Shown here: positions 1 through 64,000 of the stretch, piece after piece
How positions within the stretch are numbered: the first letter of the stretch is position 1
Layout: every line of letters starts with the position of its first letter
DNA from: Eledone cirrhosa
Lineage: Eukaryota
Direction: 5' to 3'
Assembly: GCA_964016885.1 (NCBI GenBank)
Contig: OZ024742.1
Span: forward strand, 33,356,001-33,420,000
Length of the DNA: 64,000 nucleotides
The notes under the pieces: model-generated
Told to the model about the DNA's origin: nothing
Databases searched by the model: none
What the model saw: only the letters and a program-made list of their open reading frames with translations
Program-made: the position numbers and the translations under genes

Positions 1-329
1 GAGATTGTTAGATAAATATAAACACTTTAAAATAAACAGTTTTATATCATAGAACTAGGAGCAGTTGTAGGTAGTTTGATATTAAAAAAAGTTTAGGATT
101 TCTCCAAGAGAAAGCTAGTAGAAATTCTTAGTCCAAGAATTTATAGAAACAGATGTATGTAGGGTTTGTGTTTTGATATAGTTTAACCCTCCTGGTACAA
201 ACCCACCTGAAACCACCCTGGGTCTTATGATATAAAATCGATTCCATTATAACCCTTTAGATACCAAGCCACTGGACAGAGCATGGCCAAATGATTAAGA
301 AGTTCAATTCAGCATTCAGTAATCAGAAA

Positions 330-640
330 AAGAGAAGTAGGCATGAAAGCCAAACTCAATATCTTCAATTCAGTTTTCTTGCCAACCCTTACCTATGGTT
401 ATGAATCTTGGGTAATGACCGAAAGAATACGATTGTGAATACAAGCGGCCAAAATGGGATTCCTCCGAAGGGTCTTTGGAGTAATGTTACTCGATAAAGT
501 GCGAAACTCGGAAATCAGAGTCACTTCAGGCAGAAACGTTAATTCTCCGAATTGAGAGATCATAACTCTGAAACTATGGGTATGTGGTTAAAATGTCTGA
601 GGAAAGAATCGCTGGACAGATTTTAAGGGCAGAATCATGA
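330..640 (+). mobile_element. Decayed RTE-clade LINE fragment (Rex3/Expander-like C-terminal region)
   Basis: Translates KAKLNIFNSVFLPTLTYGYESWVMTERIR.*IQAAKMGFLRRVFGV..LDKVRNSEIR with stops and frameshifts; typical RTE post-RT region. Confidence 0.75.
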
Positions 641-934
641 GGTCTTAAGCTTAACTTCATCATGTAGAATGTTAATTTTTTGTTTTATGTAAGGTAATCT
701 AAAATCTTTGTTTTATGTAAGGTAATCTAAAATCTAAAAGTAACTTTACATGTATCATATACACAATGTCTAAATTTTTAATGTAATAATATCTACGTCT
801 TACTATGATGCATAATGAAATTGAAAGTAAATTTATATTTAGTCGTTCATAAAATTTCCCTTATGGATTTCATGGATCACCTTCTAAAAAATATTGTGCA
901 TCATTGTTTTAGAATATAAGTATACAGTGCATTA

Positions 935-1175
935 TTGATACTTTATTTTATTGACCCCGTAAGGATGAAAGGCAAAGTTAACCTCAGCGGGATTTGAACT
1001 CAGAACATAAAAGGGCCTAACTCTATGCTGCAAAGCATGGTGTCTGACTCTCTACTGATACTACTAATCCACCGCCCTTTGATATTTAATAATAACTCAG
1101 ACCGTAAAGGGCCATAACTCTATGCTGCAAAGCATGGTGTCTGATGCTCTGCCAATACTGCCAATCCACTGCCCT
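935..1175 (-). mobile_element. tRNA-headed SINE with Nin/Deu-like core, head partly duplicated
   Basis: Minus strand has box-B GAGTTCAAATCCCGC followed by GTTAACTTTGCCTTTCATCCTTACGGGGTC..TAAAATAAAGTA; same family as 10170, 30490, 35358, 41363, 58070, 59850. Confidence 0.75.
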
Positions 1176-1957
1176 ATCATGATAATGAATAAGACATTGC
1201 ATAGCCAAGAAATATTTTTTTTACAAATGCAATGGTCACAGCCAGAAAGCCTGTAATAATAGGTAATTTGAGGGAGAGGGCAATCTGAGGAGAAACAGTA
1301 TACTTTCCCTAAACCTGACTGCAACATGTGAAACAAACATGTAGTATTGGTTTCATAAATCAAAGCCCTTCCAACCCATCTGTCACAGTAACAGCTTGTA
1401 TTGATGTCATTTGATGTTATGTTATTTGTTAAGTGAAATGTTGCAAATGTGTTTATTGGTGTTATTGTATAGTGTTAGAGTTTCGTCCTGAACAAGCAGA
1501 CCAGTTATCTTTATTGATCTAACACCTCTAAAGAAATAGAGAAAAACAAAAACAAAACATCTTACTTTAATATAAAACTGTAAATAAGCACATGTATACA
1601 CACACATCATGCACAGACATACATGTACACACACACAAACACACATATACACACGCAAACATGCATAATCTCACATAAACACACATACAAATAAATGTAT
1701 AAAAGCACACACACGGGTGCATACAAACATACAAACAAACACACACATGCATACACTCATTTATTTAGACTAGGACTTCTCAAACTACAAATTTTAATCT
1801 TTTCACATATTCATTTCCCAGGAGTCAATAAAAATACCCAACAAAATGAAATAATGATTTATTGTTTTCATACAAAACCTGTTGCTGAAGGAGTTAGATT
1901 ATATAATATATATATTGATTATGTATAATATATATAATATATATACTTATACATTGA

Positions 1958-2098
1958 TTATCATCATCATTTTACGTCCGCTTTTCCTTGCTTGCAAGGG
2001 TGGGACGGGAACTGATTCTGGCTTGATTTTTACAGCTGGATGCCCTTCCTAACACCAACCGCATTTACAGTGAGTGCCGGGTGCTTTTTTTCCGTGGC
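1958..2098 (-). mobile_element. Non-autonomous RTE-derived element (UTR module plus RTE 3' tail)
   Basis: Reverse complement ends CCGTCCCACCCTTGCAAGCAAGGAAAAGCGGACGTAAAA(ATG)n, nearly identical to the RTE-A 3' end at 22581-22631. Confidence 0.75.
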
Positions 2099-2703
2099 TT
2101 CTATACGATTATGTATAATATATATAAATCAATTATATGTAATATATTGTAATATATACATTGATACAAAAAAATAGGATTGCTCACCAGAAGATACAGC
2201 GCAGTGCTGAAGAACTGTGATTTGTTGATCAGTAGACAGACCAGGGATGATCTCACTAGCACCATATTTGGCCAAACTATGCTTTTAAAAGCTGGCCTTG
2301 TCAACTATGAGAAAATACATGTCAGACATATGACAAGATATTCAGTTGCATGTAATTTCATTATCCATACTTAAGTAAGGCTGACCTATAAGTTTAAAGG
2401 TATACAGATCTACAGGGCTGAAAATCCATGTTAGTCAAGTGCACAATAGCATAGCCTCTATTGGCAGTGTATCCCAGTAGAGTAAATGGATGTTAGATGC
2501 TGCAGATGATGATGATGATATATATTCAATTTCTATCTTCCAAATTCATTCACAAAGCATTTGTCAGCCCAAGGCTATGGCAGAAGATATTTGCCCAAGG
2601 TGCCATACAAAAAGATTGAACTCAGAACCACATGCTTTTCATGTGAACTTTTTCACCAAAGAGTCATGCCTACACCAAATATATCAATAAATGAAAACAT
2701 TAA

Positions 2704-2924
2704 CCCTTTAACATTTACATTACTCTATATATACTATTGTATTTTCGTGGTAAAGGCTTTACTTCATGTAATTATCTCACATAACATCAAATCTATGAGA
2801 TTTTGATATTGTTTATTTTGAGAAAAATAACTTAACGTCAATATGAGTAGCCAGTTGCAGCTGGTTTGAACAGAAAGAGGAGAGAAAATTCTGGCCAGAT
2901 ATGGCCGGTTTAAATGCTAAAGGG
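2704..2924. mobile_element. piggyBac-type MITE (~221 bp)
   Basis: TTAA|CCCTTTA.CATTTA ... TAAATGCTAAAGGG|TTAA: terminal inverted repeats with TTAA on both sides; seven copies in the window. Confidence 0.85.
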
Positions 2925-3334
2925 TTAAACTGCAAAGCATAAGCAATGTATTTAGAAATATGATAGATCTTTTGTCAGTTTTGATGATGAGCATTCAGTT
3001 GTTCAATCATCTGAACAATGAATTTAATGTGTAAATGGCTGAGTATTCCACAAACACTCTTAACATAATTCCCAAGCCGAATCAGCATGACAAAATGTGA
3101 TAAGGCTGAACCTTTCAATTAGAGATACAATCCATCAGATGATCTACAGTTTCCATCTACTCAATTTCACTTACAAGGCTTGGGTTGACCCATAGGTATG
3201 ATGACACTTGTCCAAGGTGTCCTGCAGTGGGACCGAACCTAGAACCACATGGCTATAAAGTAAACTTTTTAACCTCACAAATATGTCTGTATGGTGCATA
3301 CCAATAAATGTCAGTTATTTTAATAAACCCCTCT

Positions 3335-3790
3335 AATCATCATCATCATTGTCATCATTTCATGTCTGTTTTTTCATGCTTGTATGGGTTGGACAGGTTC
3401 TCTCCTTTGAGCTTCAGAAATTTGAGATCAGCTGTTGCCATCATTTCCCAGGTCTTCCTTGGTATTCCTCTACTACAGCTTCCTTCCACTGAGATTTCTT
3501 GCTACTTTTTCACCTAACGATCACCATCATCTATATGTATTACATGACCATACCCGTATGCTTGCTTCATTTTTGTCCAGCCCTTGCATATGCTCTGCAT
3601 TCACTGCCCATGTCTCACTACTATGCAACATTGTATGGTGCATGAAAGCATCATACAGCCAGCTTTCATTTGTAGAGAGAAATCTTTTGTTATTAATAGG
3701 GATAGTATCTCCCTCAAATTTTTCCATCATGTTCTTACTGTAGTTCCTATGCATCCACTCCTTATTAGATAACCTAGCAATCAATAGGTC
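3335..3790 (-). mobile_element. Decayed RTE LINE 3' fragment
   Basis: Minus strand LYDAF..MLHSSETWAVNAEHM..L.KNEAS, homologous to the RTE-A/B C-terminus; (ATG)n tail near 3340. Confidence 0.7.
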
Positions 3791-5291
3791 GCATTAATTG
3801 CATGGATTCCCATGACTCTCTGTCGCCATCCAGTTCTATTGTTCATCATATTCAGCAGGTCTGAGGGATTGCAGTTTATGTAGGCTCCCACAAAAGAACT
3901 TTACTCATTATTTTGTCTTTAGCTCCCCAGCAATTAACTGCAAAACATACACACTGTATTTCATTAGAAATATTGTAATGAAGGGTTAATAATGGGTAAA
4001 GCTGCCACAGATTAAGCCTTTCATTACCATATTTCTAATGAAAGACACTGCCTATGATTTTTAAATTGTTTCGAAAATAATTAAGAATTTCAAGTGATTT
4101 AGAAATACAACTAAATTTCTCATCAGTAAGCTGGTGTTTGGGGCATAAAGGTTTATATAACATTTGATGGAAGATTTTTAGATAAATATAAACACTTTAA
4201 AATGAACAGTTTTATATTGAAAAATAAAGAGTGGCTTGGTATCAGAAGTATTAAAAAACACTTCATAGGTAAAACATCATTATGGAACAGCGCGATAACA
4301 CAGTTTTAGAAGAGTTGGGGTGAGGGTCAATTCTAGTAAAGGCTATTAACAGGATTTCCATCTTTGTTCCTCATCTCTTGTTGTTTAACCCTACATCAGC
4401 TCTGATTGACTAGACTTCTGATCAAAGGCATTTCAACTATGTACATCTCTACTGGCTAGTGATGATGTATCTAGGATCACTTACGATGAGGTGGTTATTT
4501 GAGGGAGATTTGGCTGTTATTTCTAGCAGAGTGAACAACCACTTAGAGGCTCTCCTCTTGACTCATTCTCCTCATTTAATTTATATAGGTCATATAAATA
4601 CCGCTTGCAATAATTCAATGAAAGACTGGATTGTGTACGTCTTTGAGTGCATGTTTGTGCATGTCTGAGTGTGTGTTTGTGTTTGTGTAGATGTGTAGTG
4701 AGAGGGGGATATTATCTAGACAGTCTCTAGAGAAGAATAGAACTTTAGCTGTTCTACATAACCATAAATATTATAATGCCAATAGTGGCATTAGTAGCAA
4801 TGGTGATTTTAATAAAAACAATGGTATTAATAATAGTATTAATCAGTATTGGTAAGGTAGCAATATGGTAAAGTTGTTAGAGTGTCAGATAAAATAGCTT
4901 GTGGTATTTGCTATAGTTTCCTGTTATCTGAGTTCAAATCCTGACAAAGACATCTTTGCCTTTTATCCATTTGGGGTTCATAAAATACAGCACTCACCCA
5001 AGGTCTTGAAACAGTAGCATAATTCCCTATTTGTAGCCAAATCTTGCCATCCTGACATACACTAATTCTGAAAAAAAATAAGTCGGGATGGCTATGGCTG
5101 TAATGCTTTCAATTATAGATATGCTCAATTAGGGCTCACTTGGGACTAAATAATCATCAACCAACCCACTCACCAACCAGCCAGCTAATTAGCCAGTCAA
5201 CCAGCCAGCCAGATGGTTAACCAGCCAGCTTACCAGCTAACCAAACAATTAATAAGTTAACGAGCATATGATGAATCTGAAGAAATCTTAA

Positions 5292-5821
5292 CCCTTTAGC
5301 ATTTAAACTGAACATATCCAGCCAGAATTCAAACTGGCCATAACTGACCATTCATACTTCATTATCATCATCACCGGTTTACGTCCATTCTTCCATGCTA
5401 GCATGGGTTAGACGGGTTGTCCTGTTGTGGGCAGTGTCTGGTCGGCTGACCATGCCTTGCTCATACAGGAACTGATTTTGGCTTGATTTCTACAGCTGGA
5501 TGCCCTTCCTAACACCAACCTCATTTACAGTGAGTGCTGGGTGCTTTTTCCATGGCGCCTACACATCCACTTTACTGTGTGGGCTGAGTGCTTTTTTTCC
5601 GTGGCACCTCCACGACCACCTTGCAGTGGGAGGGTGTGGGGGCATATTGTCTATATGCTTCAGCTTGTACCCATGGGAGGTCAGGTACTTATGTTACTTA
5701 CATTAAGGTATTGTTCTCAAAATAAGTAACATCAAAATCTCATAGATTCAATATTATGTGAGATAAAGCCTTTGCCACAAAAATACATTAGTATATATAG
5801 AGTATTGTAAATGCTAAAGGG
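5292..5821. mobile_element. piggyBac-type MITE interrupted by an RTE-derived non-autonomous element (~5358-5690)
   Basis: TTAA-CCCTTTAGCATTTAAAC at 5288 and ATGCTAAAGGG-TTAA at 5825; internal insert carries a (CAT)n tail and the GATGCCCTTCCTAACACCAACC module. Confidence 0.75.
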
Positions 5822-8800
5822 TTAATGTAAAATGTTTGCAAAACTTTCCAGTCATGACCATCTCCATTTGTGCACAGACAATGAATGACACTGCCAATGA
5901 TTTTCAAATAATGAAGAATTTGGAGAGATTTAATAATACAAATTTTATCATTGTTAAGCTGGCATTTAGAACATAACAAAGGTTCTTATATATACTTTTA
6001 AACAGTTTTGTATCATAGAAACAAACACATTCAATTTATGCATATTTAATTGGAATGTAACTCTCATAGGATTATAATCCTGAAACATTCAAGTGTTTGT
6101 ACGTGAAATATACTTGCAATTGACTGAATCACACTCCTTCAAAATCTGTGGATTTCTGCTTATCAAAAAGAGCAATATTTCATTATCAACTATCAAGCAG
6201 GCCAAGAAAGTTCTGTTTAAGTCCTAACATGTCAGGGGTGCTAAATAAAATTTGTACCAAATGATTTACTATTTTGAACTTCAGAATGAATGAAGCATAG
6301 AGGAGCTGGGGGTGGTTACTAATAGGTACTCATTACTAACATAGCAATATACTATATAACAAGATTTGTACTACTGTATACTATGACAAATTGTGTAGTA
6401 CTTTACACCCATCATCATCATCATTTAACATCCATTTTTCTTGCTGGTAAGAGTTGAATGGGTCAAGTTCAATTTTTCTATATGGCACTTGGGCAAGTAT
6501 CTTCTACTATAGCCTCGGGTTAACCAATTCTTTGTGAATGAATTTGGAAGATAGAAATTGAATAGATATCACCAGCAGCATGCAATGTCTATTTTCTCTG
6601 CTAGCAAGAGTTGGACAGGTCATTACAGACCATCAGTACTGAAGCAAAGCTACAGCCCTCTCAGATGGGATGGGAGCCTGCATCTCATTTATATATGCTC
6701 CTCCACTCTACCAAGTACTCATATGGGCCAGGGGCCTCACATCTCGTTTACATACATTTCTATGCTCTACAGAATGCATTTTATCATGGCACCAGCACTA
6801 GGGAGACTGGAATGACTTTGAAACAGCTAAAGCGTTCTGACCTTTTCTTTGGCAGGTTTTCTACAGCTGGATGTCCTTCCTATCACTAACCACTTTACAA
6901 AGTGTACAGGGAGCATTTGTCATGTAGATCACCAACACTAGGGAGTTTGTGATATCTTTAACATAATAGAAGAGACCTGCCAACTCTTTGATGGCAAGTT
7001 TTCTTATGTTGGATGCCTTTCTTGTCACTAACAACTTTACAATAGGACAAAAATATTTTCTTTTTATCATTTAGTTGAGAGAAAGATCAGTATGCATTAC
7101 TCTTTCCAAGGGCCTCCAAGATTGGTGTATGGAAAGAAGGGAGTCAAGTATTCATAATTTGGAGTCCTGGCCTGGATCCTTGTAACAAACTGGAATCCAC
7201 TAAACACACATAAGGGTCAAGTGATAGTAATAAAACTGGGTGACCAATTAAATCTACTATTCATATAGGATACAGTGGAATTTGAACCAAGAATTCAAAC
7301 AGCTAAAACAAATACCACAAGCTGTGCAGGATTTTCCAGTGTGCTTAGGTGTGCTTAAGTACAGGGCCCTGTTGGCCAGGATGCGGTCCATCTTCCTGCC
7401 CAAAAAATTTGTTACAATGAATTTTTCAAATGTAAGAACCCTCATAACTTAACTAGCACAGGGCCTCAATTGTCCTAAATTCAGCACTGACCACAAGGCA
7501 TCTTATCCAATGCTCTAACAACTCCACCAGTTCAATGCCCTAAACTGGTACTTTATTTATCAACCTTAGAAAATGAAAGCAAAGTTAGAACACAAGGAGT
7601 TGGAATAAATACAACAACACTGTAACTCTTAATATCTTGTAATGATTTAACACAAAATATCTAAAAATGGATTTGTTATTTCAAATGTTTAAAGTATCTT
7701 TAAGAGTAGACAGATGATTTTGAACAATATTTGCAGTAATCTAAAGTAAAGACTTTAATTTATAGTGATGCAGTCGTAGAGCTGTTTTGTACTTATCACG
7801 AATATCTTGCTAATGTGGTTTGATGTGTAACAGGACATTAAGAATGAATACTTCTGTCAATTCACTGCAGTATATGATATGTGGCAAAGAATGTAGACTA
7901 TACATTGTGATAACATATGTAGTACTATAATGTGTAGTGGTATAAGAGACAGAGTGAGGAGATGGTACTTCTGTAGGCCAGAGTGTGTTGATGAATGAGT
8001 CCATGCCAATCAAATAGTCTTCAGATTCTAAATTTTGGGAAGGCTTTTTTTCTGTAAAGTGATTGGTGATGGGAAGGACATCCAGCCATAGAAAACTTGC
8101 CAAAGAGTTGGGAGGATTCTTTAGTTGTATTGAAGACATGGCACTCTCCCTAGCATTGGTAATCTACATCATAAAGGCATCCAGTACATTTCATAAAGTG
8201 GTTGGTGGTAGGAAAGGCATCCAACTGTAGTAAACCTGCCAAAGAAAGGGTCAGGAGGGCTCTCTAGCTCTGTCAAAGATATGACAAACCCCTAATTCTG
8301 TTGCCACAATAAAATGCACTCAGTGGAAAATGGGAGCATATGAAAAGGAGATGCAAGCCTCGGGCCTAGATGAACACTCAGTAAAGTGCAGGAATGTAAG
8401 CAAGATGTAGCCCCCCCCCCCCCCCAGCCCATCTGAGTGGTCAGTAACTCCACTTGAGTATGGATTCAGTTTTTGGCAACACATCCAACCTCTACAAGAG
8501 GGAAAAATTGACATTAAATGATGATGAAGATGATGATGTAATCTATTAACTATGAATCACCAAATTAGAAACCTCGAGCTTGGTCTTGTTCTGTCAGCAC
8601 TAGCTCCAATATACAAAAAGAAGTATTAATAATAAATGTTATAATTTCTTAATAATCTATAATTATACAAGAAAAGGGGAGATTGCAATGATTTGTTAAA
8701 CACATTGGTTGCTAGAAAAATGGAATTAGTGAGGTGTGGTCCTTCCTCCCATCTAGGAATGCAGTAAAATCAAATAAGAACTGCCTTGGATTATGATAAC

Positions 8801-10169
8801 CCACTTAGTATGTGCAAGCTTAGAAAGCAGAATAAAATAATGATAATATAGCTTTTAGTTATATAATCTGTGCAATAGTAAGTTTAAAACTTTACAGATA
8901 TAGCCTACCATATTAACATGATGCTATTTTGTAAAGACATTAATTTATGATATTATTTAATGAAACATAGAGTCCACCTATTTCTATTAATTTTGAAAAT
9001 AATAACGAATTAGGTTGCATTTAGAAAAATAACTTTTACATGCATTCCTATATTAAGTTGGTAGCTGGAATATAAGTTAAGCTTCTTCATCATCATCACC
9101 ACTTAACATCTATTTTCCATGCTTGCATTTGTTAGAAAGGCTGTAACGTTATGTAGCTAGACAGGTCAACAGACCACTTCTTGCATAAAATTATGTTGGA
9201 ATGTTTTAATTTAGATATGAATCCTTTAACACAAGCTGTTTTGTATTGGAAAACTAGAGGCGGTCGCAGAAAGTTTGATACTGAAAAAGTAAAAAAAAAA
9301 AAGAGAAATACAAAGAGAAGAGTTAAACTAAAAGATTGCACAAGATAGAAGGGGAGTTAATCAAACTAAAAGAACAAAGAAAGCCACATAGCTACATTAT
9401 ACAATCCAACTTCACTATAAACATTGATTATGTCCCTTAAGTATTTAACACCATCAACCCTTCTTACTCTTTTTCGCTAAGACATTATGGCAGTGTTTTT
9501 ACAATTATTTTAATAACATTTTTTTCTTTTTTCAACCCTTTTGTGACTCTATTTCTAATCATTTACTCTCTTTTTCAATTAATCAATTAAGAATGTTGAA
9601 GGATTTACTAAAATTATTAATTATTTCGTTACTAAGACATATGGTTATTATATAAAACTAGTGGGCCCATGCTGTTAATATTGATGGCAATAGTGTTGAA
9701 CAAATATGATATTTAGAGTTGAGGATTGATATGTCATATATACCAGGATTACCAGATATATGAACAATCATAAAAACTGAGGAATTTGCGTTTTGATAAA
9801 TTAATGTTTTGCATAAGAGAAACCCTATAATTTATGTTGATTACTGACATGTAGAAGTGATTAAAGATAAGAATTATATCTGAATAATCTGTTTCTAGGA
9901 TATAATTACATATATGTTCAACATGTGTGTATAAATAATATACAGGATTAAATATATGAGTAATTTTAGAGAAATAACTATTTACAGGAACAAATGTAAG
10001 GTTAGAAACCAGGACCTTGTGACTGAAAAGCGAACTTCTTATTGCAGCATCATCAGTAATATAGGAAAAGTATTGTGTGTAAATTTTAAAGTGTTACAGA
10101 CAGAAATATATATAAATAAATATACAAACACACATAGCATAATATGGTTGATTATAATAATACAAATAA

Positions 10170-10361
10170 TAATTGTTTCTACTTTAGGCACAAGGCCAGC
10201 AATTATCCAGTGCATTACTGGTACTTTTATTTTATCGACCCCGTAAGGATGAAAGGCAAAGTCAACCTCGGCGGGATTTTAACTCATTTCGTAAAGGGAC
10301 GTAACTATGCTGCAAAGCATGGCGTCCGACCCTCTATCGATACTGCCAATCCACCGCCCTA
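10170..10361 (-). mobile_element. tRNA-headed Nin/Deu-like SINE, full length
   Basis: Head GGGCGGTGGATTGGCAGTATCG, box-B-like GAGTTAAAATCCCGCC, core GCCTTTCATCCTTACGGGGTCGATAAAAT, (ATT)n tail. Confidence 0.8.
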
Positions 10362-10854
10362 ATAATAATAATAATAATGAAACTATTGTGAACAGTGTTC
10401 AGGAGCACCACAACTCTGGAAGGTTTTAATTTAAAATAGGAACCTTTCCAAATGGGTGGCCTTGTTTCATAGAACCAGATCCGATTTTGGGCAGGTTGGT
10501 ATCAAACATATTGTGGTTTGTGACACACCTACTTAATTTCATCTGAGAAGTCTTATCAATGGGATGCCATAGTTGTTAGGTTAAGGAGCTGAGTTCAAAC
10601 TTTACTACTAGTCATTGTGTTGTGATGTTTAACTTGAGGTAAAGCACATAGCTAAGTCTATGACAAGCTGTCTGACTGATAAACAGGTACCACCACTAAC
10701 ACTTGGTTAAGTAGTTAGCAATAGATAGGCCAGATTGGTCATATAGTCGTAAAAACAATTCAATATCCAAGTGTTCAAATTTACAAAACATCCCGTATAT
10801 GTGGGGAGGGGGGTTGAACACTTGAATTTTGAATTGCTTTTACAATTACCTCCA

Positions 10855-11108
10855 AATTGAGAGGTCACAGCTCCGATACTAAGGGCATGTGGTTAGAATG
10901 TCTCAGGAAAGAATCGCTGGACAGGTTTTACGGGCAAAACCAACCGGCAAGAAATGCAGGAGTAGACCCTGAGCAAGATGGTTGGTCACGCTTGAGAATC
11001 CAACCAGATCAGTTGGAGACGGTTGCTTCTGACAGGAGCCCCTGGCTAGAAGGAGTGTTTGAGGACCCTACCCCCACGACCCTCTCAAGAAGAAGAAGAA
11101 GAAGAAGA
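10855..11108 (+). mobile_element. RTE (Rex3-like family) 3' end with (AAG)n tail
   Basis: Overlaps the 330-640 family (GAAAGAATCGCTGGACAG) and ends CCCTCTC(AAG)n; similar ends at 14645-14760 and 57615-57808. Confidence 0.65.
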
Positions 11109-12821
11109 CATCCCATATAGATGTTTATCCTTTAACATAAATTATATAAAAATGAGTTTGTTAATTCAAATGGTTATAGTATCATTACTAGAGAACAGAT
11201 TGTTGTAAAAATCTAGAATATTAGAGTTAAGAGTTTAATTTTTAATGTGATGCAATCATAATACTGTTTTGTACTTCTCTAGAATGTTTTGTTAATGTGG
11301 TTTCACAGGATGTTAAGAGTTTGGTCATCATCATTTTACACCAATTTTCCTTGTTAGCAAGGATTGGACAGGTTATCACAAACAGGGCTACAGGCTTCTC
11401 AGATGGGCTGGGAGCTAGCATCTTACTTACATATGTTATTGTACTCTACCGAGTGTTTAGACAGGCCAAGGGCCCATATCTCGCTTACACACATTCCTAC
11501 GTCTACTGAGTGCATTTTATCAAGGGCACCAGCATATGGGAGGTTGTCATGTCTTTGACACAGCCGAACAGTGCTCCCAACCCTTTGTTTGGTAAATTTT
11601 CTATGCCCATCCTATCACCAAACACTTTACAGAAAATACTTGATTTATTTATCATATAGATCACCAACATTAAGGAAGTTATTATGTCCTTGACACAACT
11701 GAAGAATCCATTGAATAAATACTATTGCCATTTATGCATGCCCTGTTTCTATAATTTATATTTTATTCATACCAGACTTACAAATCCTAAATCTTAATAC
11801 TGTGTGCATTTAGTTTATAATAGGTACACCATTCCCTTGCATATCATAAGAAGCAACTAAAAGAGTTGGTGCCAGGAGATACATCAAGCTGTAAATCAAC
11901 GGGAAAAAGGATCTCCATAAGGCCCGACAAGGGGTCTACAAGGCAAACCCCTGTTTTAACAGGGAGAATAGCTATAAAAGGTGTGCTGCTATTGTGTGTT
12001 GTTAGTATACAATATTTACAAGTCTTTTAGTATTTATATAAAATACATATAACTGTATACACACTACATCACTGAGAAAACAAATGATTTTGTTTCATTT
12101 TTCAAAGTTTCCCCTATTTTAGAGCTTTCACGAAAATAGTCTTCATATTATGAATATAATTATTTTAGTTCTATTTTTTTTAAACCTTTCATGACTTTAA
12201 TTCTAATGAAATACAGTTTATTTCAATCATTTCATGAAGAATTTTGAATGATTTACTAAAATGATTAACTAGTGAGTTGCTAAGATAATAAATTAACATA
12301 TGGTTCTTATGTAAAATTATATTAAATTTTAATTTAAATAGGAACCCTTTAAAATGGGTGCTATGGTTTCAGAGAGAGAGACTGTTTTGGCTTGACTGAT
12401 ATCAGACTATAAACAATGTTAATTTCAGATTGACATATTGTTTTGTAAATATTCTTTCAAATTAGCTTTTATAGATATAATTACAAGTCAAAAGTTACTA
12501 ACTATAAAACTGTTTTTTACTGGACAATATATTACTAATCTTCCATGGCAGTTAAATATACAAACCTAGGAAATATAATTTTATAAACAATGTACAGCCA
12601 TGAGTTAGATGACTAATTGGCAGAACTGTTAGAATGTAGGATAGGATGCTTTGTGGGATTTGGTTGACTTTGCCTTTCCTCCATTTGAGATCAATAAAAA
12701 AAAAGTACCAGTCTAATATTGGGGTCAATTCTTTCTCTATATCTCTTTCTTACTTCTTCTCTCACTGGAAGAAATCAGCTGTACTTAGACTTGGGGAGGG
12801 GATGAGCTCTGCCATGTTTAA

Positions 12822-13021
12822 CCCTATATTTACTATTGTATTTTTGTGGTAAAGGCTTTACCTCAAATAATTATCTCATAATATCAAATCTATGAGATTT
12901 TGATATTATTTATTTTGAGAACAATACCTTAACATAGGTATGAGCAGCTGGTTATGGCTGATTTGAAAAGAAGGAGGTGAGAGAATTCTGGCCAGATACA
13001 GTCGGTTTAAATGCTAAAGGA
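12822..13021. mobile_element. piggyBac-type MITE copy
   Basis: Same internal sequence as 2704-2924; TTAA at both ends. Confidence 0.8.
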
Positions 13022-13380
13022 TTAAGGATACATTCTTCCCCACATTTTCCCCAGTCTAATAGGCCCTTGAATAGGTCATGGGTTTTGCCCTTCTTGATTA
13101 AGTAATAAAATAAAAAAAGCTTGTGGTGTTAAACATAATACACTCACACACAAACATATACCTAAAACATAATGTATGTTGAGCTCTCAGCCATTATCTC
13201 CCTTGGCTCAAACATCTTTTCTGTTGAGAAACATCATTCAGCTCATTTACTTCCATCAGCAATTACCTTTCATCTTTTCTAGGTTGATGAATAAAGCAAT
13301 AGTCCAATTGGCAGAATTAATAAATTATTGGATTATAATGTCTGTACATTCTAAGTTTAAATCCCACCTCCTGCCTGGAA

Positions 13381-13527
13381 AAATGGTCACAAAATGGGAC
13401 TGGGACCCATATCATTAAAACACCCATGAGATTTAGAGATTAAAACCTCCTATGAGATTTAGCTAAATCTCATAGGAGGTTTCTTGGGTGTTTTAATATG
13501 GGTCCCAGTCCCATTTTGTGACCATTT
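13381..13527. repeat. ~147-bp foldback palindrome
   Basis: AAATGGTCACAAAATGGGACTGGGACCCATAT ... ATATGGGTCCCAGTCCCATTTTGTGACCATTT; perfect spacerless core AAACCTCCTATGAGATTTAG|CTAAATCTCATAGGAGGTTT. Confidence 0.9.
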
Positions 13528-13614
13528 ATTTACTTTACTTGCAATTATTTCTTCTTAATTTCTGTTTCCAATTATGTAAGCGGAAACAGAGCAATGGAAA
13601 ATATACGTATTGTA

Positions 13615-13780
13615 AAACCATAGGTCTGAAACCTTGCATACAAATCCTAAACCTAAACCATAGGTCTGAAACCTTGCATACAAATCCTAAACCTAAACCA
13701 TAGGTCCGAAACCTAGGATACAAATCCTAAACCTATACCATAGATCCGAAACCTAGCATACAAATCCTAAACTTAAACCT
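13615..13780. repeat. 40-bp tandem repeat, about 4 copies
   Basis: Unit CCATAGGTCTGAAACCTTGCATACAAATCCTAAACCTAAA. Confidence 0.9.
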
Positions 13781-14107
13781 GAAAAGATTCTAACTTTAAA
13801 AACTGACAATGATATATTTTCACCTGACTATTTAATGTTCATATATATATTTTTTAGGTGCCCTGTTGTCACTGAAGGACATATTTCAAAGTTGACAGGA
13901 GAGTGATCTTGTCACTGGATCATTAGATTATATTACCAAAATCATACAAAGAAGGATTATTTTTTTTTTGTTTACAAACGATCTAAATCAAAACATGCCA
14001 AGGCTTGCTTTATATATAATGCCGGGTGACCTAAAAAAAACGCTTGAAAACGACTTCCAAAAAATTAAAATCAAAATCAAAATTTTATCCACTGAAAGTT
14101 CCTTAAA

Positions 14108-14143
14108 CCCTAATGAAGGGACTTTTAGGTCCCGAAATATTGG
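14108..14143 (+). ncRNA. Degenerate minimal hammerhead-ribozyme-like motif
   Basis: CTAATGA (one mismatch to CUGAUGA), A, stem II GGGAC/TTTTAG/GTCCC, GAAA, TATTGG. Confidence 0.45.
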
Positions 14144-14409
14144 ACAGATAAAAGAACAACAATAACAATAAAAACACAAAACAAAGATTACCAGGTAACT
14201 TACTATTACTTTTCATTACCTCATCTTATAGTCCATTCAGAGGAAATCATCAGGATGAAACAGTTCTAGTCCTGTAGAAGCCATTTCTACATTAAATATT
14301 TATACTTTGCAATGTATTGAGTACCTTATTTACTGTGGTTACCCCCGATTGTACCTGGAATAAACATTATCTATCTATATATATATATATGTGTATGTGT
14401 GTGTGTGTA

Positions 14410-14513
<104 letters not shown>

Positions 14514-14774
14514 TGTGTGTATGTATGTTGGACCTCCATTCCAACACTGAGTGTTCTAGTTATTTCATCAATGGAACTGCCAGCTCATGAAATTAAGGTG
14601 CAAATAGTTGACCATTCTGCTGACATGTGTACCCACAATGTCATTCTCAGTTGGTCTTCCTTGAGAATCCATCCAGATCAAATCAATTGCAGATGGTTGC
14701 TTCTGATAAGACCCTCTGGAAGGTGTGCCTGAGAACTCTGCAACAACCCTCCCAGGAATAAGTGAGTAAGAAAG

Positions 14775-14821
<47 letters not shown>

Positions 14822-15980
14822 ATATATATGGTCACAGATGTGACACTTGATATGTTGTCTCTTGGCAAAACCAGCTGGGGTATGTCTTCATGTATTTTAC
14901 CATGTCTAATCAGTCCACCTGGTGACTTGCAAATTAAGCCACATTCACTGCCAATGTACCGTGAAGTATGTGACGGTAGAAGCATCTCAATTTCTCCTTG
15001 GCATATATATAATCAAATAGAAATAATTTCTGTTATGAAATCATCAATATATAGATATGAGTAAGGGGAAGAAGATGTGTGTGTGTATGAAGTTTATACA
15101 TACAAATAGAATCTCACAGTCCATGAGTTTGCTTCTCCAAGGCTTAAGCATAGGTAGGGTGTTTTGTGGGAGGCTATCCTCTTCATGACACCTATGTTGT
15201 CCAAGGGAAAGGTAGAGGATGACACAGCTTGCCACCAGTGTCATTACAACTCATTTTTCCAGTTGAATGAACTGGAGCAATGTGAAATAAAGTACCATCC
15301 GGTAACCAATCTTATGACTTTACGATTGTGAGCCCAGCAGCCTAACCACAGAACTACATGCCTTTACAGCCTGAATATAGTGAGTGAGAAAAAATTCCAA
15401 TCAACTGAGACAATTTAAAGACTGAAACGCTTTTTAGGGTTTATCAGAAAATATTTCAATCTTATTAGATTTCCTCATTGAAGCAAGAGATCTAATTAGA
15501 TTAAAACATGTTAGTTGCTTTTACTGAGCTGGTTTATAGACAAGGTCTTCTCTCACTGCCTTGTTTTAAATTGTTCCAAAAGGCTTGAATCAGCTCAAGC
15601 TATAGGAGTGTTCTTTACTCAAAACTCATTATATGAACAACCTTAAAGTAAGTTTTAGTCAGGAAATTGTGAAGATAGCCTTAGTTAACTAAATTGTTTT
15701 CCCCACTTGCCATAATCAAACTGTGAGCCTGTTTGCATGCATGCTCTAGTATTAATCTGTAGCACATTTTACAATGTCTTTTGTCTTAATTTAGTCACAA
15801 GTCAATTGTTTATTTATTTCTAGTTGCACTATTTCTATGTATTTATCTGTTTTTGTTGAAAGATAACCATCATTTTTCTGTCAATTCTTTGTTGTGATAT
15901 TGTCTCACATGCATCTTATCAATAAAGGAGTTCTTCAATATGTTGTGGCAACTAGTGTTACAAGAGAAATTTCACCTTAA

Positions 15981-16201
15981 CCTTTTAGCATTTAAACTGG
16001 CGATATCCGACCAGAATTCTCTCACCTCTTTTTGTTCAAACTGTCCGTAACTGGCCACTCATACTGATGTTAAGGTATTGTTCCCAAAATAAATAATATC
16101 AAAATTTCATAGAGTCGATATTATGTGAGATAATTATGTAAGATAAAGCCTTTACCGCGAAAATACAATTGTATATATAGAGTAATGTAAATACTAAAGG
16201 G
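15981..16201. mobile_element. piggyBac-type MITE copy (opposite orientation to 2704)
   Basis: TTAA 15977-15980 and 16202-16205; same terminal inverted repeats. Confidence 0.85.
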
Positions 16202-16339
16202 TTAATGTGTGAAATTGCATGCCAGAAAGCAGCTAAAGAGGTAAAGATGCAGTTCTCTGTTTGCATTATGTTACTGTTTTAATTTGTGCATTTTCTGTTG
16301 TTTTTTTTTTATGACCATGCTGTAAAATGGAGGGGTAGA

Positions 16340-17839
16340 GAGGGCCCTTGAGTCTAGTAAGACATCCTCTCTAGTGCTGGTGGCACAAATAAAAGCACCC
16401 AGTCCATGCTGTAAAGTGGCGCTGGTGTTAGGAAGGGCATCCAACCAGTGTATCAATGCCAAAACTCTTATCAGCACAGCAACAAATAGGAACAACAACA
16501 AAATATGAAGACATCGCATCTCAGAGTTGCAACACTTAATGTTGGCACTCTCAGAGGTAGATCTGCTGAAATAGTGGAGATGCTGGAGAGAAGGCAGGTG
16601 GATGTGTGCTGCGTGCAAGAGGTGAGATGGAGAGGTGCCTCTGCGAGACTAGTCGTAGGCAAGCGTCTTAGCTATAAGCTATTCTGGGTAGGTAAGGATG
16701 ATGGGCTAGGGGGAGTAGGCATTTTCCTGGCTGAGAAATGGATCAATAAGACAATAGAGGTAGTTCGAGTTAGTAATCGAATAATTAAGCTTAGATTAGT
16801 TGTAGGTAGGAGACTACTGACAATCATCTCGGCCTATGCTCCCCAAGCAGGCCTAGGCAAAGATGAGAAAGACTGCTTTTATGAGCAACTTTTGCAAACA
16901 ACCGCAATGACAGAGGACGGAGACATTGTTATGCTAGCAGGAGACTTCAATGGTCATGTTGGACAGCTCCAGGATGGTTACACTGGGGTACATGGTGGGC
17001 ACGGTTACGGTTCAAGAAATGAGGAAGGAGTGAGACTTCTTGAATTTTGTGATGCGGGTACATTGACTATTTGCAACACAAACTTCCAGAAACCTGCCAA
17101 TCACCTAATAACCTACAAATCTGGTGAGCACATAAGCCAGATTGACTTCTTGCTCGTTAGGCAGCGGGACAGGCAGATAGTGTCTAATACCAAGGCATAA
17201 CCTGGGGAAGAATGTACCCCACAGCATAGGTTAGTTGTTAGTGATATCTCAGTAAGCAAGAGATGGAATGAGACATATAGGAAGGTGTGGAGAAGAAAGG
17301 TCTGGAAGCTAAAAGACCTTTCACTAAAATACAAATTTAGGAAAGCCCTTCAAGATGTATATGACGAAAAAGAAGACGATTTAGAGACGTATGACATAGA
17401 TAATAACTGGAAGTTCTTACGTGACAACTTGCTGCAGGCTACTGATGAAAACTGTGGCTGGAGCAGAGCTCCAACCAGACAGAGAGTGACCTGGTGGTGG
17501 AACAGCACAGTAGATAAGGCTATTAGAGACAAAAGACTAGCATGGAAGGCTTGGAAAAAGGGTGGGAGTAGGGAAGAATATACAGCCACTAAGAGAGAAG
17601 CTAGACGTCAGGTGTACTTAGCACGCAGGGAGGCAGAGAGTAGGAGGTTTGCCAATGTTCTGCGACGGGAAGATCAGAGGCGTGCGGTGTTCCACATTGC
17701 AAGGCAGTGTGTCAATGCAAATCAGGATGTTGTTGGAGATAAATGTGTCCGGGATGATGCCGGTGTACTTAGTGTCACGAATGATCAGAAAAAGGAGGCC
17801 TGGAAATGTCATTATGAGAGACTGATGAATGTGGAGAAC
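16340..17839 (+). mobile_element. RTE-clade LINE 'A', 5' part (5' UTR and APE endonuclease), split by insertion of element B
   Basis: ORF from ATG 16505: LRVATLNVGTL, CCVQEVRW, ISAYAPQ, AGDFNGH, SQIDF; premature TAA 17198-17200; reading stops at ...HYERLMNVEN. Confidence 0.92.
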
Positions 17840-20800
17840 GACCCCTCCCGCCCGCCCCCACACACCACCATTATTATTACGTGGACCAATCATAAGCCAG
17901 AGGCCTATACTATCGCTTACCTGGTTGCCTTCGATATGACGGATGGATGGACTACGGAATTCTGGAGAGTTGAAGAGAGAAAAATCTGGACGCTCAGCGA
18001 CAATGCCAAAGATAAAGACAAATTCACCTCGTGGACGAGAATGCGAGCATTCCTCTTTGTTTCGGCTGCGGATGGCTAACATAACCCCATCTCCCCCCGC
18101 TCCCACCCTCCAAACGCAATCCAAAACTTCAGAGTTGGTACCATGAATGTAGGCACCTTAAAGGGTCGCTCTAACGAGGTTGTAGAAATGCTTGAACGTA
18201 AGGAGGTCGATGTTTGTTGTATTCAAGAGACCAGGCGGAAAGGTGGGTCTGCTAGATTCATTGTGGGTAAAAAAACGATGCTATAAGCTTTTCTGGGTGG
18301 GAAATGACAATGGGCTGGGTGGAGTAGGAATCATGGTAGCAGAAAAGTGGGCAGATAAGATAATAGACGTAAATAGAGTGAACGACAGAATAATTAAAAT
18401 AAGACTTGTCCTCAATAGAACTACGGTGACGGTAATATCTGCGTACGCACCCCAATCCGGACTGCCCGGCACTATAAAAGACAAATTCTATGAGACACTG
18501 ATGCTCACTAACTCCCAAATAACCGACAGTGACTATATAATTATTGCAGGCGACCTAAATGGTCACGTTGGACAACATTGTGACGGCTACAACGAAATCC
18601 ATGGAGGCTATGGGTTTGGTACTAGAAATGAGGAAGGCTCCAGAATCCTGGAATTCTGTGACGCAAATAACCTAACTAACTGTAACACTAACTTCAAAAA
18701 ACGTGACAATCACCTGATCACCTATAGATCGGAGGAACACACAAGCCAGGTAGATTATATCCTTACCAGAAGACGTGACAGAGTATCTGTTGTAAACACT
18801 AAATCCCTCCCCCATGAAGAATGCACCTCCCAACATAGACTGATAATTAGCGACCTAATAGTCAGGACGAGACGTACTAGACAACAGAAGAGGACTATCC
18901 TCAGGAGGAAAATATGGAAGCTAAAGGACCCCACAGCCAGAAATAAATTCAGAAGTATACTACTTGATGCTTTTGACAGTAAGGAAGAGCAATTAGAGTC
19001 GTACAATATAGAGGAGCAGTGGGAATTCCTGAAAGCAAACCTGCTGATGGCGGCAGACGAAGTCTGTGGCTGGAGCAGGCCTGTAGGCAGGAGGAGAGTA
19101 ACATGGTGGTGGAACAGTAAGGTGGAGGGGTCAATTAAGGCCAAAAAGCAGGCTTGGAAAGTTTGGCGGGATGGGGGAAGCAGAGTCCCCCGTTCCATTA
19201 TCTGGTGGGCTCTTAGAAAACTAGGTGTTGACGAATGGCTTGTGAGAGTTATACAAGCCATGTATAAAGAAACAGTCAGCAAGGTTAGAATTAACAACGA
19301 ATATAGTGAAGAGTTTAGCGTAAAAGTTGGCGTCCATCAGGGCTCTGTTCTCAGCCCCCTACTATTTATTATTGCCCTTCAGGCTATAACAGAGGAGTTC
19401 AAGACCGGTTGCCCATGGGAACTCCTATACGCAGATGACCTAACACTCATAGCTGAATCAATGGCCGAGCTAGAGAAGAAATTCCAAACTTGGAAGCACG
19501 GCCTAGAATCAAAAGGCCTTAAAATTAACCTGGCTAAGACTAAAGTTCTAGTTTGTAAGAAAGAAAATAAGGCGGCGGTCCCTTCTGGGAAGTGGCCATG
19601 CTCAGTGTGTAGGAAAGGCGTAGGTAGAAACTCCATTTTGTGTCCCAAATGCAAAGTATGGGTGCATAAAAGATGTAGTGGGATCACAGGTAAGCTAACT
19701 AAGAATATAGATTTTACATGTGGCCGGTGCTCTGGTGCAATAAGTAGCAGCAAGTGCCCACCAAATACTAGCTCTTTCAACTGCGCAGAGGGTTCTATAG
19801 AAATAGTGGACAGCTTCCGTTACCTGGGTGACAAAATCAGCAGTGGGGGAGGGTGCTCTGAAAGTACAGTAGCTAGAGTCAGAACGGGATGGAAAAAGTT
19901 CAGAGAGCTTATACCACTATTAGCCGCTAAAGGGTTCTCCCTAAAAATGAAAGGCAGGTTGTATGATGCCTGCATACGAACAGCAATGCTGCATGGCAGT
20001 GAGACCTGGGCATTGTGTGCAGAGGATATACGCAGACTGGAGAGAAACGAAGCTTGCATGCTCCGCTTGATGTGTAATAGTAATATACGTGAACGGCAAA
20101 GCATAAACGAACTAAGGAAAAAATTAGAAATAAGAGGGATCAGATGTTGTTTACTCGAGAGACGGCTACGTTGGTATGGTCACGTGATGCGCATGAAAGA
20201 CGATAGCTGTATAACAAAGTGCAGGGCAATAAAGATAGACGGTAGCCACGGAATAGGCAGACCCAGAAAAACCTGGGACGAGCTGATAAATTCCGACCTC
20301 ACACACTTACACCTCACCAAGACAATGTCACTGGACCGAGACCTTTGGCGGTACTCAGTAATAGAGAGGACCCCCCTTACCTAAATACAAAGTAAAACCT
20401 ACTACAGTCAGTAGGCATCTCTAACAAAATACACCCCCGTCCCTCCACCCCCACCCCATCCACATCGCCCCTTTCAATGTAAAGTTATGTTGGTCCCACA
20501 ACATCCAGGCCGAAACAAATGAGATCGTGTAGGTGTCACGACAAAAAAACACACAGTTCACGCTGTAATGTGGCCGTTTAGGCAACACGGTAAAAACCTC
20601 CCAGCCCCACACTGTAAATGTGGTTGGTGTTAGGAAGGGCATCCAGCTGTAGAAAACCCGCCAGACAGTCGACGCTGTAATGTGGTCGTGTAGGCAACAC
20701 GGTAAAAACCTCCCAGCCCCATACTGTAAATGTGGTTGGTGTTAGGAAGGGCATCCAGCTGTAGAAAACCCGCCAGATAGTCCTATGCGAGCAAGATAAT

Positions 20801-20887
20801 CACTCTTGCCTCAAGTGGGAAAACCCCCGTCCAAACCCATGCAAGCGTGGAACGCGGACGTTAAACGTTGATGATGATGATGATGAT
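17840..20887 (+). mobile_element. RTE-clade LINE 'B' nested inside A; internally deleted RT
   Basis: APE (RVGTMNVGTL, SAYAPQ, GDLNGH), RT motifs GVHQGSVLSPLLF and LYADD, PHD-like finger, stop 20384, 3' UTR with duplicated ~112-bp block, (GAT)n tail ending 20887; frameshifts near 18125 and 18270. Confidence 0.92.
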
Positions 20888-22631
20888 GAATGGGAGAGAG
20901 AGAAATTACCCTTGGTGGATCCGACAGAGGGACCAGCTATTGAGATTGACGAATATAGGGTCCGAGAGGCGATTAGGGAAATGAAAAATGGTAAGGCTAC
21001 CAGACCATCGGGAATAGTTGCTGAGATGCTGAAGGCATCAGGGGACGTAGGCACTAAACTGGTTGCACGCATCATCAATCAGACTATATATGGTGGTGTC
21101 ATACCCAAAGACTGGTGCAGCAGTATTCTCATAAATTGCTACAAAGGTAAAGGGGATGCTTTGGAGAGGAGCAATTATAGGGGTATAAAACTGATAGATC
21201 AGGTTATGAAAGTGGCAAAAAGGATTTTAGCACAACTAATTAGAGAAAGGGTCAAACTAGATGAGATGCAGTTTGGTTTTGTGCCTGGGAAGAGTACAAC
21301 AGATGCCCTCTTCTTGGTGAGACAATTGCAAGAGAGGTTCTTAGAGAAGAATAAGCCACTATACTTAGCCTTTGTTGACCTAGAGAAGGCCTTTGATAGG
21401 GTACCCCGATCTGTCATCTGGTGGTCCCTAAGGAAGCTAGGTGTTGAGGAATGGCTTGTGAGGACAGTGCAAACTTTGTACAGAGGTACTCTCAGTAAAG
21501 TCAGGGTAGGAATGGAGTTTAGTGATGAATTCCAGATACAAGTAGGAGTACATCAGGGTTCGGTCCTCAGCCCGCTCTTGTTCATTATAGTCCTCCAAGC
21601 CATAACAGAAGAGTTTAAGACTGGCTGTCCATGGGAACTTCTCTACGCTGACGATCTGGTTCTTATAGCAGAATCAGTAGAGGAGCTAGAGAATAAATTC
21701 TATGGAAACAGCAGTTGGAAGCAAGAGGACTGAGAGTGAATCTAGCTAAGACAAAAGTGTTGATGAGTAGAAAAGAGGACAAAACCCTGATTCCGTCAGG
21801 GAAATGGCCATGTTCGATATGCAGAAAAGGAACTGGCATAAATTCTATAAAATGCACACAATGCAGATCCTGGGTACACAAGAGATGTAGCGGGATAGCA
21901 GGCAAACTAACAGGTAGGGAGAAATATGTATGCAGTAGATGTACAGGGAAATTAGACAGTAGAAGTCGCACTGATAGACACATTTTTCAAATGCATGAGG
22001 GCGCTATAGAAGTGGTGGATAGCTCCCGGTACCTAGGAGATCAGATTAGCATGGGAGGAGGGTGTTCCGAGGCCATAGTATCTAGAATAAGGACGGGTTG
22101 GAAGAAGTTTAGGGAGCTGCTTCCTCTGTTGACGAAGAAGGGTTTCTCCCTGCGTACGAAAGGCCGGTTGTATGATGCCTGTGTGAGGAGCGCGATGCTG
22201 CATGGTAGTGAGACATGGGCAGCAACCGCAGAGGATATGTGACGGCTGGAGAGAAATGAGGCAAGCATGCTCCGTTGGATGTGCAGTGTAAATGTGCGTG
22301 AACGACCCAGCATAAATGTGTTGAGAGAGAAACTGTGTCTGAGAGAGATAGAATGTAGTGTACGGGAGAAGAGACTGAGGTGGTATGGACATGTGATGCG
22401 CATGGAGGATGACCGATGGGTGAAGAAGTGCCACGAATTGCCAGTTGAAGGAAGACGTGGTAGAGGTAGACCACGAAAAACATGGGCGGAGGTGGTGAGA
22501 ACAGACCTCAGATCATTGAAGCTCACGGTGGAGATGACGAGGGACCGTGACGAGTGGAGAGATGCTGTGCTGAATAAGACCCGTCCCACCCTTGCAAGCA
22601 GAGAAAAGCGGGCGTAAAATGATGATGATGA
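20888..22631 (+). mobile_element. RTE-clade LINE 'A', 3' part (RT, PHD-like finger, C-terminus, tail)
   Basis: Resumes EWEREKLPLVDPTEGP; YKGKGD..NYRGI, QFGF, FVDLEKAFD, GVHQGSVLSP, LYADD; frameshift near 21705, TGA 22240-22242; (ATG)n tail. Confidence 0.92.
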
Positions 22632-22703
22632 TATATATAAATATATGTTGATTTAAAACTTCACTATTCACAAGTGTTTTTTAACCTTCATATCATGTAT
22701 CCC

Positions 22704-22771
22704 TATTTTATCTGATGAAAACGCAGATATCATCTCATGATATTTGTTTTTGAAATGCGCATAATAAAATA
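22704..22771 (+). ncRNA. Type I hammerhead ribozyme with intact catalytic core
   Basis: Stem I TATTTTAT/ATAAAATA (8 bp), CTGATGA 22712-22718, long stem II (CAGATATCAT/ATGATATTTG), GAAA 22752-22755, short palindromic stem III (A)TGCGCA(T), AUA cleavage triplet ending 22763. Confidence 0.8.
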
Positions 22772-22801
22772 CTTGGAACTCTTTTAACCCTCTTTTGATC
22801 T

Positions 22802-22860
<59 letters not shown>

Positions 22861-24512
22861 TATGGAGAGAGAAAGAGATGTGTAATGGATCTATATATAC
22901 ATATACATACAAGTATATATACAGGAAGTGTATTAATAAGGACGAAAAAGGAGAGGACTGTGACTATCAGAGAAATGACTGGGTTCAATATGCAGAAAAT
23001 GAGTAGATAGAAACACCATATGATGAACCCAGTATTTATAACTGACTGTAAAGTGGTCATGTAGGAGACACGGTAAAAAGGCTCCCAGTCCACATTGTAA
23101 ACATGGTTGGTGTTAGGAAGGGCATACAGCCGTAGAAAACCTGCCAGGTACAGTCATATATGAGCGAGACACGGTCATCCGATCAATCTTGCCACAAGTG
23201 GGACAATTCCGTCTAACCCATGCTAGATAGATGTTAAACGATGATGATGATGATGATGATGGTTTAAGAGGTGTTCTGGAATGACAGGTAGGCTGACAGA
23301 GGAGTTAGACTTTGTATGTGACAGGTGACTAATGGCCCTTTGAATCAAGATACAACTAATTTTTTACACCTGTATAGTCTGGAGCAGTGTGAAATGAAGA
23401 GTCTTGTTCAGGGACTCATGCCATTAACAGTCATCTATACTGTACTCATGACATATCATGAAAAACTATGTTTCTTCCTTTCTAATAATATTCATATCAA
23501 CATACCTCAAACAGTTCTCTTGGTAACACTACAACCTTCAATATAACTAGATTAAATGGAAAGACATTGTTATTCTGACATAAGGCTTCATTAGTTCTAA
23601 CTAAGTGGTTGGTGAAAGGAAGGGCATACAGCTGTAGAAACCCTGCCAAACATAGTCTTGAGAGGATTCTTCAGTTGTGTCAAGGACACTCGAGTGCTGG
23701 TGACATGATAGTAAACATGATAGTGACATCCAGTAAACCCTGTAAAAGGGTTGGTGATAGGAAAAGCATCCAGCGATGAAAAGTCTTCAGTTGTGTCAAA
23801 GACACGACAACCTTCCTAGTGCTGGTGCCATGATGAAAATGCATTTGGGCACTCTGTAAAGAGAGAAAGAGAGAGTGCAGGAGTGTATGTAAATAAAATG
23901 TGCCCTCCCACCCCCACCCCACCCCTTGGCCCATCTGAAAGCTCATTAGTTCTGGTCTGTGATGACCCAACCAAGGTTGATAAAATAAAGTACCAGTAAT
24001 ACACTGGAGTAATTGCTGGCCTTGTGCCAAAAGTAGAAACAATTATCATGAAATTGATAGACATTGTTAGACACTAATGAAAGACTGCCTATGATTTTCA
24101 ATTCACTTTGGGGGGGTTTAGTTATATAACTAACTTTCTCATTGTCAATCTAGTATTTGGAACATAACCTAACAAAGGTTCTTACATAAAATTATGATGG
24201 AAGGTTTCTATGTGGCTGTCTCTATGATGTATACAATATTACAAAACAAACTTAAACTTCATTTCATTTAAAAATCTTGTTGGATCTCTTTAAATAGCTA
24301 TTGAGTAGAGTGAAGAAAACAATGTACTTAAACCAAACCTTACCATATTTTATTGTAGTACACTGGGAATGATAAACAAGGGTTCCATATAACGCATGTT
24401 TGGTAGCCCCAACGGGAGAGCTATCACTCAGAATAAATATTTAAAAAATGATTACCTCCTAAGGGAGATGAGGGTTCTGTAATTCAGAGAATACAGTCCA
24501 TGTGGGAGAGCA

Positions 24513-24941
24513 TCATCATCATCATCATAACCGTTTTACATCCGTTCTTCCAGGTTAGCATGGGTTAGACGGGTTGTCCTGTTGTGGGCAGTGTCCAGTC
24601 GGCTGACCTTGTCTTGCTCATACAAGAACTGATTCTGGCTTGATTTATACAGCTGGATACCCTTCCTATCACCAACCTCATTTACAGTGAGTGCTGGGTG
24701 CTTTTTTTCTGTGGCACCTACACGTCCACCTTACAGTGTGGGCTGGGTGCTTTTTTATGTGGCACCTACACGACCACTCTGCAGTGGAATGATAGGGACC
24801 CCAGTCCTATCATCTCATTTCTACAGCTGAGTAAACTGGAGCAATTTGAAATAAAGTGTCTTGCTCAAGGAAACAACACATCACCCAGTCCGAGAATGGA
24901 ACTCACAACCTTTCGATTGCAAGACCAATGCTCTAACCACT
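24513..24941 (-). mobile_element. tRNA-CORE-headed SINE with RTE-derived body and (ATG)n tail
   Basis: Reverse-complement homolog of 32116-32461 with a variant tail. Confidence 0.8.
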
Positions 24942-25229
24942 AATCAGTTATTACAAATAAAACAAAACAAGACTGCATTGTATAGACATGTGTTCCATAA
25001 GCCATGATGAAGGTAGCTAGACTATCGACTCAAAACTCAAATAAAATAAATCAGCAAGGGGCAGACGTGGGCTCCATAAGCCATAGAACGGGCAGCCCAT
25101 CTAGGAGGATAGGGGTTCTGAATAAAATACAACTGCACGAGGTAGATGTGGGCTCCGTAAGCTGAAATGTATGTAGGCAACTCATCTAGGAGAGCAATAA
25201 CTTTGAATAAAAGCTGATACAAGAGCGGA

Positions 25230-25927
25230 TCTTTCAGTCTGGTAAGATCATCTCTCTAGTGTTAGTGGCAACATGAATAATGCACTCAGACCATGCTGCA
25301 AAGTGGTTGGTGATAGGAAGGGCATCCAACCAGTAAAACCTTGCCAAAAATATGCAAAGTACAACACATAAATCTCTCACTAATTGCATATACAGGACTA
25401 ACACTAGCTAGTCATGTTAGTCCTGCAAATCCCTCGACTATCATCAAGCAACCACACACTCTTATTCCCTTCCAGGTAAAAAGGACTAGAAAAGGACCAA
25501 ATCACCATTACCTGGTAACTCATCTCAGAGCTGTTACACACAATGTGGGCACACAGAAAGGTAGATCAGGTGAAATTGTGGAGTTACTCGAGAGGTGATG
25601 AGTAGATGTGCTGTGTTCAGGAGGTAATATGGAAAAGCACCTCTGTAAGACTTCCCACAGGCAAACAATGTAGATACAAGCTCTTCTGGGTAGGTAATGA
25701 CGATGGGGTAGGTGGAGTAGGCACTCTACTAGCTGAGACATGGATAGATATGGTAATCAAAGTGGTTAGAGTAAGTGACAGAATTATCAAACTTAGATAG
25801 TCAATAGAATGACAACAATTATCTTTAGCTATGCACCACAAGTAGGACTAAGTAAGGAACAAAAGGACCGCTTGTCCAACCCATGCAAGTGTGGAACAGC
25901 AGACATAAAATGATGAAAACGATGATG
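25230..25927 (+). mobile_element. Internally deleted RTE: 5' UTR and APE N-half joined directly to the 3' tail
   Basis: 5' end matches RTE-A 16340-16450; HLRAVTHNVGT, CCVQEV, YKLFWVGNDDG; at ~25870 jumps to TCCAACCCATGCAAGTGTGGAA..AAAATGATG tail. Confidence 0.75.
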
Positions 25928-25959
25928 AAATTTACTTGTGAAATAAAATCCCTCAAATG

Positions 25960-26450
25960 TTCAGAAGTTTCACTTGATGTAGTAGATAGCTTTTGCTATC
26001 TATGTAATCTCATGGAGGTGGATGTAATAAAAGTGTTGTAGCTGAAGTGAGCATGGTGTGGAAGAAATTCAGAGTGTTGTTATTTCTATTGACAACCAAG
26101 GACTTCCCTTTCAGAGTGAGAGCAAAGTGTTCAAACTGCTATGCATCATAGTAGTGAGGCATGGGTTCTGAATGCAGAAGGTTTGTAATGGTTAAAAAGA
26201 AAGGAAGAATGCATGTGATGTGCAAGAAAGACAGTTACACTGGTACAGACATGTAATGTGCAAGGAGAATGATAGTTGTATAAAGAAGTGCTGAGCATAT
26301 GAAATAAATGAAACCCGTGGGAGAGAGAAAGACCAAGAAAAACACAGGACAAAGTTGTAAAGAGTGGCCTCAAGAAACTGAACCTCATGAGGAAGATAAC
26401 ACAGCCATGTTGACTAACAACTTGCCATACTAGAGAAGACCCATCCACCA
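25960..26450 (+). mobile_element. Decayed RTE RT C-terminal fragment
   Basis: Remnants VVDSFCYL, WKKFR, MHHSSEAW, GRERPRKT. Confidence 0.6.
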
Positions 26451-27355
26451 GAAGTGGATTAAGCTTGCATATTATTTATGGTAAGAAAAAATTAATATGG
26501 AGTCCTTTGCCTCTCCTACCATCATAATCCACTAGTGTCGCCCATTACTACACGTGGTGAAAGAGCTGAGGCTGTATGGAATGGAGCCCTTTAAGCTTTG
26601 CGGTGAACACGACATTTCTGGTGTTGGTGTCATGATAAAATGCACTCAGCACACTCTGTAAAGTTGTTGATAAACAAATCAAGAGATCGTGGAGTAGAGA
26701 GTATCGTTACCGAGAACTTGACAACTTCTCTAGTGCTGACACCATGATAAAATGCATCTAATACACCCTGTAAAGTGGTTAGCAATTGAACAGAGGAATA
26801 TAGGGTGGAGGGGATTCGTTAGTTTTACCAAAGCCATGACAACCTTTCTAGTGGTGATCTCACAACAATATGTATTCAGTACACTATAAATTAGTAGTGC
26901 AAGTGTCAAGATAAAATGCACCCAATACACTTTGTAAAGTTTTAGTACTGTTGTCATGATAACATTCAGCCAGTACTCGCTGCAACGTGGTTGGCATTAG
27001 GAAGGGCATCCAACTGTAAAAATTATGTCAAAATAGGGACCGTATAAGCAAGACATAATTCGCAAACTCACCAAGTCTCAGACAATAACAACGTGTCTAA
27101 CCCATGGAAAACATGTAAAATGATGATGTATATACGGATGTCACTTAAACATACACTTATGAGTGTGTACTACACTACATACACGTTTATGTACTAATTT
27201 AAATACAAGATATGCTGAGTATAAAAATGGTATAATTTACAGGAATAAAAAAAAAATAGGAAGATGTATCATACATTCCTACTTCTGAGCACTATAAAAA
27301 AATGTTTAAATTATTGTATTCATATTTATCTATATATACATCTCTCTCTCTCTCG

Positions 27356-27407
<52 letters not shown>

Positions 27408-27914
27408 TTAAAAGTTAAACAAGATTCATATATACACAGTACATGAGAATGTTAGTCATTGAATTGGGTGGCTTTATAAGCCAATGTATACATAATATAT
27501 ACGCACACACACAATAAATAAATATAGTATACATAGTCAATTAACACGGATACAATACACTTGTGAATAACCATGCAGATGAGCTTGTAATATATAGATA
27601 CAAGTTTTCATCACCAGAAACAAAAATACATCAAAATAAAAAGATTTCCTTGACACGATAAAAAAGTAAAAGAAAAAATATATTATTCTAAATAGTATGT
27701 CCAGTATTTAGTATCTATATCAGCTTATAAGTGTATATACAACATTATATATATAAATTAATTATAAAAAGGGCGCTGACCACACATTCATACAAGTACA
27801 TCCAACCACATAAGCCAATCTATTGATGTATTTGCATTATATATTTATATCCTCTGATCGTTATATATAAAATACGTGCTGTGGGTACCTCTGACATTTA
27901 TATCTTAATATTTA

Positions 27915-27955
<41 letters not shown>

Positions 27956-28314
27956 ACAATAATTTCATTATTATTATTATTATATATATATACTGTGTCT
28001 CCTAGGTTAACCACGATGGTGAAAACGTTGTAATTACAGGCATTCAAACCGTGACCATCTCGTCTTTATAGGGGTTATGACAATATTATTTCATATATTC
28101 TCAAAGCAAGATGTTAAGCTGCTATTATTAGCAGATCGAGCAATCAGATAAACGCCTGTTCTATATATATATATATATCACATCAAACGAGCCTTTCTGC
28201 TTATTATGCTTATAGGTTATGTGTATGTAAGTAAATGTGTATCTCTGTGGTATATATATATATGTGTGTTTAAAAGTGTCATATATATGTATATATATAC
28301 TTGTATATACGAAC

Positions 28315-28871
28315 CCATTTTTGATAGCATCGAAAATATGTTGTGCTCCGTAGTGGTCCAGGAGTTCAAAGTTGTCCCCACTGCCGGAACGGTGGTGCTG
28401 TCGAGGTGAGGTAGCCTCTGCCGTATTTTGTCCGTAGTAACGACGATCAAGTTGATGATGATTGACGGGCAATCCGTTCGAAGAACTGGAGGCACCGTCT
28501 TGAAAAGAAGCCGATTCCGGTAGCGATTTAATGTTGGAGTCGACTGCTAAAGAGGAACCTTGAATATCGCCGCCGTCTGCACACCGTTCGTTATTATCGT
28601 CGTGGTGGTGATGGTTGTGGTCGCAGTGGTTGTGGTGGTCTTGCGCTTCTTTTTGGCTGCTAAGGTTGTAAGTTAGGTTTGAAGTGCTTTGGTGATTGTT
28701 GTGATTGTACTGGCAGGAGTGGCACTGGCCGTGCTGTTGTTGGTGATGGCGATGATGTTTGTGATGGTGCTGTTGTTGGTTGTATTGAGCATTATGTGTA
28801 AGAACGGCGGCTGCAGCCGACATGTTGTGTAAGGTAGTGGCACCGACATGGGCCGCCTGCTTAATACTCAT
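28315..28871 (-). CDS. Probable first coding exon of a host gene; His/Gln-rich N-terminus ending at the start of an ankyrin-like repeat (Patsas/ZDHHC palmitoyltransferase-like, tentative)
   Basis: 185 open codons in a CpG-rich island within AT-rich DNA; ATG 28871; ends HIFDAIKNG at candidate donor GG|GTTCGT (28314), after which the sequence is (TA)-rich; HIFDAIKNG resembles the LFD-I-SG start of ankyrin repeat 1 of Patsas-type DHHC enzymes (from memory). Confidence 0.65.
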
Positions 28872-30489
28872 GCCTTCCCATATCTCTTTTTATGTGTCTC
28901 TCTCTTTCTCTGTCTATTCCCTTGTTTCTCCTTCTGCCTCTCCCTCCCAATCTATCTACTTAACTATCACTTCGTCTCTGTTTTTGTCTCTCATTCTATC
29001 GCTGCCTGTTGAAGAGTTTCAATTAGATCAGAGCAGTTTGCTCGACAGATAGACACATATAGAACGAAGAAAACAACGACAGGGTGGGTGTAATAAAAAG
29101 AATGTGTGATTGAAGCAAAAGAGAAATTAAATAATCGGAGGGTGGATAGTGTGTAGGTGTAAGAGAAGGAAAGGATGATGAAATATAGGACGGAATAAAT
29201 AGGTTGGGAAATATTCGGGGAAAAAGTAAACGAGAGGAGAGAGACACAGAGGGAGGGAGATGGAATAAAAGATAATTGGAAAGGGATTGTCGGAGAAAGA
29301 AAACCAGAGTGGAAATAATAGAGTAAAAAGTGAAATCTAGAAATGAGCGAATAAAAGAAAGCGATGAAAGCCGAAAGTGTAAGGGAGAGAGTTAAATTTA
29401 TTAGAGGGCGGGGATGAAGAAAAAAGAAAAGCAATGGATTGAGAATAAGTAAATGAATGACAGAATGTGAGTGAAAAAAAAAACGAAAAGGAATAAACAT
29501 AAGAGTGTATAGAGAGAATTAGAGATACAAGAGGAATGTTTAGAAGAGAAGATGGATAAAGAAATCAAGGATGACTAGAGAGAAAAGTGTAAAGATAAGA
29601 GAGAAGAGGAAAATAAGGGCCAATAAAGAGTTTAAACGGAAAGAAAGAAAACGAGAAATAATGAAGAAGAGTAAAAAAAAAAAGAGAAATACAGAGATAA
29701 TGGTTGGGAGAGAAAGAAAAGAAAGAAACGTAATAGTTGTGAAGGGGAAAATTAAAGAGATAAAAAGAAATAAGTTTTGGAAATGAAAAAAACAAGACAA
29801 TCTTTATAAATGATGCTGTTGTTAGAAATAAAAAAAAAACGTAATAAATTAATGAATAGATAATTATTAGTGTTGGTTAACCACAACCCAGTCCTAACGG
29901 AACAGACAGACCTCATAATCAAAAGCTATTCCAGCCAACACCCTACAGGTTTTTTTTTATGTACCCAGGATAGCATTACTCAGCATGTCATTTTATAAGA
30001 CTATAAAATATCGCATGAGGGAGATAGTTATTTCTAGCAGGTCGAGCGACCCCGTAGAGACTCCCTCTACGTGGGTGTCGACGTAATCTATGTAAGAAGT
30101 AAAGAAGTCACGGAAGAAACTCCCATTAGTTATAAGGAAGGAGGTGAGGGATTATTAAGGTCTAAAGGAAAACCGTAGCATGTAAAAAGTCAATATAATC
30201 TCTTCTACGGAAAAGTATTACCAAATAAACATAGCCCACGAGATGCATACAGCGAAGCAGTCGTTTGACCTGCTAGAAATAACAGCCTAATCAGACAGAA
30301 CTCATCGAATAATGAGGTCCAGGGTACGATATGGTATTAAAAACAAACAAATTAATAATGAAAAACGGGTACAATAATACTATATTTTTTGTTGCTTTTG
30401 TTTTTCATTTGAAAAGCAAGCTTAGAGACTTTGTATGAAACCATTTCACGGTTTTTGACACTAGGGCGGGGAAAGTGATAATGATATTA

Positions 30490-30632
30490 ATAATTGTTTC
30501 TACTATTGGCACAAGGCCAGCAAATAACCAGTACATTACTGGTACTTTATTTTATCGACCCCGTAAGGATGAAAGGCAAAGTTAACCTCGGCGAGATTTG
30601 AACTCAGATTGTAAAGGCACGTAACTCTTTGC
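30490..30632 (-). mobile_element. Nin/Deu-like SINE, head truncated
   Basis: Matches the 10170-10361 family. Confidence 0.75.
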
Positions 30633-31329
30633 GTCAAAAATAATTGATGATGATGATCGTGGTAGTGTTGATGATGGTGGTGATTTTTTTTTTTTTTCTA
30701 ATTCATGATGGAAACATAAAATGATGTTTGGAATAATGATAGACACAAGATATCAAATGAGGTTAAATCGATAAATTGATGTCTTATTTAGTCAAAGAGC
30801 CTCAAATTTAAGGGAGTGGTACAACCAATTCCATCAACGTTAGTACTTGACTGGTACATTATTTTATCCACCTCGGAAGGATGAAACACAAAGTTGGCTT
30901 CAGTAGGATTTGAATTCAGAATGTAAACTGACATAACTAAATACCATAAGGACGTTTTGTCTGATGCTCTGCTGATTCTATGAAATAGCTATAAGGGATA
31001 ATAGATTAAAAATAAAGCCTGTATTATATTGCAACTGGTGACAATTTATTACAGTTGTTCAATGGGTTCAATCAATAGTTCACTAGACAATCAATAGTCT
31101 TTTGGCAGTGAGAGTGACAAGGAGGTATCTGTAACCCAGTGCAGAACAAATATTTTGAAGGACTTTGTTCAAGCAGTTGTCATACTCAGGTGCTTAATCT
31201 ACAGGTGAAAATCTTGAATGTGACACATAAATAGAGCCAATGCTACCAATGAGTCCAATTAGTCACCTGTCTAAGGGGTAGACCTCAGAGGAAAGCATAG
31301 CTGAACATTAAAGGATCACAGTTTTAAAA

Positions 31330-31700
31330 TATAATCATAATGAAATGATTGTGTACAGTGCTTAGGTGCACTACAACTCATCAAAGGTGCCTGTATAGTA
31401 CATAGAATAATGTACAAATGTCAGGAAAGTGAACAGTGTATGAATCATGATATACATGTGTGTGTGGGGGGGATATCAGGTTTAGTGTTGGCGAATTTCA
31501 GGAAGCATGGAGGTTTTAAAGGATGCAGTGTCTCGACAGCTAACAAATGATGCAGGTAGTTTGTTCCATGCTTCAGCAACTCTGAGCATGAAAATATGTT
31601 TCCGAAAGTCATGGGAGCCGTGCTGTTTTCTGACTTTGTAGGCATGCCCACGTGTGTTAGACACATGGAAATCAAAAAGATGCTCAGTAGAGGTCTGTAC
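31330..31700 (-). mobile_element. CR1-clade LINE 3' fragment
   Basis: HVSNTRGHAYKVRKQH..FRKHIF.LRVAEAWNKLPAS; 3' UTR shared with 39800-39940 and 35590-35710. Confidence 0.8.
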
Positions 31701-32115
31701 AATTAAATCAAATATATAATAATTCCCTGCAATCAATAAATAAATTGCTAAACATCCTTGCATTGAGGAAATATTTAAAGCAGTGGCAAGGATCATATGG
31801 TGTTTTGACTTTGTAAGATGATTTTATGTGGGTGAAGCATACATATATATTGTATGCACCACCCCACCACACCCTCCCATACATCTCTCATGAGGACAGG
31901 CTGTAGCATACATCTAATGAAGCCTCCACCCACACTGTAAAGTAGTCGTGATGGCGACACAACAATAAGTGCCCAGCCCACACTGATGATATACAGTACA
32001 TCTTGGGCATGTAAACTTAGCAGAGCTTATCCTTCTCCAAGTCTGAGCGCAACTGATTTCATCCTGAGAAAATTACAGAGAGAACATGATATATATATAG
32101 TTGAACAGTTGAACA

Positions 32116-32461
32116 GGAGGCACATGGCTTAGTGGTTAGAGCATTGGCCTTGCAATCGAAAGGTTGTGAGTTCAATTCTCAGACCGGGTGATGTGTTGTT
32201 TCCTTGAGCAAGACACTTTATTTCACATTGCTCCAGTTTACTCAGCTGTAGAAATGAGATGATAGGAACTGGGGTCCATATCATTCCACTGCAAAGTGGT
32301 CGTGGAGGTGCCATGGCAAAAAAGCACCCAGCATTCACTGTAAATGAGGTTGGTGTTAGGAAGGGCATCCAGCTGTAGAAATCAAGCCAGAATCAGTTCC
32401 CGTCCCACCCTTGCAAGCAGGGGAAAAGCGGACGTAAAATGAAATGATGATGATGATGATG
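32116..32461 (+). mobile_element. Composite SINE: tRNA-derived head, CORE-like domain, RTE UTR module and RTE-A 3' tail
   Basis: Box A TGGCTTAGTGG, box B GAGTTCAATTC, CORE-like TCCTTGAGCAAGACACTT, module GGTTGGTGTTAGGAAGGGCATCCAGC, tail CCGTCCCACCCTTGCAAGCAG..AAAAGCGGACGTAAAATG (ATG)n. Confidence 0.85.
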
Positions 32462-33337
32462 AACAAATATTGACCATCTTAATAAATTAAGACAATCAAT
32501 GCTGGAAGATGATTATCTCATCAGAGGGTTTTCTTTGGAAGTATAAAAAATAAATAATTGTTTCTACTTTTTGGCACAAGGTCAGCAACTATCCCAGAGC
32601 ATTACTGATATTTTATTTTATATATTAGAAAAAAAATGAGGAAGTTTCGTTCACATGTATAAGATATCTATTGTGTATCGACCTGTAGAGGATTGGCTCA
32701 AGGTCACCCATACACTGTAAATATAGTTGGTGTTAGGATGGGCATCCAGCTGTAAAATAGCTGGTCAAATTCACACTCCTCGCCAGAGCAAGGTGCGACA
32801 TAGCCAACCATCGCCAGACTTGCCTCCTGGCATGTACAACCTGTCTGACCCATGCAAGCATGGAAAAATTGACACTAAACGGACATGATGATGATGATGA
32901 TATATATATATATATATATATTAATATATTGAGAGAGAGAGAGAGAAGACTACATTATTATTTAATGTATTTTCCTTTCTTCAAGGTGGTAGGGTGTGAT
33001 ACGAGGGAGATTTGGCTACTATTTATAGCAGGTCCCAGTAACTAACTTTTGGTGTCTATATGTACATGATAGTGAGACAAGTGGGGCAAAGAAGATTTGG
33101 AGTAATTTTCTTAGTTATGATTCTATATGAATGCAATGTGGGATTTTGTTGTGTGTGACTATGTTGTGGAGTTGGATTTCTGCAATGTTCTTGCTCTGAA
33201 GTTCTTGGTGTTTTGGGTATGAATCAATTTTCGAATGTATAATGTCTGGGAAAGGATTAATTTTCAAACTCATCTGTTGTTGTGGAAAATCATCTGCACC
33301 TGTTGTAGAAACCAGGTGCATAGCAGTGAGCTGTATT

Positions 33338-33783
33338 TGTAAAAGAGAGCTACACGTAGTAAAAGAGAGCTGCACTTGTAGTAAAAGAGAGCTGCACTTG
33401 TAGTCAAAGAGAGCTACACGTGTAGTAAAAGAGAGCTGCACTTGTAGTAAAAGAAAGCTACACTTGTAGTAAAAAAGAGCTGCACTTGTAATAAAAGAGA
33501 GCTGCACTTGTAGTAAAAGAGAGCTACACTTGTAGTAAAAGAGAGATGCACTTGTAGTAAAAGAGAGATTCACTTGTAGTAAAAGAGAGATGCACTTGTA
33601 GTAAAAGAGAGCTACACTTGTAGTAAAAGAGAGATGCACTTGTAGTAAAAGAGAGATGCACTTGTAGTAAAAGAGAGCTACATATGTAGTAAAAAAGAGC
33701 TGCACTTGTAGTAAAAGAGAGCTACACTTGTAGTAAAAAAGAGCTGCACTTGTAGTAAAAGAGAGCTGCACTTGTAGTAAAAG
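33338..33783. repeat. 22-bp minisatellite, about 20 copies
   Basis: Unit TGCACTTGTAGTAAAAGAGAGC with variants. Confidence 0.95.
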
Positions 33784-34565
33784 CTAAATTAAGCCATGCC
33801 AACCTAATGTAGATACACAAACTAAATGTAGATAGGGGCGTAGATAGGGCAGCATTAGAGGCCCCTGGTAAAACAGTGCACTGAGACCCTACCTACACAA
33901 TCACTCATATGAGTAAAAATGTAAATGGTTGATAAAATCAAACATATATCTATTGGTACTTCCAATGGAATCAGTGTTTAAAAACATTAAGAAACATTTT
34001 GTACAACATGAGCCTTGAAGAAAATAAAAAAATAAATATATAAATGAGAGGTCTAGGTTTGCATTCTACAATTTTCCCATATCACAACTATTTAATACCT
34101 GGTTACTAGTACTGCATCATAAATTCATGATTTGAAATAACTATTACATGCTTACTCTACAACTCTTCCCTTCCTAATATCTAATTTTTAATAAGCAATG
34201 ACGTAAAAATATAATCAATATCAATGCTATTAACTGTCAAGTGAGTTGAAGTGACATTAGTATATATGCTTTTATGTTATGTATCTCATGAGATATGCAC
34301 ACATACATGCAGGTGTGGTTGCAGAGCTGTCTGTGATATTAAATCAGAGGTGAATGTCAATGTCCACCTGTTATAATAAAAATTAGCTGAATTTATAGTT
34401 TAGTATAGTGTAGCATTTATTTATTGAAAGCAAGTCTCAATATACAGAGATTAGCACATACCAAATGCAAAGACAGAAACTAAATATAGCCACAAGTGAA
34501 ATAGAGCCACACAGGTGAAATAAAAACTGAAGCCAAATGAAGTCCCAACCATAATAGAGCCACAC

Positions 34566-34866
34566 AAACCAAATCTAGACATAGAAACTAAACTTAGACA
34601 CAACCTCAATAGAGCTGCAAAGAAAGCAAATCTAGACATAGAAACTAAACTTAGACACAACCTCAATAGAGCTGCAAAGAAACCAAATGTAGACATAGAA
34701 ACTAAACTTAGACACAACCTCAATAGAGCTGCAAAGAAACCAAATCTAGACATAGAAACTAAACTTAGACACAACCTCAATAGAGCTGCAAAGAAACCAA
34801 ATGTAGACATAGAAACTAAACTTAGACACAACCTCAATAGAGCTGCAAAGAAACCAAATGTAGACA
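34566..34866. repeat. 57-bp minisatellite, about 5 copies (degenerate units from ~34455)
   Basis: Unit AGACATAGAAACTAAACTTAGACACAACCTCAATAGAGCTGCAAAGAAACCAAAT(C/G)T. Confidence 0.95.
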
Positions 34867-35330
34867 CAAATTGTCAAGAAGGTTGAAGGTGTAAGACCTT
34901 TGTCAACCGCTCTCCAGTTATCTATTTAAAGCTGTATATAGCTATGTTGTGGCCACACTTAGAATTTGCATCACCAGTCTGGAACCCCTATCTTGCTCAG
35001 AATATTGATCTGGAACCTGTTCAGAGACATGCAACCAAACGAATACTCTCTATTAGGCATTTACCATACTCTGAACGCCTTGCTTCCCTGGGCATGAACT
35101 CCGACGTCTGGCAACTGACTTAGTAAACACCTACAAAATTATTAACCATCTTGCCAACAACAACCCTGAGCACCTTTTTGAATTCCATGTGTCTCACACT
35201 CATGGACATGCTTATAAAATCAGAAAACAGAAACATCAGTTGTTAGCTGTCGGGACACTGCATCCTTCAAAACTTCCATGTTTCCCGAAATTCACCAACA
35301 TTACACCTCATATTCCTCTCCATACACACA
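34867..35330 (+). mobile_element. CR1-clade LINE 3' fragment, decayed
   Basis: PHLEFASPVWNPYL.QNID; homologous to 39800-40645. Confidence 0.8.
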
Positions 35331-35357
35331 CACGCATGTGTGGCTCTGTTGAGGTTA

Positions 35358-35580
35358 TAATAATAGTTTCTTATATAGGGACAAGGCTAGCAATTTGGGG
35401 GAGGGGAAAGTCGATTAAATCGACGCTGGTACGTGTCTGGTACTTTATTTTATCAACCCTGTAAGGATGAAAGGCAAAGTTAACCTTGGCGGGATTTGAG
35501 CTCAGAATGGCAAGGGCCGTAACTCTATGCTGCAAAGCATGGCGTCCGATCCTCTACCGATACTGCCAATCCACCGTCCT
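35358..35580 (-). mobile_element. Nin/Deu-like SINE (variant tail)
   Basis: Same head and core as 10170; flanked by a repeated TGAGGTTATAATAAT (possible target-site duplication). Confidence 0.75.
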
Positions 35581-35939
35581 TGCTGAGGTTATAATAATGA
35601 AAATTATTATATATAGTGCTCAGGTGCACTACAACTCATCAAAGGTGCATATATAGTGCATAGAATAATGTACAAACGTCAGGAAAGTGAACAGTGTATG
35701 AGTCATGACACACACACACGCACGCACGCAGGCGCGCACACACACAGACACTGACGTATTTGTTTTGTGTATGCTGAAAGTTTTCCTGAAGTATTTTCCC
35801 TTAGATAGTGTCTGTGATATAAACTTTGTACTGAGTTATTCCCCTTTATAAGAAAATTTTAATCGAGGAAGGTGGAAGGAAAAGAAAATTTGTGTCTAAT
35901 TTAAATACGTAAATATGAAGTCGTAAAATTAAAGATTGA

Positions 35940-36630
35940 TTATTTCCCTCTGCACAAGCGCACTCCCACAGATTTTTTTGCACAAGAATTTTGTCTTTGG
36001 TATTGAAAATGTTTGCTTCATCTGCTCTGAGCGGTCTAGAATGTTGATGACATTTATTGTGATGTTTTGGGGAGCAAGGATTGCTCTATTACTCAGTCAC
36101 TCCTCGTTGGAATGGTGGATTTCGAAATTGGGGAACACTTGATTAATTAAGCTACCGACGCTTTTCACAACAGTACAAAACATCCTTCAGTATCAGGGGA
36201 TATTTTGCTTTCAACAAGTTTCAAAAACTTTCGTGCAAACTCCGCAAAATGTTGTCACCTTGGAGTTGGCCCGCATGTTGGTTCTTAAATTGAGTTTGTT
36301 AATACGTGGCCATAAAGTTGACGATTTTAGGCAAGCTCGAACTTGATCAGAGTGATTCCCCTTTGATATCATAGGTAAAGTTTCTAGCAATCTCCTGATA
36401 AAATGATAATGATTCCTCCCATGATTGTTGTGCTGTTCCAGATATCTTTCAGTGTTCTGCTCAAGGTCTCCAATGCATGCCTGTGCGCCATTGTGCATTC
36501 TTCCCCAAAAGTTGCAACACATCTTTGCAATACTTGGGTAACTTCTGGGTCCTTCTTAATATGACACACATTGGATTACGAGCATGTCAGAGGTCAGATT
36601 AATTGAAAACAAACGATAAACTGCAATTTT
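35940..36630 (-). mobile_element. Helitron RepHel helicase (PIF1-like) pseudogene fragment
   Basis: EECTMAHRHALETLSRTLKDI..MGGIIIILSGD, TLP.I.KG..SDQVRACLKSSTLW..L.LRTNMRA, WLSNRAILAPK; frameshifted. Confidence 0.85.
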
Positions 36631-36699
36631 TACCAATTTTATTAAGTGTTATTAACAGTAACAAACAAACTTTCTTGATATATATACATAAGAGAGGGA

Positions 36700-37646
36700 A
36701 TTTGAGTCAGATCCAGGGAACAGGGCCCAAGGATAGGAAAAGGAAATAGCTGGGCCATTTTAAGACCCTACTAGGAGAGCCACTTTCCACAGCCCAGAAC
36801 ACTGGGGAGATCAGACAGCTGTTGGAGGAACTGGATATTGTGACAGGACTCTTTATCAGAGAGGAGTTTCAGAGAGCCAAGAAGATCAAGGAGGTTATGG
36901 CCCATAGAGAAGATAGCGTGGCATCAGAGGTGATGAAAGGGTGTGATTTTGATAATATCATCCTGGAGTTGTGTAACCAAGCACTGGAGAAAGGAGTTGG
37001 CGATCAGTAAGATTGTTCCAAAGAAGGGAGATCTCTCTGATACCAACAATTACAGGAGCATCTTACTGACATCACTTGTGGCAAAGACCCTCAACAGGAT
37101 GATTCTTAACCGGATCCAGCCTGAAAAGGAGAAGAAGCTCAGGAACAACCAGAATGGCTTCAGAGAGGGAAGATCAACCACCGGTCACATCCTAATGCTG
37201 AGGAGGGTTCTAGAGGGAGCTAGAGCAAAGAGCCTTCTTGCTGTCATGGTTTTCATTGACTTCTGGAAGGCCTTTGATTCTGTGGACTGAGACTGCCTGG
37301 TGAAGATCTTACAGGCTTATGGTACCCCCAAGAACAACTGATACCCTGCTCTACACCAACACCAGAGTCCAAGTCATAACACCTGACAGGTGTAACAGAG
37401 TTCTTTGAAATACTGGCAGGAGTTCTCCAGGACAATACATTGGCTCCTTACCTTTTCAACATTGCAATGGACTATTGCATGCGCCTTGCACTGGAGAAAC
37501 ACCAGGACTCAGGCTTCACTGTAACACCAGCTCAAAACAGGAGAGTTAAGGCTAAAAAGATATCAGGTGCTGAATTTTCTGACAATATAGTTTTGGTGAC
37601 AAACACAGTGAAGGGGGCAGATGAGTTGATGCGAGAAGTGGAGATT
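36700..37646 (+). mobile_element. Non-LTR RT fragment (RTE/RTE-X-like), decayed
   Basis: PKKGDLSDTNNYRSI.LTS..AKT.NRMILNRI..LRNNQNGFREGRSTT, FIDFWKAFDSV, GVLQ..TLAPYLF, degenerate FSDN at the YADD position. Confidence 0.8.
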
Positions 37647-38309
37647 GTTTGGCAAGTTTTCTGTGGTTGCATGCCCTTCCTATCACCAACCACTTTACAG
37701 CATATACTGGGTGTGTTTATTGTGTGATCACCAACAGTAGAGAGGTTGTTTGTCTTTGTCACAACTAAAGGGTCCTCTCTACCCTTTTAGGCATGGTTTC
37801 TACAGCGGGCTGCTCTTCCTATCCTGAACCACCCTTATGGAGTGTACTGGGTGCATTTGTTGGCCCCATCACTAGAGAGGTTGTTAGTCATAGACCCAAC
37901 TGTAGAGCCCTCTCAGCTCAAGGGAGGGGGGCAATAGGGGAGGGTGATAGGTATGAAGTTATAGGTGTTTGTGGGTATTTGGCAGAGAATGAATAAAGAG
38001 TAGAGGTAGCTGATTAGTGTATGGGATGTAGTGGTGTGATGGATGTGGTAAATATGGTGGGGATGGGGGGATTGCTGGAGAGATAGGTGGGGGTAGTAAG
38101 GGATGAGTGTGTGTGTACATGTGAACAATGTATTTACATGTATATGTATATTGCTTGTTTTTTGTTTTTTGTTTCTTTTTTAATGAAATAATGTTTGATG
38201 TACAATAAATTGTTTGAATAACAACTAATGTCCCAAATATATTGAGAGAGGGGGGGGGGGAGATAGCGAGAGACTTGACTTGTGATCAAACAACAATAAC
38301 AACATCGTT

Positions 38310-38315
38310 GTCATC

Positions 38316-38347
<32 letters not shown>

Positions 38348-38385
38348 CATCATCATCACCACCACCATCATCATCATCATCATCG

Positions 38386-38438
<53 letters not shown>
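38310..38438. repeat. (CAT)n microsatellite
   Basis: Direct reading. Confidence 0.95.
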
Positions 38439-38439
<1 letters not shown>

Positions 38440-38759
38440 GTACAATTTATTAAGCTAAAGACATTTACTTAAACTGATCTCAAATCTTTATTATTATTTA
38501 AAAATTATCTGTATAAGCAGTCTACTTTATTAGAAATACTGACCCAGCAAAGGTTGATGACTTTGTCAACAGTTTTTTTTTTCAAAAAGGGTAACATTTC
38601 TTTAATAAAATAATAAATGAGTAACTACAGGAATGAATGTCTATAAAATAGAAAAACACTAGAAATATTTAAAAACAGAAAAAGAAGGGAAAAGCAAGGG
38701 CTCTAGGGTCACAGAAGAATGGGAGGTGAAGGGGGAAGGTGATGGGCTCTGAGCCTAGG

Positions 38760-39050
38760 GTGCAGCAGTGTTGGCGCTGCACCCTGCGGACATGACCACA
38801 AAAGCATTTCAGTGGACAATGGCCACAACACCCACTGCAACAGCCGCCCCACCTCACGGGGCTCCTTCCTCAGACAGGCAGCTGATGTTCCAATCTTGCG
38901 GAGGAGCTTGGGAGTACAGGAACTGAGTACGCCTGAGGTCCCGACGGCAACTGGTGCGAAGAGGAAGTGGCTGGTCAATCTCTGATATTTGTTTGTCTTC
39001 CTTTCCTCTGCATTATGGGCCACAGTTCTGTGGTTTGTGGCCGAAGTGAC
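38760..39050 (-). mobile_element. CRE/NeSL-type non-LTR element C-terminal restriction-like endonuclease fragment
   Basis: AHNAEERKTNKYQRLTSHFLFAPVAVGTSGVL..TPKLLRKIG..EPRE..LLQ resembles the AE.RK..KY..F.P.AVET.G motif of RLE domains. Confidence 0.7.
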
Positions 39051-39799
39051 TTGACATGTAAATTCAGAATTCTCTTATGGAAAACTGATTAGTTTAACCA
39101 CAGTTTACTTAAGATAGTAGACATGTTGTTTATGCCTTTAAGATATCTATGTGTGCTTTTATACGAGATAAGAATTGATTCTGATCAGGTCAATAAATGT
39201 TTATAGAGAGTTGAATCTCTAAATAAAGGGTCTAAGGTCCATTCATATCTTATCTTCACTACTGTGATATGTATTCATGACCAAAATTACTCTTAAGAAA
39301 CTGCCATTGGCCTAATGGGTTGAACACAATGCTATACAGCTGTGTTTAGTTCAAGATTTTAATACCAACCTGCCCAATGCTGGCTCTAGTTCTATGAAAC
39401 AATACCATCCATTCTAAAGGATTTCTATATAAATTAAAATCTTCCAACATAATTTTATATAAGAACCATATGTTAAGTTACAATCTTAGTCATAAAATAA
39501 TAATTTTAGTAATCCCTTACCTTCAATTAATTAGAAAGGTAACTCCAAAAGTATTAAGGCCTTTTACATTATTTTTCAATACTCTAGTATCTGTTCTGGC
39601 TCACTGCACTGTTAAAATCATGCAAAAGTCAACTTTGTTGGTAAATAAAATACTAGTTGAGATACCTTTGCAGTATCTTGCTCCATACATTCTGAGTTCC
39701 AATGCAACCTCCATTTCTCAGCAGCTATTACTGGCAAATACTATCAGTAATAGAAAGATCAATGGAATCATTTTTTCCCCTTTTTTTCCATAATAATAA

Positions 39800-40645
39800 T
39801 AATAATAATGAAATTATTGTGTAAAGTGCTCAGGTGCGCTACAACTCATCAAAGGTGTATGTATAGTACATAGAATAATACACAAATGTCAGGGAAGTAC
39901 ATGTGTGTATGTGTTAGCTGTAGTGTTGGCGGATCTCGGAAAGCATGGAGGCCTTAAAGTATGCAGTGTCTCGACAGCCAACAACTGATGCAGGTAGTTT
40001 GTTCCATGGAGGCCTTAAAGTATGCAGTGTCTCGACAGCTAACAACTGATGCAGGTAGTTTGTTCCATGGAGGCCTTAAAGTATGCAGTGTCTCGACAGC
40101 CAACAACTGATGCAGGTAGTTTGTTCCATGGAGGCCTTAAAGTATGCAGTGTCTCGACAGCCAACAACTGATGCAGGTAGTTTGTTCCATGCTTCAGCAA
40201 CTCTGAGTGTGAAAAAATGTTTCCGAAAGTCATGGGAACTGTGCTGTTTTCTTACTTTATGAGCATGTCCACGTGTGTTAGACACATGGAAATCAAAAAG
40301 GTACTCAGGGTTGTTGTTGGCAACATGGTTAACAATTTTGTGGGTGTTTACCAAGTCAGTTTCCAGGCGTCGGAGCTTCAATGTATCCATGCCCAGGGAA
40401 GCAAGGCCAAGGTGCTCAGAGTATGGTAGATCCCTGATGGAGGGTATTCGCTTGGTTGCACATCTCTGAACAGTTTCCAGGCGGTCAATGTTCTGAACAA
40501 GATAGGGGTTCCAGACTGGTGATGCAAATTCTAAGTGTGGTCGCACCATAGCCATGTACAGCCTTAAATAGATATCTGGAGAGCGGCTGACAAAGGTCTT
40601 GCTGAGTGATGCTAAGACACCCTCGGCCCTCTTGACAATTTTAGA
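39800..40645 (-). mobile_element. CR1-clade LINE 3' fragment with an internal 61-bp unit repeated four times
   Basis: LYMAMVRPHLEFASPVWNPYL..IDRLETVQRCATK, TRGH, FFTLRVAEAWNKLP; (TTA)n tail; tandem 39944-40190. Confidence 0.88.
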
Positions 40646-41362
40646 TTCTAATTTCCAATCCAGCTTAGCCTTTTGAGGGTGTTGATATTTAAAATAAAGT
40701 ACCAATCAAATACTGGGGTTGATATATATTTATAATACATCTTAAATATGGATCAAGACTTTGAAAAACTGCAAATGGGTCAGGTGAGATGGTGAATTGA
40801 CGCAAAATCGTTAGTACTGAACACAATTATCATCATCATCCTCATTTTCATCATCATCATTTCACCTCCACTTTCCATGCTGGCATAGGTTAGATGGATT
40901 GTCAAGGTCTAAGACTAGACAAGTCAAGTGACTACATCACATGCATATGTTCCATTTTTGTGCATGCTTTCTACTGTTGGATGCCCTTCCTATTGTCAAT
41001 GATTTACAGAGTGTACTGAGTGAATTTTATTGTGATACCAGCAATGTTACTTTACAGTGTACTGGATGCATTTTATTATGGCACTAGCTCTTCCACTTAC
41101 AGAATGTACTGGGTGCTTCTTATAACATCAACATTATCACTTACCGAATTTACTGGGTGCATTTCATCATGGCACCAACACTACCATCTACAGTGTGCAC
41201 TGGGTGCATATTATTGGGGCACCAGCGCTACTACTTTACAAAGTGGATTAAGTGCATTTTATCATGTATACTGGATTCATTTTTTGTGGCACCAGCGCTA
41301 CCATGTACATAGTGTATTTGGTACATTTCATCATGACACCACTACTACCACTCTATAATGTC

Positions 41363-41541
41363 TAGCAGTATCGGTAGAGAGTCGGACGCCATGCTTTGCA
41401 GCATAGAGTTACGCCTCTTTATGGTCTTAGCTCAAATCCCACCGAGGTTAACTTTGCCTTTCATTCTTATGGGGTCGATAAAATAAAGTACCAGTAATGC
41501 ACTGGGGTAATTGCTGGCCTTGTGCCAAAAGTAGAAACAAA
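41363..41541 (+). mobile_element. Nin/Deu-like SINE
   Basis: Plus-strand copy of the 10170 family. Confidence 0.75.
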
Positions 41542-41787
41542 TATTTAGTTAAGGCCCTTTACATTCTGACTTCAAATCCAACTTTGTCTTTCTTCTGTCT
41601 GGCAGTATTGATAATTGATAAAAGAAAATACCAGTGATGAACATTCTACCTGTGTAAATGGCTGAGTATTCCACAGACACCTGTACCTTTAACATAATTT
41701 TCAGACTTAATCAGGCTTAATCAGTGTGATGCAATGTGATATGACTGGGCCTTTGAACTACAGACACTATCCATTTGACAAGCACAG

Positions 41788-41896
41788 TTTCTATCTGACC
41801 AATTTCTATCTGACCAGTTTCTATCTGACCAATTTCTATCTGACCAGTTTCTATCTGACCAATTTCTATCTGATCAGTTTCTATCTGACCAATTTC
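41788..41896. repeat. 15-bp tandem repeat, about 7 copies
   Basis: Unit TTTCTATCTGACCA(A/G). Confidence 0.9.
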
Positions 41897-42239
41897 AATC
41901 ATAGGTTTGTGTCAAGCTGAGGCTATGGTAAAAGACACTTGCTCAAGATGCCATGCAGTAAGATCAATCCCCAAATCAAAACCTTATGATTGCAAAGCAA
42001 AATTATTAACCACTCAGCCATATCTGTTACCACAATAATAACAATATAATAATTACTTTATAGTTATAAATATTATAGAACAATACAGTATAGTAACTGT
42101 CAATATGTATATGGTCAACTGGTTAAGGAGTTCACTTCTCTTTTGGGTTTGATTCCATTGTTGGCATCTTGTAAAAGTATCTTCTACTATAGTTTCATGT
42201 GATCCAAAACTTGTGAGTGAAATTGAGTGATGGAAACTC

Positions 42240-42835
42240 TGTAGAAGAGTTTAGTGGCCTGAATAAGAAGAGGGTGGGAAAAGTTCAGGGAACTATTACC
42301 TCTGCTGACAACAAAATGATTCTCTCTTTGAGAGAAGCATAGATTATATGATTTTTTTTTTGTACACAGCGCGATGTTTGCATGGTAGATGTTTGCATGG
42401 TAGATGTTTGCATGGTAGATGTTTGCATGGTAGATGTTTGCATGCAGAGGATGTACAAAGGCTGGAAAGAAGTGAGCATACTCTTCTGGACGTGTAATAT
42501 TAGTGTGAGTGAAAGACAAAAAAACAGATAAACTAAGAGAAAAAGTAGAGAAAAGAGGAATCAGATGTAGTCTGCAAGAGAGAAGACTGCATTGGTACAG
42601 GCATGCACGACATATACATGATGACAGTTAAGTAAAGAAGTACCAGGTAATGCAGGTGGAAGGAAGCTGCAAAAGAAGAAGACCAAGGAAAACTTGGTGA
42701 AAGTAGACCTCAGAATACATAACTTTACAAAGACAATGACAAAGGTATGCAACAAGTAGTGAGATCCTGTGGTACAGAAAATCAGGCCAAGCCATGCAAG
42801 AATATAAAAATGGATATAAAAATGATGATGATAGT
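42240..42835 (+). mobile_element. Highly decayed RTE 3' fragment containing a 15-bp tandem (GATGTTTGCATGGTA, about 5 copies, 42373-42444)
   Basis: GWEKFRELLPLLT remnant; (ATG)n tail near 42822. Confidence 0.6.
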
Positions 42836-43992
42836 AAAAATAATGTTGATGCAGACTTTGCTACATGAAGTGCAGGATATGTATTAATTTTTAATTTTCA
42901 TTCTTGATGGACAACCAGAGATGGACTTTGTAGTCACTTCATCTGCTCAATTTAGAAGATAAATCTTCCTGAAACATTTTATTTAGTGTTATTAGCAGTA
43001 AAAAGCAACCATTCCCAACCTGGAGTCTGTAAAGGCAGAGTGTGAGTGTCTGTGAGCTAAATTCGAATTTTCAAGCACTTTGTTATAAATATAGTATACT
43101 ATTGGATATCTATTCTTCTCTAAGTATAAATATTTCTCATAATTGATGGTTATTATCACTATATAACAATCTGGAAGAAAAGTAATTGTAGCAAAGGATG
43201 AGGAGAGGGCCTATGGAAAAATTAATTTAAGTAAAGAGGGCAGTTGGAGAGAAAATTTGGGGAACCACTGTTTTAATGTCTTCCTTCATAAATGCAAACC
43301 ACTTCTAAACAGATTTAGCCAACTCATTACCTGGTGTGAAAAATATTGTTAATCAACTTAGAGGAAAGTTATCTAAGAAAAGTCAATGAGATATTATTTT
43401 CTTATCTACTTAACACTTTACAAATCTGATGATAAACACTGTCTGCACAAGTCGAGAGTTCACACAAATATTTGAACTGACTTGAGTGGGTTGCTTTATT
43501 TCACTTTTGAAATATAATAGACTAATTTAGTTGTAGAAATATTTCAACATTTGACAATGTTATATTCTTATGGTTTTCTACTTTCTGTTAAATATCTCTA
43601 TTTATGATATACTACTTTATTCTTACTGTCTCACTTCTCTTCATTTGTGATTACAACATACAACAAAGACATATCAAGTGAAGGGAACCATTTTTATTTA
43701 TTTGCTGTAACTACAAAGTTTGCGAGGTTGTGACATTCTGTAGATACTACATCAAGCTGCACTGAAAGTTATAAAGTTATAAGGTAAATTTCAACTTCGT
43801 TTTCTAAAATTCAATGACATTATTTTACTAAATGAAGGAACAATATATTTATAAATTGTAAATAAGATGAAAACTAAACAGAACTTGAGTGTACATGTAT
43901 ATATTAGTAGTGCTGTATATAAACAGAAATAGAGAAAAAAGAATATACTGATCTGGATATATGTTACGAGTTTCATGTAAAAATACTCTTAA

Positions 43993-44205
43993 CATTTTCA
44001 TTACTCTATATTTACTATTGTATTTTCATGGTAAACACTTTATTTCACATAATTATCTCACATAATATCGAATCTACGAGATTTTGATGGTATTTATTTT
44101 GAGAACAATACCTTAACATAACTATAAGCAGCCGGTTACAGCCGGTTTGAACAGAAATAGATGAAAGAATTCTGGCCAGGTACGGCTGGTTTAAATGTTA
44201 AAGGG
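43993..44205. mobile_element. piggyBac-type MITE copy
   Basis: Same internal sequence; AAAGGG|TTAA at the right end. Confidence 0.8.
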
Positions 44206-44367
44206 TTAATCATGATCAAACATATAAATTTCAATACACTAAATTATCTTCAGACTGCTATTGGGATTTTTAGTTTGTTATTGTAATTGTTGTTCTTGTT
44301 GAACAATAGATACATCTGTCAGGCAGACAGACAGAAAAGTGGGTAGGCAGGTTGATAGATAACTAGA

Positions 44368-44660
44368 TATATTTCTTTATTTGCCACAAGGGCGCACAAG
44401 AAAAGGGGACAAAATAAAGACACATGCCAGGGATTTTACATACAATCGTGTAAAAATATTGAAACAAACAAATTAAACAATCGAAATCCCCAATAGCTTG
44501 TGCCATTCCAGGTGTTTCTTGTGGATTTTTGAATCAACAGTATTGTGTCTTCATCCGCCTCCAAGAACCCTGCCAGAATCCACCAAATGTTAATGTTGGG
44601 TGGTATGTTTGAAATGTTATTTTTTGTGTTCTTTTTCCCATGTATGTAGGGAAAAAGGTG
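44368..44660 (-). mobile_element. Tx1/L1-related internally deleted copy (ORF1 fragment fused to 3' UTR)
   Basis: NIPPNINIWWILAGFLEADEDT aligns with ORF1 TILPSMDIWWVLIGFLDLDDDT of the 45-51 kb element; TTTATTTGCCAC and AAATCC(C/T)CAATAG are shared with its 3' UTR. Confidence 0.75.
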
Positions 44661-44664
44661 AGAT

Positions 44665-44965
44665 AGTGGTCTTGTAGGAGTCATGACAAAAAGTGCCCAG
44701 CCCACACTGTAAAGTGGTTGTGTCACCGACACGACAAAAAGTGCCTAGTCCACACTGTAAAGTGGTTGTATCGCCGGCACAACAAAAAGTGCCTAGTCCA
44801 CACTGTAAAGTGGTCATGTTGCCAACACGAGAAAAAGTGCCTAGTCCACACTGTAAAGTGGTCATGTTGCTGACACAACAAAAAGTGCCGAGTTAAAGCT
44901 GTAAAGTGGTAGTGTAGGTGTCACGACAAAAAACACCTGCATACACTGTAAATGTGGTTGGCATA
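44665..44965 (+). repeat. Array of about six 48-bp RTE-UTR modules
   Basis: Unit CAAAAAGTGCCTAGTCCACACTGTAAAGTGGT plus ~16 variable nt; followed by an RTE-type tail near 45040-45090. Confidence 0.85.
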
Positions 44966-45559
44966 GAAACTAAGTCAAAATAAGCCCTGTGTGAATGAAA
45001 CATGGTTCTCTGACCTGATCTCTCTCAAAGGCAGAAGCTGTCCTATCCATGCTAGCGTGGAAAATGGATGTTAAATGATGATAATGACGATATAAGAGCA
45101 GATAAATATACATTTATGTAGAAAGATAGATAGATAGTCAGATAGATATATAGATAGATAAATAGATAAATAGATAAATAGATAACTTTCTTTTTATTTG
45201 CCACCAAGGCGTCAAAGAGTGGGACAAGTAAATGGGGGGAGTTTACATAAAAAGGCGTCCTCAATAAGGAGGAGGCAATAACAAAATATAAAAATATAAG
45301 ATATAAAATATAACAAAAATAAATTGAATAACAAAATCCTCAATAGGGAGGAGGCGCCTTGTGGGGTCACACACACCCCCGAAAAAGTGTGCAACCCTTC
45401 TCCTCAGGAGCACAGAGAGAGGGTGCTCCCTTGATCTTTCATCTTTCTCACCTACAGTCTGATGTAGAGTGAAGGCCCATTCACATGGGCCATTCTCGCC
45501 ACTTTCACCCATCTTTCATAAAAATGGCTGGGGTACAGCACCTCTCTCTCCATCCTGAT

Positions 45560-48500
45560 CCTTCTTCCGAAATGATATCGGAAGAAATGGACCAGTTGTT
45601 AGCCAGAGAGAAAGGTGTCTGACCTCAGTCCTTTCAGACGCGTCCACCATACAACCTCTTTCGCCATGGCTATTATGCACAGAAACACCGCCTCTCCTTC
45701 GTTTTTGAAGAGGGGAGGCGGCTTGATCGTTACAGTAGACTCGGTGGTCAACCGGATTGGTCCCACCTGTGACAGCAGTTGTTCGACATAGCCCCACAGA
45801 TCGGCAATGCCCGAGCACTGTACCAATGCGTGTGCAACAATTTCCTCGTTGCACCCGCATCTGGGACAGATCTTTTTTGAGGGGTCCCTACCCGGGCGCC
45901 CGTGTCTGTAGAGCCTTTCTCGAATTGGCAGAGCCCCTCAGTAGCACTGCCAGGCCAGGGACCTCTGGAAGTTATCTATAGGTCCCGGGCTGAATGTCCT
46001 ACCGAACAGGTTGGCCAGTTCGTTTTCCTCCATGCCTAGGGCTTCTCCGAGGGCGTCGTCGCACCTGCCAACCACCAGCCCTCTATAGAATAATGAGGCG
46101 GATTCTCCACCGACAGCTGGGTCCGCCTGCCAGAGAGCCGTGAACGCCTGGGCACAGTCGGTGTGCCAGGCGCCCAGTTTTCTCGGTCTTTGCTTGACCC
46201 ATGATTGCAGCTCGGTGAGCGAGCCAAGTCTGGGAAAGGCTCGCCTCACAAACGAGGCCCACACCAGTTGACTGGTGAGGAATACCTGGAGGTACCGCAG
46301 CCTTAATGCGTGTTTACGCATCATCAGCCACGGCATCCCCAGCCTTCTTTTCGAAGGGTGTTGACAGCAGATGGATCTCCTCACCATAGGAGCCCGCAAA
46401 GGAATTGGAAGAGTGCGCGCTCCATTTTGGCGAGCGTTTCCCTTAGGCAAGGCACGACGGTCAGGCGGTAGTAGATGACGGATGCTATATAAGTGTTCGC
46501 CACCTCCGCCCGACCTTTCAGGGACAGTTTGCACTCGGCCCACTTCTGGGTCAGTGCAAACACCCTGTTCGTTACCTCACCCCAGTTCTTCTCCACCTGG
46601 AGGTCTGGTCCGAACCAGACCCCGAGCAACTTCACCGGGCCCTCCATCCAGCACCCGACGACGCCATCGGAGGGCATCGATCTGCCCCTCCACGTGCCGA
46701 GTTGCAGACCAATCGATTTGTTCCGGTTCAGCTTAGCCCCTGTAAACCTTTCGTACTCCTCCAGTAAGGTGCCGATCGCCCCGATTTCCAAGGCCGTTGA
46801 CACCATTACTGTTACGTCATCGGCGTAGGCCGACACCGCTTTCCGCAATCCCGGTTCCAACGGGATGCCCTGCAACAACTCCAACTTCCGCAGCAGTGGC
46901 TCTAGAGTCATTACATACAGAAGGGAGGATAGAGGGCACCCCTGTCAGATGGACCGCGCGATTTCGAACGGCTCTGAGAGGTAGCCGTTCACCTTGACCC
47001 TAGAGCAGATGCGGCTGCTGTGCATGGCATTGATCCAGCCCCTGAAAACGGGTCCAAAGCCTACCGCCACTAGCACCGCATCCAGGTAACCATGGTCGAC
47101 CCTATCGAACGCCTTAGATTGATCCAAGTTGATCAGGGCCCCACCAAAGCCGGGTTCGTTCCCAACCCTCTCTATGATGTTTCACATGAGGTGGAGGTTA
47201 TCGTGGATGGACCTGGACGGGATAGCACATGTCTGCGCATCTCCCACCAGGTTGCCCACAACAAGCACCAACCTCTTTGCTAGCACCTTGGCCAAAATCT
47301 GTAACTCTGTATTTAGCAGAGTTATGGGCCTGAAATTATTTATATCGTCCCCCTTGTTCTCGTCCTTCCTCACTAGCGTGACTACGCCCTTGGTCACAGC
47401 ACAGGGAATTCTCCCGTTCTGTTGCCAGTTGCAGTAGACCGCTTCAAGGAGATCGAGGAACAAGTCCAACAGAGCTAGATATAGTTCGTATGGAAGACCA
47501 TCGAGACCCGGGGATTTGTGTTTGCCGCATTGGCTCAGCATGTCTCTATCTCAGTGGCTGAAATCGGCTCCTCGCAGGACTCCGCCTCCTTGTTCAAGAG
47601 ACGCGGCAGGCCATCGAGGTATGGACTGAAGACCACTTCCTCAACCGGCTCCCCTGCCTCTTCCGAACAATCTGGCAAAGTGCTTTTGAAAAGCCTCGCA
47701 CATCTGTTTAGGTTCAAGGATCACCCATCCATCCTGGTCTCGCAAAGACCGGATAGTGGATCTAGTCCCTCTTTTGGCCTCTGTCATGCGGGCCCAGCTA
47801 ACAGCTTTGGTCCCCTCATTTCCCAAAGCACGTATTTTGCTTCGGACGATGCAGCCTTCGTGTTTTGCGTCGAAGAACTGGCCCAGGGCTGTTCTCGATG
47901 CTAGCACGCTGGCCATGTCGCCGCTTCTAATTGCCTCTTCTACACTATCTACCAACTCCCTTTCCTTCCTATTTCTATTTGAGGCTAACTCCTTACTAAA
48001 TTCTATAGAGACTACTCTAATCTCTCTTTTGAGAGATCCCCACCACCTGTTGTTGACGATGGCGCCCGTCAACCGTTCCTTAACTAAAGTGCTAATCCGG
48101 TCCCTGTAAGCTTTACTTGCCAGTAAGGACAAGTTGAGCTTCCAGTAACCGCGTCACTGTCTATGCGTTCTTTCAAGGTTGACCATGCAGGTCACTAACT
48201 TGTGGTCTGAATAGCCAACCATGAGCATTTTTGGACAACTTAAAATATCCTTATCCTTATTTCTAACTAAGAACCTATCTAGGTACAACCTAGATCATCC
48301 ACTGCGGTTTGCGCAAGTCCAGGTTGGCGCAGTCGGAAAATCTAGTCGATATCTATCGGCCAGGTCAAATCGGCCGATAAACCCTTTGAGGCTGTTACAC
48401 CCCTCTCTATCGAGACAGGCCCCTACGTAGTCCCAACGTGCATCTAAGATACCATTCCAGTCCCCCACTAATAGCAAGGAGCGGGACGTCCCTAGAAAAG

Positions 48501-48875
48501 TCTCCAGACGATGGAAGAAGTCCGGCCGCGTTGACACGAAAGGGCCATAGACGGCTACCAGCCTAAACGCTCCGCCTTCACCACTGCCAAGGTCCAGATC
48601 ACTAGTCGACCCTCCGGGTACAAATGTACCATCTGTGTTGTGAGACCCAGATGTTTTTGCAGCAGAACGACAACCCCACCCCCACCTCCGGGCTGACAGA
48701 GAGATGCGTGCATCTCAAAGTCATCAAAGGTGGGGGCCAGCTGTCGCACGTTGCTGATCCGGGCCTCACAAATAACCATCACATCTATACGTTGTGACCT
48801 GAGGTCATTTAGAAGCATTGCTTGCTTCCAAGTTGAGCCCAGGCCACGCACATTTAGACAGCCTACTCTTAGCAT
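45560..48875 (-). pseudogene. Tx1/L1 ORF2 (APE endonuclease, RT, C-terminal Cys motif), frameshifted
   Basis: MLRVGCLNVRGL, GDWN, SDH, KSPGLDGLPYE, NFRPITLLN, DQSKAFDRVDH, QGCPLS, AYADDV, LLGVWF; many frameshifts and small deletions. Confidence 0.9.
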
Positions 48876-48905
48876 AGCTATGTTGGTGGTGAAGAGAAAA
48901 GGCAC

Positions 48906-50612
48906 TTACCTCTCTGCGTCCCGGGTATCGGGCTGCACAATTTCCATGAGGGTGGGGGATGGGTTGTTGGGTGGTGTGGTGGTTTGTGGAAGTGTAGGGG
49001 CATCAGTGTGTTGTGTGGTTGGGGTGTTTGGAGTTGTGTGGGTATTTGCGGAGGGGGTGGGGAAATGTTTTAGGAGGACGCGGTTAATGGGCCCGACGCA
49101 GGGAGGGGGGGGGGGCACGTCCTCTTTAAAGTTGTTTTTTAGCATTTTGTATGTGTTCTCTGGGGCCTTAATCATTTTGAGGTGGGGGAAATCCCCTGCC
49201 TGGGTGAAGTTAGGCCCTTGGGTTTTTACTAAATTGTTGTTGTACACAATGTTTAGCAGTTTTTTATTTCTTGTGTTTATGTATGTGTATGCATGTTTTT
49301 GTTTTTGTGTGGTGTTTTTTGTTTGCTGTTGTTGTGTGCTCTTTTGTGTTGGTGTCTGTGTTATGTTTTGGGAAGGGGTTGTTTTCATTTGTGTGTCTGA
49401 GGTGTGTTTTCTTTTTTTTCTTTTGATTGTGTGGAAGTGCTCCTCCTTGTCTGACGACGAACGAGGGTCATCTTCCGTGTTGGAGGGGAGGGGTAGATTT
49501 TCGGGTTGTGTTTGCGGTGCAGGTGTTTTGGAAATTGTTTTTTCTTGAGTGGGGGGGATGGGTTGGACAGTGTTTTGTTTTGGTTTGAGCTGTGGTTGTT
49601 GTTTTTGTAGTGGTGGTTGTGGTGATTGTGTTGATTGTGCAGATGTTGGTGGTGGGGTTTTATTTTTAAGTTGAGGACAGACAGCCCTCAGGTGACCTCT
49701 GGCTCCACAGAGGTAACACGAGGGCCGCCTACCCTCCACGGTAATGTTAATAAAAGTTTGATCATCCAGTATGACGTGTTCAGGGATCTGGGCGATCCTT
49801 TCGGACCTCATTTGAACTACAAGTTCGAGGGCCATTCCACTGAACGCGTCACCCAATGCCTTTCCCATGGATATTAATGTGTCATCGTCTAGGTCCAGGA
49901 AACCTATCAATACCCACCATATGTCCATACTCGGAAGGATGGTGTGAATTTTTATTTTTTGTGTCCTTCTACCCATGTACATAGGGTAGAAGGTGTATGC
50001 GGTGGATGTGATCGGTTTTATTGACAGTTTTGCTGCCGTGTCCCTGTCATTCATGAGAATGGATAGACTCCCGTAGAGTCTATCCTTCTGAATGAATATG
50101 ATGTCTTTCGTGACATCTTTTAAAACCAACTCTATCTCACTCTGTGATGGTTGAGCTGGTTTTTTGCTTTTGTTTGAGACTGTCCTAAACATGACAGTGT
50201 TTAGGAGTCTCTGGCTTTTTAGTTCCGGGGGGGGGGGGGGGGTGGATTGAAAATGATCCATCTTCCCCGTACACTACGTATTTTTTGGCATCTGCCAGTA
50301 GCTCCTTAGCTTTGCTTATATCTACTGGCAGATAGTCGAGGGTTTTCCTTGCAGTCTGGGCGAAGGAAACCTTTTCCTTGTTTGTGTTGCTGTTGTTGTT
50401 GGTGGTGTTGTTGTTATTTTTGTGCCTTTATTGTTGTTGTTGTTGTTGTTGTTGCTTTCAGTTTCTTGTATAGTTGTGGCTACATCAAGTTGCCGGTCAG
50501 TAGGTGGCTGACCTCTGCCTTTGGCATCTGCTGCTGTGCCAGTGGAAGGGGGAAGCTGTGAGTTTAGCTTCCCTTTTCTTTCTTTGAATGTTGGTGAAGA
50601 TGCTTCAGCCAT
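48906..50612 (-). pseudogene. Tx1/L1 ORF1 (gag-like, CCHC knuckle) with two homopolymer frameshifts
   Basis: ATG 50612; KVSFAQTARKT..KAKELLADAKKY frame links the two track ORFs if an A-run (~50420) and the G16 run (50227-50242) are corrected; CYLCGARGHLRAVC zinc knuckle; TAA 48906-48908. Confidence 0.8.
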
Positions 50613-51160
50613 TTTTATCAAAGTAGGAAATTTTTCGAAAGATAACATTTTTTTTTTCACCACTATTTCGCCTAAAGGCGTAGAATAGTTTGAGAGACTG
50701 ACCAGATCAAAATTTGACCTGGCAGTCCCTCTACAAAATGGTACAAAAATTAAAGTTTACAGTTAGGAATTTCTATGGAAATTTAGGCAGAACTTACCCA
50801 GCAAGTTTCACGCGTGTGTCCATCCCAGATCGATAAATAGATAGATAGATAGATAGATACGTAGATGTCATTCTAAGATAGATAGAAAGCTAAAGGTGGC
50901 AGCAGTTCACCACTGACTGACCTGTTTGTCAGCACTGTGAAAGAGGTTAAGTTAATCTTTCCCAAGCTTGGAGGCTCATCAGTTTCGTTGGCATTAAGCA
51001 GCTGAGAGTATGAGACTTCTCCCTTAATAGGATGCCACTCTATCACAGTGGTATTAGTGGTACTAGTTTGAGCTGAGTCTACTGGAGGAACGGAAAATGA
51101 AGTGAATTGCTCAAGAACACAACACATCACCTGGTTCAGGAAAAGAACCCACAACATTAA

Positions 51161-51378
51161 CCCTGTAGCATTTAAACCGGCCATATCTGGCCAGAATTCT
51201 CTCACTTCTTTCTGTTCAAACCAGCCATAACCAGCTGCTCATACTAATGCTAGAGCATTTTTCTCAAAATAAATAATATCAAAATCTCATAGATTTGATA
51301 TTATGTGAGATATTATGTAAGGTAAAGCCTTTACTGTGAAAATACAATAGTATATATAGAGTAATGTAAAGGCTAAGT
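51161..51378. mobile_element. piggyBac-type MITE copy inserted in a minus-strand SINE head (SINE ~50890-51400)
   Basis: TTAA|CCCTGTAGCATTTAAAC; tRNA-head sequence resumes after the MITE. Confidence 0.7.
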
Positions 51379-53206
51379 TGATCACCCTAACCACTAGGTC
51401 GTGTATTTTCACAACTTAGATATCAAATTACTATTTACCTATCAAAGTCAACACAAAATGGTTGTCACTTAATTTTGACCCCAAAGTGTGATTATATTTA
51501 TGTATGTAAATAGAGCACTAATACATCCCTCTCTCTCTCTCTTTCTCTGTCTGTTTATCTCTCTCTCACTCATTCTCTTCACCTCCCTCTCTCTCTCTCG
51601 CTACCTCTCAGACATAATGTATCACAAGCCCATGACCTCTGGCGAGCGAAGGGACCCCCCCCCGCTATTATTCTCAGGCTGAGGTTTATACCTAGTTGGC
51701 AACACCTTCCGCAATCTTTTCCCCTCTTTGCAGTAACCAGCCTTCCCCTATTACCTATGTCCTGCAATTTCCCCAAGCTTCTCCCCTCCTCCCTAGTTCC
51801 AAGACAAAAGTGCCCAGTCCCCTCTGTGAAGTGGTCATGTCAGCGACACAACAAAAAGTGCCCAGTCCTCACTATAATGTAGGTGACATGACAAAAAGCA
51901 CCCAGCACACACTGTAAATGTGGTTGGCGTTAGGAAGGGCATCTAGTTGTAGAAAACCAGCCAGAAACACTCCTATATGATTGAGACACGGTCACCCAAC
52001 CCAACTTGCCTCTAAATTGGACAAACCTGTCTAACCCATGCTAGCGTGAAAGATCGACATCAAACGATGATGATGACGATGATGATGATATATGTGTGTG
52101 TTTGTGTGTGTGTGTTCTATTTATAAAAACAGCAAATCTATTATGAATCATACACTCAAAAGATTTTGAACACCACCTTAGATTTCAAAGTTTATCTTAG
52201 ATTGTAAATCACAGTTTATAAAAGATTGCCTTTCTTCAGGTGTCAAATTTAAAATGCCTGAATGAGACTTTGAGATCGGAGACCATGGGTAGAGAGGATG
52301 TGAATAGAAATATTTTTTACATAGCCAAAAGAAGGCAACTCTCGAAAGGTCTAGTACATAAAAACCTTATAACTTATAGTTCTATGTTTGTTCTGAGATG
52401 AATAGAGAAAGGATGTAATTTGGTATAAGTGAATATTCCATGGACAAGTGCATGCATATACCCTATTGTTTGTGAGTTTGTCTGTTCACTTGTTTGTGTG
52501 ACATAATGAGTGTGGAGAAATAAATAAAAAGATGTAATGCAGAAAAAACAATGTTAGTGTGTAATATCAAAATTAAGGTAGTGTAAGTTTGTGAAAGCTA
52601 TATGTCCGAGGCCTGATTTTTCCATGAGAATAGCAAGTGCTTTTTAAGATGTAAACAGCTCTTAAAGACCTCACTTTGGATTTTAGGTATTTATTTGATG
52701 ATTTCCATTCCTGTCGAATTCAGAATTTTTCACTGGTGCAGAGAGCTCACTTCTTTGAACTGTTGATATATGGTCTAGACTTTTCCAGAATTCTCCATCT
52801 CATTGTATAGGGAATGCCCCTGTCTTTCAATTGACATGTGTAGAACCTTTGTTCATATCTGTCTTGCACTATACCCACAAATCTTTTACTGCTCATTGAT
52901 TAACATATATAACTTTGGCCTTAATGCTACAACTCTGTTGCAAAGGGCATTTGTCCCTTATCCTGCAAAAGCATTCTTTAATTTTTGTTACACATCCCTA
53001 TCCAACCACATGCAATAAGCCTAAACTAGCCATAACACATCACACAAAGTACAAAAAACCTGGTTTAATTAAAATGAAAACTACAACAGAAGAATTCATA
53101 TATAGACATATGATGGCTGCCCCCCTCGTTATTGAGAATGGCCTTTGCACGATAAAAAACAAAAGATAATACACACATACATATGCACACACACACATAC
53201 ATACAC

Positions 53207-53268
<62 letters not shown>

Positions 53269-53314
53269 ATGTGCATGTGTGCATTAATATATGTCTCTTC
53301 ACTTTCAGTGAAAG

Positions 53315-53542
53315 ATGGAAGATACACTTCGTAAATACTGTGAAACTTATATACCTGAAGAGATGTACTGTTACCTAAAGCCCTGTTTTTATGTGACCTT
53401 GTTGGCATCAAGTAGTGCCATTTTAATCTGTTTAATAAACAAAGTCCGCATGCATCTGAAAGTCAACAGAGTTTTAAAGGATGCTCGCAGAAGACGTACT
53501 GAGCAGATTAAATCTCTAAAAGAAAGATTACAGAAGTCAAGT
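53315..53542 (+). CDS. FAAH: FAAH-like amidase, coding exon 1 (N-terminal membrane anchor)
   Basis: Acceptor ttcactttcag|TGAAAG ATG; MEDTLRKYC..hydrophobic CFYVTLLASSSAILICLI then basic helix RRRRTEQIKSL; donor AGT|GTAAGT, phase 0. Confidence 0.8.
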
Positions 53543-55259
53543 GTAAGTATTTGAAATATTACTTTCTACGTTATTTTATCTCTTACAAACCTCCTGCCAC
53601 ATCCTTGATACAGATTTCTTGTCTAACCTATGCAGGGAAAGCTGGTCATGTTCCACAATATACTGCCATGCACAACTCCCTCTCTTCAAAGCTATTCCAT
53701 AAGTTGCTTGCTCTCCCTCAGTGGGAGGACCCTTGCCCCCACATACCACCTTTAGCAAGCATCGTAGCAAGATGCTTGACCCCCTCATCTTACTCTCATC
53801 ACTACCCCCCCCCCACCAGCTGGCCCAGACATAACAAGCATCCAAATGTTATAATGATGTAGCACTGGTAACATGATAAAACACTCCCAGTTCTCCCTGA
53901 AAAGTGGTAGTGCTGGTGCCATGACAAAAAGCACCCAATTAACCCTACATGGTGGTTATGCTGGTGCAACAACAAAAAGCACCCAAAGCACCCTCAAATG
54001 TGGTAGTGATGTTGCCAAAAAAAATCCTAGTATACACTGTGAGGTGATTGGCATTAAGAAGGACATCAGGCTGTAGAAAACCAAGCCTAAAGCAGAACAT
54101 ATGAGCAAGACATGGTTACCTGATCTGTCTTGTCTCACAACATGACACCTCATCTAACCCTTGCAAGCATGAAAAATAGATGTTAATTGGTCAGGATGAT
54201 GATGATCATCGTGCATTAGCCTCTCTTTCTCTCTAATACTACACCCTCTCTCTCTTTTTCTATTTTTAAACATTTTTTCTTTTTTTTTCTATCACTCATT
54301 CTACATTTGATTGAATTTATAGTATACCTACCCTTATAGGCAAACATTGACACTCCTATTTCATTTCAGTTTATATGCCATCTCTATGCTCCATAACTAT
54401 TACTATAGATGTGAATGCAGTCTGGCTGATTTGTTTAAGATGTTTGCTTTATAATTACAATGTCTTTTATCATAATCTTGTGAAGGAATTTGAGTAGACA
54501 GTAACTGTGTGGAAGTCCATCAGATAGATTGTACCTGTAATTCAAATATCTAGCCTTGTCACACAGTCATGCTGATTCTGCTTGGGGATTATTTCAAAGG
54601 TAGATGTGTCTGTGAAATATTCAACCACATACACAATAATTTAATGAACAGATAGTGCAGTTGATTGAACAGCTAAATACACATTGTCAAAACCGATTGA
54701 GATCCATTTAGTACCAGAGGTACACTCAACACCCAATGATCCAATTTACCTAACTATTGCCAACCTATTCTTTCCAGTTTCTAGTATGGTACAGATTCCC
54801 CATATTAACAGTGCTTTTTTGTTGTTGTTTTTTTTTTGCAAAGACACATACGCTAACACACACACATACTAATGATGAGCCACTAGGCCTTTGTAGAGTT
54901 TTTATTTTGCAAATTTACTTACAAGGCATTAGTTAGTCTGGGGTTATTGCAGAAGACACTTGCCCAAAATATGATGCAGTGGGATAGAACTTGAAACCAC
55001 ATGCTTTAGAAGCACTAAGCCATTAAACCATGATAGTCCCTATTTAGAAGTGAACTTCTAAAACACACAACCACGACTGCACCTACTTAGAATTAAACTT
55101 CTAAATGAAACAGCCATATCTATTAAATCAAAATCAAACACGTAAATCCATGACAGGATCAAAAATAATATTTGAACAACCAAGAAAGTCATGTATTTTT
55201 TTTTTCCATTGATTTTCATACAAGGTTTTTCCATCTTCACTATTTTTCATGTTTTTCAG

Positions 55260-55373
55260 CTTACGGAAGAATTGAGAAACAAAATTTTATCACTGAACAT
55301 TGTTCAACTACAGAGGCAACTCAAAGAGCGTTCATTAAAAGCTATCGATGTTCTTCATGCTTATCAGTACAAG
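55260..55373 (+). CDS. FAAH: FAAH-like coding exon 2 (114 bp)
   Basis: gtttttcag|LTEELRNKILSLNIVQLQRQLKERSLKAIDVLHAYQYK|gttatt; phase 0/0. Confidence 0.88.
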
Positions 55374-55585
55374 GTTATTGAATTTTTATTGATTGATTCA
55401 TTTTTCTTTCTTTTTTTTTTTTTTTTTTAAAAAGACATGGGAGCTTCTAGGTGTAAGTCTAGGTATTAATTTTTCTGCTTATTTATTATCTTTTTAAATC
55501 AATCTTTGATTGACTTTTTTTATTTTTTTTTTATTAAGCTTGGAAAGTAAAGTGTTAAAACATAGAATCTCACTAACATAAAGAT

Positions 55586-55640
55586 CTCTACCTGAGGAAA
55601 CTTGGAGAGATTACAAGCTGAAACCACAGAGCTTGTAGGG
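55586..55640 (+). ncRNA. Degenerate hammerhead-like motif in FAAH intron
   Basis: Stem I CTCTAC/GTAGGG, CTGAGGA, stem II AACTTG/CAAGCT, GAAA; stem III and cleavage triplet decayed (CUU). Confidence 0.4.
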
Positions 55641-56389
55641 CAAATTTTGAGCTATGTTTTATGTCTATTGTTCAAATAAGCACTTGGCTCAAGTGACTTT
55701 TTCAAAATAAACCACCTTTCTGCATTTCAGAGTCTGTATCTCCTGGCTCCATTGATATAAGGCCTGTTCCTTTCTACAATGCTCTAGTTGATGTTATAGT
55801 CTACAAAGCTTTCATACAATCTCCAGGCATAACTGGAAAGTTTTGTCAAGTTTCTTTTATCCCAGTAATGGATTGATACCATGTAGTATTTATACCTCTC
55901 CTTGAACTGCTGTTCCAGAAATCTGACATGTCATTTTATGTTGGTTGACTTTACTGTTGTCTCATAAATTATAGCATCTGTTTTATAGCCACCATCTAGC
56001 TGGCCCATGGACTTGTAGTGGGGGTTTAGTTGTTACTTTGTTTTTAAAATTAGGAGTTAAGTTAAAACCAATTTTTAGGTTGTGTCTGTTGAACAGCTTT
56101 CTCTGTATATGGTTAGTGGAGAAGTGCTTATCTATTAATGCTAGGAAGGCTTTGCTGATATTGGTTTTGATGTTTAATGAAAAAAGCAGTGGGAACCAGG
56201 TTGTGTTTTGGCACCTGTTTCTCTTTTTTCTCTCTGAAAGGGTAATTTACTTTATTTTCTCAACTATTTTCTATAGTAATTGACTATTTTTAAGGTTGTT
56301 TTCTGTATTTTGGGGCTCTCACATTTTCAAATTTCAATGTGCATCGGGAGGGGACCATATACATATATATGTGTGTGTTTTTGCGTTTG

Positions 56390-56420
<31 letters not shown>

Positions 56421-56471
56421 AAGTATATCAAATATAATTTAATGAGCTCAAGGAATAGGTACCGGGCTCTT

Positions 56472-56836
56472 CATAATACAGTATATAGAGAAGAAAACAC
56501 AAAGGGAATGTTTTCGATTACAGGGGGTAGAGAATCACTAGAGTGAAAAACATAAAGTCTACGAAAAGAGTGGAAAATACATATTAATTAAAAGAGCAAA
56601 TGAAAATGCACAGACCGACCTTTTATAACTATAAACACCTGGATAAACTCTGATAAGAGAATGTTTCACCATAAAAAGTGTCAAACCCATACCACTTAGG
56701 GCTTCTCAACAGGTGCCTTTTAATTAATATGTATTTTCCACTCCTTTCGTAGATTTTATGTTTTTCACTCTAGTGGTTCTCTACCCCTTGTAATTAGAAA
56801 CACCCTTTTGTTTTCTTCTCTGTATACTGTATTATG
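56472..56836. repeat. Inverted repeat, ~122-bp arms with ~120-bp spacer (probable Penelope-like remnant)
   Basis: CATAATACAGTATATAGAGAAGAAAAC...AATTAAAAG at 56472-56594 pairs with CTTTTAATT...TTCTCTGTATACTGTATTATG at 56717-56836. Confidence 0.85.
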
Positions 56837-56843
56837 TATATAA

Positions 56844-56879
<36 letters not shown>

Positions 56880-57361
56880 ATGTGTGTGTGTGTGTGTGTA
56901 TACACACATACGCACACACACAAACACAGATAGAATGCTTTGTGGTATTTGTTCTGGTTCTCTCCTCTCTGAGCTCAAATTACACCAAGATCAACTTTGC
57001 CTTTCATCCATTTATGGTCGATAGAAAAAATACCAGTCAACTACTGGGATCAATTCTTCCTCTATATCTCTTTCTCACTTCCATTCTCTCACTCTCTCTA
57101 TCCTTCTCTGGAAGAAATCTACTGTATTCAGACCTGGAGAGGAGATGGGTTCTGCTGGATTAAAAAATTCCCTAGAAATGCTGTATGTCAATATGGCACC
57201 CCTGCAACTCCTCAAGAGTTACGGGTCCATACCATACCAGTAATAAACAGAAGGTTTGAGTTAATTGACTATATCTACCTTCTACTCAAAATGTCTGTCC
57301 TTTAGTCAATATTACATTTGTCATTGTTTTAGTGTTTTTAACCTTTAATTTTCTACTGTAG

Positions 57362-57418
57362 GCACTTGAAGCACAAGCGAAAACCAATTGCTTAGTTGAA
57401 ATAATTGCTGAAGCTGAG
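57362..57418 (+). CDS. FAAH: FAAH-like coding exon 3 (57 bp)
   Basis: ttctactgtag|ALEAQAKTNCLVEIIAEAE|gtaata; conserved TNC motif. Confidence 0.88.
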
Positions 57419-57614
57419 GTAATAAGATATCTATTTAGTGTTTGTTCTCTAAGTTGACCTATATATATATATATAAATACTATGTATTATTCTATGTACT
57501 GTTCTCTGTTGCTCTATGTATCTTCTCTATGTTATATGTATTGTTTGTGTCTTTAATTACTTCATGCATATTTATGTGTACTTGAGGTATTGTATATGAT
57601 GATATATATGATTC

Positions 57615-57808
57615 CATGAGCAAGATGGTTGGATAACATCCATGAATTTAGTTGGTCTTACTTGGGTATCCAGCTGGATCATTTGGAGATGGTTACTCCT
57701 GATAGGACCCTCTGGAAGACATGTCTCAGGACACTGCTCCCAAGACCTACCCAGGAAAGAAGAAGAAGAAGAAGAAGAAGAAGAAGAAGAAGAAGAAGAA
57801 GAAGAAGA
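57615..57808 (+). mobile_element. RTE 3' end with expanded (AAG)n tail
   Basis: Same family as 10855-11108. Confidence 0.65.
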
Positions 57809-57946
57809 ATGATAAGGAGGATGAGGAGGAGGGATAGGGGAAAAGGGTGGAAGAGGAGGAGAAGGAGGAGGAGAAAAAGATATATGATGATCTGTAAGAA
57901 CTCACAGTTTGACTGTAAAATGTTAATGATTTTGTTTTTTTCTCAG

Positions 57947-58036
57947 GAATTAGCACTGAAGTGTGATTCTTTGCCCTCTGTGACCAAACCTCTTCATGGT
58001 ATTCCAATTAGTCTCAAAGAATGTATAATCTACAAG
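57947..58036 (+). CDS. FAAH: FAAH-like coding exon 4 (90 bp), contains the catalytic Lys
   Basis: ttttttctcag|ELALKCDSLPSVTKPLHGIPISLKECIIYK|gttggt; PLHGIPISLKE is the amidase-signature Lys motif (K142 of mammalian FAAH). Confidence 0.93.
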
Positions 58037-58069
58037 GTTGGTTTTTTTTTAATTTGACAATTCATTTTT

Positions 58070-58259
58070 AATAATTGTTTCTACTTTAGGCACAAGGCCA
58101 GCAATTACCCAGTGCATTACTGGTACTTTATTTTATCGACCCCGTAAGGATGAAAGGCAAAGTCAACCTCGGCGGGATTTGAACTCAGATCGTAAAGGGA
58201 CGTAACTATGCTGGAATGCATGGCGTCCGACTCTCTACCGATACTGCGAATCCACCGCT
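58070..58259 (-). mobile_element. Nin/Deu-like SINE, full length
   Basis: Matches the 10170 family closely. Confidence 0.8.
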
Positions 58260-58379
58260 AATAATATCAGTGATTGAGTTTCTCTAGAGCTATGGTTCTT
58301 AAACTTTTCTCTCAGACTTTTTAAAGTTACAAAGTATGCTGTCATTTCCATATGAAATCATAATACTTCAAAAATGGGT

Positions 58380-58708
58380 AGGGTAAAGACCCCCTTCGGT
58401 CATGAATGACCATGGGATTTGCACCTAGAAAGTTCCCATCCGAGGCACAAGTCTGGGCAAGGTTGTTTGTGGAAGACCAGCAGTTACCCATGTATACCAG
58501 TCTACTCTCTCCACACCACCGATGTTGTCCAAAGGAAAGGCAAAGGCTGATATAGCTTGGCACTAGTGATGTTGCAACTCATTTCTACAGTGAACTGGAG
58601 CAACATGAAATAAAGTGTCTTGTTCAAGAACACAACACAAAGCCCAGTTCGAGATCAAACTCACAACCTAATGATTGTAAGCCTAATGCTCAAAACACTC
58701 AGCCATGC
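58380..58708 (-). mobile_element. tRNA-CORE SINE with a different 3' body
   Basis: Head and core as in 32116; body shared with 15110-15365. Confidence 0.65.
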
Positions 58709-58934
58709 TAGTTATTAATTGAAATGAAATATAAGACCTATTTGGTTTGATAAGGAAGAAAGGTTTTAAACATTAAGAGAGGAGAAAGGCCATTTCTCTT
58801 TTAAAACATAAGATTGTTGTTTTAGGGAAATTTTGGGTGCTTGGTAAAATTAATGAGAATACTTGTTACCATGGTTACTAAATTTTGATCTTATCGTAAT
58901 TGTCCTCACTTTTTCTCTCTTTTCATTCAATTAG

Positions 58935-59009
58935 GGACTTCACGTAACTTGTGGTTTAGTTTCAAACCTGTTGGATCCACCTGCCACAGAGGATTCCAAT
59001 CTTGTTAAG
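58935..59009 (+). CDS. FAAH: FAAH-like coding exon 5 (75 bp)
   Basis: ttcaattag|GLHVTCGLVSNLLDPPATEDSNLVK|gtatgt. Confidence 0.9.
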
Positions 59010-59606
59010 GTATGTATTATTTTAGAGTGAGGATGTGCTGCAGTTATTGCCAGTAATATTAGAACCAATGTGTACTAGTGATTAAGGAAGTCTTAACTCT
59101 TTCCATACCAACTTGCCTGACACTACCTCTGGTTCTACAACACAAACCCTATTGCTATAAATTCATAAATTAATATTTTTCATCATAATTTTATGTAAAT
59201 TAAGAAGGTTTAAATAAAAAAAAGTTACATAACAATTTTAGATAAGAACTTTTCAAAGTTATGTTAAGACTAGCTTAATAATGACATATTTAGTTATTAT
59301 ACTAAAGCCTTCCAAATTCTTTATTAATTTTAAAACGAACTGAAACACACAGACAGAATATTTTATCAGAAATTTGCCACAAAAGAGCTTTTTAATTATA
59401 GAACCAAAGGAAGTCTTAGGTGGATTGTCTAAGGTTTACATAGTGAAATACTCATAATTCTATTTTCACCACAACAATTTACTATGTAAAGAAGCACTAA
59501 TCTTATCTCCTCCTTATCCCTCCATATGTCAATGACTTCAGCTAATTTATCCTTCAGTTCTTTTCTTCTCCTCAATTAATGTTGAATATGTAAATTTCTA
59601 TTTCAG

Positions 59607-59668
59607 TGTCTGAAAGAACTTGGTGCTATTCCATTTGTCACAACAAATGTACCACAAACTTTAATGAC
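59607..59668 (+). CDS. FAAH: FAAH-like coding exon 6 (62 bp, ends phase 2); gene continues beyond the window
   Basis: ttctatttcag|CLKELGAIPFVTTNVPQTLM(T)|gtgagt; GAIPFV.TNVPQ is diagnostic of the FAAH1-type amidase signature. Confidence 0.93.
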
Positions 59669-59849
59669 GTGAGTTTTCAGTTTCTTAGTGATATTATCCT
59701 CCTCTTTCCAATCTTCAGTCTTCTACTGACACCCCCACAGCTTGTGACAAACTTCTTTTACTGAAGCCAATGAGTGAGCCTCTATGTTGTCACTGGACCT
59801 GCTAGAAATAGTAGCCTAATCTCAATTGATTTACACCTTACTGTTTTAA

Positions 59850-60035
59850 ATAATTGTTTCTACTTTTGGCACAAGGCCAGCAATTACCCAGTGCATTACT
59901 GGTACTTTATTTTATTGACCCCGTAAGGATGAAAGGCAAAGTTAACCTCGGCGGGATTTGAACTCAGAATGGCAAGGGCCGTAACTCTATACGTCAAAGC
60001 ATGGCGTCCGACCCTCTACCGATACTGCCAATCCG
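59850..60035 (-). mobile_element. Nin/Deu-like SINE
   Basis: Matches the 10170 family. Confidence 0.8.
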
Positions 60036-61172
60036 AAGGACACAGAGAACAATCTATAGTGGATAATTTGCCATAGTAGTAGTAGTCCATCTGTCAGGCT
60101 GGTATGAAATGTGAGAACATAACAAACAGACTGTTTTTTTGTGAAGAGAAATTTCACAGTGTTAGTAGAACCTTCTTCTCTCCTCTCTCTTATCACTATG
60201 TCTCTTGGTTTTATAATGAGGCAGCAACAATGTATTCATACGCAATCTAAAATGATTGGTTTGTTTAACCAAATCACGTATGAACACATTGTTGTTGCGA
60301 TGTATGAAATAGTTCTGCCACAAATCTAATCAATGATATACAAAAGTTAAGATGGTCATGGCAGCCTTTGCGAGGGGTTTTAGTAGTTGTCTATCACTTG
60401 CATGTTACACATAGTCAAAACATACCTCCTCTTCAAATTGCCACTTGTGTTTACCTCTGTTTCCTTGTATATCACTGATGTAGTTTAGTGGGTTATATGA
60501 CTGGAAGTGTGAAAGGGAATAATATCAGGTCAGTGTGAAAAAGTAGTTCTTGGGCCTCTTTCATGCCACACTGTTGTGTGTGTGAGACAGTCAAAATTCT
60601 GTTTTAACATTTAGAAGTATAAGGCATTTCAAGTAGTTTGAGTGAGTGTGAAAGAGTCTACAATACAATTTAAAACATAGAGAGAGACAAAGCAGGCTTT
60701 GTTTATGAAACAGCAAGTGAAGTTTGAAATAAGGTAGAATCATGTGCTTATGCCGTATTTGACTAGATAAAATTAGTCTGTTAGTGGGGATTTAAAAATC
60801 CCTCTGAAAGGAAAAAGGATGAGCATTGACATACATGGGACTTGAACCCACATCTTTGGTTAAAAATGTTCCTGCATCTACCTAGTCAACTCAGCTCATC
60901 TTTAAATACTGTACTAGTGCATCTCTTTCCTGCTATGTCAGGCATCATTTGCAGCTTCACCACCAACTTTACCTTCTTCAGCCATACAGCCACATCTCCT
61001 TCACAAGAAATGGGCCTAATTATGTCTCTACTAATTTTGATCTTCTCAGACATCTTGTGTACTATTAAACTAAATAGCTTGCAGTAAAAAAATATTTAGA
61101 GATTACCTCATTACCAGAACACACTTGGAGAATTCATATCATATAACCATAGGTCTCTTGCTGGCTGTTTAA

Positions 61173-61393
61173 CCCTTTAGCATTTACATTACTCTATATT
61201 TACTATTGTATTTTCACTGTAAAGGCTTTATCTTACATAATTATCTTACATAATATCAAATCTATGAGATTTTGATATTATTTATTTTGAGAACAATACC
61301 TTAACATCAGTATGAGTGGCCTTTTACAGCCAGTTTGAACAGAAAGAGGTGAGAGAATTCTGGACAGATATGGCTGGTTTAACTGCTAAAGGG
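61173..61393. mobile_element. piggyBac-type MITE copy
   Basis: TTAA|CCCTTTAGCATTTAC ... CTGCTAAAGGG|TGAA. Confidence 0.82.
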
Positions 61394-62168
61394 TGAACAT
61401 CATGCAGTTCAAGTGGAAGATGGTTTCCCCCTCACATGCTGTACCTTCTTTTTGTCTGAGATTTATTTTTTTAATGTGGTAGGAAGGCTTTTTTTCATTT
61501 TTTTTTCCATTGTCTCTAACAGTCTGTCACTGATTTTTATCCTTCATCTCCTCCCCATTTTTGTAAGATGATAGAGTAGTACTACTGGTTGTGGGCTTCT
61601 AGCACTGAGGAAGCGATAATTTCTTTTACTATCCTCTTGAGAATGTATCTGTTCATGTCATTGTCAGTTTTTTTTTTCAGTTTATGAGATTTGATGTTTG
61701 TTTAACCATTTTTTTTAGTTTCATTCCTGTATACCAAAAAATTTGTTTACACCCTCATCAATACACCAATATATATATATATGTATATTATAAGTACACA
61801 CACACACGCACACATATATATATATATATATATATTGTTATATTTGGGGGGGGGGGGGGGGGGGGGGGGTCATATTGTTATAATATTGCCAGAAATAATA
61901 ATAGAACACATTCACTGTTTGGTGCGTTGAAACAATATTTGTTTCAACACACGATTTCATTTCAAAAACCTTGCAAAACAAATATATATATATCATATAT
62001 ATATAGAATAAGAAAATGCAAAGTAATTTCAGATGTTAAAGTCCTTTATTGATAAGGCTGTGATACATATTTCAATGACAACATTGGCCACACAATTCCG
62101 CGTAGTAAGATTGAAAATTAGAAATTAAAAGTTAAAATCTTGATTGAAACTAATAAAAGGGAATATAT

Positions 62169-62270
62169 CATCATCCTTATTTTACACCCGCTCTTCCCTG
62201 CTTGCAAGGGTGGGATGGGTCTTATTCAGCACAGCATCTCTCCACTTGTCATGGTCCTTCGTCATCTCAT
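62169..62270 (-). mobile_element. Severely 5'-truncated RTE-A family 3' end
   Basis: Reverse complement matches 22530-22631. Confidence 0.75.
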
Positions 62271-62531
62271 CCGATGTGTAAGTTATAGTTAAAAATTATG
62301 AAAAGGGGATCAATATTGGATATTACAGATATATTATCCATATATTGAACGATAGTACCGTATCGAAAAAAAAAGGGAAATATAAATTTAAAGTATAGAA
62401 CGTAATAATTAAGCAAACAATTAGTTAACATCTTCTATCGTGTGAATCAAAACCCCAAAATTAAAAGATACGTAGATACAAAATGAGAGGGAAAAAATAT
62501 GAGAGAGGAAAAATATATGAGAGAACACACA

Positions 62532-62581
<50 letters not shown>

Positions 62582-62735
62582 AAAAATACGTATTTAAGAA
62601 AGCCACAACAATGCAAAGGGAAATATCGAGGTAGGAAGTGAAATATAGATAGGAAAAACAGGTGAAAGTGAAAGTTGAGAGAGACAAAGATGAAAACAAA
62701 ACAAAGGTAGAAGGGTTACCGTAGTAGAGATTTAA

Positions 62736-62772
62736 TCCCAATATTTCGGGCTCACGCCCATCAACGGGGGAA
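62736..62772 (-). ncRNA. Hammerhead-like motif in the PLE 3' region (core variant)
   Basis: Minus strand CCGTTGA-T-GGGC/GTGA/GCCC-GAAA-TATTGGG; two mismatches to CUGAUGA. Confidence 0.4.
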
Positions 62773-63380
62773 AAGTTCCAAAAGGGGGGAAAACAGGCCA
62801 AGCGGAGAAAGTGGTGATGTCGTTAAGACAGGAATGCCGTTATGGGGAGAAAAATATTTAAAATTTAAACGAGGGGAAGAATGCGCGTGCGCGTGATAAG
62901 CTGTGGCAAAAGCTACTGACCAAATGGGTTAAATCAAGAGGGTGCGTTAGCGTGTGAAAGCCGTAAGATATGTGTATGTAAATATATATGTGTTGTGTGT
63001 GACTGTGTGTGTATAAGTGTAAGTGTGTATATGTGTGAGTGTGTGTGTGTGAAAGATAGTGGGCTGTAGAAGTTGGAAATCAAAGGGTGTGAAAGGTGGT
63101 AGGTTGTAAAATATGTGTGCGTGTATAAATATAGATGTGTGTGTGTGTAAGCGTATGGGTATACATGTGTGTGTGTAACTGTGTGTGTATATGTGTGAGT
63201 GCGTTTGTGTGTGAAAGATAGTGGGCTGTAGAAGCTGGAAATCAAAGGGTGTGAAAGGTGGTAGGTTGTAAGAACATGTGTGCGTGTAAAATATAGAAGT
63301 GTGTGTGCATGCGTATGGGTATGCATATACGTGCGTGTGTGTGAAGATAGCAGGCCGTAGGCTGTGAATGGTTATTATGG

Positions 63381-63763
63381 TTAAGTTAGCCATGTCAGCT
63401 CATTTCTCTCAGCCCGGTTGTTAAGTGGGGGTCTGAGGTTCTTAATAACAAGTGCTTCCTTTATCCTTAAGGATCCGATGCTGCGTTCAGTCGCTAGGAC
63501 TGTGACCAAGGGTCTACCCTGTGGGTTTCCGCATTTAAGGATATGTTTACGGAAGGAAGATGCGTTGGTGTTGATATGTTCCTTGATACGAACATGTAGG
63601 GGTTGGATGGTGCTACCTATGTAAAACTTGTTACATTTATCGCATTGAATCTTATATACGACATAGGTGCGTAGGCAATCTGCCCCCCGTATCGGGCAGT
63701 TGCTGAGGGAACACGTCCCATCTGCCTCGTAGGGTTTGTTGGAGAGGCATCTTCGCAGCGAAG
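63381..63763 (-). CDS. PLE GIY-YIG endonuclease C-terminal fragment
   Basis: CSLSNCPIRGADC..VVYKIQCDKCNKFYIGSTIQPLHVRIKEH..FRKH..EAL.I...P.LN: GIY-YIG with CCHH motif and a Cys-rich linker. Confidence 0.9.
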
Positions 63764-64000
63764 TCACACACAACACACATATATATTTACATACACATAT
63801 CTTACGGCTTTCACACGCTAACGCACCCTCTTGATTTAACCCATTTGGTCAGTAGCTTTTGCCACAGCTTATCACGCGCACGCGCATTCTTTCCCTCGTT
63901 TAAATTTTAAATATTTTTCTCCCCATAACGGCATTCCTGTCTTAACGACATCACCACTTTCTCCGCTTGGCCTGTTTTCCCCCCTTTTGGAACTTTTCCC

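Follow-up and report, generated by a model that had tools for sequence, protein, structure and literature searches.

Conserved donor motifs in a microsatellite-targeting Tx1-type LINE of Eledone cirrhosa: candidate U1 docking sites on unspliced RNA

The L2 LINEs of zebrafish have splice sites. In human L1, spliced retrocopies (SpIREs) account for 116 of 6,609 (1.8%), and the 5' UTR donor G98U99 is kept because it lies inside a RUNX3 site (PMC5860796). The donor of the Arabidopsis Ty1/Copia element EVD guards full-length RNA through U1, in a splicing-independent role against premature termination (PMC5580714), and an unspliced 5' splice site protects a transcript from Restrictor (ZC3H4/WDR82), better so near the start (PMC12211998). 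Introns occur in antisense TART RNA (PMC1636488). Literature searches found no report of splice signals in Tx1 elements; the excerpt of the account of the Tx1 elements Kibi and Koshi (PMC4494074) has nothing on splice signals, and that of PMC13282606 has nothing on splicing.

The window analysed here is a stretch of 64,000 nucleotides from E. cirrhosa (contig OZ024742.1, assembly GCA_964016885.1) and holds a LINE copy for which a first-pass annotation had proposed separately spliced ORF1 and ORF2 mRNAs, with only unspliced RNA regenerating the element. That observation is partly confirmed and its interpretation partly supported. Judged from genomic copies, the donors are kept, conservation of the acceptors is weak or lacking, and unspliced RNA is the form that is copied.

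Anatomy of the element and its relatives

The element, a full-length, decayed Tx1-type LINE copy, occupies 45186..50826 of the window (3' limit approximate) on the minus strand, as do all window features described below. It is bordered by (TATC)n target arrays at 50827..50860 on its 5' side and 45110..45185 on its 3' side. ORF1 (48906..50612) is frameshifted in the window copy and comprises 595 aa when intact; it is followed by a pyrimidine-rich spacer of 24 nt (48882..48905) and by ORF2 (45452..48881; 1145 aa when intact), which specifies an AP endonuclease, a reverse transcriptase and a zf-RVT region. Compared with an intact copy to which it is 91% identical, the window copy has four frameshifting indels and six in-frame stops in ORF2. 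The 3' UTR closes with an AATAAA signal (45193..45198).

Pfam searches of the intact-copy ORF2 returned Exo_endo_phos (5e-8), RVT_1 (5e-26) and zf-RVT (4e-5, below cutoff), and the order of N-terminal AP endonuclease, reverse transcriptase and C-terminal zinc region is that of L1/Tx1-type elements. A zf-CCHC match in ORF1 was weak (E 0.018 on the piece in the window) and was absent at a threshold of 0.05 from the intact 595-aa protein. The Tx1 label, a probable one, is drawn from the two-ORF anatomy and microsatellite targeting, the homologues found carrying no names. The LINE is present in high copy, genome searches giving 1269 first-look candidates for the head and 2166 for the ORF junction. 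In nearly all copies (TATC)n adjoins both heads and tails, and sister families adjoin (TTA)n. Family letters A to J are labels of this analysis.

Several further features were observed. One near-identical head of 165 nt was found on bodies merely 66-92% alike (heads L061-L096), and 3' UTRs are likewise shuffled among families, indicating frequent module exchange. Family I forms a head-to-tail array of at least 10 near-identical elements at a spacing of ~5840 bases (G000:C1:423365000-423421000). Elsewhere in the window, the minus strand carries a short 3' remnant of a different Tx1-like family, which has an AATAAA-TATC tail of its own (44355-44660), and an ORF (40076-40555) resembling what we take to be the C-terminal end of a CR1-type reverse transcriptase. 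An origin of the head from an snRNA or leader RNA was considered and set aside, Rfam giving nothing near the gathering score in the head.

Donor and acceptor motifs within and across families

The RNA of the element begins with a G at 50826. Its first 29 nt, a GC-richer segment here termed "exon 1" (50798..50826), are followed by donor 1, G|GTAAGT at +30 (50792..50799, GT at 50797), for which pairing within a local hairpin is predicted. The proposed intron is a T-rich segment of 67 nt (50731..50797) that is removed in no genomic copy searched. Within it lies a polymorphic branch-like hexamer, CCTAAC (50762..50767, branch A at 50763), and it ends with acceptor 1, TGTAG (50731..50735, AG at 50732-50731), at the foot of the first hairpin predicted in the 5' UTR, which lies directly 3' of the acceptor (50692..50731). 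Donor 2, AG|GTAAGT (48904..48911, GT at 48909), lies over the ORF1 TAA, and a further AG is found at 48879-48878. The first-pass annotation had placed all of these sites correctly. An upstream ORF was also observed: an ATG at +4 opens nine codons closed by a TAA inside donor 1 (50826-50794), so that in the window-element family both donors overlap a stop codon.

Conservation of the four proposed sites was examined in a head sample of 57 rows, in which the same genomic copy can occur twice, and in the top-matching copies of the ORF junction. Donor 1, acceptor 1 and donor 2 proved to be kept. The GT of donor 1 was intact in 55/57 rows and GTAAGT in 53/57, the AG of acceptor 1 was intact in 55/57, and the segment between them measured 67 nt in 56 of the 57; donor 2 was intact in all 30 top copies and 897 times genome-wide. 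The branch point did not hold as a family feature, CCTAAC being a minority form (15/57 rows) with other branch-point-like YTRAY words in some subfamilies. Acceptor 2, which the annotation had placed 2 nt before ORF2, is not a family feature at all: the other top copies (29 of 29) read CCAACATGGCTATG, that is, an ATGG ORF2 start, and the AG of the window copy is a private G>A change in the true ORF2 start codon (48878..48881, ATA in the window copy), from which the false acceptor arose. An AG does occur 7-9 nt upstream of the ORF2 ATG in families C and F; it is missing from A, B, D, E, G and H.

Lineage-level changes in the head columns numbered 0/6 for the donor, 0/5 for the acceptor, 14/56 for the intron and 5/29 and 8/70 for the exons. 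Conservation inside one family is, by itself, uninformative. Moreover, given that ~6% of shuffles of the window-element head yield a strong donor at +25..+50, donor 1 of one copy does not exceed chance; it is recurrence across families that takes the two donors beyond it.

For donor 2 this recurrence was observed as G|GTRRGT on the ORF1 stop in families A-J, whose endonucleases are 56-80% identical. It takes the forms GTAAGT, GTGAGT and GTAGGT, next to spacers that vary in length and sequence, and it persists while the stop swaps between TAA, TGA and TAG and the last codon between AGG and CGG. In a cross-family set the hexamer was kept in 28/30 loci. Among distant junctions from metagenome contigs such a hexamer was found in one of 34, away from the stop, the count following the removal of 46 of 80 loci whose match fell short of the ORF2 start. 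In the spacer of family F (L128-L149), GGTAAG pairs with a CTTACC farther downstream to make a local hairpin that covers donor 2, and TTAG stands 9 nt before the ORF2 ATG. A third candidate donor, TAG|GTGAG after the ORF2 stop, was rejected: it is not kept, many families reading GTTGAG and family G TAA.

Heads of sister families are mostly unalignable by BLAST and share a layout of GC-richer start, donor-like word, T-rich stretch, AG, hairpins and an ORF1 ATG near +210-230. The first 75 nt contain an exact GTRAGT in 5/10 head types, in 0/10 antisense sequences and in 1-9% of shuffles. The enrichment has p 5e-5, or 0.005 when collapsed to seven lineages (3/7); the 75-nt limit was set with the data already in view, and the head types may not be independent of one another. 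Three more head types match the donor at 6-7 of 9 positions (F1 and G1, AAG|GTTYGT; G2, |GTAAGG), and D heads switch between GTAAGT and GTGAGT, four D types having the donor at +63..+65. An AG 55-72 nt after the donor was found in 15/18 heads and 5/18 antisense sequences (shuffles 14-42%; Fisher p 0.009 or 0.064). A rule requiring donor, AG and branch point gave p 0.08-0.10, and several of the acceptors read AAG. A prediction made in advance, of a donor between +28 and +45 followed by an AG 55-72 nt further along, held in two of seven new head types. Donor 1 is absent from family E, where 7/7 heads (L339-L345) read GAAGT, and from the heads of family H (L251/L253). It is therefore dispensable, family E being very young (40/40 top matches 100% alike).

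Search for spliced copies, and breaks at donor 1

An mRNA spliced from donor 1 to acceptor 1 still holds both ORFs and, given that LINE RNA is the template, should leave spliced copies. Paired patterns with looser flanks matched 623 intact heads and no genomic copy precisely lacking the 67-nt segment; stricter paired patterns matched 148 intact heads and again no spliced one. In the sister family I the counts by paired patterns were 222 and 0. At the human L1 rate of 1.8%, ~11 spliced copies would be expected among 623, and the upper bound set by their absence is ~0.5%. Selection of heads by exon 2 alone led to the same result, the segment being kept in 27/27 that reach it (three more were truncated) and, in a second such set, in 24/24 (one truncated). 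Thus, of the ORF1 mRNA proposed from this join, the sites stand and the expected copies are lacking; their absence would also fit a pool of spliced mRNA barred from reverse transcription.

The other joins were likewise unrepresented. No genomic join of exon 1 to the ORF2 start was found, and the acceptor that the proposed ORF2-only mRNA would use exists only in the dead copy of the window. Apart from two tested acceptors, the donor-1 join pattern covered second exons starting with a base other than G. Genome-wide, the 12 variants of donor 2 (against 897 intact) were all point changes or small indels and none was spliced, in a search that covered joins other than those starting GTA plus non-A; among three GT-plus-non-A variants there was no donor-2-to-tail copy. 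Assembled contigs of one sample, from three runs of unstated kind, contained no joint in the LINE head, and no GT-AG joint over the element among 15 listed of 266, a result that carries no weight because contigs drop rare variants.

Three candidates for spliced or alternative forms were rejected. L027/L097, considered as a spliced ORF1-ORF2 fusion, is a deletion at a GG microhomology; L114, considered as a family starting after acceptor 1, is a truncated copy; and for L236, considered as a truncated spliced F1 copy, the full junction pattern matched nothing, in a count made without intact F1 heads as reference.

Seven heads have a base other than G after exon 1. Five of these reflect point changes or one-base deletions, and in the other two foreign DNA takes over precisely at donor 1. 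L411 (G000:C2 near 141068900, minus) joins LINE +1..+29 to the TTTAG|G position of a SINE in antisense orientation, and L412 (G000:C2 near 144985590, minus) joins LINE +1..+29 to foreign DNA, the source context of which was looked for and not found. Among SINEs in the loci examined, the position joined in L411 is preceded by AG in 22/49 copies and by TG in 25/49; the first foreign base is T, the usual base of the SINE being G, and no body of the window-element family lies within ~19 kb downstream of the break. The sequence of L411 fits reverse transcription of an RNA in which donor 1 was spliced to a SINE acceptor. A deletion at a microhomology of 2-3 bases would account for it too, and either reading takes one extra change. 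By a rough estimate, based on ~3 independent breaks over 30 x 1500 positions, well under 0.1 breaks would be expected at one given position among ~600 heads. Taken together, the two junctions suggest that donor 1 may at times be spliced to a distant acceptor beyond the ends of the LINE.

Interpretation and comparison with known systems

LINEs, being intronless, should be prey to systems that halt transcripts lacking a first splice site. It is with about even confidence that we propose, from the pattern of conservation and by analogy, that the two donor motifs act as U1 snRNP docking sites shielding the unspliced full-length RNA, rather than as intron ends for separate ORF1 and ORF2 messages. 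U1 at the promoter-proximal donor would block Restrictor-type termination and cryptic polyadenylation, for which mouse cells and a plant Copia element provide precedent. Donor 1 would thereby license early elongation, donor 2 would renew protection ahead of ORF2, and hairpin pairing of both donors and acceptor 1 would keep splicing rare. The combination of these three steps is, by analogy, likewise evenly balanced between right and wrong. Such a role would be a variant of the known use of U1 sites by retroelements. Against it, the predicted pairing of the donors would hinder U1 and would provide a structural cause for their conservation; the downstream AG in 15 of the 18 heads is more than pure docking needs; and donor 1 is dispensable in families E and H. 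The latter two families also serve as natural controls. A lineage keeping unused donors at its start and between its genes would show a LINE passing as a normal gene with its RNA whole.

A rather unlikely alternative is that the donors are by-products, their letters being kept for RNA hairpins, stop-codon context or a promoter factor. Structure predictions are consistent with the first of these. Donor hexamers are predicted to be paired at >=0.7 in 13/16 heads (no shuffle baseline applies to this figure), and the loop of the predicted hairpin over donor 1 takes TGG/TGA/TCG variation. The acceptor AG lies in or at the base of a predicted hairpin and, in D heads, TAG>CAG is matched by CTA>CTG on the opposite arm, so conservation of this AG is explicable by structure. 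In families C, G and H the spacer and the beginning of the 3' UTR are predicted to form a helix with donor 2 inside it (6/9 elements, -40 to -46 kcal/mol; the other three, -30 to -33), values that have no shuffle baseline. Pairing in the window-element family is weaker (-24 to -26 kcal/mol), its spacer pairing better with G tails. The stop codon within both donors, the lack of donor 1 in families E and H and the precedent of the human L1 donor kept through a RUNX3 site (PMC5860796) also favor this explanation. However, letters complementary to U1 are required by neither a hairpin nor a stop, and G|GTRRGT nevertheless persists where the stop is swapped and the surroundings do not align. Donor 1 ranges from +29 to +65 from the 5' end, unlike a fixed core-promoter element, and the two genomic breaks exactly at donor 1 also count against this explanation.

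More doubtful still is a retrovirus-like split, in which the 5' mini-intron, alone or together with removal of ORF2 (donor 2 to an AG at the ORF2 stop), would be spliced in an mRNA pool for ORF1 protein and only unspliced RNA would be copied. The spacing of donor, T-rich stretch and AG is consistent with it, being 66-69 nt in many of the 15 heads, and in the window-element family joining donor 2 to the AG of the ORF2 stop would rebuild AGG-TGA, the unchanged end of ORF1. Zero spliced copies is what strict exclusion predicts. Nevertheless, the acceptor statistic is weak at the p values given above and several acceptors are AAG; the ORF2 of family G ends in TAA with no AG there; and the three GT-plus-non-A variants included no donor-2-to-tail copy. 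We know of no mechanism that excludes spliced RNA from copying in the Tx1 clade. In human L1, splicing in the 5' UTR does not keep RNA from retrotransposing in cis (PMC5860796), which also argues against the split. In its fullest form, a real 5' UTR intron of 56-69 nt, rebuilt in unalignable heads of this microsatellite-targeting group, would act with a donor able to drop ORF2, spliced RNA serving as message and unspliced RNA alone being reverse-transcribed; we consider this improbable. If true, a LINE would separate mRNA from genome in the manner of a retrovirus, overriding cis-preference, and if the sites are spliced after all, zero spliced copies among ~850 heads would mean that the LINE tells mRNA from template.

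The full model of the earlier annotation, an ORF2-only mRNA joined from donor 1 to the AG 2 nt before the ORF2 start, has next to no likelihood: an AG is present in the window copy and, 7-9 nt before the ATG, in families C and F, but its absence from 29/29 other copies and from six families, together with the lack of any exon 1-ORF2 start join, refutes it at the sequence level for the window-element family.

U1 docking by unspliced donors can be set against the described systems. Kibi and Koshi, of the Tx1 clade, resemble the window LINE in their two ORFs, AP endonuclease-reverse transcriptase and microsatellite insertion, the targets here being (TATC)n or (TTA)n (PMC4494074). Human L1 is alike in having a conserved 5' UTR donor in an L1-clade LINE; its RNA is mostly unspliced, as is proposed for the window LINE, and donor mutation lowers RNA (PMC5860796). 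The two differ in the frequency of spliced copies (1.8% and 0/623) and in the donor itself, which in human L1 is explained by a RUNX3 site in one head lineage (PMC5860796), whereas here donors recur in unalignable heads and the ORF1 stop carries a second one. Protection from Restrictor, described in mammalian-cell reporters rather than in LINEs or Eledone, resembles the docking proposal in that a start-proximal unspliced donor suffices (PMC12211998). EVD shares with the window LINE a conserved U1-type site where the structural gene ends; it differs in being an LTR element, one for which splicing and a subgenomic shGAG RNA have been demonstrated (PMC5580714).
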